Source of the DNA: Cyanobacteria bacterium P01_H01_bin.74
GTDB taxonomy: Bacteria > Cyanobacteriota > Vampirovibrionia > Vampirovibrionales > Vampirovibrionaceae
NCBI GenBank assembly: GCA_038745945.1
Contig: JBCDLA010000004.1
Location: 1-54,528 of the forward strand
Reading direction: 5' to 3'
Length of the DNA stretch: 54,528 nucleotides
The notes below the pieces were generated by a model. That model did no database searches and was not told the origin of the DNA. It saw only the letters and a list, made by a program, of their open reading frames with translations. Position 1 is the first letter of the stretch. Each line of letters opens with the position of its first letter. Positions 1 through 54,528 of this stretch are shown here, piece after piece. Both the position numbers and the translations under genes were made by a program.

Positions 1-340
1 AGCAGGCAGGCCAGGACGACCCATGAGCTTATTTAACTCTCTTTCTCTTATTTCTATTTAAAAACAATTTTTAAATAAAACTTGTTATTTATTTTCTTAA
101 TGTAAATTTCTTAAGAGAGTTTTTTAAATTCCAAGTCCTGGTAAGAAATCTATTGAAGAGCAGCAGGAAAATGTAAAAATACCAGAAACCGAGAAGCAAT
201 CTTTTCAAACCATGTAAAAGTTGGCCGACAGTGGATAAGAAACCCAAAAAAGCATAAGGTGAGCTTTTCTTAAAACATTTTTTCTTTCTTTTTTAAATAA
301 ACAATTTTTTGCGCCGAATTAAATAAAAACCTAAGGAAGC

Positions 341-796
341 TTAGGAACGAGTAAAAGCAAAAGTCGCAAACATTACACTAAAAATAAGGGCTCCCAGTTG
401 AATTACTGTGGGTGCTTGAATTAACCACACAGGACTTTTTAAAAGAAAAATAACAACAGCAGCTGCAATTACCGATTTGACCACTGGGTAATGCCAAAAA
501 CCCCTTAATGCAGGAAATTGAGAGTTTTTTTCATTAGGGTGAATGGGCTTCCATTTTTTATTATTGCTTACGGCGGCTCTTTCTTGATCATAAATTTTAC
601 GCTTCACAGGACTGCTAATAATTCGATACGCTTTTTCAACATCTGAAAAGTACTGGGTAAGCTGGGATGGTTTTCTGCGCGTATGAAAATGCTTGGGTCC
701 GGATGAGCGAACCCACTGGCGATACGCCGCATTAATTTCTGCTTGGCTTGCAGTGGGTGAAACATTTAAGAGTTCATAATAGTCTTTGCTTGCCAT
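341..796 (-). CDS. DnaJ-like (J-domain) protein with C-terminal membrane anchor; HPD motif degenerate
   Basis: KDYYELLNVSPTASQAEINAAYR...AYRIISSPVKRKIYD is a J-domain signature; HPD position reads GPK; two hydrophobic segments at the C-terminus. Confidence 0.8.
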   Translation of the reverse strand: MASKDYYELLNVSPTASQAEINAAYRQWVRSSGPKHFHTRRKPSQLTQYFSDVEKAYRIISSPVKRKIYDQERAAVSNNKKWKPIHPNEKNSQFPALRGFWHYPVVKSVIAAAVVIFLLKSPVWLIQAPTVIQLGALIFSVMFATFAFTRS

Positions 797-853
797 ACAC
801 TAAATTATAGACAGTTATAAAGATTGTTTCAATAATTTTTTAGGAGTTTAAAC

Positions 854-1717
854 TTGTTGACAGAACAATTACGAAATGATACCAGCCCTGTTGGAGAAAC
901 CCCTTTTTCAAAAAGAGGGAAACCGGTTATTTTAATGTGCTCCCCTAATTACTTTAATGTCACATATGCAATCAACCCCTGGATGGATCCTACTGTCCCC
1001 TGTGATATCGAACTGGCAAAAAAGCAGTGGGAAGAACTTTACAATGCTGTTCTGTCTTCAGGTGCTGATATTGAAATTCTAAAACCGCAGCCCAACTTAC
1101 CAGATATGGTCTTTACAGCCAATGCCGCTTTTGTTTACAACAACAATGCCGTTATTGCTCATTACAAACACCCTGAACGCCAAGCCGAAGAACCCTTTGC
1201 CGCCGAGTGGTTCAAATCACAGGGTTTTTCTGTCACCACTTTGCCAGAAACCATTTACTTTGAAGGATCAGGCGACGCCTTAATCTGGGATACACATATT
1301 TTTGCTGGTCATAAGGCCCGGAGCAGTATAGAAGCCCATGCGTATTTAAAAGAAGCTAGCGGGCTGACTGTTCACCCTATACAACTTGATGATCAACGCT
1401 ACTATCATGTTGATGTCTGCCTTTGCCCCCTGGATACTGGTGACTTTATTTATGCCCCAGATGTTTTTAATGAAAAAACGCGGATACAAATTGAATCGGT
1501 GGTGCCCGAAAGCAAACGCATTGTGGTTTCTGCTGAAGAAGCGGCTCAATTTGCGTGCAATGCCATTAGCGTTAATGAGAGGGTTATTCTGAATTCGGGT
1601 GCACCCCGGTTGACTGAAACGTTAAAAGCAAAAGGCTACCACCCAATTGAAGTCAACTTAAGTGAGTTCATTAAAGCGGGTGGTTCTGCCAAGTGCCTGA
1701 GTTTACGCTTAGCCTGA
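854..1717 (+). CDS. Amidinotransferase/dimethylarginine dimethylaminohydrolase family (guanidino-group modifying enzyme)
   Basis: Motifs INPWM, PDMVFTAN, FEGSGD, YHVDVC, KAGGSAKCL; TTG start after AGGAG. Confidence 0.88.
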   Translation: MLTEQLRNDTSPVGETPFSKRGKPVILMCSPNYFNVTYAINPWMDPTVPCDIELAKKQWEELYNAVLSSGADIEILKPQPNLPDMVFTANAAFVYNNNAVIAHYKHPERQAEEPFAAEWFKSQGFSVTTLPETIYFEGSGDALIWDTHIFAGHKARSSIEAHAYLKEASGLTVHPIQLDDQRYYHVDVCLCPLDTGDFIYAPDVFNEKTRIQIESVVPESKRIVVSAEEAAQFACNAISVNERVILNSGAPRLTETLKAKGYHPIEVNLSEFIKAGGSAKCLSLRLA

Positions 1718-1900
1718 GTTTCTTAAAAAAACAGCCAACTTTTGTTGATTACTTATTGTATCAGGCGCTATTAACAGGTACTAATTTCATCCGATGAGAA
1801 TGCCTTAAAATTAAGTGATGGGTCAACACGTAACCAAAAGCAAGGGAATAATGCTATATTATTGATCAGTTTCTGAAAACAATTGAAATGACAGCATTGC

Positions 1901-2170
1901 ATGGCCTATGAAACCTCAACAACCAGTGCTTTTCGAAATCAGTATAATAAAGTGGATCGTCGGCTAAGACGCATTGTTGATGATGCGGTTGAAATTATTA
2001 AAGAATTCCCGACCGATTACCAACATAAAATAACGTACATCAGTAAGCGCAAAGAAGGGGGACTGTATCGCTTCCGAGTTCCGGGGTGCCATATTTTTTA
2101 CATTTTGCCTGAAAAAGAAACTGAGAAACCCAATACCATTATATTAACGGCTGTTAAGCCCTTACGTTAA
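1901..2170 (+). CDS. RelE/ParE-family toxin-like protein, no adjacent antitoxin ORF
   Basis: 89 aa, basic; TSAFRNQYNKVD...GLYRFRVPGCHIFY pattern typical of the RelE fold. Confidence 0.65.
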   Translation: MAYETSTTSAFRNQYNKVDRRLRRIVDDAVEIIKEFPTDYQHKITYISKRKEGGLYRFRVPGCHIFYILPEKETEKPNTIILTAVKPLR

Positions 2171-2196
2171 TAGCTTATATACTGTATAAGTTCTTT

Positions 2197-2969
2197 TTTT
2201 GCGTGAAGGCAAGATCTTTTCTTAAAACACTTTTTCTTTTGACTGTTTTGCGTCAAGACAAGACCTTCTTAAAACATATTTTCCTTTGCTCCGTTAGGGG
2301 AGAGAGGTCGCTCCCTCTCCCCTAACAACCCCTCACCGCGTAAGCGGGAGGTCCCCCCCGCTTAACACCCCCCGAATCAGTTGCATGTTTACGGTCATCC
2401 TACCTTACCCAAAGGGCATCCATATCCCTTAGCCCTAACGGGCAAGGGCTACGGACCGTTCACGCTGCGGTTGCCTTCAGCAATCCTCACTCGCAAAGTC
2501 GGTTTCTGGGGTTATTGCTATCGCAATTTTACACCCCAGAACCAGTTGACCTCGTATCTCCGAGAGAATTTTTCCAAACCTGCCACGAGGGCTTTACACT
2601 GGCGGAAAAATCTGTTATTTGAGACAGGCAAGTTGAAATAAAAGCACAGCCGAAGCCTTGGAGGCTGTGCCACTTTGAAACTTGTTTGAAGCTGTGGCGA
2701 GTTTAGATTTTTCACACGAGTGTAAAAAACGGCTGGGCTACTGGATGTTATCCAGTCAAAAAGTAAAAATTAAATTCGGGGCCAGCCAGGGCCCCTGACG
2801 AAACAAAGTAAAAGAAAGAAAATGTATTTGGTATTTGAGAAAATCTTACTTTCCCCTAACGGAACAAAGAAAAAAAGTGAATTCAAGAAAATCTTGCCTT
2901 CCCGCAAAAGACCTGAGAGAAAGTCTTTAATCACCAAGGGGTCGTTAGGGGCCAGACAGGTCCTCTAAC
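2197..2969. repeat. Structured non-coding element with imperfect terminal inverted repeats and nested hairpins (MITE/REP-like or ncRNA)
   Basis: 2197-2223 is the near reverse complement of 2885-2909; 2284-2300 vs 2853-2869 match 16/17; 2319-2333 vs 2937-2951 match 14/15; many internal stems, e.g. a perfect 12-bp stem 2293-2304/2315-2326. Confidence 0.65.
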
Positions 2970-3342
2970 AATACAGTAGAACCATCCGATCAATTAAATC
3001 TCGGGCCGCTGCAATTTTTGGAATGTAAAAAAAAGGGTGTGCTGGCATTGCAGACAACGGGGCTGAGGAGACCACAACCATTTTTTCAGCAGGTAATCCC
3101 AGTTCCAGCAAGGCATGGCCAACATCTACACCGCTTTTTTTGCCGTTAATCTGCCAGTCCAGTATCACAAAGTCAGGCCGATAGCTTTGAAAAGCTTTGA
3201 TTGCGGCGTCATAATGATCGACAGTATTGCAAAGCATAAAAGCTGGGTGGTTTTGAACCAGCCGACCAATAATATTTTGCCACGCAGGATCGTTTTCGAC
3301 CAGCAGAACTTGAACTGGTGGCTGTTTGGTTTCTGTTGTCAT
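2965..3342 (-). CDS. Single-domain response regulator (receiver)
   Basis: VLLVEND, PDFVILDW (phosphoacceptor Asp), SGVDV, VVVSS, YIPK; 4-bp overlap with the upstream ORF. Confidence 0.85.
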   Translation of the reverse strand: MTTETKQPPVQVLLVENDPAWQNIIGRLVQNHPAFMLCNTVDHYDAAIKAFQSYRPDFVILDWQINGKKSGVDVGHALLELGLPAEKMVVVSSAPLSAMPAHPFFYIPKIAAARDLIDRMVLLYC

Positions 3343-3725
3343 GCGGTGGTGGATCGTGAGCGATTTGTTTTTTGGGGCATCATTTTATATTTTTGTAACA
3401 ATTGACTGCTGGTCTTAAACCCTTTAAGCTGTTTGTCCAACTGGCTGCAATGTGCAACCAGCTTTGCTTGAATGTTGGTATCCAGTTGCTGAATTTGCTG
3501 AAGAACAGCTTCTAATGAATGATGGGTGCCTGGGTCATCAATTTGAATTAGCACTTGTGATGCCATAATTTGACCCAATAGGGTGTCTCGCTGAAGAATC
3601 TGCTGGCTTATTGCAGGGATGTCAAGATGTTTGGTTTCGGTGTTTAGCTGTGTTAATAAGTGCTCTGTCATCAGATACAGGGCATCGAGTGCGCCAGAAG
3701 GATTATTGTCATACGCAAAAGCCAA
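3339..3725 (-). CDS. Helical protein, probable FliT/FlgN-like flagellar chaperone
   Basis: 128 aa, amphipathic helical (ILQRDTLLGQI, LQQIQQLDTNI), directly downstream of fliS, the usual position of fliT. Confidence 0.55.
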   Translation of the reverse strand: MAFAYDNNPSGALDALYLMTEHLLTQLNTETKHLDIPAISQQILQRDTLLGQIMASQVLIQIDDPGTHHSLEAVLQQIQQLDTNIQAKLVAHCSQLDKQLKGFKTSSQLLQKYKMMPQKTNRSRSTTA

Positions 3726-3781
3726 AAGAAATAACTCGTGTTGCAGTTGTTGATACTGGATTTTATAAAAAAGTTTACCTG

Positions 3782-4246
3782 TTACAAATTTTTAACAGAA
3801 GCAGTCTGGTGTTTAATGGTATCGTCAATTTCTGGATTGTTGTTGTTCTGTTCTTTGAGAGCAATACTTATCGCCTCTTCCCAGGTGGCTTTTAATTGCC
3901 TGAGATGAAACAAAACTTCATCAATCAAGGCAATATCTTTTTTGATGTTGGCCTGAACCAGTTGGTAATTTAAATACTCATACAATTTTATCAAGTTTTC
4001 AGCCATTTCACCACCAACTTCCATATCCAGGCTATTCATAAATTCCTGGATGATGTGCTGAGCTTTCAACAAGTGGTTATGAAATTTTTCCAGATCATTG
4101 GTTTCATGAGCTTTTTTTGCAATCAGCAAAAAACGAATTGCCCCCTCGTAAAGCATAATGAGAAGCTCTGTGGGGGTTGCTGTTTCAATTTGATTTTTCT
4201 TGTAATGATCGGCTTGTTTTGCGTAAGGGTGATTAAACGCACTCAT
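3782..4246 (-). CDS. fliS: Flagellar export chaperone FliS (ATG at 4246 preferred to GTG at 4285)
   Basis: YKKNQIETATPTELLIMLYEGAIRFL...KAQHIIQEFMNSLDMEVGGEMAENLIKLYEY...LKATWEE. Confidence 0.95.
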   Translation of the reverse strand: MSAFNHPYAKQADHYKKNQIETATPTELLIMLYEGAIRFLLIAKKAHETNDLEKFHNHLLKAQHIIQEFMNSLDMEVGGEMAENLIKLYEYLNYQLVQANIKKDIALIDEVLFHLRQLKATWEEAISIALKEQNNNNPEIDDTIKHQTASVKNL

Positions 4247-4497
4247 GCAAGAGAAATCCTTCTGGATAGTAAACCGGGATGACACTATTAATCTATCGTC
4301 AAGCCAAAGAATTTCTCAAATTTAGATTCATTACCTCCTCTGTTTGGCGGAGGCAATGAGTGAAACAGCGCACAAAACAAGGAATAGTCGTTTTTATGCA
4401 TATGGATGGGTCTGTTAGTTCAACTTAGGGCATTCAATAGCGAAGTTCTGTCCACGTAATCCGAAACAGTAAGACTTGTTGGAGGAGGAAAGCAATC

Positions 4498-4701
4498 ATG
4501 GGTTATTCCTACACGGGTAAAGGCGATGCCAGTTTATTTTCCGGTTTAAATACACTGGACTCAGGGGTTACAAGCACATTGTCATTAAGCAACCGAAAAG
4601 AAACTCTCGCCGTTATGGGCACAGAATCGTTTTGGGATGGTGTTAATGACCTTAGAATGGGCAATGTTGTTTCAGCAAATACAGCCTTTGTTGGCCTGTA
4701 G
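4498..4701 (+). CDS. Small protein, probable antitoxin of the downstream RelE-like toxin
   Basis: Strong GGAGGAGG RBS; ends 48 nt before the RelE-like gene; KETLAVMG...DGVNDLRMGNVVS resembles the toxin-binding C-terminus of Phd/YefM/RelB-type antitoxins. Confidence 0.55.
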   Translation: MGYSYTGKGDASLFSGLNTLDSGVTSTLSLSNRKETLAVMGTESFWDGVNDLRMGNVVSANTAFVGL

Positions 4702-4749
4702 CTGAAAAAAGAATAAAAACTTTAAGTTCAATCCTATAGGATTCATTCT

Positions 4750-5103
4750 ATGGTTTCATCATTGCAAGAACGCACACCAGATTGTATTTCTTATGACACT
4801 CAGCCTATCACATGGCAGGTTTTCTTAACCAATACAGCTGACAAAGCCCAGCGAAAAATGGACAAACCCCTTCGGGTTAAAATTAAAGATGCTGTATTAT
4901 CTTTGTCTCACAACCCAGAATTGCAAGGCGAGCAGTTAAGTCAGCCGTTGACCAATGTGTATTCGCGGCATATTAAATACAAAGGCAAAGAGTTTCGGGT
5001 CGCTTATCAAATTGTCCAGGAAACCAACAGTGTTATTATTCTGTTGATTGGTCCGCATGAAAATTTTTATAAAAAGTTAAAAAACTTTATTTACGCCATT
5101 TAA
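4750..5103 (+). CDS. RelE/ParE-family type II toxin
   Basis: WQVFLTNTADKAQRKMD...NPELQGEQLSQPLTNVYSRHI...EFRVAYQI...ILLIGPHENFYKKLK. Confidence 0.85.
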   Translation: MVSSLQERTPDCISYDTQPITWQVFLTNTADKAQRKMDKPLRVKIKDAVLSLSHNPELQGEQLSQPLTNVYSRHIKYKGKEFRVAYQIVQETNSVIILLIGPHENFYKKLKNFIYAI

Positions 5104-5147
5104 TAAAATACTTTTAAGGCTCTTTCCATTGGTAAGCATTGATCTTA

Positions 5148-6809
5148 TTAATGCTTAAATTCACGAATCCCTGTTGTTATCATTGCAATCTTATTCTCAT
5201 TAGCCAGACTTATCACAGCGCCATCTTTAATGCTGCCACCCGGCTGAACAATTACTCCTACACGGGCTTGGGCTGCAGCATAAACATTATCTTCATGAGG
5301 TAAAAAGCCATCTGAGGCCAGAACTGCGCCTTTTGATTGATCACAGGCCAGTTTTAATGCGTTTTCCAGTGCACCAATACGAGAGGTATTGCCTGCCCCA
5401 ATGCCAACTGTTTTTTTGTTTTTGGCCAATACAATGGCATTGGATTTACAATGTTTTACAACCTTCCAGGCAAATGCAATGTCTTCCATCTGATCGGGGT
5501 TTGGTTTTTCTTGTGTCGCAATGGCAAACTTTTTTTCTTGCTCTCTACGCTTCTCAATATCCACAGTTTGAACCAGCATCAAGGTTTCCGAAACATGCTT
5601 AAACTCAAGTGGAACTTGACTGCTGGGTTTGGGCAGCTCTCGTGTGACCAGGCGGATATTTTTTTTGCTGGAAAGCAAGTCAAACGCGTCTTCCTCAAAA
5701 CCAGGGGCAATAATTACTTCTAAAAAGAGACTGTGCATTATTTTGGCAGCCGCTTTTGACACAATATCATTAAAGGCAACCACGCCACCAAAAGCACTGA
5801 CAGGATCAGTATCCAACGCACGCTGAAAAGCATCGTCAACAGAGGTTTCAGAAAGGGCCACACCACACGGGTTGTTATGCTTTACTATGGCACAGGCATA
5901 ACTTTCCGAGAACTCAACGACAATCTGCCAGGCTGCTTGCATATCTAAAATATTATTAAACGACAATGCCTTGCCATGCATGCACTTGTAATCAGGCAAC
6001 TGGGTTGCTACCCCGTAAAGCGCTGCTTTTTGGTGTGGGTTTTCCCCGTAGCGCAAGTCTTCAATTTTAGCCAGAGGCAGTCCCATTAAATCGGGCAATC
6101 CCATGTTTTGTTTTAACGGACCGTCAGTTGATTTTGTTTGTTGAAGAAAAGCCGTGCTTTCATCAGCGAATGCTTGTGCAATTAAGCCGTCGTAATAGGC
6201 AGTCAATGAAAATGCTGAGTAAGCCAACCGTTTTTTAAATGCAAGCGAAGGGGTTCCCTCGGTGTTTGAGAGTTCTTCGAGAAAAGAGCTGTACTGGCGG
6301 CAGTTACTAAGCACAGAAACAGCCGGGTAATTTTTGGCGGCAGCGCGAAGTAATGCTGATCCACCAATGTCAATGAAATGAAGCAGGTGATCGAAATTTT
6401 CTGAGGTGCATGCATTTTTTTCTTTCAGCGCATCCCGCTCAGCTTCAAAGGGATACAAGTTGGCAACGACAATATCAATGGTAAACGGCAGGTTTAAATC
6501 GTTCTTTTCTCTGACGATATTTTCTCGATCGGTTGTTTCAGCCAGAATTCCTGCAAAAATATGCGGATGCAAGCTTTTAACCCGGCCACCAAGCAATTCC
6601 TCAAAGCCGGTAATTTCAGCACTTTCAATCGAGTCTATTTGATGCTCAGCCAGGTACTTTCGTGTTCCTCCGGTTGAAATAATGACGGTATTGTACTGCT
6701 CAACCAAAACTCGGGCAAAATCTGCCAGACCCGTTTTATCAAACACACTGATAAAAGCAATGCTCTGATTGACTAAATTTTCCAGTATCGGCTGTTGTAA
6801 CGGTGACAT
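5148..6809 (-). CDS. purH: Bifunctional AICAR transformylase/IMP cyclohydrolase
   Basis: AFISVFDKTG, STGGT, GRVKSLHP, IDIGG, LRYGENPHQKA, KHNNPCG, KSNAI, ASDGF, QPGGSIKD. Confidence 0.98.
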   Translation of the reverse strand: MSPLQQPILENLVNQSIAFISVFDKTGLADFARVLVEQYNTVIISTGGTRKYLAEHQIDSIESAEITGFEELLGGRVKSLHPHIFAGILAETTDRENIVREKNDLNLPFTIDIVVANLYPFEAERDALKEKNACTSENFDHLLHFIDIGGSALLRAAAKNYPAVSVLSNCRQYSSFLEELSNTEGTPSLAFKKRLAYSAFSLTAYYDGLIAQAFADESTAFLQQTKSTDGPLKQNMGLPDLMGLPLAKIEDLRYGENPHQKAALYGVATQLPDYKCMHGKALSFNNILDMQAAWQIVVEFSESYACAIVKHNNPCGVALSETSVDDAFQRALDTDPVSAFGGVVAFNDIVSKAAAKIMHSLFLEVIIAPGFEEDAFDLLSSKKNIRLVTRELPKPSSQVPLEFKHVSETLMLVQTVDIEKRREQEKKFAIATQEKPNPDQMEDIAFAWKVVKHCKSNAIVLAKNKKTVGIGAGNTSRIGALENALKLACDQSKGAVLASDGFLPHEDNVYAAAQARVGVIVQPGGSIKDGAVISLANENKIAMITTGIREFKH

Positions 6810-7053
6810 GGCTAACTTTCTATCAATAAGTGGTAACAGGGTGATACGTTTGGCAAAAAATAGATTCTTAATATAAATTTTTCTTCATATAAATTCTTAA
6901 TGATTCATACTCAAGTTGAAGCATCTTGAAACTTGACCAATAAGTTTTATATAAAGATTAAAAGAAAAATAGAATTTTTGTAAGAAGTGTTTATCCGGCC
7001 AACAAAAAAAATCAGGAAGGCTTTTTGAGTTTTAAAAAGCCGTTGCGGTTCTA

Positions 7054-7935
7054 CTATTGCAGAAGAACAAATGGAGATGGCTGTCTCTGAGAATAATAGG
7101 AGGGTGATAAAACATAACTCACCGAAGCAGGAGATTGAGCTGCACGGAATGGTAAGGATGCATTTACAACAGAGTAATTGCGGAACCCGTTTGCTTGAAA
7201 AGGTGTTAGGTTTTGTGTTTTGCCGTCTGACAAGCTACTATCAGACTCCTGAAACGAGCGTGCAAAAGCACGTTTTCTAGCCTCAACATTTCTGCGGGTT
7301 AATGCAAAATTAACCATGTTTATCCCAAAGCCCAATACCGCAACTGATAATATTAAACTGGCCATTGAAGCAGTATTGCGTTTTTCAATCAGTTTGTCCA
7401 AAAACTTTTCGGTTGTTTGGTATGCTTTTGACTCTGGTTTTACCCCTGCTTCCTTAAGTTGCATAAGCGTCTGCGTTTTATGGTCTTCAACCTGCTGATT
7501 TGAGGGCAATCCATATTTAGCCAGTGGATTTATAGCATAATTCAGTTTCGCCAGCCATCCTTTTTCGGGTGCTTTGTTTAAATCCAGCAGGCTTTGCTTA
7601 ATTGCTTTGGGCTGACGGGCAATGGTCAAGCGTTGGACAATCGGGGTTGTAAACACCCAGAAAAGCATCCCAATGGGATCACGAATTAAAACTTCTCTCA
7701 CTTCATTCCAGCTTTTAGACTCGCTGTCTCTTCTTCGGTTATTGGCAGCCGTTAAACGCCATCCAATAATACCTGGATAAATGAGGTGTAACTGATTGGC
7801 TCCCGTAACGGCAAACGGGCTGGGTAAACTTAAATGATTGGTCAACCGGACCAGATTGCCCGACTTCTTAAAATTTAATCCAAAATGTGGGGCCACTGTC
7901 TTATTAGATGCAACTGCAGAAGCTATCTGACGCAT
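7054..7935 (-). CDS. Hypothetical membrane-associated protein (type B), paralog of 11739-12995
   Basis: 293 aa; hydrophobic segments; shares Y-x-G...R..A..R...E...L.RD with 11739-12995; GGAGG RBS; 1 nt after the upstream stop. Confidence 0.8.
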   Translation of the reverse strand: MRQIASAVASNKTVAPHFGLNFKKSGNLVRLTNHLSLPSPFAVTGANQLHLIYPGIIGWRLTAANNRRRDSESKSWNEVREVLIRDPIGMLFWVFTTPIVQRLTIARQPKAIKQSLLDLNKAPEKGWLAKLNYAINPLAKYGLPSNQQVEDHKTQTLMQLKEAGVKPESKAYQTTEKFLDKLIEKRNTASMASLILSVAVLGFGINMVNFALTRRNVEARKRAFARSFQESDSSLSDGKTQNLTPFQANGFRNYSVVNASLPFRAAQSPASVSYVLSPSYYSQRQPSPFVLLQ

Positions 7936-7936
7936 A

Positions 7937-9565
7937 CTAAGAAACCCTCCAAGAGGTAGCCGATTGTGCTTGGTAAGTAGCAGGCGGATACAACAAAGCT
8001 GGCGTATAACCGTTGGCTCTCAGAACAGAGGGTCTTGCTGGTAAAAGTGGCATTGATTTTAATGGTTGCTGCAAGAATGCACCAGCAGCACCAGGACTGG
8101 GATAGCAATAAAGAGGCGGCTGTGCGGTGAAAGCTGGCGGGCTATAAAGGGCCTGAACAGACTTCACTTGTTCATCAGGACTTGTTTGTGGGATATTATT
8201 GCACTGTTCTGGTGGGGCATGCTTTTTTGTATTGTGCTTTGCTTTCGTGGGTGTTGGAATCCCTTCGCCTGGGAAAAATATTTTTCCGCCATACTTATGA
8301 CGGGTATACCAATTGTTAAAGAATACCAGTGAACCTGATGTGGCAAGTGTAATTAAAATAGGCAACCATGTGTAAAGCCCTTTGGCCTTTTTTGCGGCAG
8401 CCACAAGCCCCAGCGATTTTTTGATCAGTAAACCTTGATCTTCACCGGAGTAGAGCTTGTCTGCAATGGCCGTCTTCCACTGTTTGGAATTAAGCTTGTG
8501 ATGACTAACAGCATAAGCAGTCCGGTCGACAAACTGAGTGAGAAAATGATGCAATTCCGTTAAAATACTTATACGCCCCTTGCTTTTACTGGTTCCAGCA
8601 TCAGTAATTAAATTGACAGTACTGGTCATCCCACTTTGATGGGCCAGATAATCTAGCTGGTTTGAGAGATTCTGAATAACAGAGGGTTGTTTTGCTTTTG
8701 ATTGCAGTTGCGATAAGCTGAGTTGAAGGCGTCGGACAATAAATTCTTCTGACTCTGGATCAACGGGTTGACCGGTGGTTTTTTGAAAAGCTTCTTGAAC
8801 CTTACAATCTAAGCTATACGCATTGTCGTGGTATATTTTCGCCAACCTGTTGCGGGCACTGCGCGAGAATTTACCCCAGCCAGCATTTTTTAACGTCTGA
8901 TGTACCGCATCAAAGTGCTTGGATGCCATTGTCTCATCAGAATGAGTGAGGCCTTGGCGCAAAATTTCAGCGGCATTGTCCTCAAGAGGTTTATCTACTT
9001 GCAAAAAAGTTTGCTTCAATAAAGCACGCTGCTCTTCGGGAAAGTCTTTTAGAACCTGAATACTGTGTAAGCGAGTATTTAAACTGCTTTGGATGTCTGT
9101 TGACTGCATTCCAGAAAGAACAGTGTCAATAAACTCTTTTCTGGCCGCAGCGGGGCTATTACTTTGAGCAAGAATATTTTTGTAAACGGCTGAAAAGACA
9201 TCCAGGTTACTGGCCTCAACAAAAGCTTGGGCTGGGATCCCTTTAGGATTTAACTTGTTGACAGAGCGCCCTGCAAGTTTCATCAAGCCACTACTGGCTA
9301 TTCCCATAACAAACATATTGGCCAAAGTACCAAAAACTTCTCTCAGAAATGTTTCCCGCGCATCATCAGGCCCTCGCATCACAGCAGCTTCGGCTGTCCT
9401 CGGAAAAACCATGGCCACCAAATCCAGAATGACGAGTGTCATTGGCCCATCATCAACCAGTGCAGCAGCAAGACTTTTTCCTTGAAACCGGGGGGAGCGT
9501 TGTTGACCTGAAACTTTATTTTCAGGTCTAACAAACCGGGCATTATGAGAAAAAGAGACTTGCAT
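7937..9565 (-). CDS. Hypothetical membrane-associated protein (type A), paralog of 10171-11736
   Basis: 542 aa; DLVAMVFPR...ETFLREV; late TM helix then FPG; Pro/Gln/Tyr-rich tail. Confidence 0.85.
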   Translation of the reverse strand: MQVSFSHNARFVRPENKVSGQQRSPRFQGKSLAAALVDDGPMTLVILDLVAMVFPRTAEAAVMRGPDDARETFLREVFGTLANMFVMGIASSGLMKLAGRSVNKLNPKGIPAQAFVEASNLDVFSAVYKNILAQSNSPAAARKEFIDTVLSGMQSTDIQSSLNTRLHSIQVLKDFPEEQRALLKQTFLQVDKPLEDNAAEILRQGLTHSDETMASKHFDAVHQTLKNAGWGKFSRSARNRLAKIYHDNAYSLDCKVQEAFQKTTGQPVDPESEEFIVRRLQLSLSQLQSKAKQPSVIQNLSNQLDYLAHQSGMTSTVNLITDAGTSKSKGRISILTELHHFLTQFVDRTAYAVSHHKLNSKQWKTAIADKLYSGEDQGLLIKKSLGLVAAAKKAKGLYTWLPILITLATSGSLVFFNNWYTRHKYGGKIFFPGEGIPTPTKAKHNTKKHAPPEQCNNIPQTSPDEQVKSVQALYSPPAFTAQPPLYCYPSPGAAGAFLQQPLKSMPLLPARPSVLRANGYTPALLYPPATYQAQSATSWRVS

Positions 9566-10170
9566 TTATACGTAAAAAATTCTTTTTAAAAACTTTCAAT
9601 GTTATTGAATAACTGGTTAGTACCAGCTTGTGATAAAGTTGAAAACTGCGAAAATGAAAGCTTTTATTCTAAAAGTAATTTTATTATTTTAAAGAGAGTG
9701 CATCACTGAAATACAGCTTTTTTAGCTCAAGCTTTCTTTTTACAAGTAGAGCAAAGGCAAGGCTTTTTCTATTTAAGGCTAAACAGTTTTAAATAGCAAG
9801 TTTTTTGTTTTCAACTGTCTTTTACTTTACAAAATCTTATTGTTTAAAACAAAAAACAGGGCTTATTATTGCATTCTAAATAGGGAATGTCTTCTTATTA
9901 AAAAACAATCAAGAAATTATTTTCAACTGAATTTGCTATTGTAATTCTACTGCCACTGTATTTTAAAACCAATAAATCCCACAAGTGGCCTTATTGTCTC
10001 AGCTTTATAACAAACAATTGTTACAAGCTTTACGTATTTTAAACAATAAGATATACTCGTAGACCCGAAGAATATTCGTTTCAATACGTTACATTGACGC
10101 ACAAAAAGAGATTGACGTTGGTTTAAATGTTTGAACGTTTTATCTGCCCTCAACCAACACTGATAGCTTA

Positions 10171-11736
10171 ATGTCATCCATTTCTCAACCGAATTTACTG
10201 CGTTTTAATCCTATTGCTACGCAATATGGGAAATCATATACGCCTTCAAAAAAACAATCCCTTCAGTTTTCGGGTACTTTAAACCCTTTAAATAAAAAAG
10301 GGGCATTTGAATTTAATAAAGTGCTTATTGGCTTTTTTAAAGGTGTCAGCGAATCTTTTTTGCTTGGATTTTTAGCGCAAGATGTCGTTTCTATGTGGTT
10401 TCCAAGAATTTTCACCTCACTTGCAACCGGCCGTGAAAAACCAGATTCTTCTAAAAAGGACCCTAAATCTAGTAACCAAAACGTTTTTCAAAGAGCTTGG
10501 CAAAAAGTTTCTAAATTTTTTAGCAGTTTTTCTGAATTTGTTAGGAGTTTAAATTGGGAAAATTTTGCCGAAGAGACACGTCGAGAGGTTTGCACAGGAC
10601 CAGGACTTCTATTTATTCCAAGTGTACTTTATTTATTAAACAGAAATTTCGATAATCCATCAGTAGAGTTATCAAATAAAAGTTTAAAGCAACTGGGCGA
10701 AGGATTTTCCGCACACTTAGCCAGCCTGCCGGATAGCCAAATGTTAAACAAAAAAGCCTATGAAACTGAAGTTTCAAGGTATTTAAATGCTATTTTCTGC
10801 GATCCAGGCTTGGACACAGAAACAAAAAAACAGCTGGGTCATATTACCAATCAGTACAGCAAACTGCTTCTAAAACCCAAACAAAATAATGGTCTAAACG
10901 GTTTATTCCGTGATTTCATTGGTTTTTTCCAAAGGCAAGAGAAATTACCCCTTGAAGATGAACTCAATCAGTCACTGAAAGAACTGCTATCAGGCTTTAA
11001 TCAAAAACACAGGGCTGAGCCATATAAATCCTTAAGTGGCGATTTCCAGTTTAGTGATGAAGCCCCTGTTGTAAACCAAAACAAAACCTGGGTTAATTAC
11101 AGGGCGCGTATCACTGATAGCAAACCAGAATTAAAAGATGTTTCAGAGTTGGGTCAAGAAATTCATCGGATGCGGGGGTATTTTGGCAGTGTTTGGAACA
11201 ACGTAAAAAGTGACGTTCACGGCGCCCGTTTGATAGATTTAAAAGAGCAAGCTGCCTATGCTGCAAAAAAAATTACCGTTAAAAAAAGCTTATTAACATT
11301 TTTGGCATGTGCAATGACAACCACATTTTTGACTCGAATGGCATTTTGGGCACAGAAAGGCAACAGTTATCCAGGCACGCGACTTCTTCGTGAAAGCAAA
11401 GCACAAAATAACAAAACAGGAAGTCCAAAGCCACAAACTGAGCAACTGTTAAAATCAGTGGCAACCCCTGATGATTTGAAAATGCTGCAAAAGCCTTTAC
11501 AACCCATAAAAATACCGCAGGTCTCAACGGCGATTGCACCAAAAGGATTGACACCTACACCCGTCAAACCGGTTCCTGCATTACCTGTAATAACAGGTAA
11601 CCTAAGCCCATTCAGCTCATATCCTCAAGCCTATGCTTACCCTGGTATTTCTACTGTGACTCAAGCCAGTGTTCAATCCCCTTTTAATATTCAAGCAATT
11701 CCAAATTTTGAAACAAAAACAAGGGGGGTGAAATAA
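10171..11736 (+). CDS. Hypothetical membrane-associated protein (type A')
   Basis: 521 aa; DVVSMWFPR...EETRREV; late hydrophobic helix then YPG; Pro-rich tail. Confidence 0.85.
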   Translation: MSSISQPNLLRFNPIATQYGKSYTPSKKQSLQFSGTLNPLNKKGAFEFNKVLIGFFKGVSESFLLGFLAQDVVSMWFPRIFTSLATGREKPDSSKKDPKSSNQNVFQRAWQKVSKFFSSFSEFVRSLNWENFAEETRREVCTGPGLLFIPSVLYLLNRNFDNPSVELSNKSLKQLGEGFSAHLASLPDSQMLNKKAYETEVSRYLNAIFCDPGLDTETKKQLGHITNQYSKLLLKPKQNNGLNGLFRDFIGFFQRQEKLPLEDELNQSLKELLSGFNQKHRAEPYKSLSGDFQFSDEAPVVNQNKTWVNYRARITDSKPELKDVSELGQEIHRMRGYFGSVWNNVKSDVHGARLIDLKEQAAYAAKKITVKKSLLTFLACAMTTTFLTRMAFWAQKGNSYPGTRLLRESKAQNNKTGSPKPQTEQLLKSVATPDDLKMLQKPLQPIKIPQVSTAIAPKGLTPTPVKPVPALPVITGNLSPFSSYPQAYAYPGISTVTQASVQSPFNIQAIPNFETKTRGVK

Positions 11737-11738
11737 CA

Positions 11739-12995
11739 ATGGCCATTATCCCCGTAAATCCTGCTAATTCAAGTACTGCATTGATTCCAAAACCGCCAGC
11801 AAGCCCAAATCCACTGGGATATAGACCGATTGATCGTTTAAATGGCATTCCCGATTCTTTAGAAGTGTCTGCAAAGGCCAGTCAAAACCCAGTCGTCAAA
11901 AAAACGAAAAACTTTCTGGCTCATTGGGTCACTGATTTTGACTGGCACAAATTTGTGACTACTGCAAAGCCAGGTGGGCGTTTTAATTATACAATACCCA
12001 CACCATCGGGTGGCGCTTGGCTATTGTTTCTGTATTTGGGAACTGTCCCAGCGCGAGTAATCAGGGCTTATCAGCGCGGTAAAGAGAATGGGGGAGACTA
12101 CCGTGAAATTGGTGACTGCTTGCGGCGCGATATGACTGCTATCACCCTGATACTATTTGCATTAAAGCCGATTATGACTGCTGTGGGCCGAAAAGTTGAA
12201 AAAGCCACAGGAATTCCATTAATTGATCCGAAAACAAAAGAGCTTTACAATTACAGTCAGCTCGAAAAATTTAGAGTTCAAACCCCAGAGGTGCTTTCAG
12301 GTCTCATTCAAGAAGGTAAAGGCGCAGCCTTACTGAAAGCCTTGAAAACATATTCAGTTGACCTATTACCGGACGCTTTAAAGGAACCGTTTAACGTATA
12401 TAAAAGAACGGTTGAAAAAGCTGTTGAACATCAAAGCAAAAACCCTGAAGATAAAATTACTATTAAAGCTATGGCTTTGGAAGCGTTTAACCACCTTGAA
12501 AAAGCAGAAGCGCAACGTGAAGGATTTTTGAAAACAGTCACAAAAGAAAGTCTTCCTGTTGTTAAAAAACAAGCTAAAATTATGGCCGAAGATTTTAAAG
12601 GGGTACTGGCTCGTACATCACAAAGGCATCGACTGCCCAGTGATATTTTTGGGTTTGCTTTCACGGTTTTAATCACAGGACTGCTTCCCGTTGTCTTTAA
12701 TGCGGAATGGAACAAATTCCAATTTGCCCGTGAATCGGCAAAAGCCAAGCAGAAAGAAAAATTACCCCCTTCAGAAGCACTGCAAATGCAGGCGAATGTT
12801 TCACAACAACAAAGTCCTCCTGCAGCCCAGCAAACACCCTCATTTTTACCGGTTACAATTCAACCTGCCCCTTTACCCACTATAAAATCATGGCAGGCCT
12901 ATCCAATAACACAACAGACCAATCCGTTTAAAATGCCACCGTCATCAGCTCAATTAGCTTACAGTCCGTATCAATCTTACCAGTTGATTGGCTAA
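11739..12995 (+). CDS. Hypothetical membrane-associated protein (type B')
   Basis: 418 aa; FLYLGTVPARVIRAYQR...YREIGDCLRRD; late TM helix; P/Q/S/Y tail; 2 nt after the upstream stop. Confidence 0.85.
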   Translation: MAIIPVNPANSSTALIPKPPASPNPLGYRPIDRLNGIPDSLEVSAKASQNPVVKKTKNFLAHWVTDFDWHKFVTTAKPGGRFNYTIPTPSGGAWLLFLYLGTVPARVIRAYQRGKENGGDYREIGDCLRRDMTAITLILFALKPIMTAVGRKVEKATGIPLIDPKTKELYNYSQLEKFRVQTPEVLSGLIQEGKGAALLKALKTYSVDLLPDALKEPFNVYKRTVEKAVEHQSKNPEDKITIKAMALEAFNHLEKAEAQREGFLKTVTKESLPVVKKQAKIMAEDFKGVLARTSQRHRLPSDIFGFAFTVLITGLLPVVFNAEWNKFQFARESAKAKQKEKLPPSEALQMQANVSQQQSPPAAQQTPSFLPVTIQPAPLPTIKSWQAYPITQQTNPFKMPPSSAQLAYSPYQSYQLIG

Positions 12996-13157
12996 AGCTT
13001 TGCGTGTTACCGCATCTTATTGCAATTTATTCACTGAACCACACTTTTCAATAGGATATGTTTGCAGTATTCTTTAAATATTTATCACTTCTTAAGCAAA
13101 CCGCTTAGCTGTTGATTACCTGCTCAAAGCCAAAATTACTTCGGAGGAAATTTCTAC

Positions 13158-13592
13158 GTGGCAAAGAAAGAAATGGCCAAAATCAAACTTGAATTGACTG
13201 CCGGGAAAGCCAATCCTGCACCACCCATTGGTCCTGCACTCGGTCAGCATGGAGTTAACATTATGGGCTTTTGCAAAGAATACAATGCAAAAACAGCCGA
13301 CATGCAAGGCATTATTCCAGTAGAAATAACAGTGTATGAAGATCGGTCATTCACATTTATATTAAAAACCCCACCAACTGCAAAACTAATCTTAAAAGAA
13401 ACTGGCCTGCAAAAAGGTTCGAGCAAGCCCAATAGTGAAAAAAAAGGGGTCTTAACAGAACCAATGATTCGAAAAATAGCAGAAATAAAGTTACCTGATC
13501 TTGGGTTACCAGGTGGTGAGGCTCGGATTGAATCAGCTATGCAGATGGTTCGCGGTACTGCCCGGAGTATGGGGGTAACCTGCGAAAACTAA
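13158..13592 (+). CDS. rplK: 50S ribosomal protein L11
   Basis: [46 protein letters not shown]; GTG start after GGAGG. Confidence 0.99.
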
Positions 13593-13635
13593 AAAACCAA
13601 GTAATACCTTCACATTAATTTATATTATAAAAAAC

Positions 13636-13682
13636 TGGGAGGTTGTTTTATAGAAATACTATCAAAGCAACCATTTGGACCA
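13636..13682 (+). promoter_or_regulatory. Putative L1-binding autoregulatory RNA site between rplK and rplA
   Basis: TGG-GAG-GTTGTTT...AAGCAAC-C-ATTTGGA-CCA: two stems around an asymmetric purine loop, the known L1-site architecture, just upstream of the rplA RBS. Confidence 0.6.
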
Positions 13683-13698
13683 AAGAGGATATTAAACT

Positions 13699-14433
13699 AT
13701 GCCAAAGAAACTGACAAAACGCCAAAGAATTTTTGCTGAAAAATTACAAACTATAGAACAGCCTTTGCTTGCAAAAGAAGGCATCTCAACTCTAAAAAGC
13801 ATGCTTAATGCCGTCTCAAAATTTGAAGAAACCATTGAAGTCCATATCAAGCTTGGCATTAATGTTAAACACGCTGACCAGCAAGTTAGAAGTACTGTAG
13901 TTTTGCCGGAAGGAACAGGAAAAACACAACGCGTTCTTGTCATTACCAAAGGTGAAAAAGTAAAAGAGGCTCAAGAGGCTGGCGCAGATTATTCGGGGTC
14001 AGAAGAAATGGTTGAAAAAATATCAAAAGAAAACTGGTTTGAGTTTGATGTTTTAATAGCATCACCCGATGCAATGGCAATGTTGGGCAAGCTGGGAAAA
14101 GTTCTTGGCCCTAAAGGATTAATGCCCAACCCTAAAACTGGTACAGTGACTACTAACATTGCACAAGCAGTGAAAGATGTGAAAGCAGGGAAAGTGGAAT
14201 TTCGTGCTGACAAACAAGGTATTGTGCATACAGTAATTGGTGTTAAAGGATTTTCTGAAGATCAATTGATTCGTAATTTTTCAACGCTCTATGATGCTAT
14301 TTTACGTGCAAAGCCCTCTGCGGCAAAAGGGAGCTATATTAAGTCCGTTTACCTGACATCGACCATGGGGCCAAGCATTCAGTTGGATGTTAGTAAACTC
14401 AATGCAGAAATAAAAAATTATTTGGCAGCTTAA
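13699..14433 (+). CDS. rplA: 50S ribosomal protein L1
   Basis: KFEETIEVHIKLG, DQQVRSTVVLPEGTGK, LGPKGLMPNPKTGTVT, STMGP. Confidence 0.99.
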   Translation: MPKKLTKRQRIFAEKLQTIEQPLLAKEGISTLKSMLNAVSKFEETIEVHIKLGINVKHADQQVRSTVVLPEGTGKTQRVLVITKGEKVKEAQEAGADYSGSEEMVEKISKENWFEFDVLIASPDAMAMLGKLGKVLGPKGLMPNPKTGTVTTNIAQAVKDVKAGKVEFRADKQGIVHTVIGVKGFSEDQLIRNFSTLYDAILRAKPSAAKGSYIKSVYLTSTMGPSIQLDVSKLNAEIKNYLAA

Positions 14434-14450
14434 TATTAAAGTATTCAAAG

Positions 14451-14484
14451 AAAAAAAGAGTGGTAACTTTACCACTCTTTTTTT
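14451..14484. terminator. Bidirectional intrinsic terminator between convergent rplA and pyrH
   Basis: AAAAAAAGAGTGGTAA-CT-TTACCACTCTTTTTTT perfect inverted repeat with A and T tracts. Confidence 0.9.
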
Positions 14485-14512
14485 ATATTTTATTGTTTAG
14501 TTGCTAACGCGT

Positions 14513-15316
14513 TTATTCAGCTTTACGCGGTCCAATATAAGTGCCAATGGTTTCACCTTCCAGAATTTTTGAAATCACCCGTTCTTTATTGAAATCAAAA
14601 ACCAGAATGGGCATTTGTGTTTCTTTGCACAAAGTTATTGCGGTTTGATCCATCACTTTAAGATCCCGCATGAGGACCTCATCATAGGTTAATGCGGAAA
14701 ACTTTGTCGCATCTGGGTTTAATTTGGGGTCTTTATCATACACCCCATCTACCCCGTTTTTGGCCATCATAATAACATCAGCACCAATTTCAGCAGCACG
14801 CAGTGCAGAGGTCGTATCGGTTGAAAAGAATGGATTCCCCGTCCCCCCAGCAAAAATAACCACACGGCCTTTTTCAAGATGACGGACAGCCCGCAAGCGG
14901 ATGTAGGGCTCTGCAATACGATCCATGCCAATTGCACTCATCACCCGGACAGGAACTTCTTTTGATTTCAGTGTTTCTTGAAGGATTAAAGCATTCATTA
15001 TTGTGGCCAGCATTCCAACATAATCTGCAGCAGCACGATCCATGCCAAGTTTCGTGGCATTTTGAACCCCTCTGAAAATATTACCCCCACCTACAACCAC
15101 AGCAATGCTGCAACCCAGGCTTGCAACACGCCGAATTTCATCACCAACCAAGCTAATTACATCAGATTTGATTCCGTAACCTTGATCGCCCATCAAAGCT
15201 TCACCGCTGATTTTTAACAAAATACGGTCGTAGCAAATCGGATGCTTTGAGGCTGACGGTTGGATAAGGGAATGGTTCAAATTGGTTTCTACACTGTCAA
15301 TAGAAGAAGTGGGCAT
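14513..15316 (-). CDS. pyrH: UMP kinase
   Basis: RILLKISGEALMG, VVGGGNIFRG, DYVGMLATIMN, GTGNPFFSTDT, LKVMD. Confidence 0.99.
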   Translation of the reverse strand: MPTSSIDSVETNLNHSLIQPSASKHPICYDRILLKISGEALMGDQGYGIKSDVISLVGDEIRRVASLGCSIAVVVGGGNIFRGVQNATKLGMDRAAADYVGMLATIMNALILQETLKSKEVPVRVMSAIGMDRIAEPYIRLRAVRHLEKGRVVIFAGGTGNPFFSTDTTSALRAAEIGADVIMMAKNGVDGVYDKDPKLNPDATKFSALTYDEVLMRDLKVMDQTAITLCKETQMPILVFDFNKERVISKILEGETIGTYIGPRKAE

Positions 15317-15401
15317 AAAATAGTACTCAAAATTTCAATTTAAAGAACGGTTTTGTTAAATATTAAACAAGATTTGGAAATTTTAAAGGCCAAAAGAATT
15401 T

Positions 15402-16337
15402 CTACTGCCCAATCGCCGCAGCCACTTCAGCCGCAAAATTGCTTTCTTCTTTTTCAATGCCTTCGCCGAGTGCATAACGGCTAAATGCTTTAACAGTCAA
15501 GGGGGTTTCAAGGATCTTTGAAGCCTCTTTTAGAATATCAAGCACTGACTTGGCGGGATCTTTAATAAATGGCTGCTCCATCAGACACCGTTGCCCAAGA
15601 ATTTTACTCACGCGGCCATCAACAATCTTCCGGCGGATGTCTTCCGGTTTATTGGCCAAGTCATCTTTGCCCATCTCAACCCGGGTTTCTTCTTCAATAA
15701 CATCAGAGGAAATATCGTCGCGGCTGATAAAATCCGGGGAAGCACTGGCTACTTGCATGGCAAGATCTTTAAGCAATTTTAAAAATAAATCGCTATTGGC
15801 TGATATTTCATTCTCAGCGGCAATCTGAATAAGTACCCCAACTCTGCCACCCGTGTGAATGTAAGCATGCACACCGCCTGGGGTATCACATTGGAAAACT
15901 GAAAAGCGGCGAATGGTGATGTTTTCTTTAATGGAGGCAATTTTATCAGTAATAAAATCTTTTACGGTCTTACCGCTTAGGTGCATTGATGGTTGCATCA
16001 GAAAGACGTCAACCGATTCAGGGGTTGATGACAAAATCTCATCTGCCACCTGATGAGACAACGCCAGAAAGGCATCGCCTTTGGCGACAAAATCGGTTTC
16101 ACAATTGATTTCAACCAAAACACCCATTTTTTTATCATCTGAAATGGCAGCAACCACTTGACCCTCAGCGGCCACACGACCACTTTTCTTTTCTGCTGTG
16201 GCAATGCCTTTTTGACGCAAGAGCTCAGCAGCTTTTTCCATGTCACCGTCAGCTTCAACCAACGCTTTTTTTGCATCCATCATTCCTGCACCAGTGGATT
16301 CGCGCAGTTCTTTGACTTGAGAAGCAGTTACGCTCAT
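15402..16337 (-). CDS. tsf: Elongation factor Ts
   Basis: VKELRESTGAGMMDAKKAL, EINCETDFVAK, YIHTGGRVGV. Confidence 0.99.
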   Translation of the reverse strand: MSVTASQVKELRESTGAGMMDAKKALVEADGDMEKAAELLRQKGIATAEKKSGRVAAEGQVVAAISDDKKMGVLVEINCETDFVAKGDAFLALSHQVADEILSSTPESVDVFLMQPSMHLSGKTVKDFITDKIASIKENITIRRFSVFQCDTPGGVHAYIHTGGRVGVLIQIAAENEISANSDLFLKLLKDLAMQVASASPDFISRDDISSDVIEEETRVEMGKDDLANKPEDIRRKIVDGRVSKILGQRCLMEQPFIKDPAKSVLDILKEASKILETPLTVKAFSRYALGEGIEKEESNFAAEVAAAIGQ

Positions 16338-16435
16338 AGTTTGTATCCTTGTTATTAATCGAGTTGATTTAAATCCGGGTTGTTTTAATCTTACTTGTTT
16401 TATTTTTATGGGGGATGCGTGCTTAGGATCACCGT

Positions 16436-16472
16436 AAAAAGAAAATGACAGGGGGCGCCTGTCATTCTTTTT
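16436..16472 (-). terminator. Terminator/attenuator-like hairpin between rpsB and tsf
   Basis: AATGACAGG/CCTGTCATT 9-bp stem (16444-16466) followed by a T tract on the minus strand. Confidence 0.7.
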
Positions 16473-16474
16473 AA

Positions 16475-17398
16475 CTATTCAGGTTGTTGCACACCAGCAT
16501 GAGAAGGCTCATTGTTTGGGTTAGCGCTGGAACTGGGGTTCGTGTTCTTTGAATCTGGTTCAGCATGATTCTGGGGTTGAGGATTTTTTTCTTCCGCAAC
16601 AATGGCCTCAGCTTGGGCACCTTCTGATTGAGGAGCAGGCGAAGCCGCAACACCAACTGGTTGTTTAAATGTTGCTAAATTGGACCCTTCTAAGCGATCC
16701 GCCCGACTTTGTTCCCGAATGGCATGGCCCTCCAGAATGGCATCGGCCAGCTTTTGGGTAATCAACCGAATTGACCGGGTGGCATCGTCATTGCCTGGAA
16801 TTGGAAAGTCAATTTTCTCAGGATCACTGTTTGTATCAAGAATGGCAATGGTCTTAACGCCCGAAATGGCTGCCTCATCAACGGCAATAAACTCTCGGCG
16901 CTGATCGATGACAAAAATGATATCTGGCATGCCCCGCATTGCTTTAATACCGCCCAATGAGCGGTCTAGTTTTGTTAACAGCCGCTTTAGAGCTGCGGCC
17001 TCTTTTTTTCCGATACGGTCAAAATGCCCGTTGTCCCGCATATCTTCCAATTCGCGTAATTTGTTAATTCTGGCGCGAATGGTTTCAAAGTTGGTCAGTG
17101 TACCGCCCAACCAGCGTTTGTTAATGTAAAATGCTTTACACCGCTGTGACTCTTCCTGAACAATATCACTGGCCTGGCGTTTTGTTCCCACAAAAACAAT
17201 TTTTTTGCCCTGGGCTGCTGCATTTTTCACAAAATTGCAGGCATCATCGAGCAATTGACACGTTTTTGTCAAATCAATGATGTAAATTCCGTTTCGCTTG
17301 CCCCAGATAAACGGCTTCATTTTTGGATTCCAGCGATGCACTTGATGACCAAAGTGAACCCCAGCTTCTAACAGTTCTTCGAGTGAAGCGGTGGACAT
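16475..17398 (-). CDS. rpsB: 30S ribosomal protein S2 with low-complexity C-terminal extension
   Basis: LLEAGVHFGHQ, WNPKM, FVGTKRQA, RWLGGTLTN, PIPGNDD. Confidence 0.99.
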   Translation of the reverse strand: MSTASLEELLEAGVHFGHQVHRWNPKMKPFIWGKRNGIYIIDLTKTCQLLDDACNFVKNAAAQGKKIVFVGTKRQASDIVQEESQRCKAFYINKRWLGGTLTNFETIRARINKLRELEDMRDNGHFDRIGKKEAAALKRLLTKLDRSLGGIKAMRGMPDIIFVIDQRREFIAVDEAAISGVKTIAILDTNSDPEKIDFPIPGNDDATRSIRLITQKLADAILEGHAIREQSRADRLEGSNLATFKQPVGVAASPAPQSEGAQAEAIVAEEKNPQPQNHAEPDSKNTNPSSSANPNNEPSHAGVQQPE

Positions 17399-17767
17399 AA
17401 AAATTGTTCTCCTTTAAAAAAACACCACGTGGGTGGCACAGATACTACAGTTAAACTAAGAAGCAACGATAACAAAAACGAATCAAAAGCATTCAATTTA
17501 GTCGTTACTTTGTAACAATTTTATTCAAATAAATTAATTCACAAAAAAGATTACGACGCTTTTTGGAAGTGATTCTGTGAAACATTTCGTAAAAGTTTTT
17601 TTTATTTTATCGCCTAAATGGCGCCAAACAAGTCTCTTTTTCGGTTGATTTCACACCAGTGGTAAAAAAACACCGTTGAAATTGAATGCCAGAATCAGAA
17701 GCAATAAACAAAAAATGGGGCTCAAAAAATCATCACTTCAAGAAAAAGCTAAAAAAGCTGAGGTCAT

Positions 17768-20506
17768 TTATTTTGAATGGGCTTCACTTTGTTTGGGTTT
17801 TAGATACCGCGAGAAGATGATTCCTTCATTTTGGCTTTCTGTGTCATCCACAATAACCTGAATGGTGTCACCCTCTTTAAAATCCTGGCGAAGCAACTTG
17901 TTGGCCAAGGGGTTTTCAATATACTGACGAATAACCCGCTTCAGGGGTCTGGCACCATAAACCGGCTGATACCCCAGCATGCCCAGCTTTTCTTTGGCTT
18001 CTTCTGACAGCATTAATGTGATACGGCGATCGCTCAGGCGGGCTTGCAAGCTTGCCACCTGAATCTCAACAATTTGCCGCAACTGCTGCAATCCCAAAGG
18101 CTCAAAAAATACAATGTCATCCAAGCGGTTAATAAATTCTGGGCGAAAGTGCTCGCGGACAGTTGTCATTACGGCTTCTTTCAGTTGTTCCTGCCCCGCA
18201 TTTGAGCTTGCATTTTGCAGGCCTGTTTTAAAGCCAGAAAGGTCATAAAGGCTTTCTTCTGAGCTTTCCGGCGTGAGAGGGCTGCTGTGCTTGCCAATCT
18301 GCCGGTTCAACTGGTGTTCTATTATCAGCTGGCTGCCCAGATTACTGGTTAAAATTACCAATGTGTTTTTAAAGTCAACTGTGCGTCCGCGGGAATCGGT
18401 TAGCCGGCCATCATCCATTAATTGCAGCAATATGTTAAACACATCCGGGTGTGCTTTTTCAACCTCATCAAATAAAACCACACTGTAAGGCTTCCGCCGA
18501 ACGGCTTCTGTTAGCTGCCCACCGGCATCATATCCAATGTAACCTGGTGGCGCCCCAATTAAGCGTGAAACTGCGTGTTTTTCCATATACTCGCTCATAT
18601 CCATTCGAATAACCGCGTTTTCATCATTAAACAGATAATCAGCAACAGCCTTGGTCAGTTCGGTTTTGCCCACGCCCGTTGGCCCAAGAAACAAAAAACT
18701 GCCAATGGGCCGCTTGGGATCTTTTAACCCGGCCCGTGCCAGCCGAATGGCTTCAGAAACCACAGTCACTGCCTGCGTTTGCCCAACAACCCGCTGATGC
18801 AATATTGCTTCCATCTGCAGTAGTTTTTGGGTTTCTTCTGCCAGCAAGTTGTTGACGGGTACCCCCGTCCAACGGCTAACCACTTGTGCAATGACAGATT
18901 CATCAATGTCTTCACGTACCACATTGCTGTCACTGATAGCCGTTTCTGCTGCTATCAGCTGTTTCTTTAACTCGGGCAGCTGGCCGTATTTTAGCTCTGC
19001 CGCCTTGGCCAGGTTGGCATTGCGTTCTGCCTGCTCAATCTGAATTTCAACGCTGGTCAATTGCGCTTTGATTTTCTGAACCGCATCAACCCCTGACTTT
19101 TCAGACTGCCACTGCGTCTTTAATGTATGTTGCTTGTCTTTTGAGATCTTCAGTTCTGTTTCCAGTTTTTGCAGGCGTTCCTGCGAGGTAGCATCGGTTT
19201 CTTTTTTGAGGGCTTCCTGTTCAATTTCAAGCTGCATCACCTGACGAGACAACTGATCCAGTGCTGTGGGCATGCTGTCTATTTCCATACGAACCTTTGA
19301 CGCCGCTTCGTCAATCAAGTCAATGGCCTTATCGGGCAAAAAGCGATCATGAATATAACGCGCAGACAGCTGAACGGCTGCGACAATGGCAGCATCTTTA
19401 ATGCGGACCCCATGATGAATCTCGTACCGGGGTTTGAGTCCGCGCAGAATACTGATGGCCTCCTCAGTGCTGGGCTCATTCACCATGACTGGCTGGAACC
19501 GGCGTTCAAGGGCAGCATCTTTTTCAATATACTGACGATACTCGCTTAAGGTGGTCGCCCCAATGCAATGCAATTCGCCACGGGCCAGCATCGGTTTTAG
19601 CAGGTTGCTGGCATCGAGGGCCCCGTCCATCGCACCTGCACCCACGACCGTGTGCAATTCATCAATAAACAGTACAACCTGACCTTCGGCAGCCTGTACT
19701 TCCTTTAAAACCGATTTTAAGCGCTCTTCAAATTCTCCGCGGTATTTGGCGCCTGCAATCAGAGCGCCCATATCCAGTGAAATGAGTTGCCTGTCTTTCA
19801 GGCCTTCCGGCACATCGCCGTTAATCATTCGAAGGGCCAGGCCTTCAACAATGGCAGTTTTTCCCACACCGGGCTCACCAATCAGAACCGGGTTGTTTTT
19901 GGTTCGCCTGCTTAACACCTGAATCACCCGCCGAATCTCTTCTTGCCTGCCGATCACCGGGTCAAGCTTGCCAGAACGAGCGACAGCTGTCAAATCACGT
20001 CCGTATTTTTTTAACGCTTCATAATTGCCTTCTGCCTGCTGCGAGCGCACAGACTGCTTGCCGCGCACATCTTTCAGAACCCCGTAAATGGCATTCTGGG
20101 TCAGTTTCTTTTGTCCCAAATAAGTACTCAGGCTGTGGGTGCTGCCCGCCATGGCCAACAACAAGTGCTCAGTGGAGACATAGGAATCTTTCAGGCGGCT
20201 GGCTTCTTCTTGGGCTACGGTGACCAACTGGGTGACTTCTGGCTTAATGAAGATATTGCCCTGTTGCAAGGCACTTACAGATGCCCGGGGGGCTTGAGCC
20301 AGCATCGTTTCGATATCGCCTCGGCATTCCTTAATCTCAAGCTTTAATGCAGAGAAGATCCTGGGGGCAATCCCGTTTTCGTCTTCCAGCAAGGCAAGCA
20401 GCAACGCTTCAACGCTGAGTTGATTTTGTTCGTAGCGCTTTAAAACAGCTTGAGCATTGATAAAAGCGTCTTGGGCTTTTTGCGTAAAACGGTCCAGATT
20501 AATCAT
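17768..20506 (-). CDS. clpB: ATP-dependent chaperone ClpB (ATG at 20506 with AAGGAGG RBS)
   Basis: Two AAA+ modules ([16 protein letters not shown]), [11 protein letters not shown], coiled-coil middle domain with AAELKYG, GARPLKR. Confidence 0.98.
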
Positions 20507-20829
20507 AAAACCCTCCTTACATACCTTCATTATGACATTGGTCTGCCGGTGCCCAGGATTTATTTATGATGCCTTAATATTTCAATGAGATGGTCTTAAA
20601 GCCATTTTAGTACCACTATGAAGGCCAACCCTGCTTTGTAATACTTTTTTATTTGGCTCAGATAAATTTTAAAACACGAGCACAGCGACAAAAGGACCTT
20701 GATAAAAGTAAAAGCCAGCCGTTTTATGACAGAAGGAAGCCAGAACCGCATTTTTTTTCTTTGACAGGCTTTTCCATAATTGGGTATTTTTACAATACAC
20801 AGAAGATAAGTTTTTTATTTTTTAGATGA

Positions 20830-22068
20830 ATGCTGATGACTGATATTGCGACATCCAAACACAAGCCAATGGCGCTGTGGAAGCATTTTGATTTCACACC
20901 CTACCAGAAAATGGCAATTATCCTGATAATGGGCTTTGTTATTCTGGGCATCTTCTGGTTCACTTCGCGGTATCCGCAACTGTTTGATAAATCAGCTGCA
21001 CTGGCAACTTATCAGCCACAGTCTTATATTTACACTTCAGTTTTAATTCAACCGAGTGCCGATGCCGGATTTTTAGCAAAGGTTATGGTCTCTTCAGTTA
21101 ACTGGATTTACTCAATGCGCTTTGGCATGACTTTTGGCTTGTTAATGGGGGCGTTAATGCACACCTTGTTTGCATTCTATCCGTTAAAATTAACTGCCAA
21201 TGTGATGAAAAATACCCTGAAAGGGGTTATGGCGGGAGCACCCGCTGGGGTATGTGTTAATTGTGCTGTGCCCATTGCTTGCGGTCTGACCCGCGGGAAG
21301 AGCAACGTTGAAACAGCTTTGGGCTTTATGTTTAGTTCGCCCACATTGAATTTTGTGGTTGTTTCTATGGTTTTCACCGCATTGCCGCTTCAGTACGGAA
21401 TTATTTATTATAGCTTTATTGCGTTGGTTTTGCTGGGCTTTGTGCCGATGATTGCCCGATTTTCTAAAAAACAGTTGCCTAAAAAAGAATTGCCTGATAA
21501 CGGCACCTCTCATAAATTTCCGACTTCAGAACCCGTACTTGGCACCCCCAACGGTGAAGCCCATTTAACGGCCAGCAAGCTTGAAGCGGTTGTCGCGATC
21601 CCTTCTTCGACTGCAAGTGAAGTTTGCAGCATCACTGCTTTGCCGCCAGCAGAGCCCTGGCGAGAGAGCCTGCAGCAGGTTGCAATTGCTTACAGCAAGC
21701 ACCTGTGGTCACTCATTCAGTCAGCAGTGCCAATGATGCTGTTGGCCAGTGTTTTAAGTGCTGTTGTGATGGAACTCATTCCGTTTCAGTTGCTGCTTAA
21801 ACAGGCAAGTCTTCTGGGCATTTTGGCCACCGCAATGGTAACCGTCTTGTTGCCTGTGCCCATTGCAATGGAAGTGATGGTGGCCCATCATTTGTATGTT
21901 TCTCAGGTGCCAGCACCATTTGTGATATTGTTTTTAATGACCTTAGGTTCTTACAGCATTTTGCCTATGATTTACCTTAGCCAAGAAGTTTCTAAACGCC
22001 TTGCTTTTTTGCTTTACGGTCTATTCGTTTTGCTGGGCTCTCTTTCGGCCTGGCTCATCACGCTTTAA
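20830..22068 (+). CDS. Predicted permease (ArsP/DUF318-like)
   Basis: Multiple TM helices; PAGVCVNCAVPIA and FMFSSPTLN motifs. Confidence 0.7.
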   Translation: MLMTDIATSKHKPMALWKHFDFTPYQKMAIILIMGFVILGIFWFTSRYPQLFDKSAALATYQPQSYIYTSVLIQPSADAGFLAKVMVSSVNWIYSMRFGMTFGLLMGALMHTLFAFYPLKLTANVMKNTLKGVMAGAPAGVCVNCAVPIACGLTRGKSNVETALGFMFSSPTLNFVVVSMVFTALPLQYGIIYYSFIALVLLGFVPMIARFSKKQLPKKELPDNGTSHKFPTSEPVLGTPNGEAHLTASKLEAVVAIPSSTASEVCSITALPPAEPWRESLQQVAIAYSKHLWSLIQSAVPMMLLASVLSAVVMELIPFQLLLKQASLLGILATAMVTVLLPVPIAMEVMVAHHLYVSQVPAPFVILFLMTLGSYSILPMIYLSQEVSKRLAFLLYGLFVLLGSLSAWLITL

Positions 22069-22139
22069 TATTTAGTTTTTTATCACCCCAATGATGATGT
22101 TACTGACCATCATACAACCATTAGAAATGATTATATTCA

Positions 22140-22640
22140 ATGCTTAATACTCCTATTGCGACCAGCTTCATGGGTTACAGAAATAGCACTGGGAATCCAT
22201 ATCAGCAGAAATTTAGCGGTAATCAAAACGACTCTGAGCCCACCACTGTAAAATCTTCCCTTAGTTTTAATGATGATCAAGATAGGAACGTTATAACCCA
22301 ACAGCCACAACGACCAAATACAGTAACAAGACTCCCTCATAACAAAAAAATAAGCCCTGACACACAAAAAATACCCTTAAATTATATAATATATGAAAAC
22401 CCTTTAATAGCTGGAAATAATGAGGCGTTTTATCCAATATCTAATTATGCAAATAAAGATAGCGAATTAATTGCTAGATTATTTCCTAATGCTAATTTTA
22501 AGAAGCTTATACTCTATAAAAAACCAACAGATAACCCTTCAGAAACTGTGGCGTCACTATCAAAAAAGAGACTGAGTCAGTCAAAATACTGCCCTTCCAG
22601 TAATTTTTTCAGCTGTTTTCCAAAAAAAGATAAGCCCTGA
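22140..22640 (+). CDS. AT-rich orphan protein; stop lies inside a tandem duplication
   Basis: 166-aa ORF, N/S/K-rich, N-terminal SFMG and KFSG motifs; no recognisable family. Confidence 0.5.
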   Translation: MLNTPIATSFMGYRNSTGNPYQQKFSGNQNDSEPTTVKSSLSFNDDQDRNVITQQPQRPNTVTRLPHNKKISPDTQKIPLNYIIYENPLIAGNNEAFYPISNYANKDSELIARLFPNANFKKLILYKKPTDNPSETVASLSKKRLSQSKYCPSSNFFSCFPKKDKP

Positions 22641-22846
22641 CACACAAAAAATACCCTTAAATTATATAATATATGAAAACCCTTTAATAGCTGGAAATAA
22701 TGAGGCGTTTTATCCAATATCTGATGATGTAAAAAAAGATAGCGAATTAATTGCTAGATTATTTCCTTCAGAAACTGTGGCGTCACTATCAAAAAAGAAA
22801 CCAAGCCAGTCATGCCCTTACATCGAAGATTTCAGCTGTTTTCCAA
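22351..22846 (+). repeat. Tandem duplication, copies offset by 280 bp
   Basis: 22351-22442 is identical to 22631-22722; similarity continues with 4 substitutions, a 51-bp deletion in copy 2 and a shared end TTCAGCTGTTTTCCAA. Confidence 0.95.
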
Positions 22847-24028
22847 TATCTTCCTGCCTATAACCAGTCGCTGAATTTCTGAGGTGCCCTCACCAATCTC
22901 GCAAAGTTTGGCGTCCCGCAAATATCGCTCTACAGGAAAATCCTTGGTATACCCGTACCCCCCATGAATCTGAATAGCCGCATTGGCAGCCCGTGACGCC
23001 ACTTCTGAGGCAAACAATTTGGCCATTGAGGCTTCTTTGGTAAAAGCATGACCAGCCATTTTTAACCGGGCAGCGTTATAGACCAGCAAACGGGCTGCTT
23101 CAATATCGGTTGCCATGTTGGCCAGCATAAATTGGATGGCCTGAAAATTTGCAATGGATTGGCCAAACTGATGCCGCTCTTTGGCATACTGCAAGGCTTT
23201 ATTCAAGGCCCCTTGTGCAATGCCTACTGCCAATGCTCCAATCGAAATGCGCCCATTGTCTAACGTTTGCATAAAGTACGTAAACCCTTTTCCCGCTTCT
23301 CCAATCCGGTTTGCAACAGGCACCTTCACATTGTCAAACTGAAGCGTGCCCCAATCAGAGCCGCGCATGCCCAGTTTTTCATCTTTGCTGCCCAGCGAAA
23401 AGCCGGCCATGGTTTTTTCCAGAATAAATGCAGAAATGCCTTTTGTCCCAATGCCAGGCGCAGTGACGGCAGTGGCAATAAAAACAGAGGCATAATTGGC
23501 ATTGGTAATAAAAATTTTATTGCCGTTTAAGACATAACAATCGTCTTTCAGAACAGCTGTGGTTTCTGTACCGCCCGCATCACTACCGGCATTGGGCTCA
23601 GTCAAGCCGTAAGCCCCCAATTCCCCGGACGTTAATCGGGGCAAATAGGCCTGTTTTTGGGCTTCTGAGCCAAACAGGTAAATGGGCAGGCAAATTAGAG
23701 AGGTATGGGCAGCCAGACCCAATGCCGTTGATGCACAAACGGTGGCCAGTTCTTCTATAGCAATGGCGTAACTCAGGTAATCGGCATCACCGCCGCCGTA
23801 TTGGGCTGGAATGGGTAAGCCCATTAAACCCATTTCAGCCATTTCAGCAAAGGTTTCTTCCGGGAAACGGCTGTTTTTATCAATTTCAGCAGCCCGTGGT
23901 TCAACCGTTGATTTGGCATAATCACGCACCATGTCTCTAATCAGCCGTTGCTCTTCGGACAATCCCCATTTGCTTTCTTTAAACAGTCCAGTGAGATCGT
24001 GTTCTGTTGGGTTCAGCTCTTTATTCAT
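22832..24028 (-). CDS. Acyl-CoA dehydrogenase (short/branched-chain type)
   Basis: GAYGLTEPNAGSDA, LNGNKIFITN, KLGMRGS, RHQFGQSI, IQIHGGYGY, IGEGTSEIQRLVI. Confidence 0.96.
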   Translation of the reverse strand: MNKELNPTEHDLTGLFKESKWGLSEEQRLIRDMVRDYAKSTVEPRAAEIDKNSRFPEETFAEMAEMGLMGLPIPAQYGGGDADYLSYAIAIEELATVCASTALGLAAHTSLICLPIYLFGSEAQKQAYLPRLTSGELGAYGLTEPNAGSDAGGTETTAVLKDDCYVLNGNKIFITNANYASVFIATAVTAPGIGTKGISAFILEKTMAGFSLGSKDEKLGMRGSDWGTLQFDNVKVPVANRIGEAGKGFTYFMQTLDNGRISIGALAVGIAQGALNKALQYAKERHQFGQSIANFQAIQFMLANMATDIEAARLLVYNAARLKMAGHAFTKEASMAKLFASEVASRAANAAIQIHGGYGYTKDFPVERYLRDAKLCEIGEGTSEIQRLVIGRKILENS

Positions 24029-24167
24029 AGCAGCACTCCTTCCGATGAATTGATAACGTTCGGTTGAATTGGCTTAGTCGGTTTTAGCCAGTGGGCTTTA
24101 GTTAATGGGAATGTACCAGGTGGCTTTAAAAAAATTGGGCAAAGCCAGTAGTCCCGTTTCAGGGAAC

Positions 24168-25607
24168 TTACTTTTTCATCTGCTGAACGTATTGCAGGTT
24201 GCTGATTGCCTTGTGGTGATTCTGGTTAACCGAAATGGCTTTCTGGTACATGGCTTCAGCATCTTTAAACTTCTTTTTACTTTCGAATGCTACACCAAGG
24301 TTGTAGTAGCCGTCTGAAAATGCAGGGTCCTCAGCAATTACCAGTTTAAAGTATTCGATGGCCTTGTCAATTTCACCTTCAATGGCACGCAACGTTCCGA
24401 TGGCAAAATTGGCTTTTGGGTTTTTGGGGTTTATTTTCAAAATTCGATTGAACAACTCTTCAGCATCTTTCAATTCGCCTGCTTCATCTTTGATAACCGC
24501 CATTTCGTAGTAACTGTCTTCGTCTTCAGGCTTAATGCTGGTTGCATTTTCAAAATTTTTGTAAGCTTTGTCTTTGTTATCGAGTTTTAATTCGGTTTTG
24601 CCCAGGTTGTAAAAAATATCCGCATTTTTTTTATCAAAGCTTAAGGCATTGTTGTAGTACATCATGGCCTGTTTGTAATCTTTGAGTTCATAACACTCAA
24701 CCCCAAGATTGCAATAGCAAGCTGCAATTTTCTGATTAATTTCATCCACAAATTTAGAATCTGCCCCACCCTGCTTTTGTTTTTGCAGACTCTTTTTAAA
24801 ATATTCAGCAGCCTTTAAGTACTGTTGGTTTGCATAGTACAATTCCGCAATGCGGTCAGAGTAATCCAGTTGCAGTGCGGGGTCACCATAAACCAGATCA
24901 CAATATGCAGCCAGAGCTTCCTGAATGTTTCCGTGCTGATAGTATAAATTGGCAATAAAATCCGGTGCCATCGATGAATCAACATCCATTAAAACTTCTG
25001 CATAAGGGATAACATCGTCAATACGGTTTTCCTTAAGCAGCAATTTTATTTTCACATGCAATGCACTGGGCATTTCAGGTTCTTGATCAAGCAGTTCATC
25101 AATATACTGGTGGGCTTCAGTGAGTGCATTTTGTATTTCGGCGATTTTAACCCGTTCCAGTTGAGCCGCATGCAGTTTGGGATTAATCTCTATGGCTTTC
25201 TTAAAAGCCTGGCTAGCCAATGATAAGTTTTCCTTCTGCAATAGCACTTGTCCAATCTTAAAATGAACCGATGCCTCTCTAGGCTGAAGGGTTAGTGCCT
25301 CCTCATAGCTTTTCAAGGCATCATTTAATTTATAGGTGGTAAGAGCGGTATCGCCTTGCTGAACCAATGTTTGAAAGTCTGGCGCCTTAGTTTCATTGTC
25401 AAGTGTCAGGGTCTCTTCATCATACCTTTCGTTGTCATCAGCAGAGTGTCTGGCTTTTTTTAAAGATTTCCCGTTGGACTCAAAAAAATTGCCTGATGAA
25501 AACAAGCTTCTTGCATTTTTTCCGACAAAAAAAATACCTGCAAATGCCAAACCAATACCAGCAGCCAAAACAGCCAGCATTTCAGTTGTATTTGAAGTCA
25601 TTGCCAT
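24168..25607 (-). CDS. Membrane-anchored TPR-repeat protein
   Basis: N-terminal TM helix; many TPR units (YCNLG, FYNLGK, YYNLGVAF). Confidence 0.9.
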   Translation of the reverse strand: MAMTSNTTEMLAVLAAGIGLAFAGIFFVGKNARSLFSSGNFFESNGKSLKKARHSADDNERYDEETLTLDNETKAPDFQTLVQQGDTALTTYKLNDALKSYEEALTLQPREASVHFKIGQVLLQKENLSLASQAFKKAIEINPKLHAAQLERVKIAEIQNALTEAHQYIDELLDQEPEMPSALHVKIKLLLKENRIDDVIPYAEVLMDVDSSMAPDFIANLYYQHGNIQEALAAYCDLVYGDPALQLDYSDRIAELYYANQQYLKAAEYFKKSLQKQKQGGADSKFVDEINQKIAACYCNLGVECYELKDYKQAMMYYNNALSFDKKNADIFYNLGKTELKLDNKDKAYKNFENATSIKPEDEDSYYEMAVIKDEAGELKDAEELFNRILKINPKNPKANFAIGTLRAIEGEIDKAIEYFKLVIAEDPAFSDGYYNLGVAFESKKKFKDAEAMYQKAISVNQNHHKAISNLQYVQQMKK

Positions 25608-25864
25608 GCTTGTACTGACCTACTCAAGACAGTTAACAGTATTTTGGGGGATTAAAATTTGCCCAGCTTGATTAAAGATGTATAAATGACTAAAGATATA
25701 TAAATTATAACATAGCAGCACGTATTGGCACCAAACTGACACAGCTGCTGCTATATTTAGTGTACTCTTTTTCTGACGCAACATACCGGTTGCGCAAGAA
25801 AAAGTCCTGCACTTGCTGGACTGTCAAGTAGTACTGACCGATTACCACCCTTGCCTGTTTTTTT

Positions 25865-27154
25865 ATGCCAATGCGAATTCTGATAACCCGCCTGAGTGCC
25901 CATGGCGATATTATTCATACACTGCCCCTGATTCGGGCATTGAAAGCAGCTGACCCGGCTGTCTTTATTGGCTGGTTTGTGTCAGCCTCGGGGGTAGGCT
26001 TGCTGGAAAACCATCCGGATATTGACAGACTGCATGTCAGTCATCAGAAAACCTGGCTGAAAGCAATCAAGCCGCTTGAATCCAATAAATCCCTGAAAAC
26101 CTACTGGCATAATATTAACAGTGCAAAACAGGCTTTTCAGCAATTGCTAACAGAGATTAAACAAGAAGATTACACGCACAGCATTGATGTGCAAGGCCTC
26201 TTAAAAAGTGCTTTTTGGCCGTACCTGGCAAAAATCCGGGTTCGTTATGGATTTAAAAACACCCGAGAAGGGGCCAGTTTTTTTTACACCCACTGCGTCC
26301 CGCCTATGGTTTTAACCGATTCTGCCCACCATGTGACAACACGGTATCTGGATTTTGTAAAAGCATTGGGGTTTTCAGGCCAGCTTGCTGTGAATTACCG
26401 CTTGCCCAATGCTTTTGATAAAAAAAATATCAATGAAACGCTACCCTTACCTGCAGTATGGCGTCATCAGCAACGTGAGAATAAACGGGCAATTGTTGTA
26501 ATAGCCCCGTTTACCCAATGGCAAAGCAAGCGCTGGCCCTTAACACACTGGCAAGAACTCATTGCATTAATTTTAACCCCCACTAACACTTCAAACCCTA
26601 GCGCTGGTCACAGTAAAAACAATCCCAAGCAATACCCTGTAGGGCTTGTTCTCATTGGTGGACCAGAAAACCACGATGACGCCCATCAGCTGTGCAATGC
26701 TTTAAGAGACTATTCAGACCAGATTTGTAACCTGGTGGGAAAAACAAAGTGGCCGGACTTGTATGCCATTATGCGCAATGCAGATATTGTTGTTGGTGCA
26801 GACAGTGCACCGCTGCATATTGCCGATGCCTGCGCCCAGGCCGCTGAATCAGAAACAGCCACCAGCCGGATACCAAAAGGCAGCAATACGTCTGATCCAA
26901 GCCTGAGTGGTCCTATGGCGCCAAATACACCAAATACCCAGAATTCACGCAATAAACCCATTGTGATTGGAATTTACGGGCCCACTGCCCCAGGACGAAC
27001 AGGCCCCATTAGTCAAAATTCCCAGACAGTTTCAACCCAGCTGCCTTGTCAGCCGTGTTTTAAAAAACACTGTCCCATTCAAACCCACAACTGTATGATT
27101 GACTTGACCCCCAGGCAGGTTGAAGCCGCCGTAAACGCACATTTGATGCTGTGA
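25865..27154 (+). CDS. Glycosyltransferase family 9 (LPS heptosyltransferase, WaaC/WaaF-like)
   Basis: RILITRLSAHGDIIHTLP, IDVQGLLKSA, KRWP, DSAPLHIA, IYGPT, LPCQPC. Confidence 0.92.
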   Translation: MPMRILITRLSAHGDIIHTLPLIRALKAADPAVFIGWFVSASGVGLLENHPDIDRLHVSHQKTWLKAIKPLESNKSLKTYWHNINSAKQAFQQLLTEIKQEDYTHSIDVQGLLKSAFWPYLAKIRVRYGFKNTREGASFFYTHCVPPMVLTDSAHHVTTRYLDFVKALGFSGQLAVNYRLPNAFDKKNINETLPLPAVWRHQQRENKRAIVVIAPFTQWQSKRWPLTHWQELIALILTPTNTSNPSAGHSKNNPKQYPVGLVLIGGPENHDDAHQLCNALRDYSDQICNLVGKTKWPDLYAIMRNADIVVGADSAPLHIADACAQAAESETATSRIPKGSNTSDPSLSGPMAPNTPNTQNSRNKPIVIGIYGPTAPGRTGPISQNSQTVSTQLPCQPCFKKHCPIQTHNCMIDLTPRQVEAAVNAHLML

Positions 27155-27194
27155 GTTTTTGCGCCTGAAAAGCTTTTAAAGTTTTAAAAAAACA

Positions 27195-28439
27195 ATGCAA
27201 GAAAAGAAACAGCCCCCAAAAAATATTCTCATGATTCGCTTTGGCGCTTTGGGCGATATCATTCATGCCATGGCCACTGCGCAATTTCTGAAATCTGAAA
27301 TGCCCAATGTTACCCTGCATTGGCTTTGCCATCCGACTTATGCCGAATTTATCCGGCTGGGCTTCTCTCACTGTATTGATCATGTCTGGTCATGGCCCAA
27401 AAATGCCCCTTTTCAGCAAACCGTAAAGCTTGTAAATACCCTCAGAGAATTGAAGTTCGACGGTATCCTGAACTTGCACCCTTCAGTTAAAACCCGAGTG
27501 TTTATTCTCTTTTTACGCAAGCAAACCGTGTGCACATACCGAAAAGAAAAAATCAGGGGTAAAGGCTTTCAGCAACGGAAGATAAAACGCGCACATGCCA
27601 TCGATAACTTTTTTCAACCAGCCAGCCATTTGATTCAGGCCCTTAACAGTCAGCAGATCATTGCACAGAAAATTATTAAGCCCGCCTCTCTTAACCGCAA
27701 TCAGCTGAAACAGCAGGCCTTGCCTGCAGCCTTGTTATCCCAGCTGGAAGATTTGAAAGGCAAATCCAGTCAGATCATTGGCATTATTCCTGGGGTGGGC
27801 AGCAAACGCGCCAATCGCGCATGGATGCCCAGCAATTACGCAAGACTCATTGAAAAATTGCTGGCTTCCCCCAATAAATCCACCAGTAATAAACCCGTCA
27901 GTAATATGCCCATTGGACCCACAGGCATTGTTCTTTTTGGCGGGCCTGATGAAATCGCATTGTCGCAGGCTATAATTGACACGCTTGACAATCGCTGCCG
28001 ATCATTCCTGGTGAACACCACAGGTCAGCTCACCTTGCTGCAAACGGCTGCGGCCATGCAGTATTGCAGACTGATTATAGGGGGAGACACTGGACCTGCC
28101 CATTTGGCCAGTGCTGCAGGACTGCCCGTTCTGGGTTTGTATGGCCCTACTTCGGTTGAAAGAACAGGGGTCTCAAAACCGCTGGAACCAAGCCTGGTAT
28201 TGCCTCAAAATGCACACCCGGATTTGAAAGAAGATGATTCAACAGCCCTTGAAAGGCTTACTGAACATTTTACACCGCCAGAGGCATTGGACTGCTGGCC
28301 TTGTGAGCTGCCCCACTGCCCCTATACTGATATACGGTTTATGGCATGCATGAAAGAGATTTCTGTTGAGGCGGTTTATCAGAAAATACTGATAGTTTTG
28401 ATTCTTTTTTCTTTTTCTTTTCTTTTTTCTTTTGCTTAA
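27195..28439 (+). CDS. Glycosyltransferase family 9 (LPS heptosyltransferase-like)
   Basis: ILMIRFGALGDII, GGDTGPAHLASA, LYGPT, LDCWPC...C...CM. Confidence 0.92.
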   Translation: MQEKKQPPKNILMIRFGALGDIIHAMATAQFLKSEMPNVTLHWLCHPTYAEFIRLGFSHCIDHVWSWPKNAPFQQTVKLVNTLRELKFDGILNLHPSVKTRVFILFLRKQTVCTYRKEKIRGKGFQQRKIKRAHAIDNFFQPASHLIQALNSQQIIAQKIIKPASLNRNQLKQQALPAALLSQLEDLKGKSSQIIGIIPGVGSKRANRAWMPSNYARLIEKLLASPNKSTSNKPVSNMPIGPTGIVLFGGPDEIALSQAIIDTLDNRCRSFLVNTTGQLTLLQTAAAMQYCRLIIGGDTGPAHLASAAGLPVLGLYGPTSVERTGVSKPLEPSLVLPQNAHPDLKEDDSTALERLTEHFTPPEALDCWPCELPHCPYTDIRFMACMKEISVEAVYQKILIVLILFSFSFLFSFA

Positions 28440-28515
28440 TCGCCTTTTTAACAAATTTCTTTTATACTGTTTTCTTTTCTATGAAACGGTTTGATTCAAC
28501 ACAGGAGCATGACTC

Positions 28516-29067
28516 ATGCCTGATGCAGACATCCCAAACACGTTAACAAGCGATTCTTTGCAAACAGGCAAGCGCAAGCCAGTGGTTTCTCTGATTATGG
28601 GCAGCCAATCCGACTGGCCGACGATGATGCATGCCCATGAGATTCTCAGTGAATTTGATATTGCCCACGAGAGTCTGGTTGTCTCTGCGCACCGGACCCC
28701 ACGCTGGTTGGCTGAATTTGCCTCTCATGCAGAAGAACGATCGTTAAAGGCCATCATTGCGGGTGCCGGTGGGGCTGCCCATTTGCCCGGTATGGTTGCA
28801 GCGCAGACCACGGTCCCTGTTTTTGCGGTACCCATTCAAAGTCAGGCGTTAAATGGCATAGACTCTTTGTTGTCGATTGTCCAGATGCCTGCTGGGATTC
28901 CTGTGGGAACGCTTGCGATTGGCAAGCCAGGTGCAATCAACGCCGCCTTGCTGGCCATTGCCGTGATTGCCCTGACCGATGAGGCAGTTAGAAAAAATCT
29001 GATTGATTACCGCCAGCGTCAAACAGAGTCGATTATCCAGAACCGTTCAATTGAAGGGCTAATCTAG
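28516..29067 (+). CDS. purE: N5-CAIR mutase
   Basis: [36 protein letters not shown]. Confidence 0.99.
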
Positions 29068-29116
29068 TTACTGTTGATTTAGTTCGTGACCATTTGGCAC
29101 AACGTATTGTCCACCT

Positions 29117-30367
29117 ATGCAAGTGCATTCCACCACAGAAAATAAAAGCCTGCCCAAAATACCAATGATATTGCCTGGGCAAACCATCGGCATTTTGGGT
29201 GGCGGCCAGTTAGGCAAGATGCTTGCAATGACCGCACAGCGTCTGGGGTATCAGGTGGCTGTGTTTTGTCCTGAAACAGATGCCCCTGCCAAAAGTGTTT
29301 CACACCAGGTTTTTTCGGCCCCTTATACAGATCAAAATGCTTTGGCAGCCTTTGCCAAGACGTGTGATATGATTACCTACGAGTTTGAAAATATTCCAAA
29401 CAGCAGTGTTTTAGCCCTGGAAAAAACTTGCCCCGTTTTGCCGCAACCCAGCATTCTGGCGACCACACAAAACCGGCTGAAAGAAAAACAATTTCTGGCT
29501 GAGCTGGGGATTTCAACGACCCCATTCTGCGCTGTTGCGGGCAAGCCGGATCTGATTGAGGCTGTCAGGAAAATTGGATTCCCGTTGGTCCTGAAGACCA
29601 ATGGGTCAGGCTATGATGGCAAAGGCCAGCAGCAGGTCTCAACAATGGCAGCCCTTGAAACTGCTTATGAGCACTTTGCCAGAGAAGGAAGCTCAGCCTG
29701 TATTGCAGAGGCCTGGGTCCCCCTTGAAAAGGAACTTTCGGTTGTGGTGGCGCGGTCTGCAGACAACAGTGGTCAGCTGCGCTGTTATCCGGTTACTGAG
29801 AATTTGCACAGCAATCATATCCTTGACAAAAGTCTTATTCCGGCTGATATTCCTGATGCCATTGAGAAAGCGGCGCGTGAAACAGCCTGCGAGATAGCAA
29901 TGGCCTTTCAGTTGTTTGGCTTGATATGTATTGAGTTTTTTCTGACCAGAGACGGCAAGCTTTTGGTCAATGAAATTGCCCCACGACCCCATAATTCGGG
30001 GCATTATACCATTGAGGCTACTAAAACCAGCCAGTTTGAGCAACAATTACGTGCTATCTGTAGCTTGCCACTGGGAGATACGGACGTTAAACTCGGGTAT
30101 AAAGCAGCTGGCATGATGAATTTATTGGGGGATCGTTGGCTCCAGGAGCCTGAGCAAGAATCTTCTGATTTAAATGCAAAACCCGCGCAACTGCTAAGCC
30201 CCCGCTGGCATCAGTGCTTTTCAAAAGAAAACAATGTTTTTCTTCATCTCTACGGGAAGCAGCGGGTTGAGAGAGGGCGAAAAATGGGACATATTACCGT
30301 CTTGGGAGCGAGTCGTGGGCATGTGTTAAAGAATTTGTCTGAAATAGAAGCCCAGCTTTTTTCGTAA
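29117..30367 (+). CDS. purK: N5-CAIR synthetase
   Basis: GILGGGQLGKM, TYEFEN, GYDGKGQ, NEIAPRPHNSGH, LYGK...RKMGH. Confidence 0.98.
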   Translation: MQVHSTTENKSLPKIPMILPGQTIGILGGGQLGKMLAMTAQRLGYQVAVFCPETDAPAKSVSHQVFSAPYTDQNALAAFAKTCDMITYEFENIPNSSVLALEKTCPVLPQPSILATTQNRLKEKQFLAELGISTTPFCAVAGKPDLIEAVRKIGFPLVLKTNGSGYDGKGQQQVSTMAALETAYEHFAREGSSACIAEAWVPLEKELSVVVARSADNSGQLRCYPVTENLHSNHILDKSLIPADIPDAIEKAARETACEIAMAFQLFGLICIEFFLTRDGKLLVNEIAPRPHNSGHYTIEATKTSQFEQQLRAICSLPLGDTDVKLGYKAAGMMNLLGDRWLQEPEQESSDLNAKPAQLLSPRWHQCFSKENNVFLHLYGKQRVERGRKMGHITVLGASRGHVLKNLSEIEAQLFS

Positions 30368-30548
30368 ATTCAGACAAGCCCTGCACAAAAATGTAAAAAT
30401 TAATTACCATTTCAATTATTTTATTGATTGAAATCAATAAAGCAGGTTATACTATGATTAGTAATAATTGTGTGTTTATCTTAAAAAAATTTTCAAATAG
30501 CAAAGATTGTCGCAAATCAATCACCTTGTTGCTAAAGAAGAGACATTC

Positions 30549-30615
30549 AGCAAATTAAGAGAGCAAAAAATTAAGAAAAGCAAAAATTAAGCAAGAAATT
30601 AAACAGAGCAAATTA
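30549..30615 (+). repeat. Five degenerate AGCAA(R)nATTA direct repeats abutting the ATG at 30615
   Basis: agcaaattaag, agcaaaaaattaag, agcaaaaattaa, gcaagaaattaa, agcaaatta(tg). Confidence 0.6.
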
Positions 30616-31031
30616 TGAGCTTATCCAATGTAACAGAACCAGTCACCAGAACGTTGCGGCTTGCACGCTACGATGAAATTCCAGTGCTGGCCCGGTTTCT
30701 GTTGTCTTTGCAATCCAAGTCCAACAGTTCAACCGATTGTTTCGGTCAGACCTTCACCCGCTTGATTAATCATATTCGTGCGGTCTTTGACTCAGGCTGT
30801 TTGGCGGATTACTGGGTATTTACTGAAAAAAATAAAATTATAGCCTCTGTCCTTGTTGAAGAATCGCTGCCAAAGGAATTGCTTCAAGGGCATTTTAAGC
30901 CATCAGCCGAGTTGTTGTCTAAGAATATATATATTGCCCCAGAACACCAGAACACGGAAACGTATCAGCAGTTATACCAAGCCATGAGTGATGAGATCAT
31001 GATTGATTCGGTGGTTGAAAAACGCGCTTAA
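30615..31031 (+). CDS. Hypothetical protein, possibly a degenerate GNAT fold
   Basis: LRLARYDEIPVL start, YWVFTEKNKIIASV, NIYIAPEHQN resembles GNAT motif A but lacks its glycines. Confidence 0.5.
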   Translation: MSLSNVTEPVTRTLRLARYDEIPVLARFLLSLQSKSNSSTDCFGQTFTRLINHIRAVFDSGCLADYWVFTEKNKIIASVLVEESLPKELLQGHFKPSAELLSKNIYIAPEHQNTETYQQLYQAMSDEIMIDSVVEKRA

Positions 31032-31188
31032 GGGTTAAAACAGCACCTGAAAGAAATTTCGGGGCTAATACTGGGTCATACTAACACTCATGCAGTGAAT
31101 TTATTGAATGCATTTAACGGATTATGGCTTGAAACATGCGGCTGTAACTTGTAGCTAAAACTGCGTCAATGCAATGAGTTTATATCAG

Positions 31189-31446
31189 CTAACCAACTGA
31201 TGTCACAATTTCGTCGTCATCGTTAAGCGCAAACGTTTTGAAAACCCGCATCACCACAAAACCTTCCCGAGTCAGGCGCATGGGAATATCCGGATACACT
31301 TCAGCATTGACGGCAATGGCAATATCAGCAGCTGTTTTATAGCCCAGCCGTTCCGGGATTTTAATGACCTGATGGGCAATACCTTCGGCAACGAGCCATT
31401 GGCTGGCAGCTTCCGTAGTGGGTGTTGATGGCAAAACAATGAGCAT
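31189..31446 (-). CDS. Small protein, DUF3343-like
   Basis: LIVLPST...LVAEGIAHQVIKIPERL pattern; follows tatD. Confidence 0.5.
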   Translation of the reverse strand: MLIVLPSTPTTEAASQWLVAEGIAHQVIKIPERLGYKTAADIAIAVNAEVYPDIPMRLTREGFVVMRVFKTFALNDDDEIVTSVG

Positions 31447-31467
31447 CAGAATAAAGGCTTTACTTTC

Positions 31468-32322
31468 TCAGGGAAACACAGAACCAGGCAGCCTGTTAAA
31501 CAAGGCCCGGGCATTTTGCGTTGTTGCCTCGGCAACGGTATTGTATGAAATCCCACGCAGATCTGCAATTTTTTGGGCCACCAACGAAACCCGTTTGGGG
31601 CTGTTTGGCTTTCCTCGATACGGCATGGGGCTTAAAAAAGGCGAGTCGGTTTCAATCAGGATCTTGTCCAGCGGAATTTGCGCAGCCGCTTCATGCAGGT
31701 TGTGTGCTTTTTTAAATGTGACATTGCCTGCAAAACTGATATAAAATCCCAAGTCAATCATCTTCAGGGCAAACGCTGTGTCTCCGGAAAAACAGTGCAA
31801 GACCCCAAAAGCATCAGGGACCGACTTAATCATGGCATAGACGTCATCGTGTGCCTCTCGATCGTGGACAATAACCGGGAGCTTTTTCTCTGCACCCAAT
31901 TCAAGAAAAAACCGGAAACATTCCTGTTGCAGGGCTTTCTGGGTGGTATCGTGGTAATAGTCCAGCCCCGTTTCGCCAATGGCCACAACGGCCGGGTTGT
32001 CCAATTTTTTTGCAATCTTACTTTGCCAGTCTGCAATAGGCTGCAATTCAGCCACATCAGTGGGATGAATGGCCACAGCGGCAAAGACGCTTTCAAAAGT
32101 TTCTGCCAACTTGATGACATCATCAATGCCGGTAAAAGAAACACTGGGATTAATCAGTGCTGCTAGGCCCGCCTCCTCTCTGGCTGCTGATAGAACCTCT
32201 GCCGGGCTTTCTACTGGCAATTCAGGGGTTTTGCCAAATGTCATTTCAGGATTAACAATATAGTCCAGGTGGCAATGGGTATCAATGACCGGGACTAATT
32301 CACCTGTTTCTGCTGCTGTCAT
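31468..32322 (-). CDS. tatD: TatD-family nuclease
   Basis: IDTHCHLD, AIGETGLDYY, VHDREAH, GVLHCFSG, ETDSPFLSP. Confidence 0.96.
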   Translation of the reverse strand: MTAAETGELVPVIDTHCHLDYIVNPEMTFGKTPELPVESPAEVLSAAREEAGLAALINPSVSFTGIDDVIKLAETFESVFAAVAIHPTDVAELQPIADWQSKIAKKLDNPAVVAIGETGLDYYHDTTQKALQQECFRFFLELGAEKKLPVIVHDREAHDDVYAMIKSVPDAFGVLHCFSGDTAFALKMIDLGFYISFAGNVTFKKAHNLHEAAAQIPLDKILIETDSPFLSPMPYRGKPNSPKRVSLVAQKIADLRGISYNTVAEATTQNARALFNRLPGSVFP

Positions 32323-34019
32323 TGGCTTACTGTTTCATTTTTTTTGGTTTTTTGCTTTGTTTTTTTAGATTTGTCCGCCAATTCGCTGTCCAGCCTTGGG
32401 AAAACCGGTGGTCCTAAAGAAATAATCTGGCCAGACGGAATTGGCGTTTTTAAATCCTGCCAGTTCGGCTTAAAGCAACTTGTGCTTGGGTTGGCTTGTG
32501 AATTATTATCTGGGTACCCCAACTGCGAATAAATGGCAGCCGTGACATTGGGCATTACAGGAAATAATAAAATAGCAACCTGACGCAAGGTTTCCAAGAC
32601 CTGGTACATCAGTACGGATAAGTCATCATGTTGGTTATTTTTGTAGAGCGCCCAGGGCATTTGATCGTTAATGGCTTTGTTTGCCCAGTCAACCAGTTTA
32701 AGGCACTCAGCCGCCGCTTTGCTGAATTCATACTGGCTGTATAAACGCGCCACATTTTCGTGCGTTTCTGCGTGCAGGCAATCGGAACCATTTGATGCAA
32801 CGCTATTTTGTTGAAAATTTTCAGGTTGAAGGTTTTCAGGGGGAAAATTTTCAGGAAGCGTTGGCACCAGGCCGTTAAAATACTTTTGTGTCATCGTTAA
32901 CGTGCGGTTTAGCAAATTGCCCAGATTATTGGCCAAATCAGCATTCACTTTGGTTTTAAACTCATCTTCAGTAAAGCCACCATCCTGACCAAAACTGACA
33001 ATGGCCGTTGTGAGGTAATACCGGATAGCATCGGCGCTGGGCAGATTAAACCGGGCTTGCAGATCAAACGGTGAAACGACATTGCCAATGGATTTGGAAA
33101 TTTTAGTGTCATTAATATTAATAAACCCGTGGGCCACAATCTGCCGGGGCAGGGCAATCCCTGCAGAAAGTAACATAGCCGGCCAGTATATGGCATGAAA
33201 CCGCAGAATATCTTTGCCAATCACGTGCACCACGCTGGGCCAGAACTGGTTAAATTGCTCGGGGTTGCTGTGGTAGCCAATGCCCGTTAAATAGTTGCTA
33301 AGTGCATCAATCCAGACATAAATAACTTGCTCAGTGTCATCCGGCACAGGGATTCCCCAAGAGACCGTGGTTTTTGGACGAGAGACACTAATATCTTCAA
33401 GCTCATCCAGCATTTTAAGCACATCAGCTGCCCGGTAAGCAGGCAAAATTATGTCATCCCGCGATTGAATGTAGTCTCGAATGGCTGTCTTGTATTTGGA
33501 CAGGGCAAAAAAATAATTTTCTTCTTCAACAGGTTCCGGGGAAATAAAGTGGATCGTACACTGGCGTGCTTCCGGGGAAAGGTCGCGCTCGGTTAAAAAT
33601 TTTTCACACCCAGTGCAATACAAGCCCTGATAGCGTTTTTTATAAATGTCGCCTTTGGCTGCCATGGTTTGCCACAGCTGGGTAACAACAGTATAATGTG
33701 CTGATTCAGTCGTTCGGATAAACCGGGTGTAGTCGATATTGAGGTACTGCCAGCTTTCCTTGAATCCACTGACCAGCTGGTCGGTGTAGGCTTGGGGGGA
33801 CAGGTTTTTTTCTGCCGCTGATTTTTGAACTTTGGTGCCATGCTCATCGGTTCCCGTTAAAAAATAAACCGGGTGGCCTTTCATCGCATGATAACGTACC
33901 ATAATGTCGGTCATTATTTTTTCGTAAGCATGGCCCAGATGCGGCAATGCGTTGACATAGTCAATGGCTGTTGTGAAATACCTTGCAGTGGTGCTATCGG
34001 CTTGGTGGGGTACTGCCAT
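32319..34019 (-). CDS. metG: Methionine--tRNA ligase
   Basis: TTAIDYVNALPHLGHAYE, GTDEHG, YVWIDAL, GKDILRFH, KISKS. Confidence 0.98.
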   Translation of the reverse strand: MAVPHQADSTTARYFTTAIDYVNALPHLGHAYEKIMTDIMVRYHAMKGHPVYFLTGTDEHGTKVQKSAAEKNLSPQAYTDQLVSGFKESWQYLNIDYTRFIRTTESAHYTVVTQLWQTMAAKGDIYKKRYQGLYCTGCEKFLTERDLSPEARQCTIHFISPEPVEEENYFFALSKYKTAIRDYIQSRDDIILPAYRAADVLKMLDELEDISVSRPKTTVSWGIPVPDDTEQVIYVWIDALSNYLTGIGYHSNPEQFNQFWPSVVHVIGKDILRFHAIYWPAMLLSAGIALPRQIVAHGFININDTKISKSIGNVVSPFDLQARFNLPSADAIRYYLTTAIVSFGQDGGFTEDEFKTKVNADLANNLGNLLNRTLTMTQKYFNGLVPTLPENFPPENLQPENFQQNSVASNGSDCLHAETHENVARLYSQYEFSKAAAECLKLVDWANKAINDQMPWALYKNNQHDDLSVLMYQVLETLRQVAILLFPVMPNVTAAIYSQLGYPDNNSQANPSTSCFKPNWQDLKTPIPSGQIISLGPPVFPRLDSELADKSKKTKQKTKKNETVSQ

Positions 34020-34264
34020 TTGAATGGGTTAAGGTTCTCGGTTGATCAAGATTGTGGAAACAGACTGGTTGAAAAACGATTGCGTCACAAAATTGGCCAG
34101 CAGGCTTTCATTCGCAATTGTTTTGCCATTGTCGCATTAAGTCAATTAAAAAAAAAGCCAAAAAAAGTGTTAAAAAGCCCAAAACAGCATTCGCCCGTGA
34201 CAATATTAAATGCGCTTTGGGGCTTTGTTTGTTCTTGGGGGCTTTGCTTGTTCTTGCTCTGGGT

Positions 34265-34900
34265 TTAATACCCTGGAGAATGTGCAGGCAAGCCGCGGTA
34301 TCCAGGGTTATTTCTCACCAATTCATCCAGGTTGCCCGCCGTATAGCCCTCTAAAATGCCGTTTTGCCGCTCGCACAAACGGTTTGTACACGTTTTTAAA
34401 TTGGGCTTTGCTTTTAACAGAATTTGCCAGACAGTGGCTTCGGTTTGCCAACCTGCAATTTCTTCTGCGACTGAGTTGTGCCGGTCACTGTGCATCGCCT
34501 CGTGGCTGATTAAAGCAGCAAGTGCTTCTGGCGGTGCCGTTTTATGGATTTCATTAATAAACACAAATTGCTCACCCGCCGGGCTTAACCAACTGATGGC
34601 ATCATAATTTTTAAGGCCTTTATTCAGGGTTTCCATGTTTTTAAAAACCAACCGAACCGGGGTGCTAACAATGTGGCTTAATGCCCCCTGAGCTTGCGGA
34701 ACGTGGTGCATGATCATCAGTGCCTTCAGCAGAGGTCTTTCCCGGGCACTGCGCGCCAGCTGCTGAATATCATAATTCGGTTGGGTATTGGCCCTGGCTG
34801 GCTGTAAAATCATGTTATCCATCAAGCCAGCACTGCTTGTTAAAACCAGAATCACAAGAAGCACGGTATGCCATGACAACCCTAATTTCAGAGTTTTCAT
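34265..34900 (-). CDS. Exported protein with HExxH motif (putative zinc metallopeptidase)
   Basis: Signal-peptide-like N-terminus; LISHEAMH followed by SVAEEIA. Confidence 0.65.
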   Translation of the reverse strand: MKTLKLGLSWHTVLLVILVLTSSAGLMDNMILQPARANTQPNYDIQQLARSARERPLLKALMIMHHVPQAQGALSHIVSTPVRLVFKNMETLNKGLKNYDAISWLSPAGEQFVFINEIHKTAPPEALAALISHEAMHSDRHNSVAEEIAGWQTEATVWQILLKAKPNLKTCTNRLCERQNGILEGYTAGNLDELVRNNPGYRGLPAHSPGY

Positions 34901-35096
34901 AAAAGGTACGGCCTTGTATGCAATGAGTGCGGAAGGTCTTTTAAAAAACCTTCTTTAGTTACTATAACTTTATTTACTATAACTGGCCGGCATCAATTTG
35001 CATCCGCCATTTAATGCGCATGTAAAAAACAGCCTCAGTGATGATTCCTCAGATCACCATTAATTTTTTCAACAGCAAATACCCGGACAAACTGGG

Positions 35097-36023
35097 TTAA
35101 TAAGCAGGCTGAACACCCGTTAGAATGGCAAAGGGAGGACTTTGATAAACCGCATCACCGTCATTGTACAAAAATCGAAGTTCTGCTTTTGTTGGAGAGC
35201 GTAAAACCTTGGCTGTAACTGGCTTGTCCGGTATTTTTTTCTTACTTGAGGCTGCTGTGCCTGCTGTCTGGTTTTCTTTTTGCATGTCTGTGGGTGAATT
35301 CATTGGGTTTTTATCAAGGTCCAAATTAGAACTTGTATTTTCTGACAAATTATTTTGCCCCTGAAATGCAAGTTGCTGTGTTTGAAGCTGGTTCTCACTG
35401 CTATTATTAACTGAGGCTTTTTTTACGGGGCTCACTGCAAACCTTAAGACAATGGCATTGCGTTTCACCAGTTGCAAGACTTTGGGGGCTTTCAACTGGC
35501 CCCCTTCCGGCACCAGTAAATAAAGCCCCGGTGAAATCACAGGCACTTTGCTGGTATTGGTAGCGGGTCTTACAAGCTGAATAAACTTTGTCAGACGAAT
35601 TAACGGGTAAGGGCTCGGCAATGTTTCTCGGGATTTTGGCCCAGTGTCCACTTTGAGGGCACTGTCATCGGTGGCTTCTTTCACAGATCCAAAAAACAGG
35701 CGGCTAAAGAACCCCTGTTTTTTCTTTTTGGCTTTCGGGGGATTTGGCAAGGCCAGCGTTGATTCTTCAGCAGCACGCTGCGGAAAATAAATTTCATCGG
35801 GCCAGTCCGGGTCTTGGGCCAAAGCAACTTGCATTGTGGAAATTGTGGAAAAAGCAGCCACACAAAAACACAAGATGAAAAATGCACTTAAAGTTTGCGT
35901 CCAAGCTGGTCGAAACGGAATTAGTATTTTATGTACAGGCTTTGGCTGAAGGGCGACTTGCCCTATACCTTCAATGCGCCGTTTCTTCATTTGAGTTTCC
36001 CTATGCTGAGTTTCCCTATACAA
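35097..36023 (-). CDS. Hypothetical exported or membrane-anchored protein (start may be ATG at 35990)
   Basis: 308-aa ORF with a hydrophobic segment ending VALAQD; co-oriented with its neighbours. Confidence 0.65.
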   Translation of the reverse strand: MYRETQHRETQMKKRRIEGIGQVALQPKPVHKILIPFRPAWTQTLSAFFILCFCVAAFSTISTMQVALAQDPDWPDEIYFPQRAAEESTLALPNPPKAKKKKQGFFSRLFFGSVKEATDDSALKVDTGPKSRETLPSPYPLIRLTKFIQLVRPATNTSKVPVISPGLYLLVPEGGQLKAPKVLQLVKRNAIVLRFAVSPVKKASVNNSSENQLQTQQLAFQGQNNLSENTSSNLDLDKNPMNSPTDMQKENQTAGTAASSKKKIPDKPVTAKVLRSPTKAELRFLYNDGDAVYQSPPFAILTGVQPAY

Positions 36024-36142
36024 TGTTCACCCAACAAAAACTGATTTTATTTGTTAGCAAGTATTTGTCTTACTTCATTAATTTTAGTATTATTCTGCTG
36101 GTTATCTGCGGGGTTCTGGGCTGGATATACCTGCTTTATCTG

Positions 36143-37069
36143 TCAGCCCTCTAGCAGCTCATCGGCCAGTTTTGCTGCCAGCTTCACGTGACTGCTATGA
36201 CCCGCATTAATTGCAAAAATGTGGGCTTTCAAGGTTAGCGGGTTAATGCCTGAAAGCCGCAAGTCTCCAATGAGATCCAAGGCCTTGTGATAAATCGGCT
36301 CATCGGGTGTTTTCAGAGGGCGTGTGTACCCACCGTCGCGCGTTAATCCCAATGTATTGGTTTCATCAGCCCCCATGGCCAGACCTTTTGCCTGCAAGAC
36401 GGGCAATTCATCAACAAAGCCAAATGTTGTTGCCCCAGCCAGGGTCTCGATGGTGTCATGCTGGCTGTCCCAGCGTGCCCACCGTCCTGCCAATGCCGGG
36501 TGAGGGAAATTGACACTGTAAGTGATCTTAAAATGATCATCGGGTAAAGCATACAAGACAATGTCATCGGTGTGGCGGTAGACCACTGACCGGTTTAAAA
36601 CAACCGATGGTTCAGGTCGTCGGAGCGTAAAATTCTGCCGGAAAAATGCCACCCAGTTCTCAGCACTGCCATCCAAAATGGGAAGCTCAGGGGCGCCGGT
36701 TATGGTGACCGTTAAATCATCCAATCCGCACAAGGCCGTTGCCGCCAGAAAATGTTCAGGAATAGACAAGGTACTTGTCTTGGGGATTTGTTTCTCCTGG
36801 TTGTTATTGCCGGAATCCTCAGTGCTGGCCAGTGTGATGCCACGTTCTGTATGCACCACAGCACTGAGTAGTGCTTGAATGGGCGCACCCTCATTCACCA
36901 GAAAAACAATCCCCTGGCCTGGTAATCCCGGTGTTACGGTTGCAGAAACCGGTTGACCTGTAATAAGCCCTTTGCCTTCAATCATTGGTGCGTCTGAAGC
37001 AGGGGGCACATAAGCAATACCGGCTTCGGAAGGAAATAATGGCATTTTTTGGGTCTCAGTGATTGTCAT
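36143..37069 (-). CDS. lpxC: UDP-3-O-acyl-GlcNAc deacetylase (divergent)
   Basis: PEHFLAA, ELPILDGSA, ATTFGF, LAMGA, HKALDLIGDL, AGHSSH. Confidence 0.9.
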   Translation of the reverse strand: MTITETQKMPLFPSEAGIAYVPPASDAPMIEGKGLITGQPVSATVTPGLPGQGIVFLVNEGAPIQALLSAVVHTERGITLASTEDSGNNNQEKQIPKTSTLSIPEHFLAATALCGLDDLTVTITGAPELPILDGSAENWVAFFRQNFTLRRPEPSVVLNRSVVYRHTDDIVLYALPDDHFKITYSVNFPHPALAGRWARWDSQHDTIETLAGATTFGFVDELPVLQAKGLAMGADETNTLGLTRDGGYTRPLKTPDEPIYHKALDLIGDLRLSGINPLTLKAHIFAINAGHSSHVKLAAKLADELLEG

Positions 37070-37201
37070 CGCAGGTTTTTTTTATTTTTTTTAAAGGAAA
37101 TTTGAAGGAATTTTGAATTGATACAATACTTTAATTGTAGTCAAAAATAGAGTATAACAACAGCGTACAAAAAATAGAAAACGGGTGCAAAGCGGGTGTA
37201 T

Positions 37202-37831
37202 CTAACCTGCTTGATACGACCTCCATGGGGCAACAGGCGGTAATTTTTGGCATTGCGCCACTGTTTCTGGGGGTAGCAACTCCAAAAGGTCTCTAACCGT
37301 ACAATCCTTTTCAGGATGCCTGGCATCCGGTGCAATGTCGCAAAAAGGCAGCAAAACAAAGGCACGTTCATGAAATCTGGGATGCGGCACAGTTAATGCT
37401 GGTGTTTTTTGAATGAAGTTGCCAATCAGCAAAATATCCAGATCCAAAATGCGCGAATAATAGGACAGGTCAGGGCAAGCAGGCTTTGCCCCCCGCTTGC
37501 GACCCGCATGATCTTCTACGGTGAGACATGCCTGCATTAAAGCCTCAGGGGCCAGGTTACTTCGAACGGCAATAACTGCATTGTAAAACGAATGGGGATC
37601 GGGCTCATCCGGTGATAAATCTACCGGAGCTGTCTCATAGATTGCCGAAGCTTTTTCAAAAATAATGCCAGATGTCTGCTTTAGTGCTTCTAAAGCAAAC
37701 GTCAAATTTTGTAAGCGATCACCCAAATTGCTGCCCAAGGCAATATAAACAAGACTGTCACCCGAGCGTTTTGGCAGTTGCCACGATTCTGTACGGGTCG
37801 TTTCTCTTTCGAACTGAGGCCGGTTGAACAC
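37202..37831 (-). CDS. folK: 6-hydroxymethyl-7,8-dihydropterin pyrophosphokinase
   Basis: YIALGSNLGDR, IYETAP, FYNAV, RILDLDIL, VPHPRFHERAFVLLP. Confidence 0.96.
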   Translation of the reverse strand: MFNRPQFERETTRTESWQLPKRSGDSLVYIALGSNLGDRLQNLTFALEALKQTSGIIFEKASAIYETAPVDLSPDEPDPHSFYNAVIAVRSNLAPEALMQACLTVEDHAGRKRGAKPACPDLSYYSRILDLDILLIGNFIQKTPALTVPHPRFHERAFVLLPFCDIAPDARHPEKDCTVRDLLELLPPETVAQCQKLPPVAPWRSYQAG

Positions 37832-39393
37832 TATGGCTTGAAACTTAAAGACTTGAAACTTGAAGAATCATGACCTGGGGCAAGCGTCAAAAAAGGCTGC
37901 AGCTCAGTTTGACACATGGTGCCTGTCATTGAAAACGGAAAAGCTTCTGTCACCGTCACCAGAACACGCTGGCCCACCAGCTGTGCTTCACTAAAAGGAC
38001 TGGAAAAGTTAACCACCTTGTTGTTGCGGGTTCGGCCAGTTAAACGTTGGCTGTTGCGTTTGCTGGGCCCTTCAACCAGTACCTCAACGGCTTGACCCAG
38101 ATAGCCTTTGTTAATCTGGTGTGACTGCTGGCCAATAGCAGTATTGAGACGTTGCAAGCGGTCTTGTTTGACAGCTGTTTCTATCTTCTGGCCCCGATTT
38201 TCCCAGATCCCTGCCGGGGTTTGCTTTCTGGGAGAATAGATGGCTGTATTGGCCAAATGAATGCCCGATCGAGAAACAGAGTCGACTGTTCGCTGAAACT
38301 GGGCGTCAGTTTCACCAGGAAAGCCAACAATATAGTCGCCAGACACGGCAACATCAGGGACTTTTTTCACAATTTTTTCAACCAGGGCGTAATATTGCTC
38401 TGCGGTATATCCCCGTTTCATCCGCTCAAGAATGGTATTGTCACCGGCTTGCATCGGGATATGAATGTACTCCATCACTTTGGGCAACTGCGCCACGGCA
38501 TCAATAATATCATCGGTTAAATCCAGTGGATGCGATGTCATAAACCGAATGCGCTCAATGCCATTAACGGCAGAAATATCCGTTAACAGATTCGCCAACC
38601 CGTAAGCCCGGTTGCTGAAGTCTTTCCCGTAAGCGTCTACCGTCTGGCCCAGTAGCGTAATTTCTTTAAACCCGTGCTCCGCAAGCGTAAAGACTTCACG
38701 CAGAACCGATTCTGGTGAACGGCTGATCTGGCGGCCACGCGTATACGGTACAACACAGTACGTGCAGAAATAGTCACAGCCTTCAATAATGGTGACCCAT
38801 GCAGAAATATCACTGTCTCGCATGGGGGTAATATCCGTCAGGTAATCATAGGTGGTTCGGGCCTTTTGCCGGTTGACGGCCAGCACCCGGTTATTCCCTG
38901 AAAAGGCATCGCGAACCAGGCCAGGCAATTCATGAATATTTTGGGTGCCAAAAACAATATCAACATAGGGGGCACGCTCAAAGACGGCTTTCTTGGTTTG
39001 CTGGGCCACACAACCGGCCATGGCAATTTTCAGGTGCGGGTTTTTTGCTTTGCGTTTTCCCCATACCCCCAGATGGCTGTAGGCTTTGTCTTCAGCAGCC
39101 CCACGAATCTGACAAGTGTTCATAATCAGCAGATCGGCGGCCTGCCAGTCTTTGACTTGAACAAAGCCTTCTTTGGCAAGCAAGCCCAGCATCAGTTCCG
39201 AATCGTTCAGGTTCATCTGGCAGCCCATGGTTTCCAGATAGACTTTCTTTGCGGGTTTTACAACTTTTTCAGATTTTACAATCTGCTCAGGGATTGCTTG
39301 AGTGATAAGGTGTTGTGGCGTTTCAGCTGAACTCAACTGGTGTGCCGTTAGTGTTGATTCAGGGATTGCAGATTCTGGAGACTGGGTTTGCAT
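37831..39393 (-). CDS. miaB: tRNA-i6A37 methylthiotransferase
   Basis: ETMGCQMN, NTCQIR, GCVAQ, EGCDYFCTYCVVPYTRG radical-SAM motif, C-terminal TRAM domain (GRTRNNKVV). Confidence 0.95.
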   Translation of the reverse strand: MQTQSPESAIPESTLTAHQLSSAETPQHLITQAIPEQIVKSEKVVKPAKKVYLETMGCQMNLNDSELMLGLLAKEGFVQVKDWQAADLLIMNTCQIRGAAEDKAYSHLGVWGKRKAKNPHLKIAMAGCVAQQTKKAVFERAPYVDIVFGTQNIHELPGLVRDAFSGNNRVLAVNRQKARTTYDYLTDITPMRDSDISAWVTIIEGCDYFCTYCVVPYTRGRQISRSPESVLREVFTLAEHGFKEITLLGQTVDAYGKDFSNRAYGLANLLTDISAVNGIERIRFMTSHPLDLTDDIIDAVAQLPKVMEYIHIPMQAGDNTILERMKRGYTAEQYYALVEKIVKKVPDVAVSGDYIVGFPGETDAQFQRTVDSVSRSGIHLANTAIYSPRKQTPAGIWENRGQKIETAVKQDRLQRLNTAIGQQSHQINKGYLGQAVEVLVEGPSKRNSQRLTGRTRNNKVVNFSSPFSEAQLVGQRVLVTVTEAFPFSMTGTMCQTELQPFLTLAPGHDSSSFKSLSFKP

Positions 39394-39570
39394 CGTAATT
39401 TACAGTATATTTTTTGCGGAATAATTTTCTGTATTTATTTGCATCAATATTTTATCGTATTAATGGCCATGTTTAAATAACGGTTGATGGTCTTACACTT
39501 TAAAGTTTAAAGTATCAAAAAAGATAATATAAAATCAAAGTTTTTCCCTTTAAAGTTTTACCCTTTTCTG

Positions 39571-40401
39571 TTAAGGCTTGGGTATTGAAAGACAATGTGG
39601 TTGATTGAGTGCTAAAGTCAATGCTGAAACGGCCACACAGCTGGCTGTGTCAGCACGCAGTATTTTGCTTCCCAAAGCAACGGGGAGAAATCCTTTTTCA
39701 CGAAACTGCAGTGCCTCACTATCAGACCAGCCGCCTTCCGGGCCAATAGCAAGCATTACCCTGACTGGATGCTCAACTTTTTGAGCAAACTGTTCTTGGA
39801 TGTATTGATTCCAGGGAATCCGATTGTCCCCGCGCTCGTGAAGAAAACAGTAATGCATTTTGGTTTTGTTTACACTGTCCAGATTTTCTTCATTGTTTAA
39901 AAACGCATCAAAATATACTGGCTGTTTAACCATGGGCAAAACCAAGCTTTCCGATTGCTCTGCTGCAGACTGTACAACAGCTTGCCAACGCTTGCGTTTT
40001 TTCTCAACATCTTGCAAAGAAACTTGAACCATAACCCGCTCAGACAAAACAGGCTGGATTTCAGTTATGCCAAGCTCGGTTGCTTTTTGTAGTAACCAGT
40101 GCCAATGGGTTTCTTTAATAACAGCAGCAGCCAGCATAATTTGAGGCCAGCAAGCATTATGAACCGCTTCAACAGATTGCAGCTGCACACAGATTGCTTG
40201 TTTATTAATGGATTTAATTTTGGCACGATAAGCACATTGAGACTTTTGACAGACTAATGCAATAGGGTCACCAACTTTCACGCGGCAGACCGTTGCGATG
40301 TAATGTACGGTTTCTTTTAACTGCAAAACAGCATCTTCAGGCAAACTGCTTTCAGATATTGTTTTGTTAAGCTCAGTTGTATAAAAATATTTCAGGGGCA
40401 T
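39571..40401 (-). CDS. rsmE: 16S rRNA m3U1498 methyltransferase
   Basis: LQKATELGI, AAEQS, IGPEGGWS, LGSKILRADTA. Confidence 0.96.
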   Translation of the reverse strand: MPLKYFYTTELNKTISESSLPEDAVLQLKETVHYIATVCRVKVGDPIALVCQKSQCAYRAKIKSINKQAICVQLQSVEAVHNACWPQIMLAAAVIKETHWHWLLQKATELGITEIQPVLSERVMVQVSLQDVEKKRKRWQAVVQSAAEQSESLVLPMVKQPVYFDAFLNNEENLDSVNKTKMHYCFLHERGDNRIPWNQYIQEQFAQKVEHPVRVMLAIGPEGGWSDSEALQFREKGFLPVALGSKILRADTASCVAVSALTLALNQPHCLSIPKP

Positions 40402-40483
40402 GGTTCACTCTGTATTTACTTTCAATGGCATCCGAGCCAACACAGTTTCTATTGATGCCATGTAATGCCAGGCGCATTGCTAC

Positions 40484-41422
40484 CTATTGCAATTGAGCTT
40501 TGAGGCAATACCAACTGTTTTCAGTTGTTTCAACGATATGAATAAAACCACTGTTTGTTAACTTTGTTTTTACTGGCAAAACAGTTTTTGCAATGAGGCC
40601 CGTGAAAATGACGGACCCGCCAGGGGCCAAGCAAGCCATTAAATCGTCAAATAAGCCAAGAATTGTTTCTGCAATAATATTAACAACAACCAGGTTAAAG
40701 CCCACGCTTCGACTGTCTTTTAGGGGGGAACTGGTAAATTTAATCTTTGAGGCCACCCTGTTGGCATCTGCGTTTTTTTGAGCAGTTTGCAGGGCAGCCG
40801 GGTCAATATCCATTGCCACAATTTCTTTAAACCCCAGTTGGGCAGCAAATATTGCCAATACCCCTGACCCCGTGCCCACATCCAAAACCCGACATTGACC
40901 TGTGTTCTGTGCACAAGCGTGTTGTTCAATTGCCCGCAAAGCCAGTCGCGTGGTTTCATGAGCCCCTGTTCCAAATGCGTTTTCTGGATCGATGCAAATC
41001 ACAGTCTCATTCGGGTTATTTGGTTCATAAGACAGCCATGCGGGACAAATAACAATCCTTTCAGAAACCCGAGTCACTTTCCAGTAAGCCTTCCAGGCTG
41101 ATTCCCAGTCTTCAGGCGCTAAGGGTCTTGTTTCAAGAATTGTGCAACCTTCTAAAAAAGTTGGATTGGCACTGAGAAGTTGCTCAACGTTAAGCCTGGC
41201 ATCTGGGCTGCTGCTAATAACGGAAAGGGCTTGTAAATCTTCCAACCGGGTTTGATCGCTGTCTGTACTGGGTTGATAAAGGGTTGAAACGCTGGAGACA
41301 CCCTCAAGAGTCCACAGCAATTCTTCCAAATGCCAAGCAATCCGTGGGGGACAGTATATTTTGATTTCCGTTAATAGGGTGCTTGGGGCTATATTCGGAT
41401 TTAAGAGGTTCTCTGAGGACAT
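40484..41422 (-). CDS. prmA: Ribosomal protein L11 methyltransferase
   Basis: EDWESAWKAYW, IDPENAFGTGAHETT, VLDVGTGSGVLAI, DIDP. Confidence 0.95.
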   Translation of the reverse strand: MSSENLLNPNIAPSTLLTEIKIYCPPRIAWHLEELLWTLEGVSSVSTLYQPSTDSDQTRLEDLQALSVISSSPDARLNVEQLLSANPTFLEGCTILETRPLAPEDWESAWKAYWKVTRVSERIVICPAWLSYEPNNPNETVICIDPENAFGTGAHETTRLALRAIEQHACAQNTGQCRVLDVGTGSGVLAIFAAQLGFKEIVAMDIDPAALQTAQKNADANRVASKIKFTSSPLKDSRSVGFNLVVVNIIAETILGLFDDLMACLAPGGSVIFTGLIAKTVLPVKTKLTNSGFIHIVETTENSWYCLKAQLQ

Positions 41423-41736
41423 AGGTAATATTTTTGTTAAGTTTCTTGGTTAAATTTCTTGACTGAAACGTGAGTTAACTACGTTTGTTTAACCCTTTGG
41501 CGTTGGAAGCCACCTGTAAAGACAAATAGTATTGTTTGTGCTATCGTTTGTCAAAAATTAATGGTTTTTTGCATTTTGCAAATTCAATATTTGGGATCAA
41601 CACACTTCCGGATTCAACAAGCTCATATACCTTTGTAGTTTGTTACGCTTCTTCCCTCAAATCTCTATTACTTAGAATCAATGGTGTATCACGAATATTA
41701 AAACGAATAAATGATTAAGACAAAGAAAGTCTCACT

Positions 41737-42984
41737 ATGGCCCAAAACGAAATTGACGCTGAATTTTTACCCCTGCCTTCAGACAATTTAGGCAAATTAC
41801 CGCCTTACCTTTTTGCTGAGATTGATCGAAAAATTGATGAAGCAAAAGCCAAAGGCGTCGATATTATCAGCCTTGGTGTTGGAGACCCCGATTTACCGAC
41901 GCCACAGCCTATTGTAGATGCGATGGTTTCTGCTACTCAAGATTCTAGAACCCACAATTACCCGCCTTATCACGGGACTGCTGAATTCCGGGATTCGGTC
42001 AGTCGGTGGATGCAAACCCGTTTTGATGTTTCAGTTGACCCAAGTTCTGAGGTTATGTCTCTAATTGGTTCTAAAGAAGGCTTGGCACACTTAATTTTAG
42101 CGTACATCAACCCAGGGGATGTTGTCCTTTGTCCGTCACCAGGATATCCCGTCTATAACAACTATACCCTGCTTTGCCACGGTGAGCCTGTTGTTATGCC
42201 GCTATTAAAAGAAAATCATTTTTTGCCTGATCTGACCAAGATCTCTGATGATATTGCAAGACGGGCAAAAATATTGTTTCTCAATTATCCAAACAACCCC
42301 ATTGGGGCCATTATTGACGAGCCAAAGATGGCAGAAATTGTTGCTTTCTGTAAAAAACACAAAATTCTGCTCTGCCACGATCACGCCTACTCTGAAATGA
42401 CATTCGATGGGTACAAAGCACCCAGCTTTTTATCCATTCCTGATGCAAAGTCAGTCTGTATTGAAATGTTTTCTCTGAGTAAAATGTACAATATGACGGG
42501 TTGGCGGGTTGGTTTTGCCGTTGGAAATCCAACAGCTATCAAAACCTTGGGCACTGTTAAAAACAACACGGATAGCGGTGTCTTTAAAGCGATTCAACAT
42601 GCTGCCGCTGTTGGACTTGATCAATCGGCGCAGTTAACTGCCGGCTTAAACGAAATTTATGCCCGTCGCCGTGATCTGTTTTTATCGGGTCTTCAAAAAT
42701 TGGGGTGGCCGGTAACAAAAAATGAAGCCACTTTTTACCTTTGGTTGCCAGTACCCACTGGTATGAAAAGTGTCGATTTTGTGAGCCTGCTTCTGGATAA
42801 ATGTGGTGTTGTTGTACCACCCGGGACAGGATACGGAGCAGAAGGTGAAGGCTTTTTTAGGGTTGCCCTGACAGTTTCTGAAGAACGTCTTGCAGAAGTT
42901 ATTCAGCGAATGGATTCTGCCGGAATTCACTTTGATGCACTGTCGGAGAAAAACGCCAAGCAATCGCAAACAGCCCTGGCTTAA
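41737..42984 (+). CDS. dapL: LL-diaminopimelate aminotransferase (class I/II PLP enzyme)
   Basis: LPPYLFAEID, LGVGDPD, LIGSKEG, LNYPNNP, SLSKMYNMTGWRVG, KNNTDSG. Confidence 0.85.
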   Translation: MAQNEIDAEFLPLPSDNLGKLPPYLFAEIDRKIDEAKAKGVDIISLGVGDPDLPTPQPIVDAMVSATQDSRTHNYPPYHGTAEFRDSVSRWMQTRFDVSVDPSSEVMSLIGSKEGLAHLILAYINPGDVVLCPSPGYPVYNNYTLLCHGEPVVMPLLKENHFLPDLTKISDDIARRAKILFLNYPNNPIGAIIDEPKMAEIVAFCKKHKILLCHDHAYSEMTFDGYKAPSFLSIPDAKSVCIEMFSLSKMYNMTGWRVGFAVGNPTAIKTLGTVKNNTDSGVFKAIQHAAAVGLDQSAQLTAGLNEIYARRRDLFLSGLQKLGWPVTKNEATFYLWLPVPTGMKSVDFVSLLLDKCGVVVPPGTGYGAEGEGFFRVALTVSEERLAEVIQRMDSAGIHFDALSEKNAKQSQTALA

Positions 42985-43048
42985 ATATCAGCAGACATCA
43001 CTGCAAAATTAATACGAAGCCTTTAAAACAGTACAGTTCAAAACCCTC

Positions 43049-44008
43049 ATGAGTAAATTCAGTTCCTTTTTAGACTCAAATAATTTTCCAGATGATGAGT
43101 CTGAAAATCAATCAAATTTTCAGTCTGAAGGTAAGTTTTCAGAGTTTTCCGATGATCAAAATGACTTTGATAAAAGGCTAGACGAGGAAAGCGGCTTAGA
43201 GTCAAAAGAATCCTCAAAAAAACACTTGTCTGATGATGACAAATCGGAATCGGATGATGTAATAGTTCTTGATTTTGAAATTGAAAACAGTATTTCATCG
43301 GAAGACGATGACGAAGAGGATCAATCTTTGTTTGACCTTGATGATCTTGAATCTGACGAGTTTCTGCCTGAAGATGATGTTTTAGAGGAAGACGACAACA
43401 CACTAATTTTTAGTCAGGGAGAAACATTTGAAGACGTCTTGACCAAAGCACTCTCTGCAGGGTTTTTTGGTGATTTACCCGAAGATGATCACGCCGATTA
43501 TTCAAAAAATAGGGCTGACAGACAAAAGAAAAAAAGCAAGACTAAAAACGAAAGCAGTGAAACGCGCAACAGCGAAAAAGAAACCATTACGATTTCACAC
43601 TTTTTCTCAGTTGAAGAGGCTGTATTATGCATTCCCAAGGTAAAAACTTTACTGTCAGAGACCAGAAAAGCTTTATACCCCATTAAAGATGAAATCATAT
43701 TCTCAAAACGTCTGCTTCAAAGCAGGCAAAACGCCGGTAAGTCCATTACGGATGAAGATGTTTTGGTACTGAAAAAGAAATTGATTGCTTATGAAAAAAT
43801 GCTGTCTGCCTGGATTAAACGGTTTGCAGAACAAGGCTTTCTTTTGAAGGATGTTGAAAGCGGGCTGGTCGATTTTCCGTACAAATCAAAGTCCAAAAAT
43901 GCGTTGTATTTTCTCTGCTGGCATCCGCCTGAAGAAGGCATATTTTTCTTTCATAAGCCAGAGGAAGGCTACCGTGAACGCCATCCAATAACCTTGTTGC
44001 CAGAATAA
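43049..44008 (+). CDS. DUF2203-like domain with a long acidic N-terminal extension
   Basis: C-terminal FSVEEA...LKDVESGLVDFP...FLCWHPPE...FFH...GY..RHPI; first ~150 aa very D/E-rich. Confidence 0.8.
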   Translation: MSKFSSFLDSNNFPDDESENQSNFQSEGKFSEFSDDQNDFDKRLDEESGLESKESSKKHLSDDDKSESDDVIVLDFEIENSISSEDDDEEDQSLFDLDDLESDEFLPEDDVLEEDDNTLIFSQGETFEDVLTKALSAGFFGDLPEDDHADYSKNRADRQKKKSKTKNESSETRNSEKETITISHFFSVEEAVLCIPKVKTLLSETRKALYPIKDEIIFSKRLLQSRQNAGKSITDEDVLVLKKKLIAYEKMLSAWIKRFAEQGFLLKDVESGLVDFPYKSKSKNALYFLCWHPPEEGIFFFHKPEEGYRERHPITLLPE

Positions 44009-44071
44009 TATCTTTTCTATTTTTATAGTGTTTATTATTAATATTAAGGTCTAACGAAATAAATTTCTGAT

Positions 44072-44794
44072 TTGTTGACACAAAAAAAACAACACCTGTG
44101 GAAAAAATTTGCCTTATATGCGTTGTTCACATTACTGGGTGGATTTACAGGCTTTCTTTTTGTAACTTTTACTGAATTGGGGCCTCAGGGGATACAATCA
44201 GTCTGGTCGGCATTCACTGGGCAAAAAAAACCAGCAGACATTCAGTTCTCTGAGAATTCATCATTTTCAATTAAAAAACAGGCCAGTTTATTTAATGCAC
44301 GGGTTACCCGGGTAATTAACAGCGCTTATGCACAAGAGTTTTTGATATTTGATCAATTGCCGCCTATTTTTTTTGATCAGCTGATTGCAAACAAAACAAC
44401 CCCATTACCGGTTCAGTGGTTAAGCTCTGTTGCAAACGAATGTCTCAAGTTACGGACTGCCAATGATTTTTTAAATCGTCAAAATGGTCAGATTGAGAAA
44501 AAAAGCTTGCCTGACCCAACAATCCAGGTTCAGAAAAGTACGCCTGTCACAAAACAAATCCTCTTCATTGAGAGAAATGGTAAGACGGGCAAGAAGACGA
44601 TGAAAGTTCCAGTGTGGGTATTTGATATACAGTTCAAACTGAGTACAGACACTTATAGCCGGTTTTACCGGTTTGCGGTTGTTTCCTCTAGTGAAATCAG
44701 TAATAAAACCCAAAGCCAAACGATAGTAACTTTTGCCCCAACTGCTGCATTTAATTTGACGCCATTGAAAAATCTAATTAAGGCGTTGAATTAA
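44072..44794 (+). CDS. Hypothetical membrane-anchored protein
   Basis: 240-aa ORF with one N-terminal TM helix. Confidence 0.6.
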   Translation: MLTQKKQHLWKKFALYALFTLLGGFTGFLFVTFTELGPQGIQSVWSAFTGQKKPADIQFSENSSFSIKKQASLFNARVTRVINSAYAQEFLIFDQLPPIFFDQLIANKTTPLPVQWLSSVANECLKLRTANDFLNRQNGQIEKKSLPDPTIQVQKSTPVTKQILFIERNGKTGKKTMKVPVWVFDIQFKLSTDTYSRFYRFAVVSSSEISNKTQSQTIVTFAPTAAFNLTPLKNLIKALN

Positions 44795-44876
44795 ATGACC
44801 AATGCCAATGATTTAACATAGAAAAAGCAAAGCTACTTTTTTTGAATCAATAAGCTGCTGATGTGGTTCTATGAGG

Positions 44877-44965
44877 TGGTGCCCGAGGCCGGACTTGAAC
44901 CGGCACAGACATAAATGTCCGAAGGATTTTAAGTCCTTTGTGTCTACCGATTCCACCACTCGGGC
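44877..44965 (-). tRNA. tRNA-Leu (anticodon TAA)
   Basis: Reverse complement GCCCGAGTGGTGGAATCGGTAGACAC-AAAGGACTTAAAATCCTT-long variable arm-GGTTCAAGTCC-CTCGGGCACCA. Confidence 0.97.
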
Positions 44966-45071
44966 GAGTGTCTCATTACAGTAATAGGCAGATACTGCAT
45001 CTTTCGTAAAATAAGATTAAAGTAAACACAGCAGAAAAGGAAGGCAAAATAATCCGTTTTATTTTTTTTAT

Positions 45072-45145
45072 TGGAGGCGGCACCCAGATTTGAACTGGGG
45101 ATAAGAGTTTTGCAGACTCCTGCCTTACCACTTGGCTATGCCGCC
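45072..45145 (-). tRNA. tRNA-Cys (anticodon GCA)
   Basis: Reverse complement GGCGGCATAGCCAAGTGGTAAGGCAGGAGTCTGCAAAACTCTTATCCCCAGTTCAAATCTGGGTGCCGCCTCCA. Confidence 0.97.
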
Positions 45146-45240
45146 ATACCTTTCTTTTCTTTTGTATTACTTAAAACCATAGGCCGAACGAAAAAAAAAA
45201 TCAAATGCTTCTTTTAAAGAAGCAAAGACAATATAAAACA

Positions 45241-46281
45241 TTAAGTCGCTGTTTTTTTCATCAGGTAATGCGATACCTGCCATTCTGTCCCATTTTGATA
45301 GCCCCACAATTCTGCGCAGGCCAGAAAAAAGACTTTCCAGTACACCCACCATTTCAGGGCTTGGCTGTTGCCGTAGGTTTCCTGAAGAACTGGCATAATG
45401 GCAGTACGGTTGGCCTTCATCTTTTCAAGCCAGGCCTCTGCTGTTTTCTGATAGTGGACCCCGTTCACCACCCAGTCTTTTTCAACCATCAGGTCTTTGT
45501 CAAAATAGCGAAACAAATCGTGCGATGGCATGGTGCCTCCGGTAAAGAAGTGCCGGGTCAGCCAGTCTGTGCCATCGGTGTCTTCATAGTGGTAGGCAGA
45601 GGCCTTGTGCGTAAAAATATGAACAAACAGCCTGCCTTCTGGGGTGAGCCAACGCGACAGTTTCTCAAACAGGCGGTTGTAATTTTTCATGTGCTCCATC
45701 ATTTCAATGCTCACAATGCGATCAAAGCCTGGCGATGTGTCAAAATCATAGGTTACAATATTGCCGGTAATAACAGTCAGGTTTTTAATGCCTCGAGCAT
45801 CCCGGCGGGCCTCAATGAACTGGCGCTGTGTTTTTGAGTTTGACAAAGCCGTAACAGTGCATTCCGGAAACTGCTCAGCCACCCACAAGCTGAAGGATCC
45901 CCAACCGCACCCGAGATCAAGAATACGCTGCCCTGGCTGAATTCCAGCACGCTCAGCATATAATTTCAACATGGCCAGTTCTGCTTCAGCCAGTGTGTTG
46001 GTTTCTTGGGTCCAGAGACCGCTGCTGTATTTGAGCGTTGGTCCTAGAACACTGTTAAAAAAACTGGCGGGAACCTGGTAATGCTGATTATTGGCCGCAT
46101 CGGTTTCAATGGCTATGGGGCTGTTGTTCAGCTCTTCAACAAAGCGGTTAAAATACTGTGACTTGTCAGCATCGGTTGCAAAAGCCAGTGATTTTTTCTT
46201 TTCTGCCAAAAACCGGCGGATCTGCCAGCGAATCATCCATTCGGGCAACCGGTTGGTTTCCATTATTTTATACATGAACAT
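45241..46281 (-). CDS. SAM-dependent methyltransferase, cyclopropane-fatty-acyl synthase-like family
   Basis: ANNQHYQVP, LKYSSG, ILDLGCGWGS, SIEMMEHMKNY, FFTGGTMPS, FFLACAELWG. Confidence 0.9.
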   Translation of the reverse strand: MFMYKIMETNRLPEWMIRWQIRRFLAEKKKSLAFATDADKSQYFNRFVEELNNSPIAIETDAANNQHYQVPASFFNSVLGPTLKYSSGLWTQETNTLAEAELAMLKLYAERAGIQPGQRILDLGCGWGSFSLWVAEQFPECTVTALSNSKTQRQFIEARRDARGIKNLTVITGNIVTYDFDTSPGFDRIVSIEMMEHMKNYNRLFEKLSRWLTPEGRLFVHIFTHKASAYHYEDTDGTDWLTRHFFTGGTMPSHDLFRYFDKDLMVEKDWVVNGVHYQKTAEAWLEKMKANRTAIMPVLQETYGNSQALKWWVYWKVFFLACAELWGYQNGTEWQVSHYLMKKTAT

Positions 46282-46448
46282 GGGAGGGTGTAACCGTTTC
46301 TTGGGTTTCGTGTTTGTAAAATATTGTTGTCATTTATTTCAGTTTTTTTTGGTTTTTTCAAACCTTTTCATACTGGTTTATCTAGCTTTACTGGTTTTAT
46401 TGGCTTTTAGCGGTTGTTACTTCTTGCGATTTATTTAAATTGGTTCCG

Positions 46449-47291
46449 TTATGAAGCTACTTTCTTCTTGAAAAACGGAATAAACGGGCTGGTTGTTTCT
46501 TGATATTGCCGGTAGGGTTCTCCCCGACTCTGCAGCAAGCGCGCTTCTGTGGCAGCAATTCCTGTCACATTGATTAAAAAATGCAGCATCAGCAGTGGCA
46601 CATAAGCCATGGTCCAGCCCCACGGATAAGGCAGGACAAAGACAAAGACACCCACCCAAAACAACCACTGAAAAAAGTAATTGGGGTGACGCGAATAATT
46701 CCAGAACCCTGCCTGACAAACTGTGCCTTTATTGGCAGGATTGGCTTTAAACTGCCGCAGTTGCTCATCAGACAAGGCTTCACAAACAACGGCAAAAACC
46801 ATAACCACAGCCGCTGCAGACTGCATTGGGCTAACCGGGGTTGCGGGGTTTGAGAATACCAGGTAAACAGGCACTGAAATTAACAGCATCAGCAGGCCTT
46901 GAAGCTGATAAGCCAGCCACATCATCAGCTCAGCATTCTGGCCGCTGTTTTTCCAGTCTTCACGAAACCGGGTGTAGCGGGCATCTTCAACAGGCCATTC
47001 TTTGAGAAACCGGTCAAGCAGGTACGTCCCCAAGCGCAACCCTGACAAAACCACACAGATACTAAACAAAACATGCGGGTTGGTCATAGGGAAACCCGCC
47101 GAGAAATCAGGTGCCGGCACCGGGGTAATCAGCCAATAAAAAGTGGTTACCGGCAGAATGAAATAGCCCCAAAACACATCCACGATGCCTGCATTTTTAA
47201 ATTTGTAAGACAATGCCCACAACAGGGTCATTGTGGTAAAAATACCCGCCCACAAAAGCAGCGGAGGCATCCAGAAAGGGGACATACTCAA
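46449..47291 (-). CDS. DUF1295 family membrane protein (steroid 5-alpha reductase-like)
   Basis: NAGIVDVFWG, EDARY, EALSDEQL, GFWNYSRHPNYF, YQETTSPFIP. Confidence 0.9.
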   Translation of the reverse strand: MSMSPFWMPPLLLWAGIFTTMTLLWALSYKFKNAGIVDVFWGYFILPVTTFYWLITPVPAPDFSAGFPMTNPHVLFSICVVLSGLRLGTYLLDRFLKEWPVEDARYTRFREDWKNSGQNAELMMWLAYQLQGLLMLLISVPVYLVFSNPATPVSPMQSAAAVVMVFAVVCEALSDEQLRQFKANPANKGTVCQAGFWNYSRHPNYFFQWLFWVGVFVFVLPYPWGWTMAYVPLLMLHFLINVTGIAATEARLLQSRGEPYRQYQETTSPFIPFFKKKVAS

Positions 47292-47641
47292 GACAGCCTT
47301 TCTTTATTGGGTCGAAGCAACACATCGGCTGGGCTCGCATTGGGTGGCAACCGCAAAACAATCAGAAGAACGTAGATGGCCATAGCGATATTACCCAGCC
47401 CCATAATTAAAATAAACCAGATTAAACGGCTGATTGCAGCTGTTTCTCGGTAAAATAGCCAGGCATAAAATGTCAGAAACCCGCAATAAGCATCCGCCAG
47501 GGTTGCAATAAACCAGGGATCGCTGGTCACAGTGGCAGGTATTTTCAGAATGCTTTCATTAAGCGTTGCCCAGGTGACCGTCACAACCATCACCAGCAAA
47601 ATTAGACCAAACAGGACTTTTAATCTCGTAATACCGTTCAT
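47288..47641 (-). CDS. DUF1475-like small membrane protein
   Basis: PWFIATLADAYCGF...WLFYRE...LGNIA...YVL. Confidence 0.8.
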   Translation of the reverse strand: MNGITRLKVLFGLILLVMVVTVTWATLNESILKIPATVTSDPWFIATLADAYCGFLTFYAWLFYRETAAISRLIWFILIMGLGNIAMAIYVLLIVLRLPPNASPADVLLRPNKERLS

Positions 47642-48342
47642 AACAACTTGAATCCCAATGGTTGAAGCAACTGGGTTAAGGCGTGTAACGGCAGGCCAAC
47701 CACATTGAAATAGCAGCCCTCAATTTTTTCAACCAGTGTACTCCCAATGCCCTGAATGGCATAAGCCCCCGCTTTGTCCATGGGTTCCTGCGTATCAACG
47801 TAGCTTGCAATCGTTTCAGTCGACATAGCAGCCATTGTTACCGTTGTTTCAGTAACCGATTGCAAGAAGCCAGGATCTTCAAACGTGGCTGCGGTTTGAT
47901 TTTGCCCGGTAAGGCTAGATTCTTGTCCGGTTTCTTGATAAAAGGCTGGCGGGTAAAAAATACTAATCCCCGTCAAGACCTGATGCTGGTTGCCCTGTAA
48001 TTTTGTGAGCATCTCAATGGCGTGGGCTTTATCCGTGGGCTTACCTAAAACCGTATGATTAAATACCACCACCGTGTCAGCGCCAATCACGATTGAACCG
48101 GGCTGATGCTTATAGACTTCTTGGGCCTTGAGGCGGGATAAGAATCCTACAAGTGCTTCAGGAGACAGGTGAGACAAGGCGTAAGCGCTTTCATCAACTT
48201 TTGAGGGAATCACTGAAAATTCTAACCCCAAAGACGAAAGCAATTGTTGCCGGCGTGGAGAAACTGATGCCAAAACCAAGCGGTGTTTTGTTATTGATCT
48301 TTTCGGGGCAGTGTCGGTATCGTTTTCTTGAAGGCTGTGCAT
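47638..48342 (-). CDS. maf: Maf-family nucleoside triphosphate pyrophosphatase
   Basis: LVLASVSPRRQQLL, IGADTVV, LGKP, EPMDKAGAYAIQG, NVVGLP. Confidence 0.95.
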   Translation of the reverse strand: MHSLQENDTDTAPKRSITKHRLVLASVSPRRQQLLSSLGLEFSVIPSKVDESAYALSHLSPEALVGFLSRLKAQEVYKHQPGSIVIGADTVVVFNHTVLGKPTDKAHAIEMLTKLQGNQHQVLTGISIFYPPAFYQETGQESSLTGQNQTAATFEDPGFLQSVTETTVTMAAMSTETIASYVDTQEPMDKAGAYAIQGIGSTLVEKIEGCYFNVVGLPLHALTQLLQPLGFKLL

Positions 48343-48797
48343 TTTAAAAAATAGACTCGTTAAAAAAGTGGGCTCGGGTTATTTTGTGACTTCCTGGATG
48401 ATGCTTATATTAAAAAAGAAGGTTAATAAATAGTCGGGATAAAACGCCTGCTGTTGGTGGTTTGTTCACAGGGTTTGTAATACTTAGTGATTTTTTTTAT
48501 TGAGCAGTGTTTGTTCAACAATCAACAATAAGGGTGTATTTTACTATACAGTAAACAAAAAAGACAAAGTTTGGGGTTTCAGAAAAAAGGCAAGAAAATT
48601 TTAAAGATTGTTTTTATTTATATATATTTCTAATATCAATCTGTCGATTACAATCCAATTTTTTTAGTCCTGAAAATCCTGAAAAAATTTCTAGGAGCTC
48701 CATTACAATCTGGACTCTATCACGGTTTTTTGACAGATTGCTCTGATACAGTTTTTCAATTAAAAAGCGCATGTTCTATTACCGGAGTTTTTAACCA

Positions 48798-50624
48798 ATG
48801 ACCGATGCACACAATTTTGCCCATCAAAACCATCAAGACGAAAATATATCGGACTCAACCCCACTTTCTCAAGAATTAATAGCCGAGTCTATTGGAGCAT
48901 CATTGGTTGATGGATTTGAGCCTGTCGCTGAGATGGAAACAGGCCCAAATACCGATGAACCAGACACTCTGAATTCGCTAGCAACGATCCCCGTTCCTAT
49001 CTTAATGGAAGAAAACGTGAAGCTCTCGGAGTGCATGCTCTGGAAGATGCTGTCTGATTACTACGATCAGCGGGGGATTGATGCCTGGCAGGAAGACACA
49101 CCCAATTTTATAACCAGCAGCGCCTTTACAGCCGAAACATATGCGGACCTAATTATTGCCTTTCTCAAAGAAAACATTGCATTATTTCATCCGGAAGAAC
49201 CGGTTTATATTTTGGAAATGGCCACAGGAACAGGACGCTTTAGTTACCTGCTGCAAAAAGAACTGAGAAAAAAGCAAGCTTATTTTTCAGCCTTAAAAGA
49301 TTTGAACTGGGTTTACCTCATGACAGACTTTACCCAGAGTCAAATTGATTTCTGGCGGTCTCATCAGAAACTGGCCCCCTTTATTGCAACCGGCCAACTT
49401 GACTTTGCAATCTATAACCCGCTTGTTGCTGATCAACCTTTGCAGTTGCAGCATTCTGGCAAAACATTGACCCCAAACAACCTGGTTAACCCAGTCATTG
49501 CCATCGCCAACTACTTTTTTGATAGCCTGATGCAGGATGTTTTTGAAGTCAAGCATAAAACTTTGCTCGAAGGCCGGGTAACCCTAACCAGAGACCTGTC
49601 TAAAACATGCAGAATGCCAAACACACCCATTAAGATTCAGGAAGTTGATGTTGCCTTTAATTACTTGCCAATCATCAATACAAAAAATTATTATGGCTGC
49701 CCGCAACTATCAAAAGTATTGAACAGCTATAAATACGACAACAAGAAGGGTCAATTAATCTTTCCTGTGGGTGCATTAACCGTGATTAAAAACTTAATGC
49801 AACTAACCAACAACAACCTCTGCTTATTGGCATCCGACAAAGGGTTTACAGACACCGAATGGATGTACCGGTTTTCGCAGCATACCTTTACCGAGCACGG
49901 GGGCAGTTTCTCTTATATGGTTAACTTTGATGCCATTCATCGGTATTTTAAACTGCACGGCGGCATGGGGTATCTCAGCAAATACAAAGAGGCTAGCCTG
50001 CAAACCACGGCATTTGTCTGCTTAAAAAGCCCATTACAGGAAAACCTGAACACCGAAATGCTGCATTACTGCTTTGAAGAGCGGGTCAATCGGGGCAACA
50101 CAATCAATTCAGTACTTTCATTGCTGGAATTGGACTTCAATGTCTTGGCTGATACTTTTATAGCCCTTGAGAATGATGAAAACAGAGCTTACAAAAACAA
50201 AGGACTGGTTTCTTCAATCCTGGCATTACTCAGACTCAGCCTGAATGACCCTAGGGCATATAATTACAGTGCTGAGTGCCTAACTAAAATCATCCAGGAA
50301 GCCAATATCGGCCAGGTTGAAAGTATTCAGGAGCTGCTAAAAGGTGCTTTAGACAGCTACTATTTTTATCCAGGCGTGGAAAACACGCCCTTTGATATTG
50401 CAACCTTATACTATCAATTGAGGGATTACGACAATGCCCTAGCCTGTTTGGATACTGCTATAGAAGATTTTGGCCAACATGCGTTGCTGTATTACCTAAA
50501 AGGCGATTGCTATTTACAGATGCAACAAAAAAATGGAGCAATTGCTTGTTTTGAAGCTTCTTTGGCCATTAACCCAGAAAACCAGACAGCAATAGAAGCC
50601 CTTGAATTTGCAAGAAAACTATAA
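48798..50624 (+). CDS. SAM-dependent methyltransferase-like protein (MidA-like) with C-terminal TPRs
   Basis: YILEMATGTGRF, IAIANYFFDSL, DKG; two TPR-like units at the end. Confidence 0.75.
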   Translation: MTDAHNFAHQNHQDENISDSTPLSQELIAESIGASLVDGFEPVAEMETGPNTDEPDTLNSLATIPVPILMEENVKLSECMLWKMLSDYYDQRGIDAWQEDTPNFITSSAFTAETYADLIIAFLKENIALFHPEEPVYILEMATGTGRFSYLLQKELRKKQAYFSALKDLNWVYLMTDFTQSQIDFWRSHQKLAPFIATGQLDFAIYNPLVADQPLQLQHSGKTLTPNNLVNPVIAIANYFFDSLMQDVFEVKHKTLLEGRVTLTRDLSKTCRMPNTPIKIQEVDVAFNYLPIINTKNYYGCPQLSKVLNSYKYDNKKGQLIFPVGALTVIKNLMQLTNNNLCLLASDKGFTDTEWMYRFSQHTFTEHGGSFSYMVNFDAIHRYFKLHGGMGYLSKYKEASLQTTAFVCLKSPLQENLNTEMLHYCFEERVNRGNTINSVLSLLELDFNVLADTFIALENDENRAYKNKGLVSSILALLRLSLNDPRAYNYSAECLTKIIQEANIGQVESIQELLKGALDSYYFYPGVENTPFDIATLYYQLRDYDNALACLDTAIEDFGQHALLYYLKGDCYLQMQQKNGAIACFEASLAINPENQTAIEALEFARKL

Positions 50625-50741
50625 CCATCTTGCTTGTTAATTAAATAAATTAACATTACTGCGGATTAATATAATATCAACCCGCAGCGATTTACTATAA
50701 CCCTCAAAACCATTGTGTCTGTTGAATGCTAAGGCATTTAT

Positions 50742-50792
50742 TTGATTTCTTGAATAGTATCGTTATTCAAGAAATTAATCAACCTTTTTTTT
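50742..50792 (+). terminator. Hairpin with downstream T tract after 48798-50624
   Basis: ATTTCTTGAATA (50745-50756)/TATTCAAGAAAT (50764-50775) perfect 12-bp inverted repeat; AT-rich stem, T run about 10 nt later. Confidence 0.45.
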
Positions 50793-51036
50793 AAGTCTTA
50801 ACAAATAGTTAAAAATAGTTGCTGTGTAATTTTTCTTTTCAGCTTTTTTACATCTCGGCTTTTTTGCATCGAAGGGGATTATTGAAAACAAGAAATTTTC
50901 TTAAAAATTCTTTTTTCTTTTACTTTGCCAAGGACCCTGCTTCTACACCAATGCCTAAAACCGTCTTTGTTTACAATGAAATAAAAAGAGCACAAGTTGA
51001 AAATATTAATCTAACAATAAACAAATTAAAAAACAG

Positions 51037-51095
51037 TTGCAAATTTGGGAATCTAAGGTAATATAGAAAACATATTCTATAGAATTAAATTTCGA
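51037..51095 (+). promoter_or_regulatory. Putative sigma70 promoter of lexA with two tandem LexA-operator-like palindromes
   Basis: TTGCAA-N16-TAATAT (51037-51064), then TAGAAAACATATTCTA (51064-51079) and TAGAATTAAATTTCGA (51080-51095). Confidence 0.65.
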
Positions 51096-51162
51096 CTCTC
51101 TGCACTTAATAGATTCCAACAACACAGCTTTCAATCATGCTTAAAACACAGGAAATTCAACA

Positions 51163-51873
51163 ATGCGTAAACAGTTTCATGTTGAAAAATTAACACCAAA
51201 ACAGTCAGAAGTATTGAGTGCACTGATTGAATTTTTAATTGAAAATCGTTATCCACCAACAATTCAGCAACTTTGTTCAAATTGTGGCGTTCGTTCAACG
51301 TCAACCATACATTTTCATCTTACTGCATTAAAAAAGAAAAAAATCATTAACTGGAACCCTGCAGAAAAAAGAGCCATTAGTGTTCGGCAAGATATTATGG
51401 ATGCATATCATACCAATCAAGAAGACAAACGCGAACATTCCCAGAAAAGCACTCTTAAAAAGGAAAAAGAATTTGAAAAGCCAGCATATCAACTGCCATT
51501 ATTGGGTACCATTGCTGCTGGTTCACCATTACAAACCACTGCTGCACAAACCGAACGAGAAGCTTGGGAAGTCATTGATCTCTCAGCAGATATTTGCCCG
51601 ACAGGGTGTTACGCACTTAAAGTCCGGGGGGAAAGTATGATCGAAGATCATATTATGGACGGTGATATTGTTGTAATTAACCCGAAATCCCAAATCCGTG
51701 AAGGAGATGCCGTTGTAGCTCTGATTGAAGGTGAGATGGCAACGTTAAAGCATTACTTCAAAGAAAAAAATAGAGTTCGACTAGAGCCTGCCAACGTGAC
51801 AATGGAGCCGATTTACGCCACCGATATTTGTATTCAAGGCAAAGTCGAAGCCATTATTAGAAGATATACCTGA
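51163..51873 (+). CDS. lexA: SOS repressor LexA
   Basis: LTPKQ...YPPT...STSTIHFHL HTH; IAAG cleavage site; VRGESM (Ser) and ATLKH (Lys) catalytic dyad. Confidence 0.97.
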   Translation: MRKQFHVEKLTPKQSEVLSALIEFLIENRYPPTIQQLCSNCGVRSTSTIHFHLTALKKKKIINWNPAEKRAISVRQDIMDAYHTNQEDKREHSQKSTLKKEKEFEKPAYQLPLLGTIAAGSPLQTTAAQTEREAWEVIDLSADICPTGCYALKVRGESMIEDHIMDGDIVVINPKSQIREGDAVVALIEGEMATLKHYFKEKNRVRLEPANVTMEPIYATDICIQGKVEAIIRRYT

Positions 51874-52404
51874 TTCTCTCTAAGCAGAATTCAGGGATAA
51901 CACATAGTATGTTTTAATTCACCCCTAAATTTTTAATCCCCTAAGTTTTAACGCATTAAAGAATGGTTATAAATAAGGAAGAAAGTATAACAATGAAACA
52001 CCCAGTATTTTATCGTGACTTTTTTATTACAAGTTTATTGGTTTTACCATACCTTGTTGCCTGTTAATTGATTGCCAACAAAAGCTGATGTTGGAGTACG
52101 TTAATATTCAAAAATATTCAATAAGTTCAAATTATATTAATATTTAGCCCGTCAGACCCAGCCATTCTTTTTTCATTTCAAAAAGTAAAATCAAAAAACC
52201 CACTTAACCAATTTCCCTAATCCTTGTTTCTTATACCCTTGTTCTTTATCCCTACATAATGCCTTTCTAAGTTAATGCCATATCAGTGGACTATTTAGGA
52301 AGGCTTTTTATTTTAAATAGTCCAAAAACATTAAAGCAAGGAGTACTCTTAAAACTATCCCGGCTTACTGAACCGCGATTAGAAAGGCTTTAAAAAAGCT
52401 AGAA

Positions 52405-54357
52405 TTATTGAATGTCTGCAAGGCTGGCTTTCCAATCATTTACAATTTGCTCTCGTTTTTCAATTGAACAGTGAGCCTTGCAGGGTTTACTGATTACAGT
52501 AACGGCGTCATCATCGAGGCTAACCTCTTCTCCCATACGGTTATAGAGACAGACACCAGAGTTTTTGATTTTTTCTGGAATATCCGCTGTTGGGTTATAG
52601 AAATAACCGCAACTGCCACAAGTCAACAAAAACACATTGCGTGTCATTAATTTGGCATGCAGCTCGTAAAAGGCTTGATCGAGAATCCGGTAATGCTGTG
52701 TAGAAAATGTGACCGACTTATACTCCAAAGTTAAGCTATACAATGGCTTTTCTTTTGAATCAAGCACAATTCTTGTCATTAAGCCACATTCAACCTGATT
52801 TTTATTGTTTGAAAGAAACACGGTCTGAAAAGATTCGGATGTTCTTATTGGGGTAGCCCCCAATAAAGCTTCCTCATCATAAACTGTGCTTGGCTCTGCT
52901 GATAAATGCATCTTATTTTGCAGAATATTGATGGCATTTTTATGAGCGTAAGCGTGTTTTGCCTCAGTTTGCACTGTATTGTTTAAGTTTGACTCAGAAT
53001 TAACACGTTGATTATAAGCGGGATTAAAGTGTCTACCGGCATGGCGTTGATCAACATTGTTTTCATTGAGACGGTTAATTTTAATATTATGGTAGCTCGC
53101 ACGAGAAGCTTTTGGCTTCGTAAACAGTTTTGAAAAAAAACTGGGCAGAGAAACTGGCAATGCTAAAAATGAGCCCACATAAGTCATTGGGACAAAAAAC
53201 AGCAGTGTCATCAGATCAAAAAATTTACATCGACTCACCCCAAGCGCTATGAAACTTAAGCCCAAAGTACTGAAAAGCATGAGTTGCCACAAAATCAGTG
53301 AGTCAGGCAAGTGAAGTTGACCAAAAGCAACCAAGCCAATAATCACAATAAGCATTAACTGAATTGAAAAAAGCGGCGGTGTTAACAAGCTTACAAGCCT
53401 GTCAAAGCAGTTTAGCCTAAACTTTAGAACAGCATGGCTGAATAACTTTAAGGCATACTGAAAAAATATTTTTACACGATCAAAACCCGTTGCAAGCTGT
53501 CGTGTGGTTTCATCAACCATATCAAGATGGGCATCAGCGTATACAACCACGTTGGGTGCCCAAGTAATCGTAAAATTCTCAAGGGTCAGATTGATTGTGT
53601 ACTCTAAATTATCCGTACTAAGGCCACGCCGGTATTTAATCATCTCAAAGACTTCTTGTTTAACCGCCCACCCTGTTGACATGAGCTGACAACCCAACCC
53701 CAAATGGAATCGCCCAGCATTCCCAATTCTGTTATTTAAACGGGTTGATAATGTATTAACACGCTCAAGGATGGTTCTTGGCGGATTCTTAAATGCAATG
53801 TAGCCTTGAATTGCAAAGCTGGTGGCAGCTTGTGTGGCAATGTTCTGTAAGAAATCGGATTTAACCAGGTCAGTGGGTTTTAAGAAAACAAAAATACTGT
53901 TTCCCCCAGCAGCCAGGCAACGTTCAATGAGCCAAGTGGTAACTTGCGATACAGACACTGACTTTTCTTTTTTGGGGTATTGCCAGATCCGAACATTCGA
54001 CTGAAACCCTTGCGGAACGATCACTGCTTGGCTCTCTGCACAAGTGGCCAGATTAATAGAAACACAATCCAACGGATAATTCTGATCTTGAAGGCTGCTG
54101 AGTAAAATCAGCAATGCCGGGTAATCTGCAGGCCTTAAGAAAGGCATCAAGATGGAGATGTGATAGGTCTGGGCATTTTTATAGCGCTTTTTGACCAGAT
54201 CTTGCTTTCGGCCTTGTTCGGCTGCAAAAATAACCAGCAACTGGCGCAAAATAAGGACAATGGATGCAATGATGACCCCAGTTGTTACCCAAGAAGCCGG
54301 TGGAATAACTGTTGTTGCATGGTAAGGGGTAAAAAAAAGTACGGTTAATAAAGGCAT
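52405..54357 (-). CDS. Degenerate GT2-like membrane protein with C-terminal Cys-rich domain
   Basis: TM, ISILMP...SLQDQNYP, AIQGY, LMSTGWAV, multi-TM block, then TCGSCGYF...GVCL...CKAHC. Confidence 0.7.
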   Translation of the reverse strand: MPLLTVLFFTPYHATTVIPPASWVTTGVIIASIVLILRQLLVIFAAEQGRKQDLVKKRYKNAQTYHISILMPFLRPADYPALLILLSSLQDQNYPLDCVSINLATCAESQAVIVPQGFQSNVRIWQYPKKEKSVSVSQVTTWLIERCLAAGGNSIFVFLKPTDLVKSDFLQNIATQAATSFAIQGYIAFKNPPRTILERVNTLSTRLNNRIGNAGRFHLGLGCQLMSTGWAVKQEVFEMIKYRRGLSTDNLEYTINLTLENFTITWAPNVVVYADAHLDMVDETTRQLATGFDRVKIFFQYALKLFSHAVLKFRLNCFDRLVSLLTPPLFSIQLMLIVIIGLVAFGQLHLPDSLILWQLMLFSTLGLSFIALGVSRCKFFDLMTLLFFVPMTYVGSFLALPVSLPSFFSKLFTKPKASRASYHNIKINRLNENNVDQRHAGRHFNPAYNQRVNSESNLNNTVQTEAKHAYAHKNAINILQNKMHLSAEPSTVYDEEALLGATPIRTSESFQTVFLSNNKNQVECGLMTRIVLDSKEKPLYSLTLEYKSVTFSTQHYRILDQAFYELHAKLMTRNVFLLTCGSCGYFYNPTADIPEKIKNSGVCLYNRMGEEVSLDDDAVTVISKPCKAHCSIEKREQIVNDWKASLADIQ

Positions 54358-54528
54358 ACAAGAATTGTGAATAAAACTGAAAACAGCGGATAACTTACTT
54401 CTCTGCGTATGGTGCCAAATTGAAAGCCTTTGAAGCCCCGTGAAGCAAGCCTTTGTGTTTCATATCATACACGTTTCGTATTTCAAAGGCCACTATTAGA
54501 TTGTTTTTTAGCAGAAACCAGGATGTTG

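Follow-up and report, generated by a model that had tools for sequence, protein, structure and literature searches.

Two divergent gene pairs of Vampirovibrionia encode a predicted heterodimeric membrane complex of a previously undescribed family

Four genes of Cyanobacteria bacterium P01_H01_bin.74, each encoding a protein with several hydrophobic helices, lie as two adjacent pairs on either side of a common spacer. This arrangement raises the question of whether they encode a secreted pore, as proposed in an earlier note on this DNA, or a resident component of the cell envelope. All four genes occur exactly in the ORF list of the window (the whole 54,528-nucleotide stretch analysed). B (7054..7935, 293 aa) and A (7937..9565, 542 aa) are on the minus strand and A' (10171..11736, 521 aa) and B' (11739..12995, 418 aa) on the plus strand; A and A' are A-type subunits, B and B' are B-type subunits. 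B begins 1 nt past the stop of A and B' 2 nt past A'. The divergent intergenic spacer (9566..10170, 605 bp) is AT-rich, with a GC content of 0.28–0.31 vs 0.36–0.46 in the genes, so that ORF list and base composition together confirm the two larger–smaller gene pairs described earlier. The spacer is presumably the site of both putative promoters. Promoter-like hexamers on both strands number 18 in 6800–13200 against a shuffled mean of 12.7 (sd 3.6), which is not a clear excess, and the spacer has no Rfam match. In relatives, the A–A' spacer measures about 40 to 730 bp. The public gene call for A' (P0004) comprises only 331 aa and omits the conserved N-terminal domain; the 521-aa ORF is therefore taken as the real gene.

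Every motif quoted in the earlier note is found in the four translations. A and A' share DLVAMVFPR/DVVSMWFPR and ETFLREV/EETRREV, with FFPG (A) or SYPG (A') past the last hydrophobic helix, while B and B' share IYPGIIGWRLTAANNR/LYLGTVPARVIRAYQR, WNEVREVLIRD/YREIGDCLRRD and the late-helix pair SVAVLGFGINMVN/TVLITGLLPVVFN. The similarity within A/A' and within B/B' goes beyond chance, though at the profile level only. Pairwise BLASTP was insignificant (E 0.12 for A/A', 2.7 for B/B') and an early comparison of thin profiles gave a probability of 1.1%. Using family alignments, hhalign identified B and B' as homologous over 199 columns (98.3%, E 2e-14), and showed homology of A and A' across the N-terminal helix domain (83%, E 8e-6, 110 columns). 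The two A-type proteins are further linked through a third subgroup, S (A/S 96%, A'/S 99.9%), and a B' profile search of its own genome matches B at E 1.6e-5. Duplication of the pair as a unit, also proposed earlier, is supported by the congruent A-type and B-type trees; A forms a clade of its own in the A-type tree and is a divergent duplicate among the A-type subunits. The further proposal that A and B are themselves ancient paralogs fared less well: the first helix and the [ED]-x3-R-[ED] motif are collinear in the two, but the profile probability reaches only 21–48%, so that paralogy is not established and the sequences are only suggestive of it.

A common layout had been described for the four proteins, and it holds family-wide in all four families: a short hydrophobic helix H1, a charged loop with [ED]-x3-R-[ED], a hydrophobic helix H2, a helical insert, a charge-free helix H3 and a Pro-rich tail. 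In A, H1 (~40–55, with D48, P55 and R56 invariant) is followed by a loop carrying E71, R75 and E76, by H2 (~77–99) and H3 (~397–416); FFPG comes next, then a Pro-rich tail of 105 aa. In B, WNEVREVLIRD occupies the charged loop between H1 (~48–59) and H2 (~87–106), and a Pro/Ser-rich tail follows H3 (~192–212). Invariant-column analysis of A' placed the invariant D71 in the middle of H1 (~59–84; 10345..10422, plus strand) and the invariant R79 at its end, followed by loop residues G87, N128, E134, R138 and E139. H2 (~143–158) of A' leads into an insert (163–350) that is helical with a small beta-sheet, and beyond H3 (~373–394) lie Y400/R404 and a Pro-rich tail of 107 aa. In B', H1 (~91–105) is followed by a charged segment of invariant columns (R106, R113, D120, E123, D126, R130 and D131; 12054..12131, plus strand), then by H2 (~132–150), a four-helix bundle insert (~176–292), H3 (~303–321, with G314, P317 and N321) and a Pro/Gln-rich tail. 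AF2 models had a pLDDT of 70.6 for A' (confident core ~70–400) and 81.9 for B'. Across the families, H3 (19–22 residues) is essentially charge-free in 23, 20, 38 and 39 members, H2 has very few charged residues, and the low-complexity tails contain 14–18% Pro along with abundant Ala, Ser, Gln and Gly.

Searches of Pfam, NCBIfam, PDB sequences, Foldseek and VIA returned no match identifying a known family or fold, bearing out the earlier impression that none was recognisable. The four window proteins have no Pfam or NCBIfam match above cut-off, and no fold match in Foldseek or VIA reaches Z 8 or E 1e-3. The B' insert retrieved only generic four-helix bundles in VIA (Z at most 7.6). Apolipoproteins (sequence) and BAR or I-BAR proteins (fold) gave weak, insignificant rows. 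In the Atlas, PF10558 (MTP18/mitochondrial fission process protein) is present in 33% and 11% of the members of neighbouring Melainabacteria clusters (scores 0.76 and 0.83), which are leads only. A six-frame search gave no PF10558 match at the cluster in the organism's own genome and nothing at E<=10 in five genomes of families f7 and f12, and 0/10 subgroup-S proteins matched at E<=1; this candidate was rejected. Since nothing known matched, we regard the A/B family as previously undescribed, new as a family and not as a mechanism, although it may belong to a known membrane family and have diverged past recognition.

Within the samples searched, the family is confined to Vampirovibrionia, where it is near-universal in two orders and vertically inherited. 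The A' type occurs in 23/24 genomes of family f1, 19/19 of f2 and 4/5 of f3, and the A type in 23/24, 5/19 and 5/5, respectively; A-type and B-type trees both track family structure. A fused single-gene ortholog is present in 164 of the 169 sampled genomes of f7, which we take from Atlas labels to be gut Gastranaerophilales; for f12 the count of genomes with the family is 2/2. The f7 genomes are small and ~99% complete, and probably belong to non-predatory gut bacteria. Several flagellated sister families largely lack a detected match (f6 1/30, f8 0/9, f9 0/12), so the class as a whole does not require the complex, unless diverged versions escaped detection. The genes are flanked by those for PurH, L11, L1 and UMP kinase in the window and, in relatives, by those for a 467-aa TPR protein, heptosyltransferases, CdaA, a decarboxylase, a TrmFO-like GIDA protein and PheT. 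No operon partner, domain fusion or conserved neighbour gene indicates a process or partner. The complex looks like a conserved housekeeping complex of non-photosynthetic cyanobacterial relatives and not like a toxin.

The linkage of A-type and B-type genes is kept across relatives. Of 20 loci retrieved at A' homologs, 15 show the full layout, with B and A transcribed away from A' and B'; in two others a contig end cuts the locus short, and the last three contain just A'B'-type pairs. In genome G188, A and B are fused as one 676-aa ORF. In all 4/4 loci fetched from f7, a family of another taxonomic order, a single ORF of ~700 aa matches both the A-type and the B-type profiles, with a low-complexity linker connecting A-H3 to B-H1 in the alignment. 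A complex model of A' (40–410) and B' (20–360) gave an ipSAE of 0.73, compared with 0.00 for the best control; at least 85% of contacts were in common between runs and partner pLDDT was at least 79. This mark was reached by 58/80 solved complexes and 2/110 mismatched pairs. Conserved adjacency, gene fusions and the model thus favour the obligate partnership claimed earlier, and the model supports an intimate A'–B' heterodimer.

Conservation is focused on a network of charged residues in or beside the predicted helix bundle, away from the inserts and tails; outside the bundle region, only N277 (A') and A201 (B') are near-invariant. On the A side, the network comprises the mid-helix Asp, an Arg and the E-x3-R-E motif, and on the B side two Arg residues and a D..E..D...RD motif. 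The mid-helix Asp is invariant in 34 A' sequences (D71) and 21 A sequences (D48), and an Asp is retained in 5/5 fused forms. In the model, most network residues lie at the subunit interface, whose confident part includes A' residues 70–71 and 78–79 and B' residues 106, 113, 120, 123 and 126. Invariant residues are enriched there (10/17, vs 179/712 modelled residues overall; hypergeometric p 0.003), bearing in mind that the model and the conservation analysis draw on shared alignments and that every protein conserves its buried core.

With middling confidence, we propose that A–B and A'–B' are two paralogous heterodimers of a constitutive membrane complex that is specific to the Vampirovibrionia lineage and inherited vertically within it. 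Each subunit would supply H1–H3 to one common six-helix bundle, its helical insert would pack on that of the partner, and a disordered Pro/Gln-rich tail would come after H3. Because conservation sits in the charged network at the bundle and interface, the membrane bundle would be the functional centre. Membrane insertion and topology, along with the parts played by the charge network and by the complex in the cell, are matters that we infer. The most likely role would be that of an ion- or proton-conducting or ion-coupled envelope module, and the next most likely that of a purely structural membrane scaffold. The ion-conduction reading draws entirely on the position and invariance of the charged residues, a pattern that residues holding the dimer together would equally produce.

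The proposed complex invites comparison with several known assemblies. The hallmark of MotB, ExbD and TolR is an invariant Asp within a hydrophobic helix. Like MotAB, ExbBD and TolQR, the A/B proteins are predicted to form a heteromeric inner-membrane assembly from translationally coupled neighbour genes, with conservation centred on membrane helices, such an Asp and variable peripheral domains. However, neither sequence nor fold relates A/B to them and helix counts differ, the MotA_ExbB and ExbD/MotB profiles gave no Pfam rows in the proteins scanned, A and B are alike in layout and modelled 1:1, and neither a 5:2 assembly nor a peptidoglycan-binding or TonB/TolA-like partner was seen. The likeness to stator-type ion-driven modules would thus be functional analogy, not membership. 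SecD/SecF and LptF/LptG are paralogous adjacent membrane-protein pairs that are fused at times. They resemble A/B as two similar side-by-side membrane subunits, obligate partners fused in some lineages, but they share no homology with A/B, cross the membrane many more times and, unlike A/B, match Pfam families. The B' insert between H2 and H3 also superposes on the ligand-binding domains of NarX, TorS and chemoreceptors with VIA Z scores of 6.7–7.1, a range common for any helical bundle and equalled or exceeded by vinculin, talin and designed proteins; unlike those sensors, B' carries no kinase, HAMP or signalling domain after the insert.

Among non-photosynthetic bacteria, Vampirovibrionia are the nearest kin of cyanobacteria; they include an algal predator as well as common human and animal gut bacteria, and are almost entirely uncultured. 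A complex that is near-universal and lineage-restricted, has no recognisable family or fold, and comes with a confident heterodimer model and a natural fused form offers a concrete, testable entry to the group-specific biology of their cell envelope; it is also a clean phylogenetic marker for the group. A bolder view, which we consider rather unlikely, is that A–B is a new ion-conducting, energy-transducing heterodimeric membrane machine that arose in this sister lineage, was duplicated in the predatory Vampirovibrionales and retained as a single fused gene in the Gastranaerophilales of human and animal guts, and that performs an envelope function done in other bacteria by unrelated proteins.

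The charge network could instead merely stabilise the dimer, with A–B acting as a structural membrane scaffold or tether. Its inserts and long, disordered Pro/Gln-rich tails would then extend to, or bring in, partners from the envelope or the cytoskeleton that serve division, cell shape or attachment of the outer membrane. Core gene status with vertical inheritance, inserts that are generic helical bundles, and low-complexity Pro-rich tails on all four proteins throughout the families are consistent with this reading, and known divisome proteins have Pro/Gln-rich linkers that the tails resemble. The inserts and tails are, however, the least conserved parts, which is unexpected for carriers of specific contacts, and no conserved neighbour gene hints at a partner; a scaffold is possible but the less probable role. 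The helices might also not cross the membrane at all. On a hydrophobicity scale, insertion energies are marginal, with positive values even for the best windows of 19 residues (+1.6 to +5.8), and all flanking segments are net positive, so that no inside/outside asymmetry is seen. In addition, the fusion places the A C-terminus and the B N-terminus on one side, which is simplest with zero or an even number of membrane-crossing helices. These points, together with the apolipoprotein and BAR or I-BAR rows, would suit a cytoplasmic or peripheral helical-bundle heterodimer, with its hydrophobic helices forming a buried core or dipping into a single leaflet, in the manner of membrane-remodelling or lipid-binding proteins. 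As those rows are all insignificant, while the charge-free H3 and near-charge-free H2 are typical of transmembrane helices, we find such a dimer improbable.

The reading proposed earlier, a secreted bicomponent alpha-pore-forming toxin or T3SS-type translocator pair aimed at prey or host cells, now appears very improbable. It took its appeal from adjacent partner genes encoding all-alpha proteins with hydrophobic helices and of no known family, and from the source organism's place in the Vampirovibrio family, which contains an algal predator (PMC4451040). Bicomponent and tripartite toxins of the ClyA superfamily (YaxAB/XaxAB, Hbl/Nhe, AhlABC) likewise have adjacent genes whose products are related to each other and all-alpha, with hydrophobic helices, extended helical bundles and a heteromer such as that predicted for A/B. 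Weak, non-significant rows point the same way: ClyA (1qoy) ranked 47th for A' in Foldseek against the PDB (E 0.77, TM 0.09/0.14), AhlC (6h2d) reached Z 6.5 in the wide VIA search with B' (rmsd 2.8, 101 residues), a score shared by many unrelated bundles, and Pfam Bacillus_HBL matched 1/36 B' homologs below cut-off (E 0.014), the sole such row in 34 A' and 36 B' homologs. Against this, no toxin or translocator HMM recurred among these homologs, and no fold match reached the thresholds given above. No Sec signal peptide was seen by eye in the four proteins, nor any other sign of secretion, the basic, charge-rich helix flanks are like those of resident membrane proteins, and A–B occurs fused into one polypeptide in another order. 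The genes are near-universal, vertically inherited and flanked by housekeeping genes, which argues against a secreted pore or translocon. The distribution in f1–f3 and f7, the taxonomy-following trees and the gene neighbours also rule against a patchy accessory factor of virulence or predation; near-universality in Vampirovibrionales and the fused ortholog of f7 speak against the link to a predatory or host-associated lifestyle. A T3SS translocator pair of the YopB/D, IpaB/C or SipB/C type found no support: the scanned proteins matched no translocator Pfam family, and the neighbours are PurH, ribosomal proteins, the 467-aa TPR protein, glycosyltransferases and CdaA. As a separate observation, most of the class carries FlhA-type genes, even families without the four-gene cluster.

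The four genes lie in two divergent pairs. On the reverse strand, A (7937–9565; 542-aa ORF) is followed by B (7054–7935; 293-aa ORF), which starts 1 nt past the A stop; on the forward strand, A′ (10171–11736; 521-aa ORF) is followed 2 nt further on by B′ (11739–12995; 418-aa ORF). A 605-bp divergent spacer (9566–10170) separates the pairs and has a GC content of 0.28–0.31, compared with 0.36–0.46 in the genes. Our ORF listing matched exactly the layout described in the earlier note, and all of the motifs quoted there were found in the four translations. Promoter-like hexamers occur on both strands of the spacer, at a count not above that in shuffled sequences, and scanning the region for promoters, terminators and Rfam families produced no signal above chance (Rfam matches, 0). 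The flanking genes encode a ParE-like toxin ORF and PurH on one side, and ribosomal proteins L11 and L1 together with an amino-acid-kinase-family (UMP kinase-like) protein on the other. The 117-aa ORF at 4750–5103 (+) matches PF15781 (E 2.4e-16), a family of ParE-like toxins from type II toxin-antitoxin systems. In the public protein collection, the A′ gene (+ strand) appears only as a 331-aa product, P0004, whose start is internal to 10171–11736 and is likely a miscall. P0004 is without the N-terminal helix domain, where conservation across the family is strongest.

In pairwise BLASTP the paralogs did not match significantly (A/A′, E 0.12; B/B′, E 2.7), a word-index search recovered just two relatives of A, three of A′ and one of B′, and a first profile comparison built on three and four sequences failed (1.1% probability), so that deeper alignments were required. 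Six-frame genome searches yielded many more relatives, and the fetched loci provided family alignments. With these, B matched B′ at 98.3% probability over 199 columns (E 2e-14) and A matched A′ at 83% over 110 N-terminal columns (E 8e-6). A subgroup of ~350-aa A-type-related proteins (subgroup S), obtained in an exhaustive search, bridges the A-types, with probabilities of 96% to A and 99.9% to A′. Within the genome of origin, the B′ profile recovered B at E 1.6e-5 and nothing else, and the A′ profile recovered A′ only. The profile matches demonstrate that the two pairs are homologous pair-wise; as judged from the alignments, A/A′ homology is evident in the N-terminal helix domain only. Between A-type and B-type proteins, full-length comparisons gave 2–21% probability, with the exception of a 51-column A/B′ match at the C-terminal helix (88.5%), which may reflect helix composition only. 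Each protein has three hydrophobic helices (H1–H3), and in the H1–H2 region the A-type/B-type probability was 31–48%, the best alignment pairing both H1 helices collinearly. An [ED]-x3-R-[ED] motif directly precedes H2 in all four families.

The gene order is widely retained. Around the best A′ homologs, 15 of 20 loci showed the complete four-gene divergent arrangement; two were cut by contig ends and three held A′B′-type pairs only, in one case two in tandem. Among 16 further loci from the same order, picked from weaker or second hits, the full layout was present in four and A′B′ alone in nine, with one locus cut by a contig end, one A–B fusion (a 676-aa ORF) and one 679-aa ORF with a B-type match beside A′B′. 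In the family that we take to be gut Gastranaerophilales (f7), all four fetched loci encode a single ORF of 690–725 aa that matches both A-type and B-type profiles; a low-complexity linker connects H3 of the A part to H1 of the B part, and no hydrophobic segment is added. Together, the fusion, the 1–2-nt gene junctions and the invariant adjacency point to A-type and B-type proteins as obligate partners.

Related loci carry the names Vampirovibrio chlorellavorus, Vampirovibrio sp. and uncultured Vampirovibrionales, which identifies family f1 as the Vampirovibrio family. A thin A′ profile matched 123 of 301 genomes sampled across the class: 23/24 in f1, 19/19 in f2, 4/5 in f3 and 74/99 in f7, with 1/96 in f5, 1/30 in f6, 0/2 in f4, 0/9 in f8, 0/12 in f9, 0/3 in f10 and 0/1 in f11. 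A better profile, applied to 401 genomes of the phylum, raised f7 to 164/169 and matched both f12 genomes; it matched none of five f9 genomes and none of 224 from all other families. Profiles of the fused form and of B′ gave a weak adjacent pair in one f4 genome and nothing convincing in f5, f6, f8 and f9 (one genome each). Within the order, 34 of 49 genomes have the A clade (f1 23/24, f3 5/5, f2 5/19). An exhaustive search of 1.84 billion representatives returned only 352 clusters at E≤1e-3, and the family's neighbours in the Atlas are hypothetical proteins of Melainabacteria or Cyanobacteriota. The picture from these sampled genomes, in which non-detection does not equal absence, is of a family restricted to Vampirovibrionia and carried by nearly every genome in two of its orders.

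The weak f4 pair (G001:C31:45762-47500; loci L070, L072 and L073) comprises an A-like 482-aa ORF and an adjacent B-like part, in which one match crosses a TAA and the open frame is just 203 aa; the TAA could be a gene boundary or a disruption. Nearly every Vampirovibrionia family sampled has FlhA-type (FHIPEP) genes, the exceptions being f5 (1/96) and f10 (0/3), and several f6 genomes have two distinct full-length copies on separate contigs. A flagellar linkage of the cluster was rejected, as FlhA is found in f4 (weak pair only), f6, f8, f9 and f11 (one genome), and f6, f8 and f9 have almost no cluster matches.

The B-type tree resolves three groups, with SH-aLRT values of 100 for the B clade, 95 for the B′ clade and 100 for the fused C-halves of f7; the C-halves fall closer to B′. 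The A-type tree has the matching structure, the values being 98 for the A clade, 96 for the A′ clade and 98 for a group of f7 fused N-halves and subgroup S, placed on the A′ side. Branching inside the clades tracks f1, f2 and f3, and in f7 fused and unfused forms are intermixed. The congruence of the two trees and the branching by family indicate that the pair was duplicated as a unit, probably in the Vampirovibrionales ancestor if the root is placed on the f7 branch. A–B is the more diverged copy, and both copies are vertically inherited. The earlier note had proposed that A and B are ancient paralogs whose pair was later duplicated. This was largely right: the congruent trees bear out the duplication of the pair, whereas the mutual paralogy of A and B is not established by the H1–H2 matches of 31–48%.

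AlphaFold2 predicted almost all-alpha structures for A′ (34 homologs; mean pLDDT 70.6, confident core ~70–400) and B′ (36 homologs; mean pLDDT 81.9). Both models share the order H1, charged loop and helix, H2, helical insert, a long helix containing H3, and a disordered tail; the inserts differ, that of A′ including a small sheet and that of B′ forming a four-helix bundle. The A′–B′ pair was modelled as a 1:1 complex (A′ 40–410, B′ 20–360) and reached an ipSAE of 0.73 versus 0.00 for the best control, with ~270 contacts, between-run agreement of at least 85% and partner pLDDT of at least 79. Of 80 solved complexes, 58 attain this mark, as do 2 of 110 mismatched pairs; these counts are approximate for a run with its own alignments. 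In the predicted interface, H1 and H3 of A′ pack against H1, H2 and H3 of B′, with an additional insert–insert contact. Invariant residues are enriched there (10 of 17, compared with 179 of 712 modelled residues overall; p 0.003).

Searches with the whole models gave no PDB match at E≤1e-3 in Foldseek (best E 0.14 for A′ and 0.055 for B′), and the best Z scores in the wide VIA search of 48,161 representatives (6.8 and 7.6, respectively) were under the tool's noise level for helical proteins. No Pfam, NCBIfam, PADLOC or PHROGs family exceeded its cut-off or recurred among the window proteins, the fused forms, subgroup S and all members of alignments A3 and A4; the PADLOC and PHROGs scans gave no defence or phage matches. 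PDB sequence-profile matches (best E 0.02, a nucleoporin coiled coil; 0.012, a designed repeat and MutS2) were dismissed as helical noise, and an MTP18 lead from the Atlas was not reproduced in follow-up searches. Literature searches, supplements not included, found no paper mentioning these genes; no mention was seen in PMC4451040, whose supplementary tables could hold an annotation. Given this literature result and the absence of any family model, the family is apparently undescribed. The protein family and gene cluster singled out in the earlier note are real and well conserved, and the note described them correctly.

As to what the proteins form, we give about even odds to a resident, housekeeping heteromeric membrane complex built from two paralogous pairs. 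Charged residues are absent from H3 in all 23, 20, 38 and 39 members of the four families and almost absent from H2, which speaks for genuine transmembrane helices. A simple, approximate insertion-energy sum was marginal (+1.6 to +5.8), and the positive-inside rule showed no asymmetry, every flank in the four families being net positive. The natural fusion places the A C-terminus and the B N-terminus on the same side, which would fit subunits that cross the membrane twice, by H2 and H3, while H1 lies at the interface, or subunits that make no full pass. A helical protein that is peripheral to the membrane or not associated with it is judged improbable.

The invariant positions lie in and around the bundle (D71, R79, G87, E134, R138, E139, K372 and Y400 in A′; R106, R113, D126, R130, D131, G314 and N321 in B′), and inserts and tails vary freely, which leads us to place the function in the bundle. 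A specific mechanism seated there might be an ion- or proton-conducting or ion-coupled module, a tentative proposal; by analogy only, stator-type modules likewise combine coupled genes with a conserved acidic residue in a hydrophobic helix and a variable periphery. A pure scaffold or tether is a similarly doubtful, marginally weaker candidate. The toxin or translocon suggested in the earlier note is very improbable. The likeness of the cluster to bicomponent alpha-pore-forming toxins is an adjacent all-alpha protein pair and nothing more, and the cluster fails the profile and distribution tests for that system. In fold comparisons, ClyA ranked 47th for A′ in Foldseek (E 0.77), and AhlC scored Z 6.5 over 101 residues for B′ in VIA, level with many unrelated bundles. 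The genes are core, vertically inherited, lineage-restricted and set amid housekeeping genes, and a single-gene fused form exists in a presumably non-predatory order, which argues for a constitutive complex rather than a weapon. Experimentally, this putative membrane complex is within reach through its fused form in gut bacteria and the confident heterodimer model.

Further variation was seen at individual loci. One f3 genome (L038; G164:C102:15000-25632) has tandem A′B′-type pairs on one strand (4140–7132 and 7729–10631), a further local duplication. A third, more distant A-like ORF of ~600–660 aa lies elsewhere in six Vampirovibrio-genus genomes (G126:C5:255475-256212, G118:C26:189501-189995 and four more; E 1.6e-17 to 6e-8 with the A profile) and may be another fused or extended paralog. 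Unlike in the window genome, the cluster neighbourhood is conserved in most f1 loci. In L024 and most other f1 loci, a convergent 467-aa TPR protein and two family-9 glycosyltransferases (heptosyltransferase type) follow on the B′ side, and CdaA (diadenylate cyclase) and a PLP-dependent decarboxylase lie on the B side; in the window genome, PurH and rplK/rplA take the place of these neighbours.
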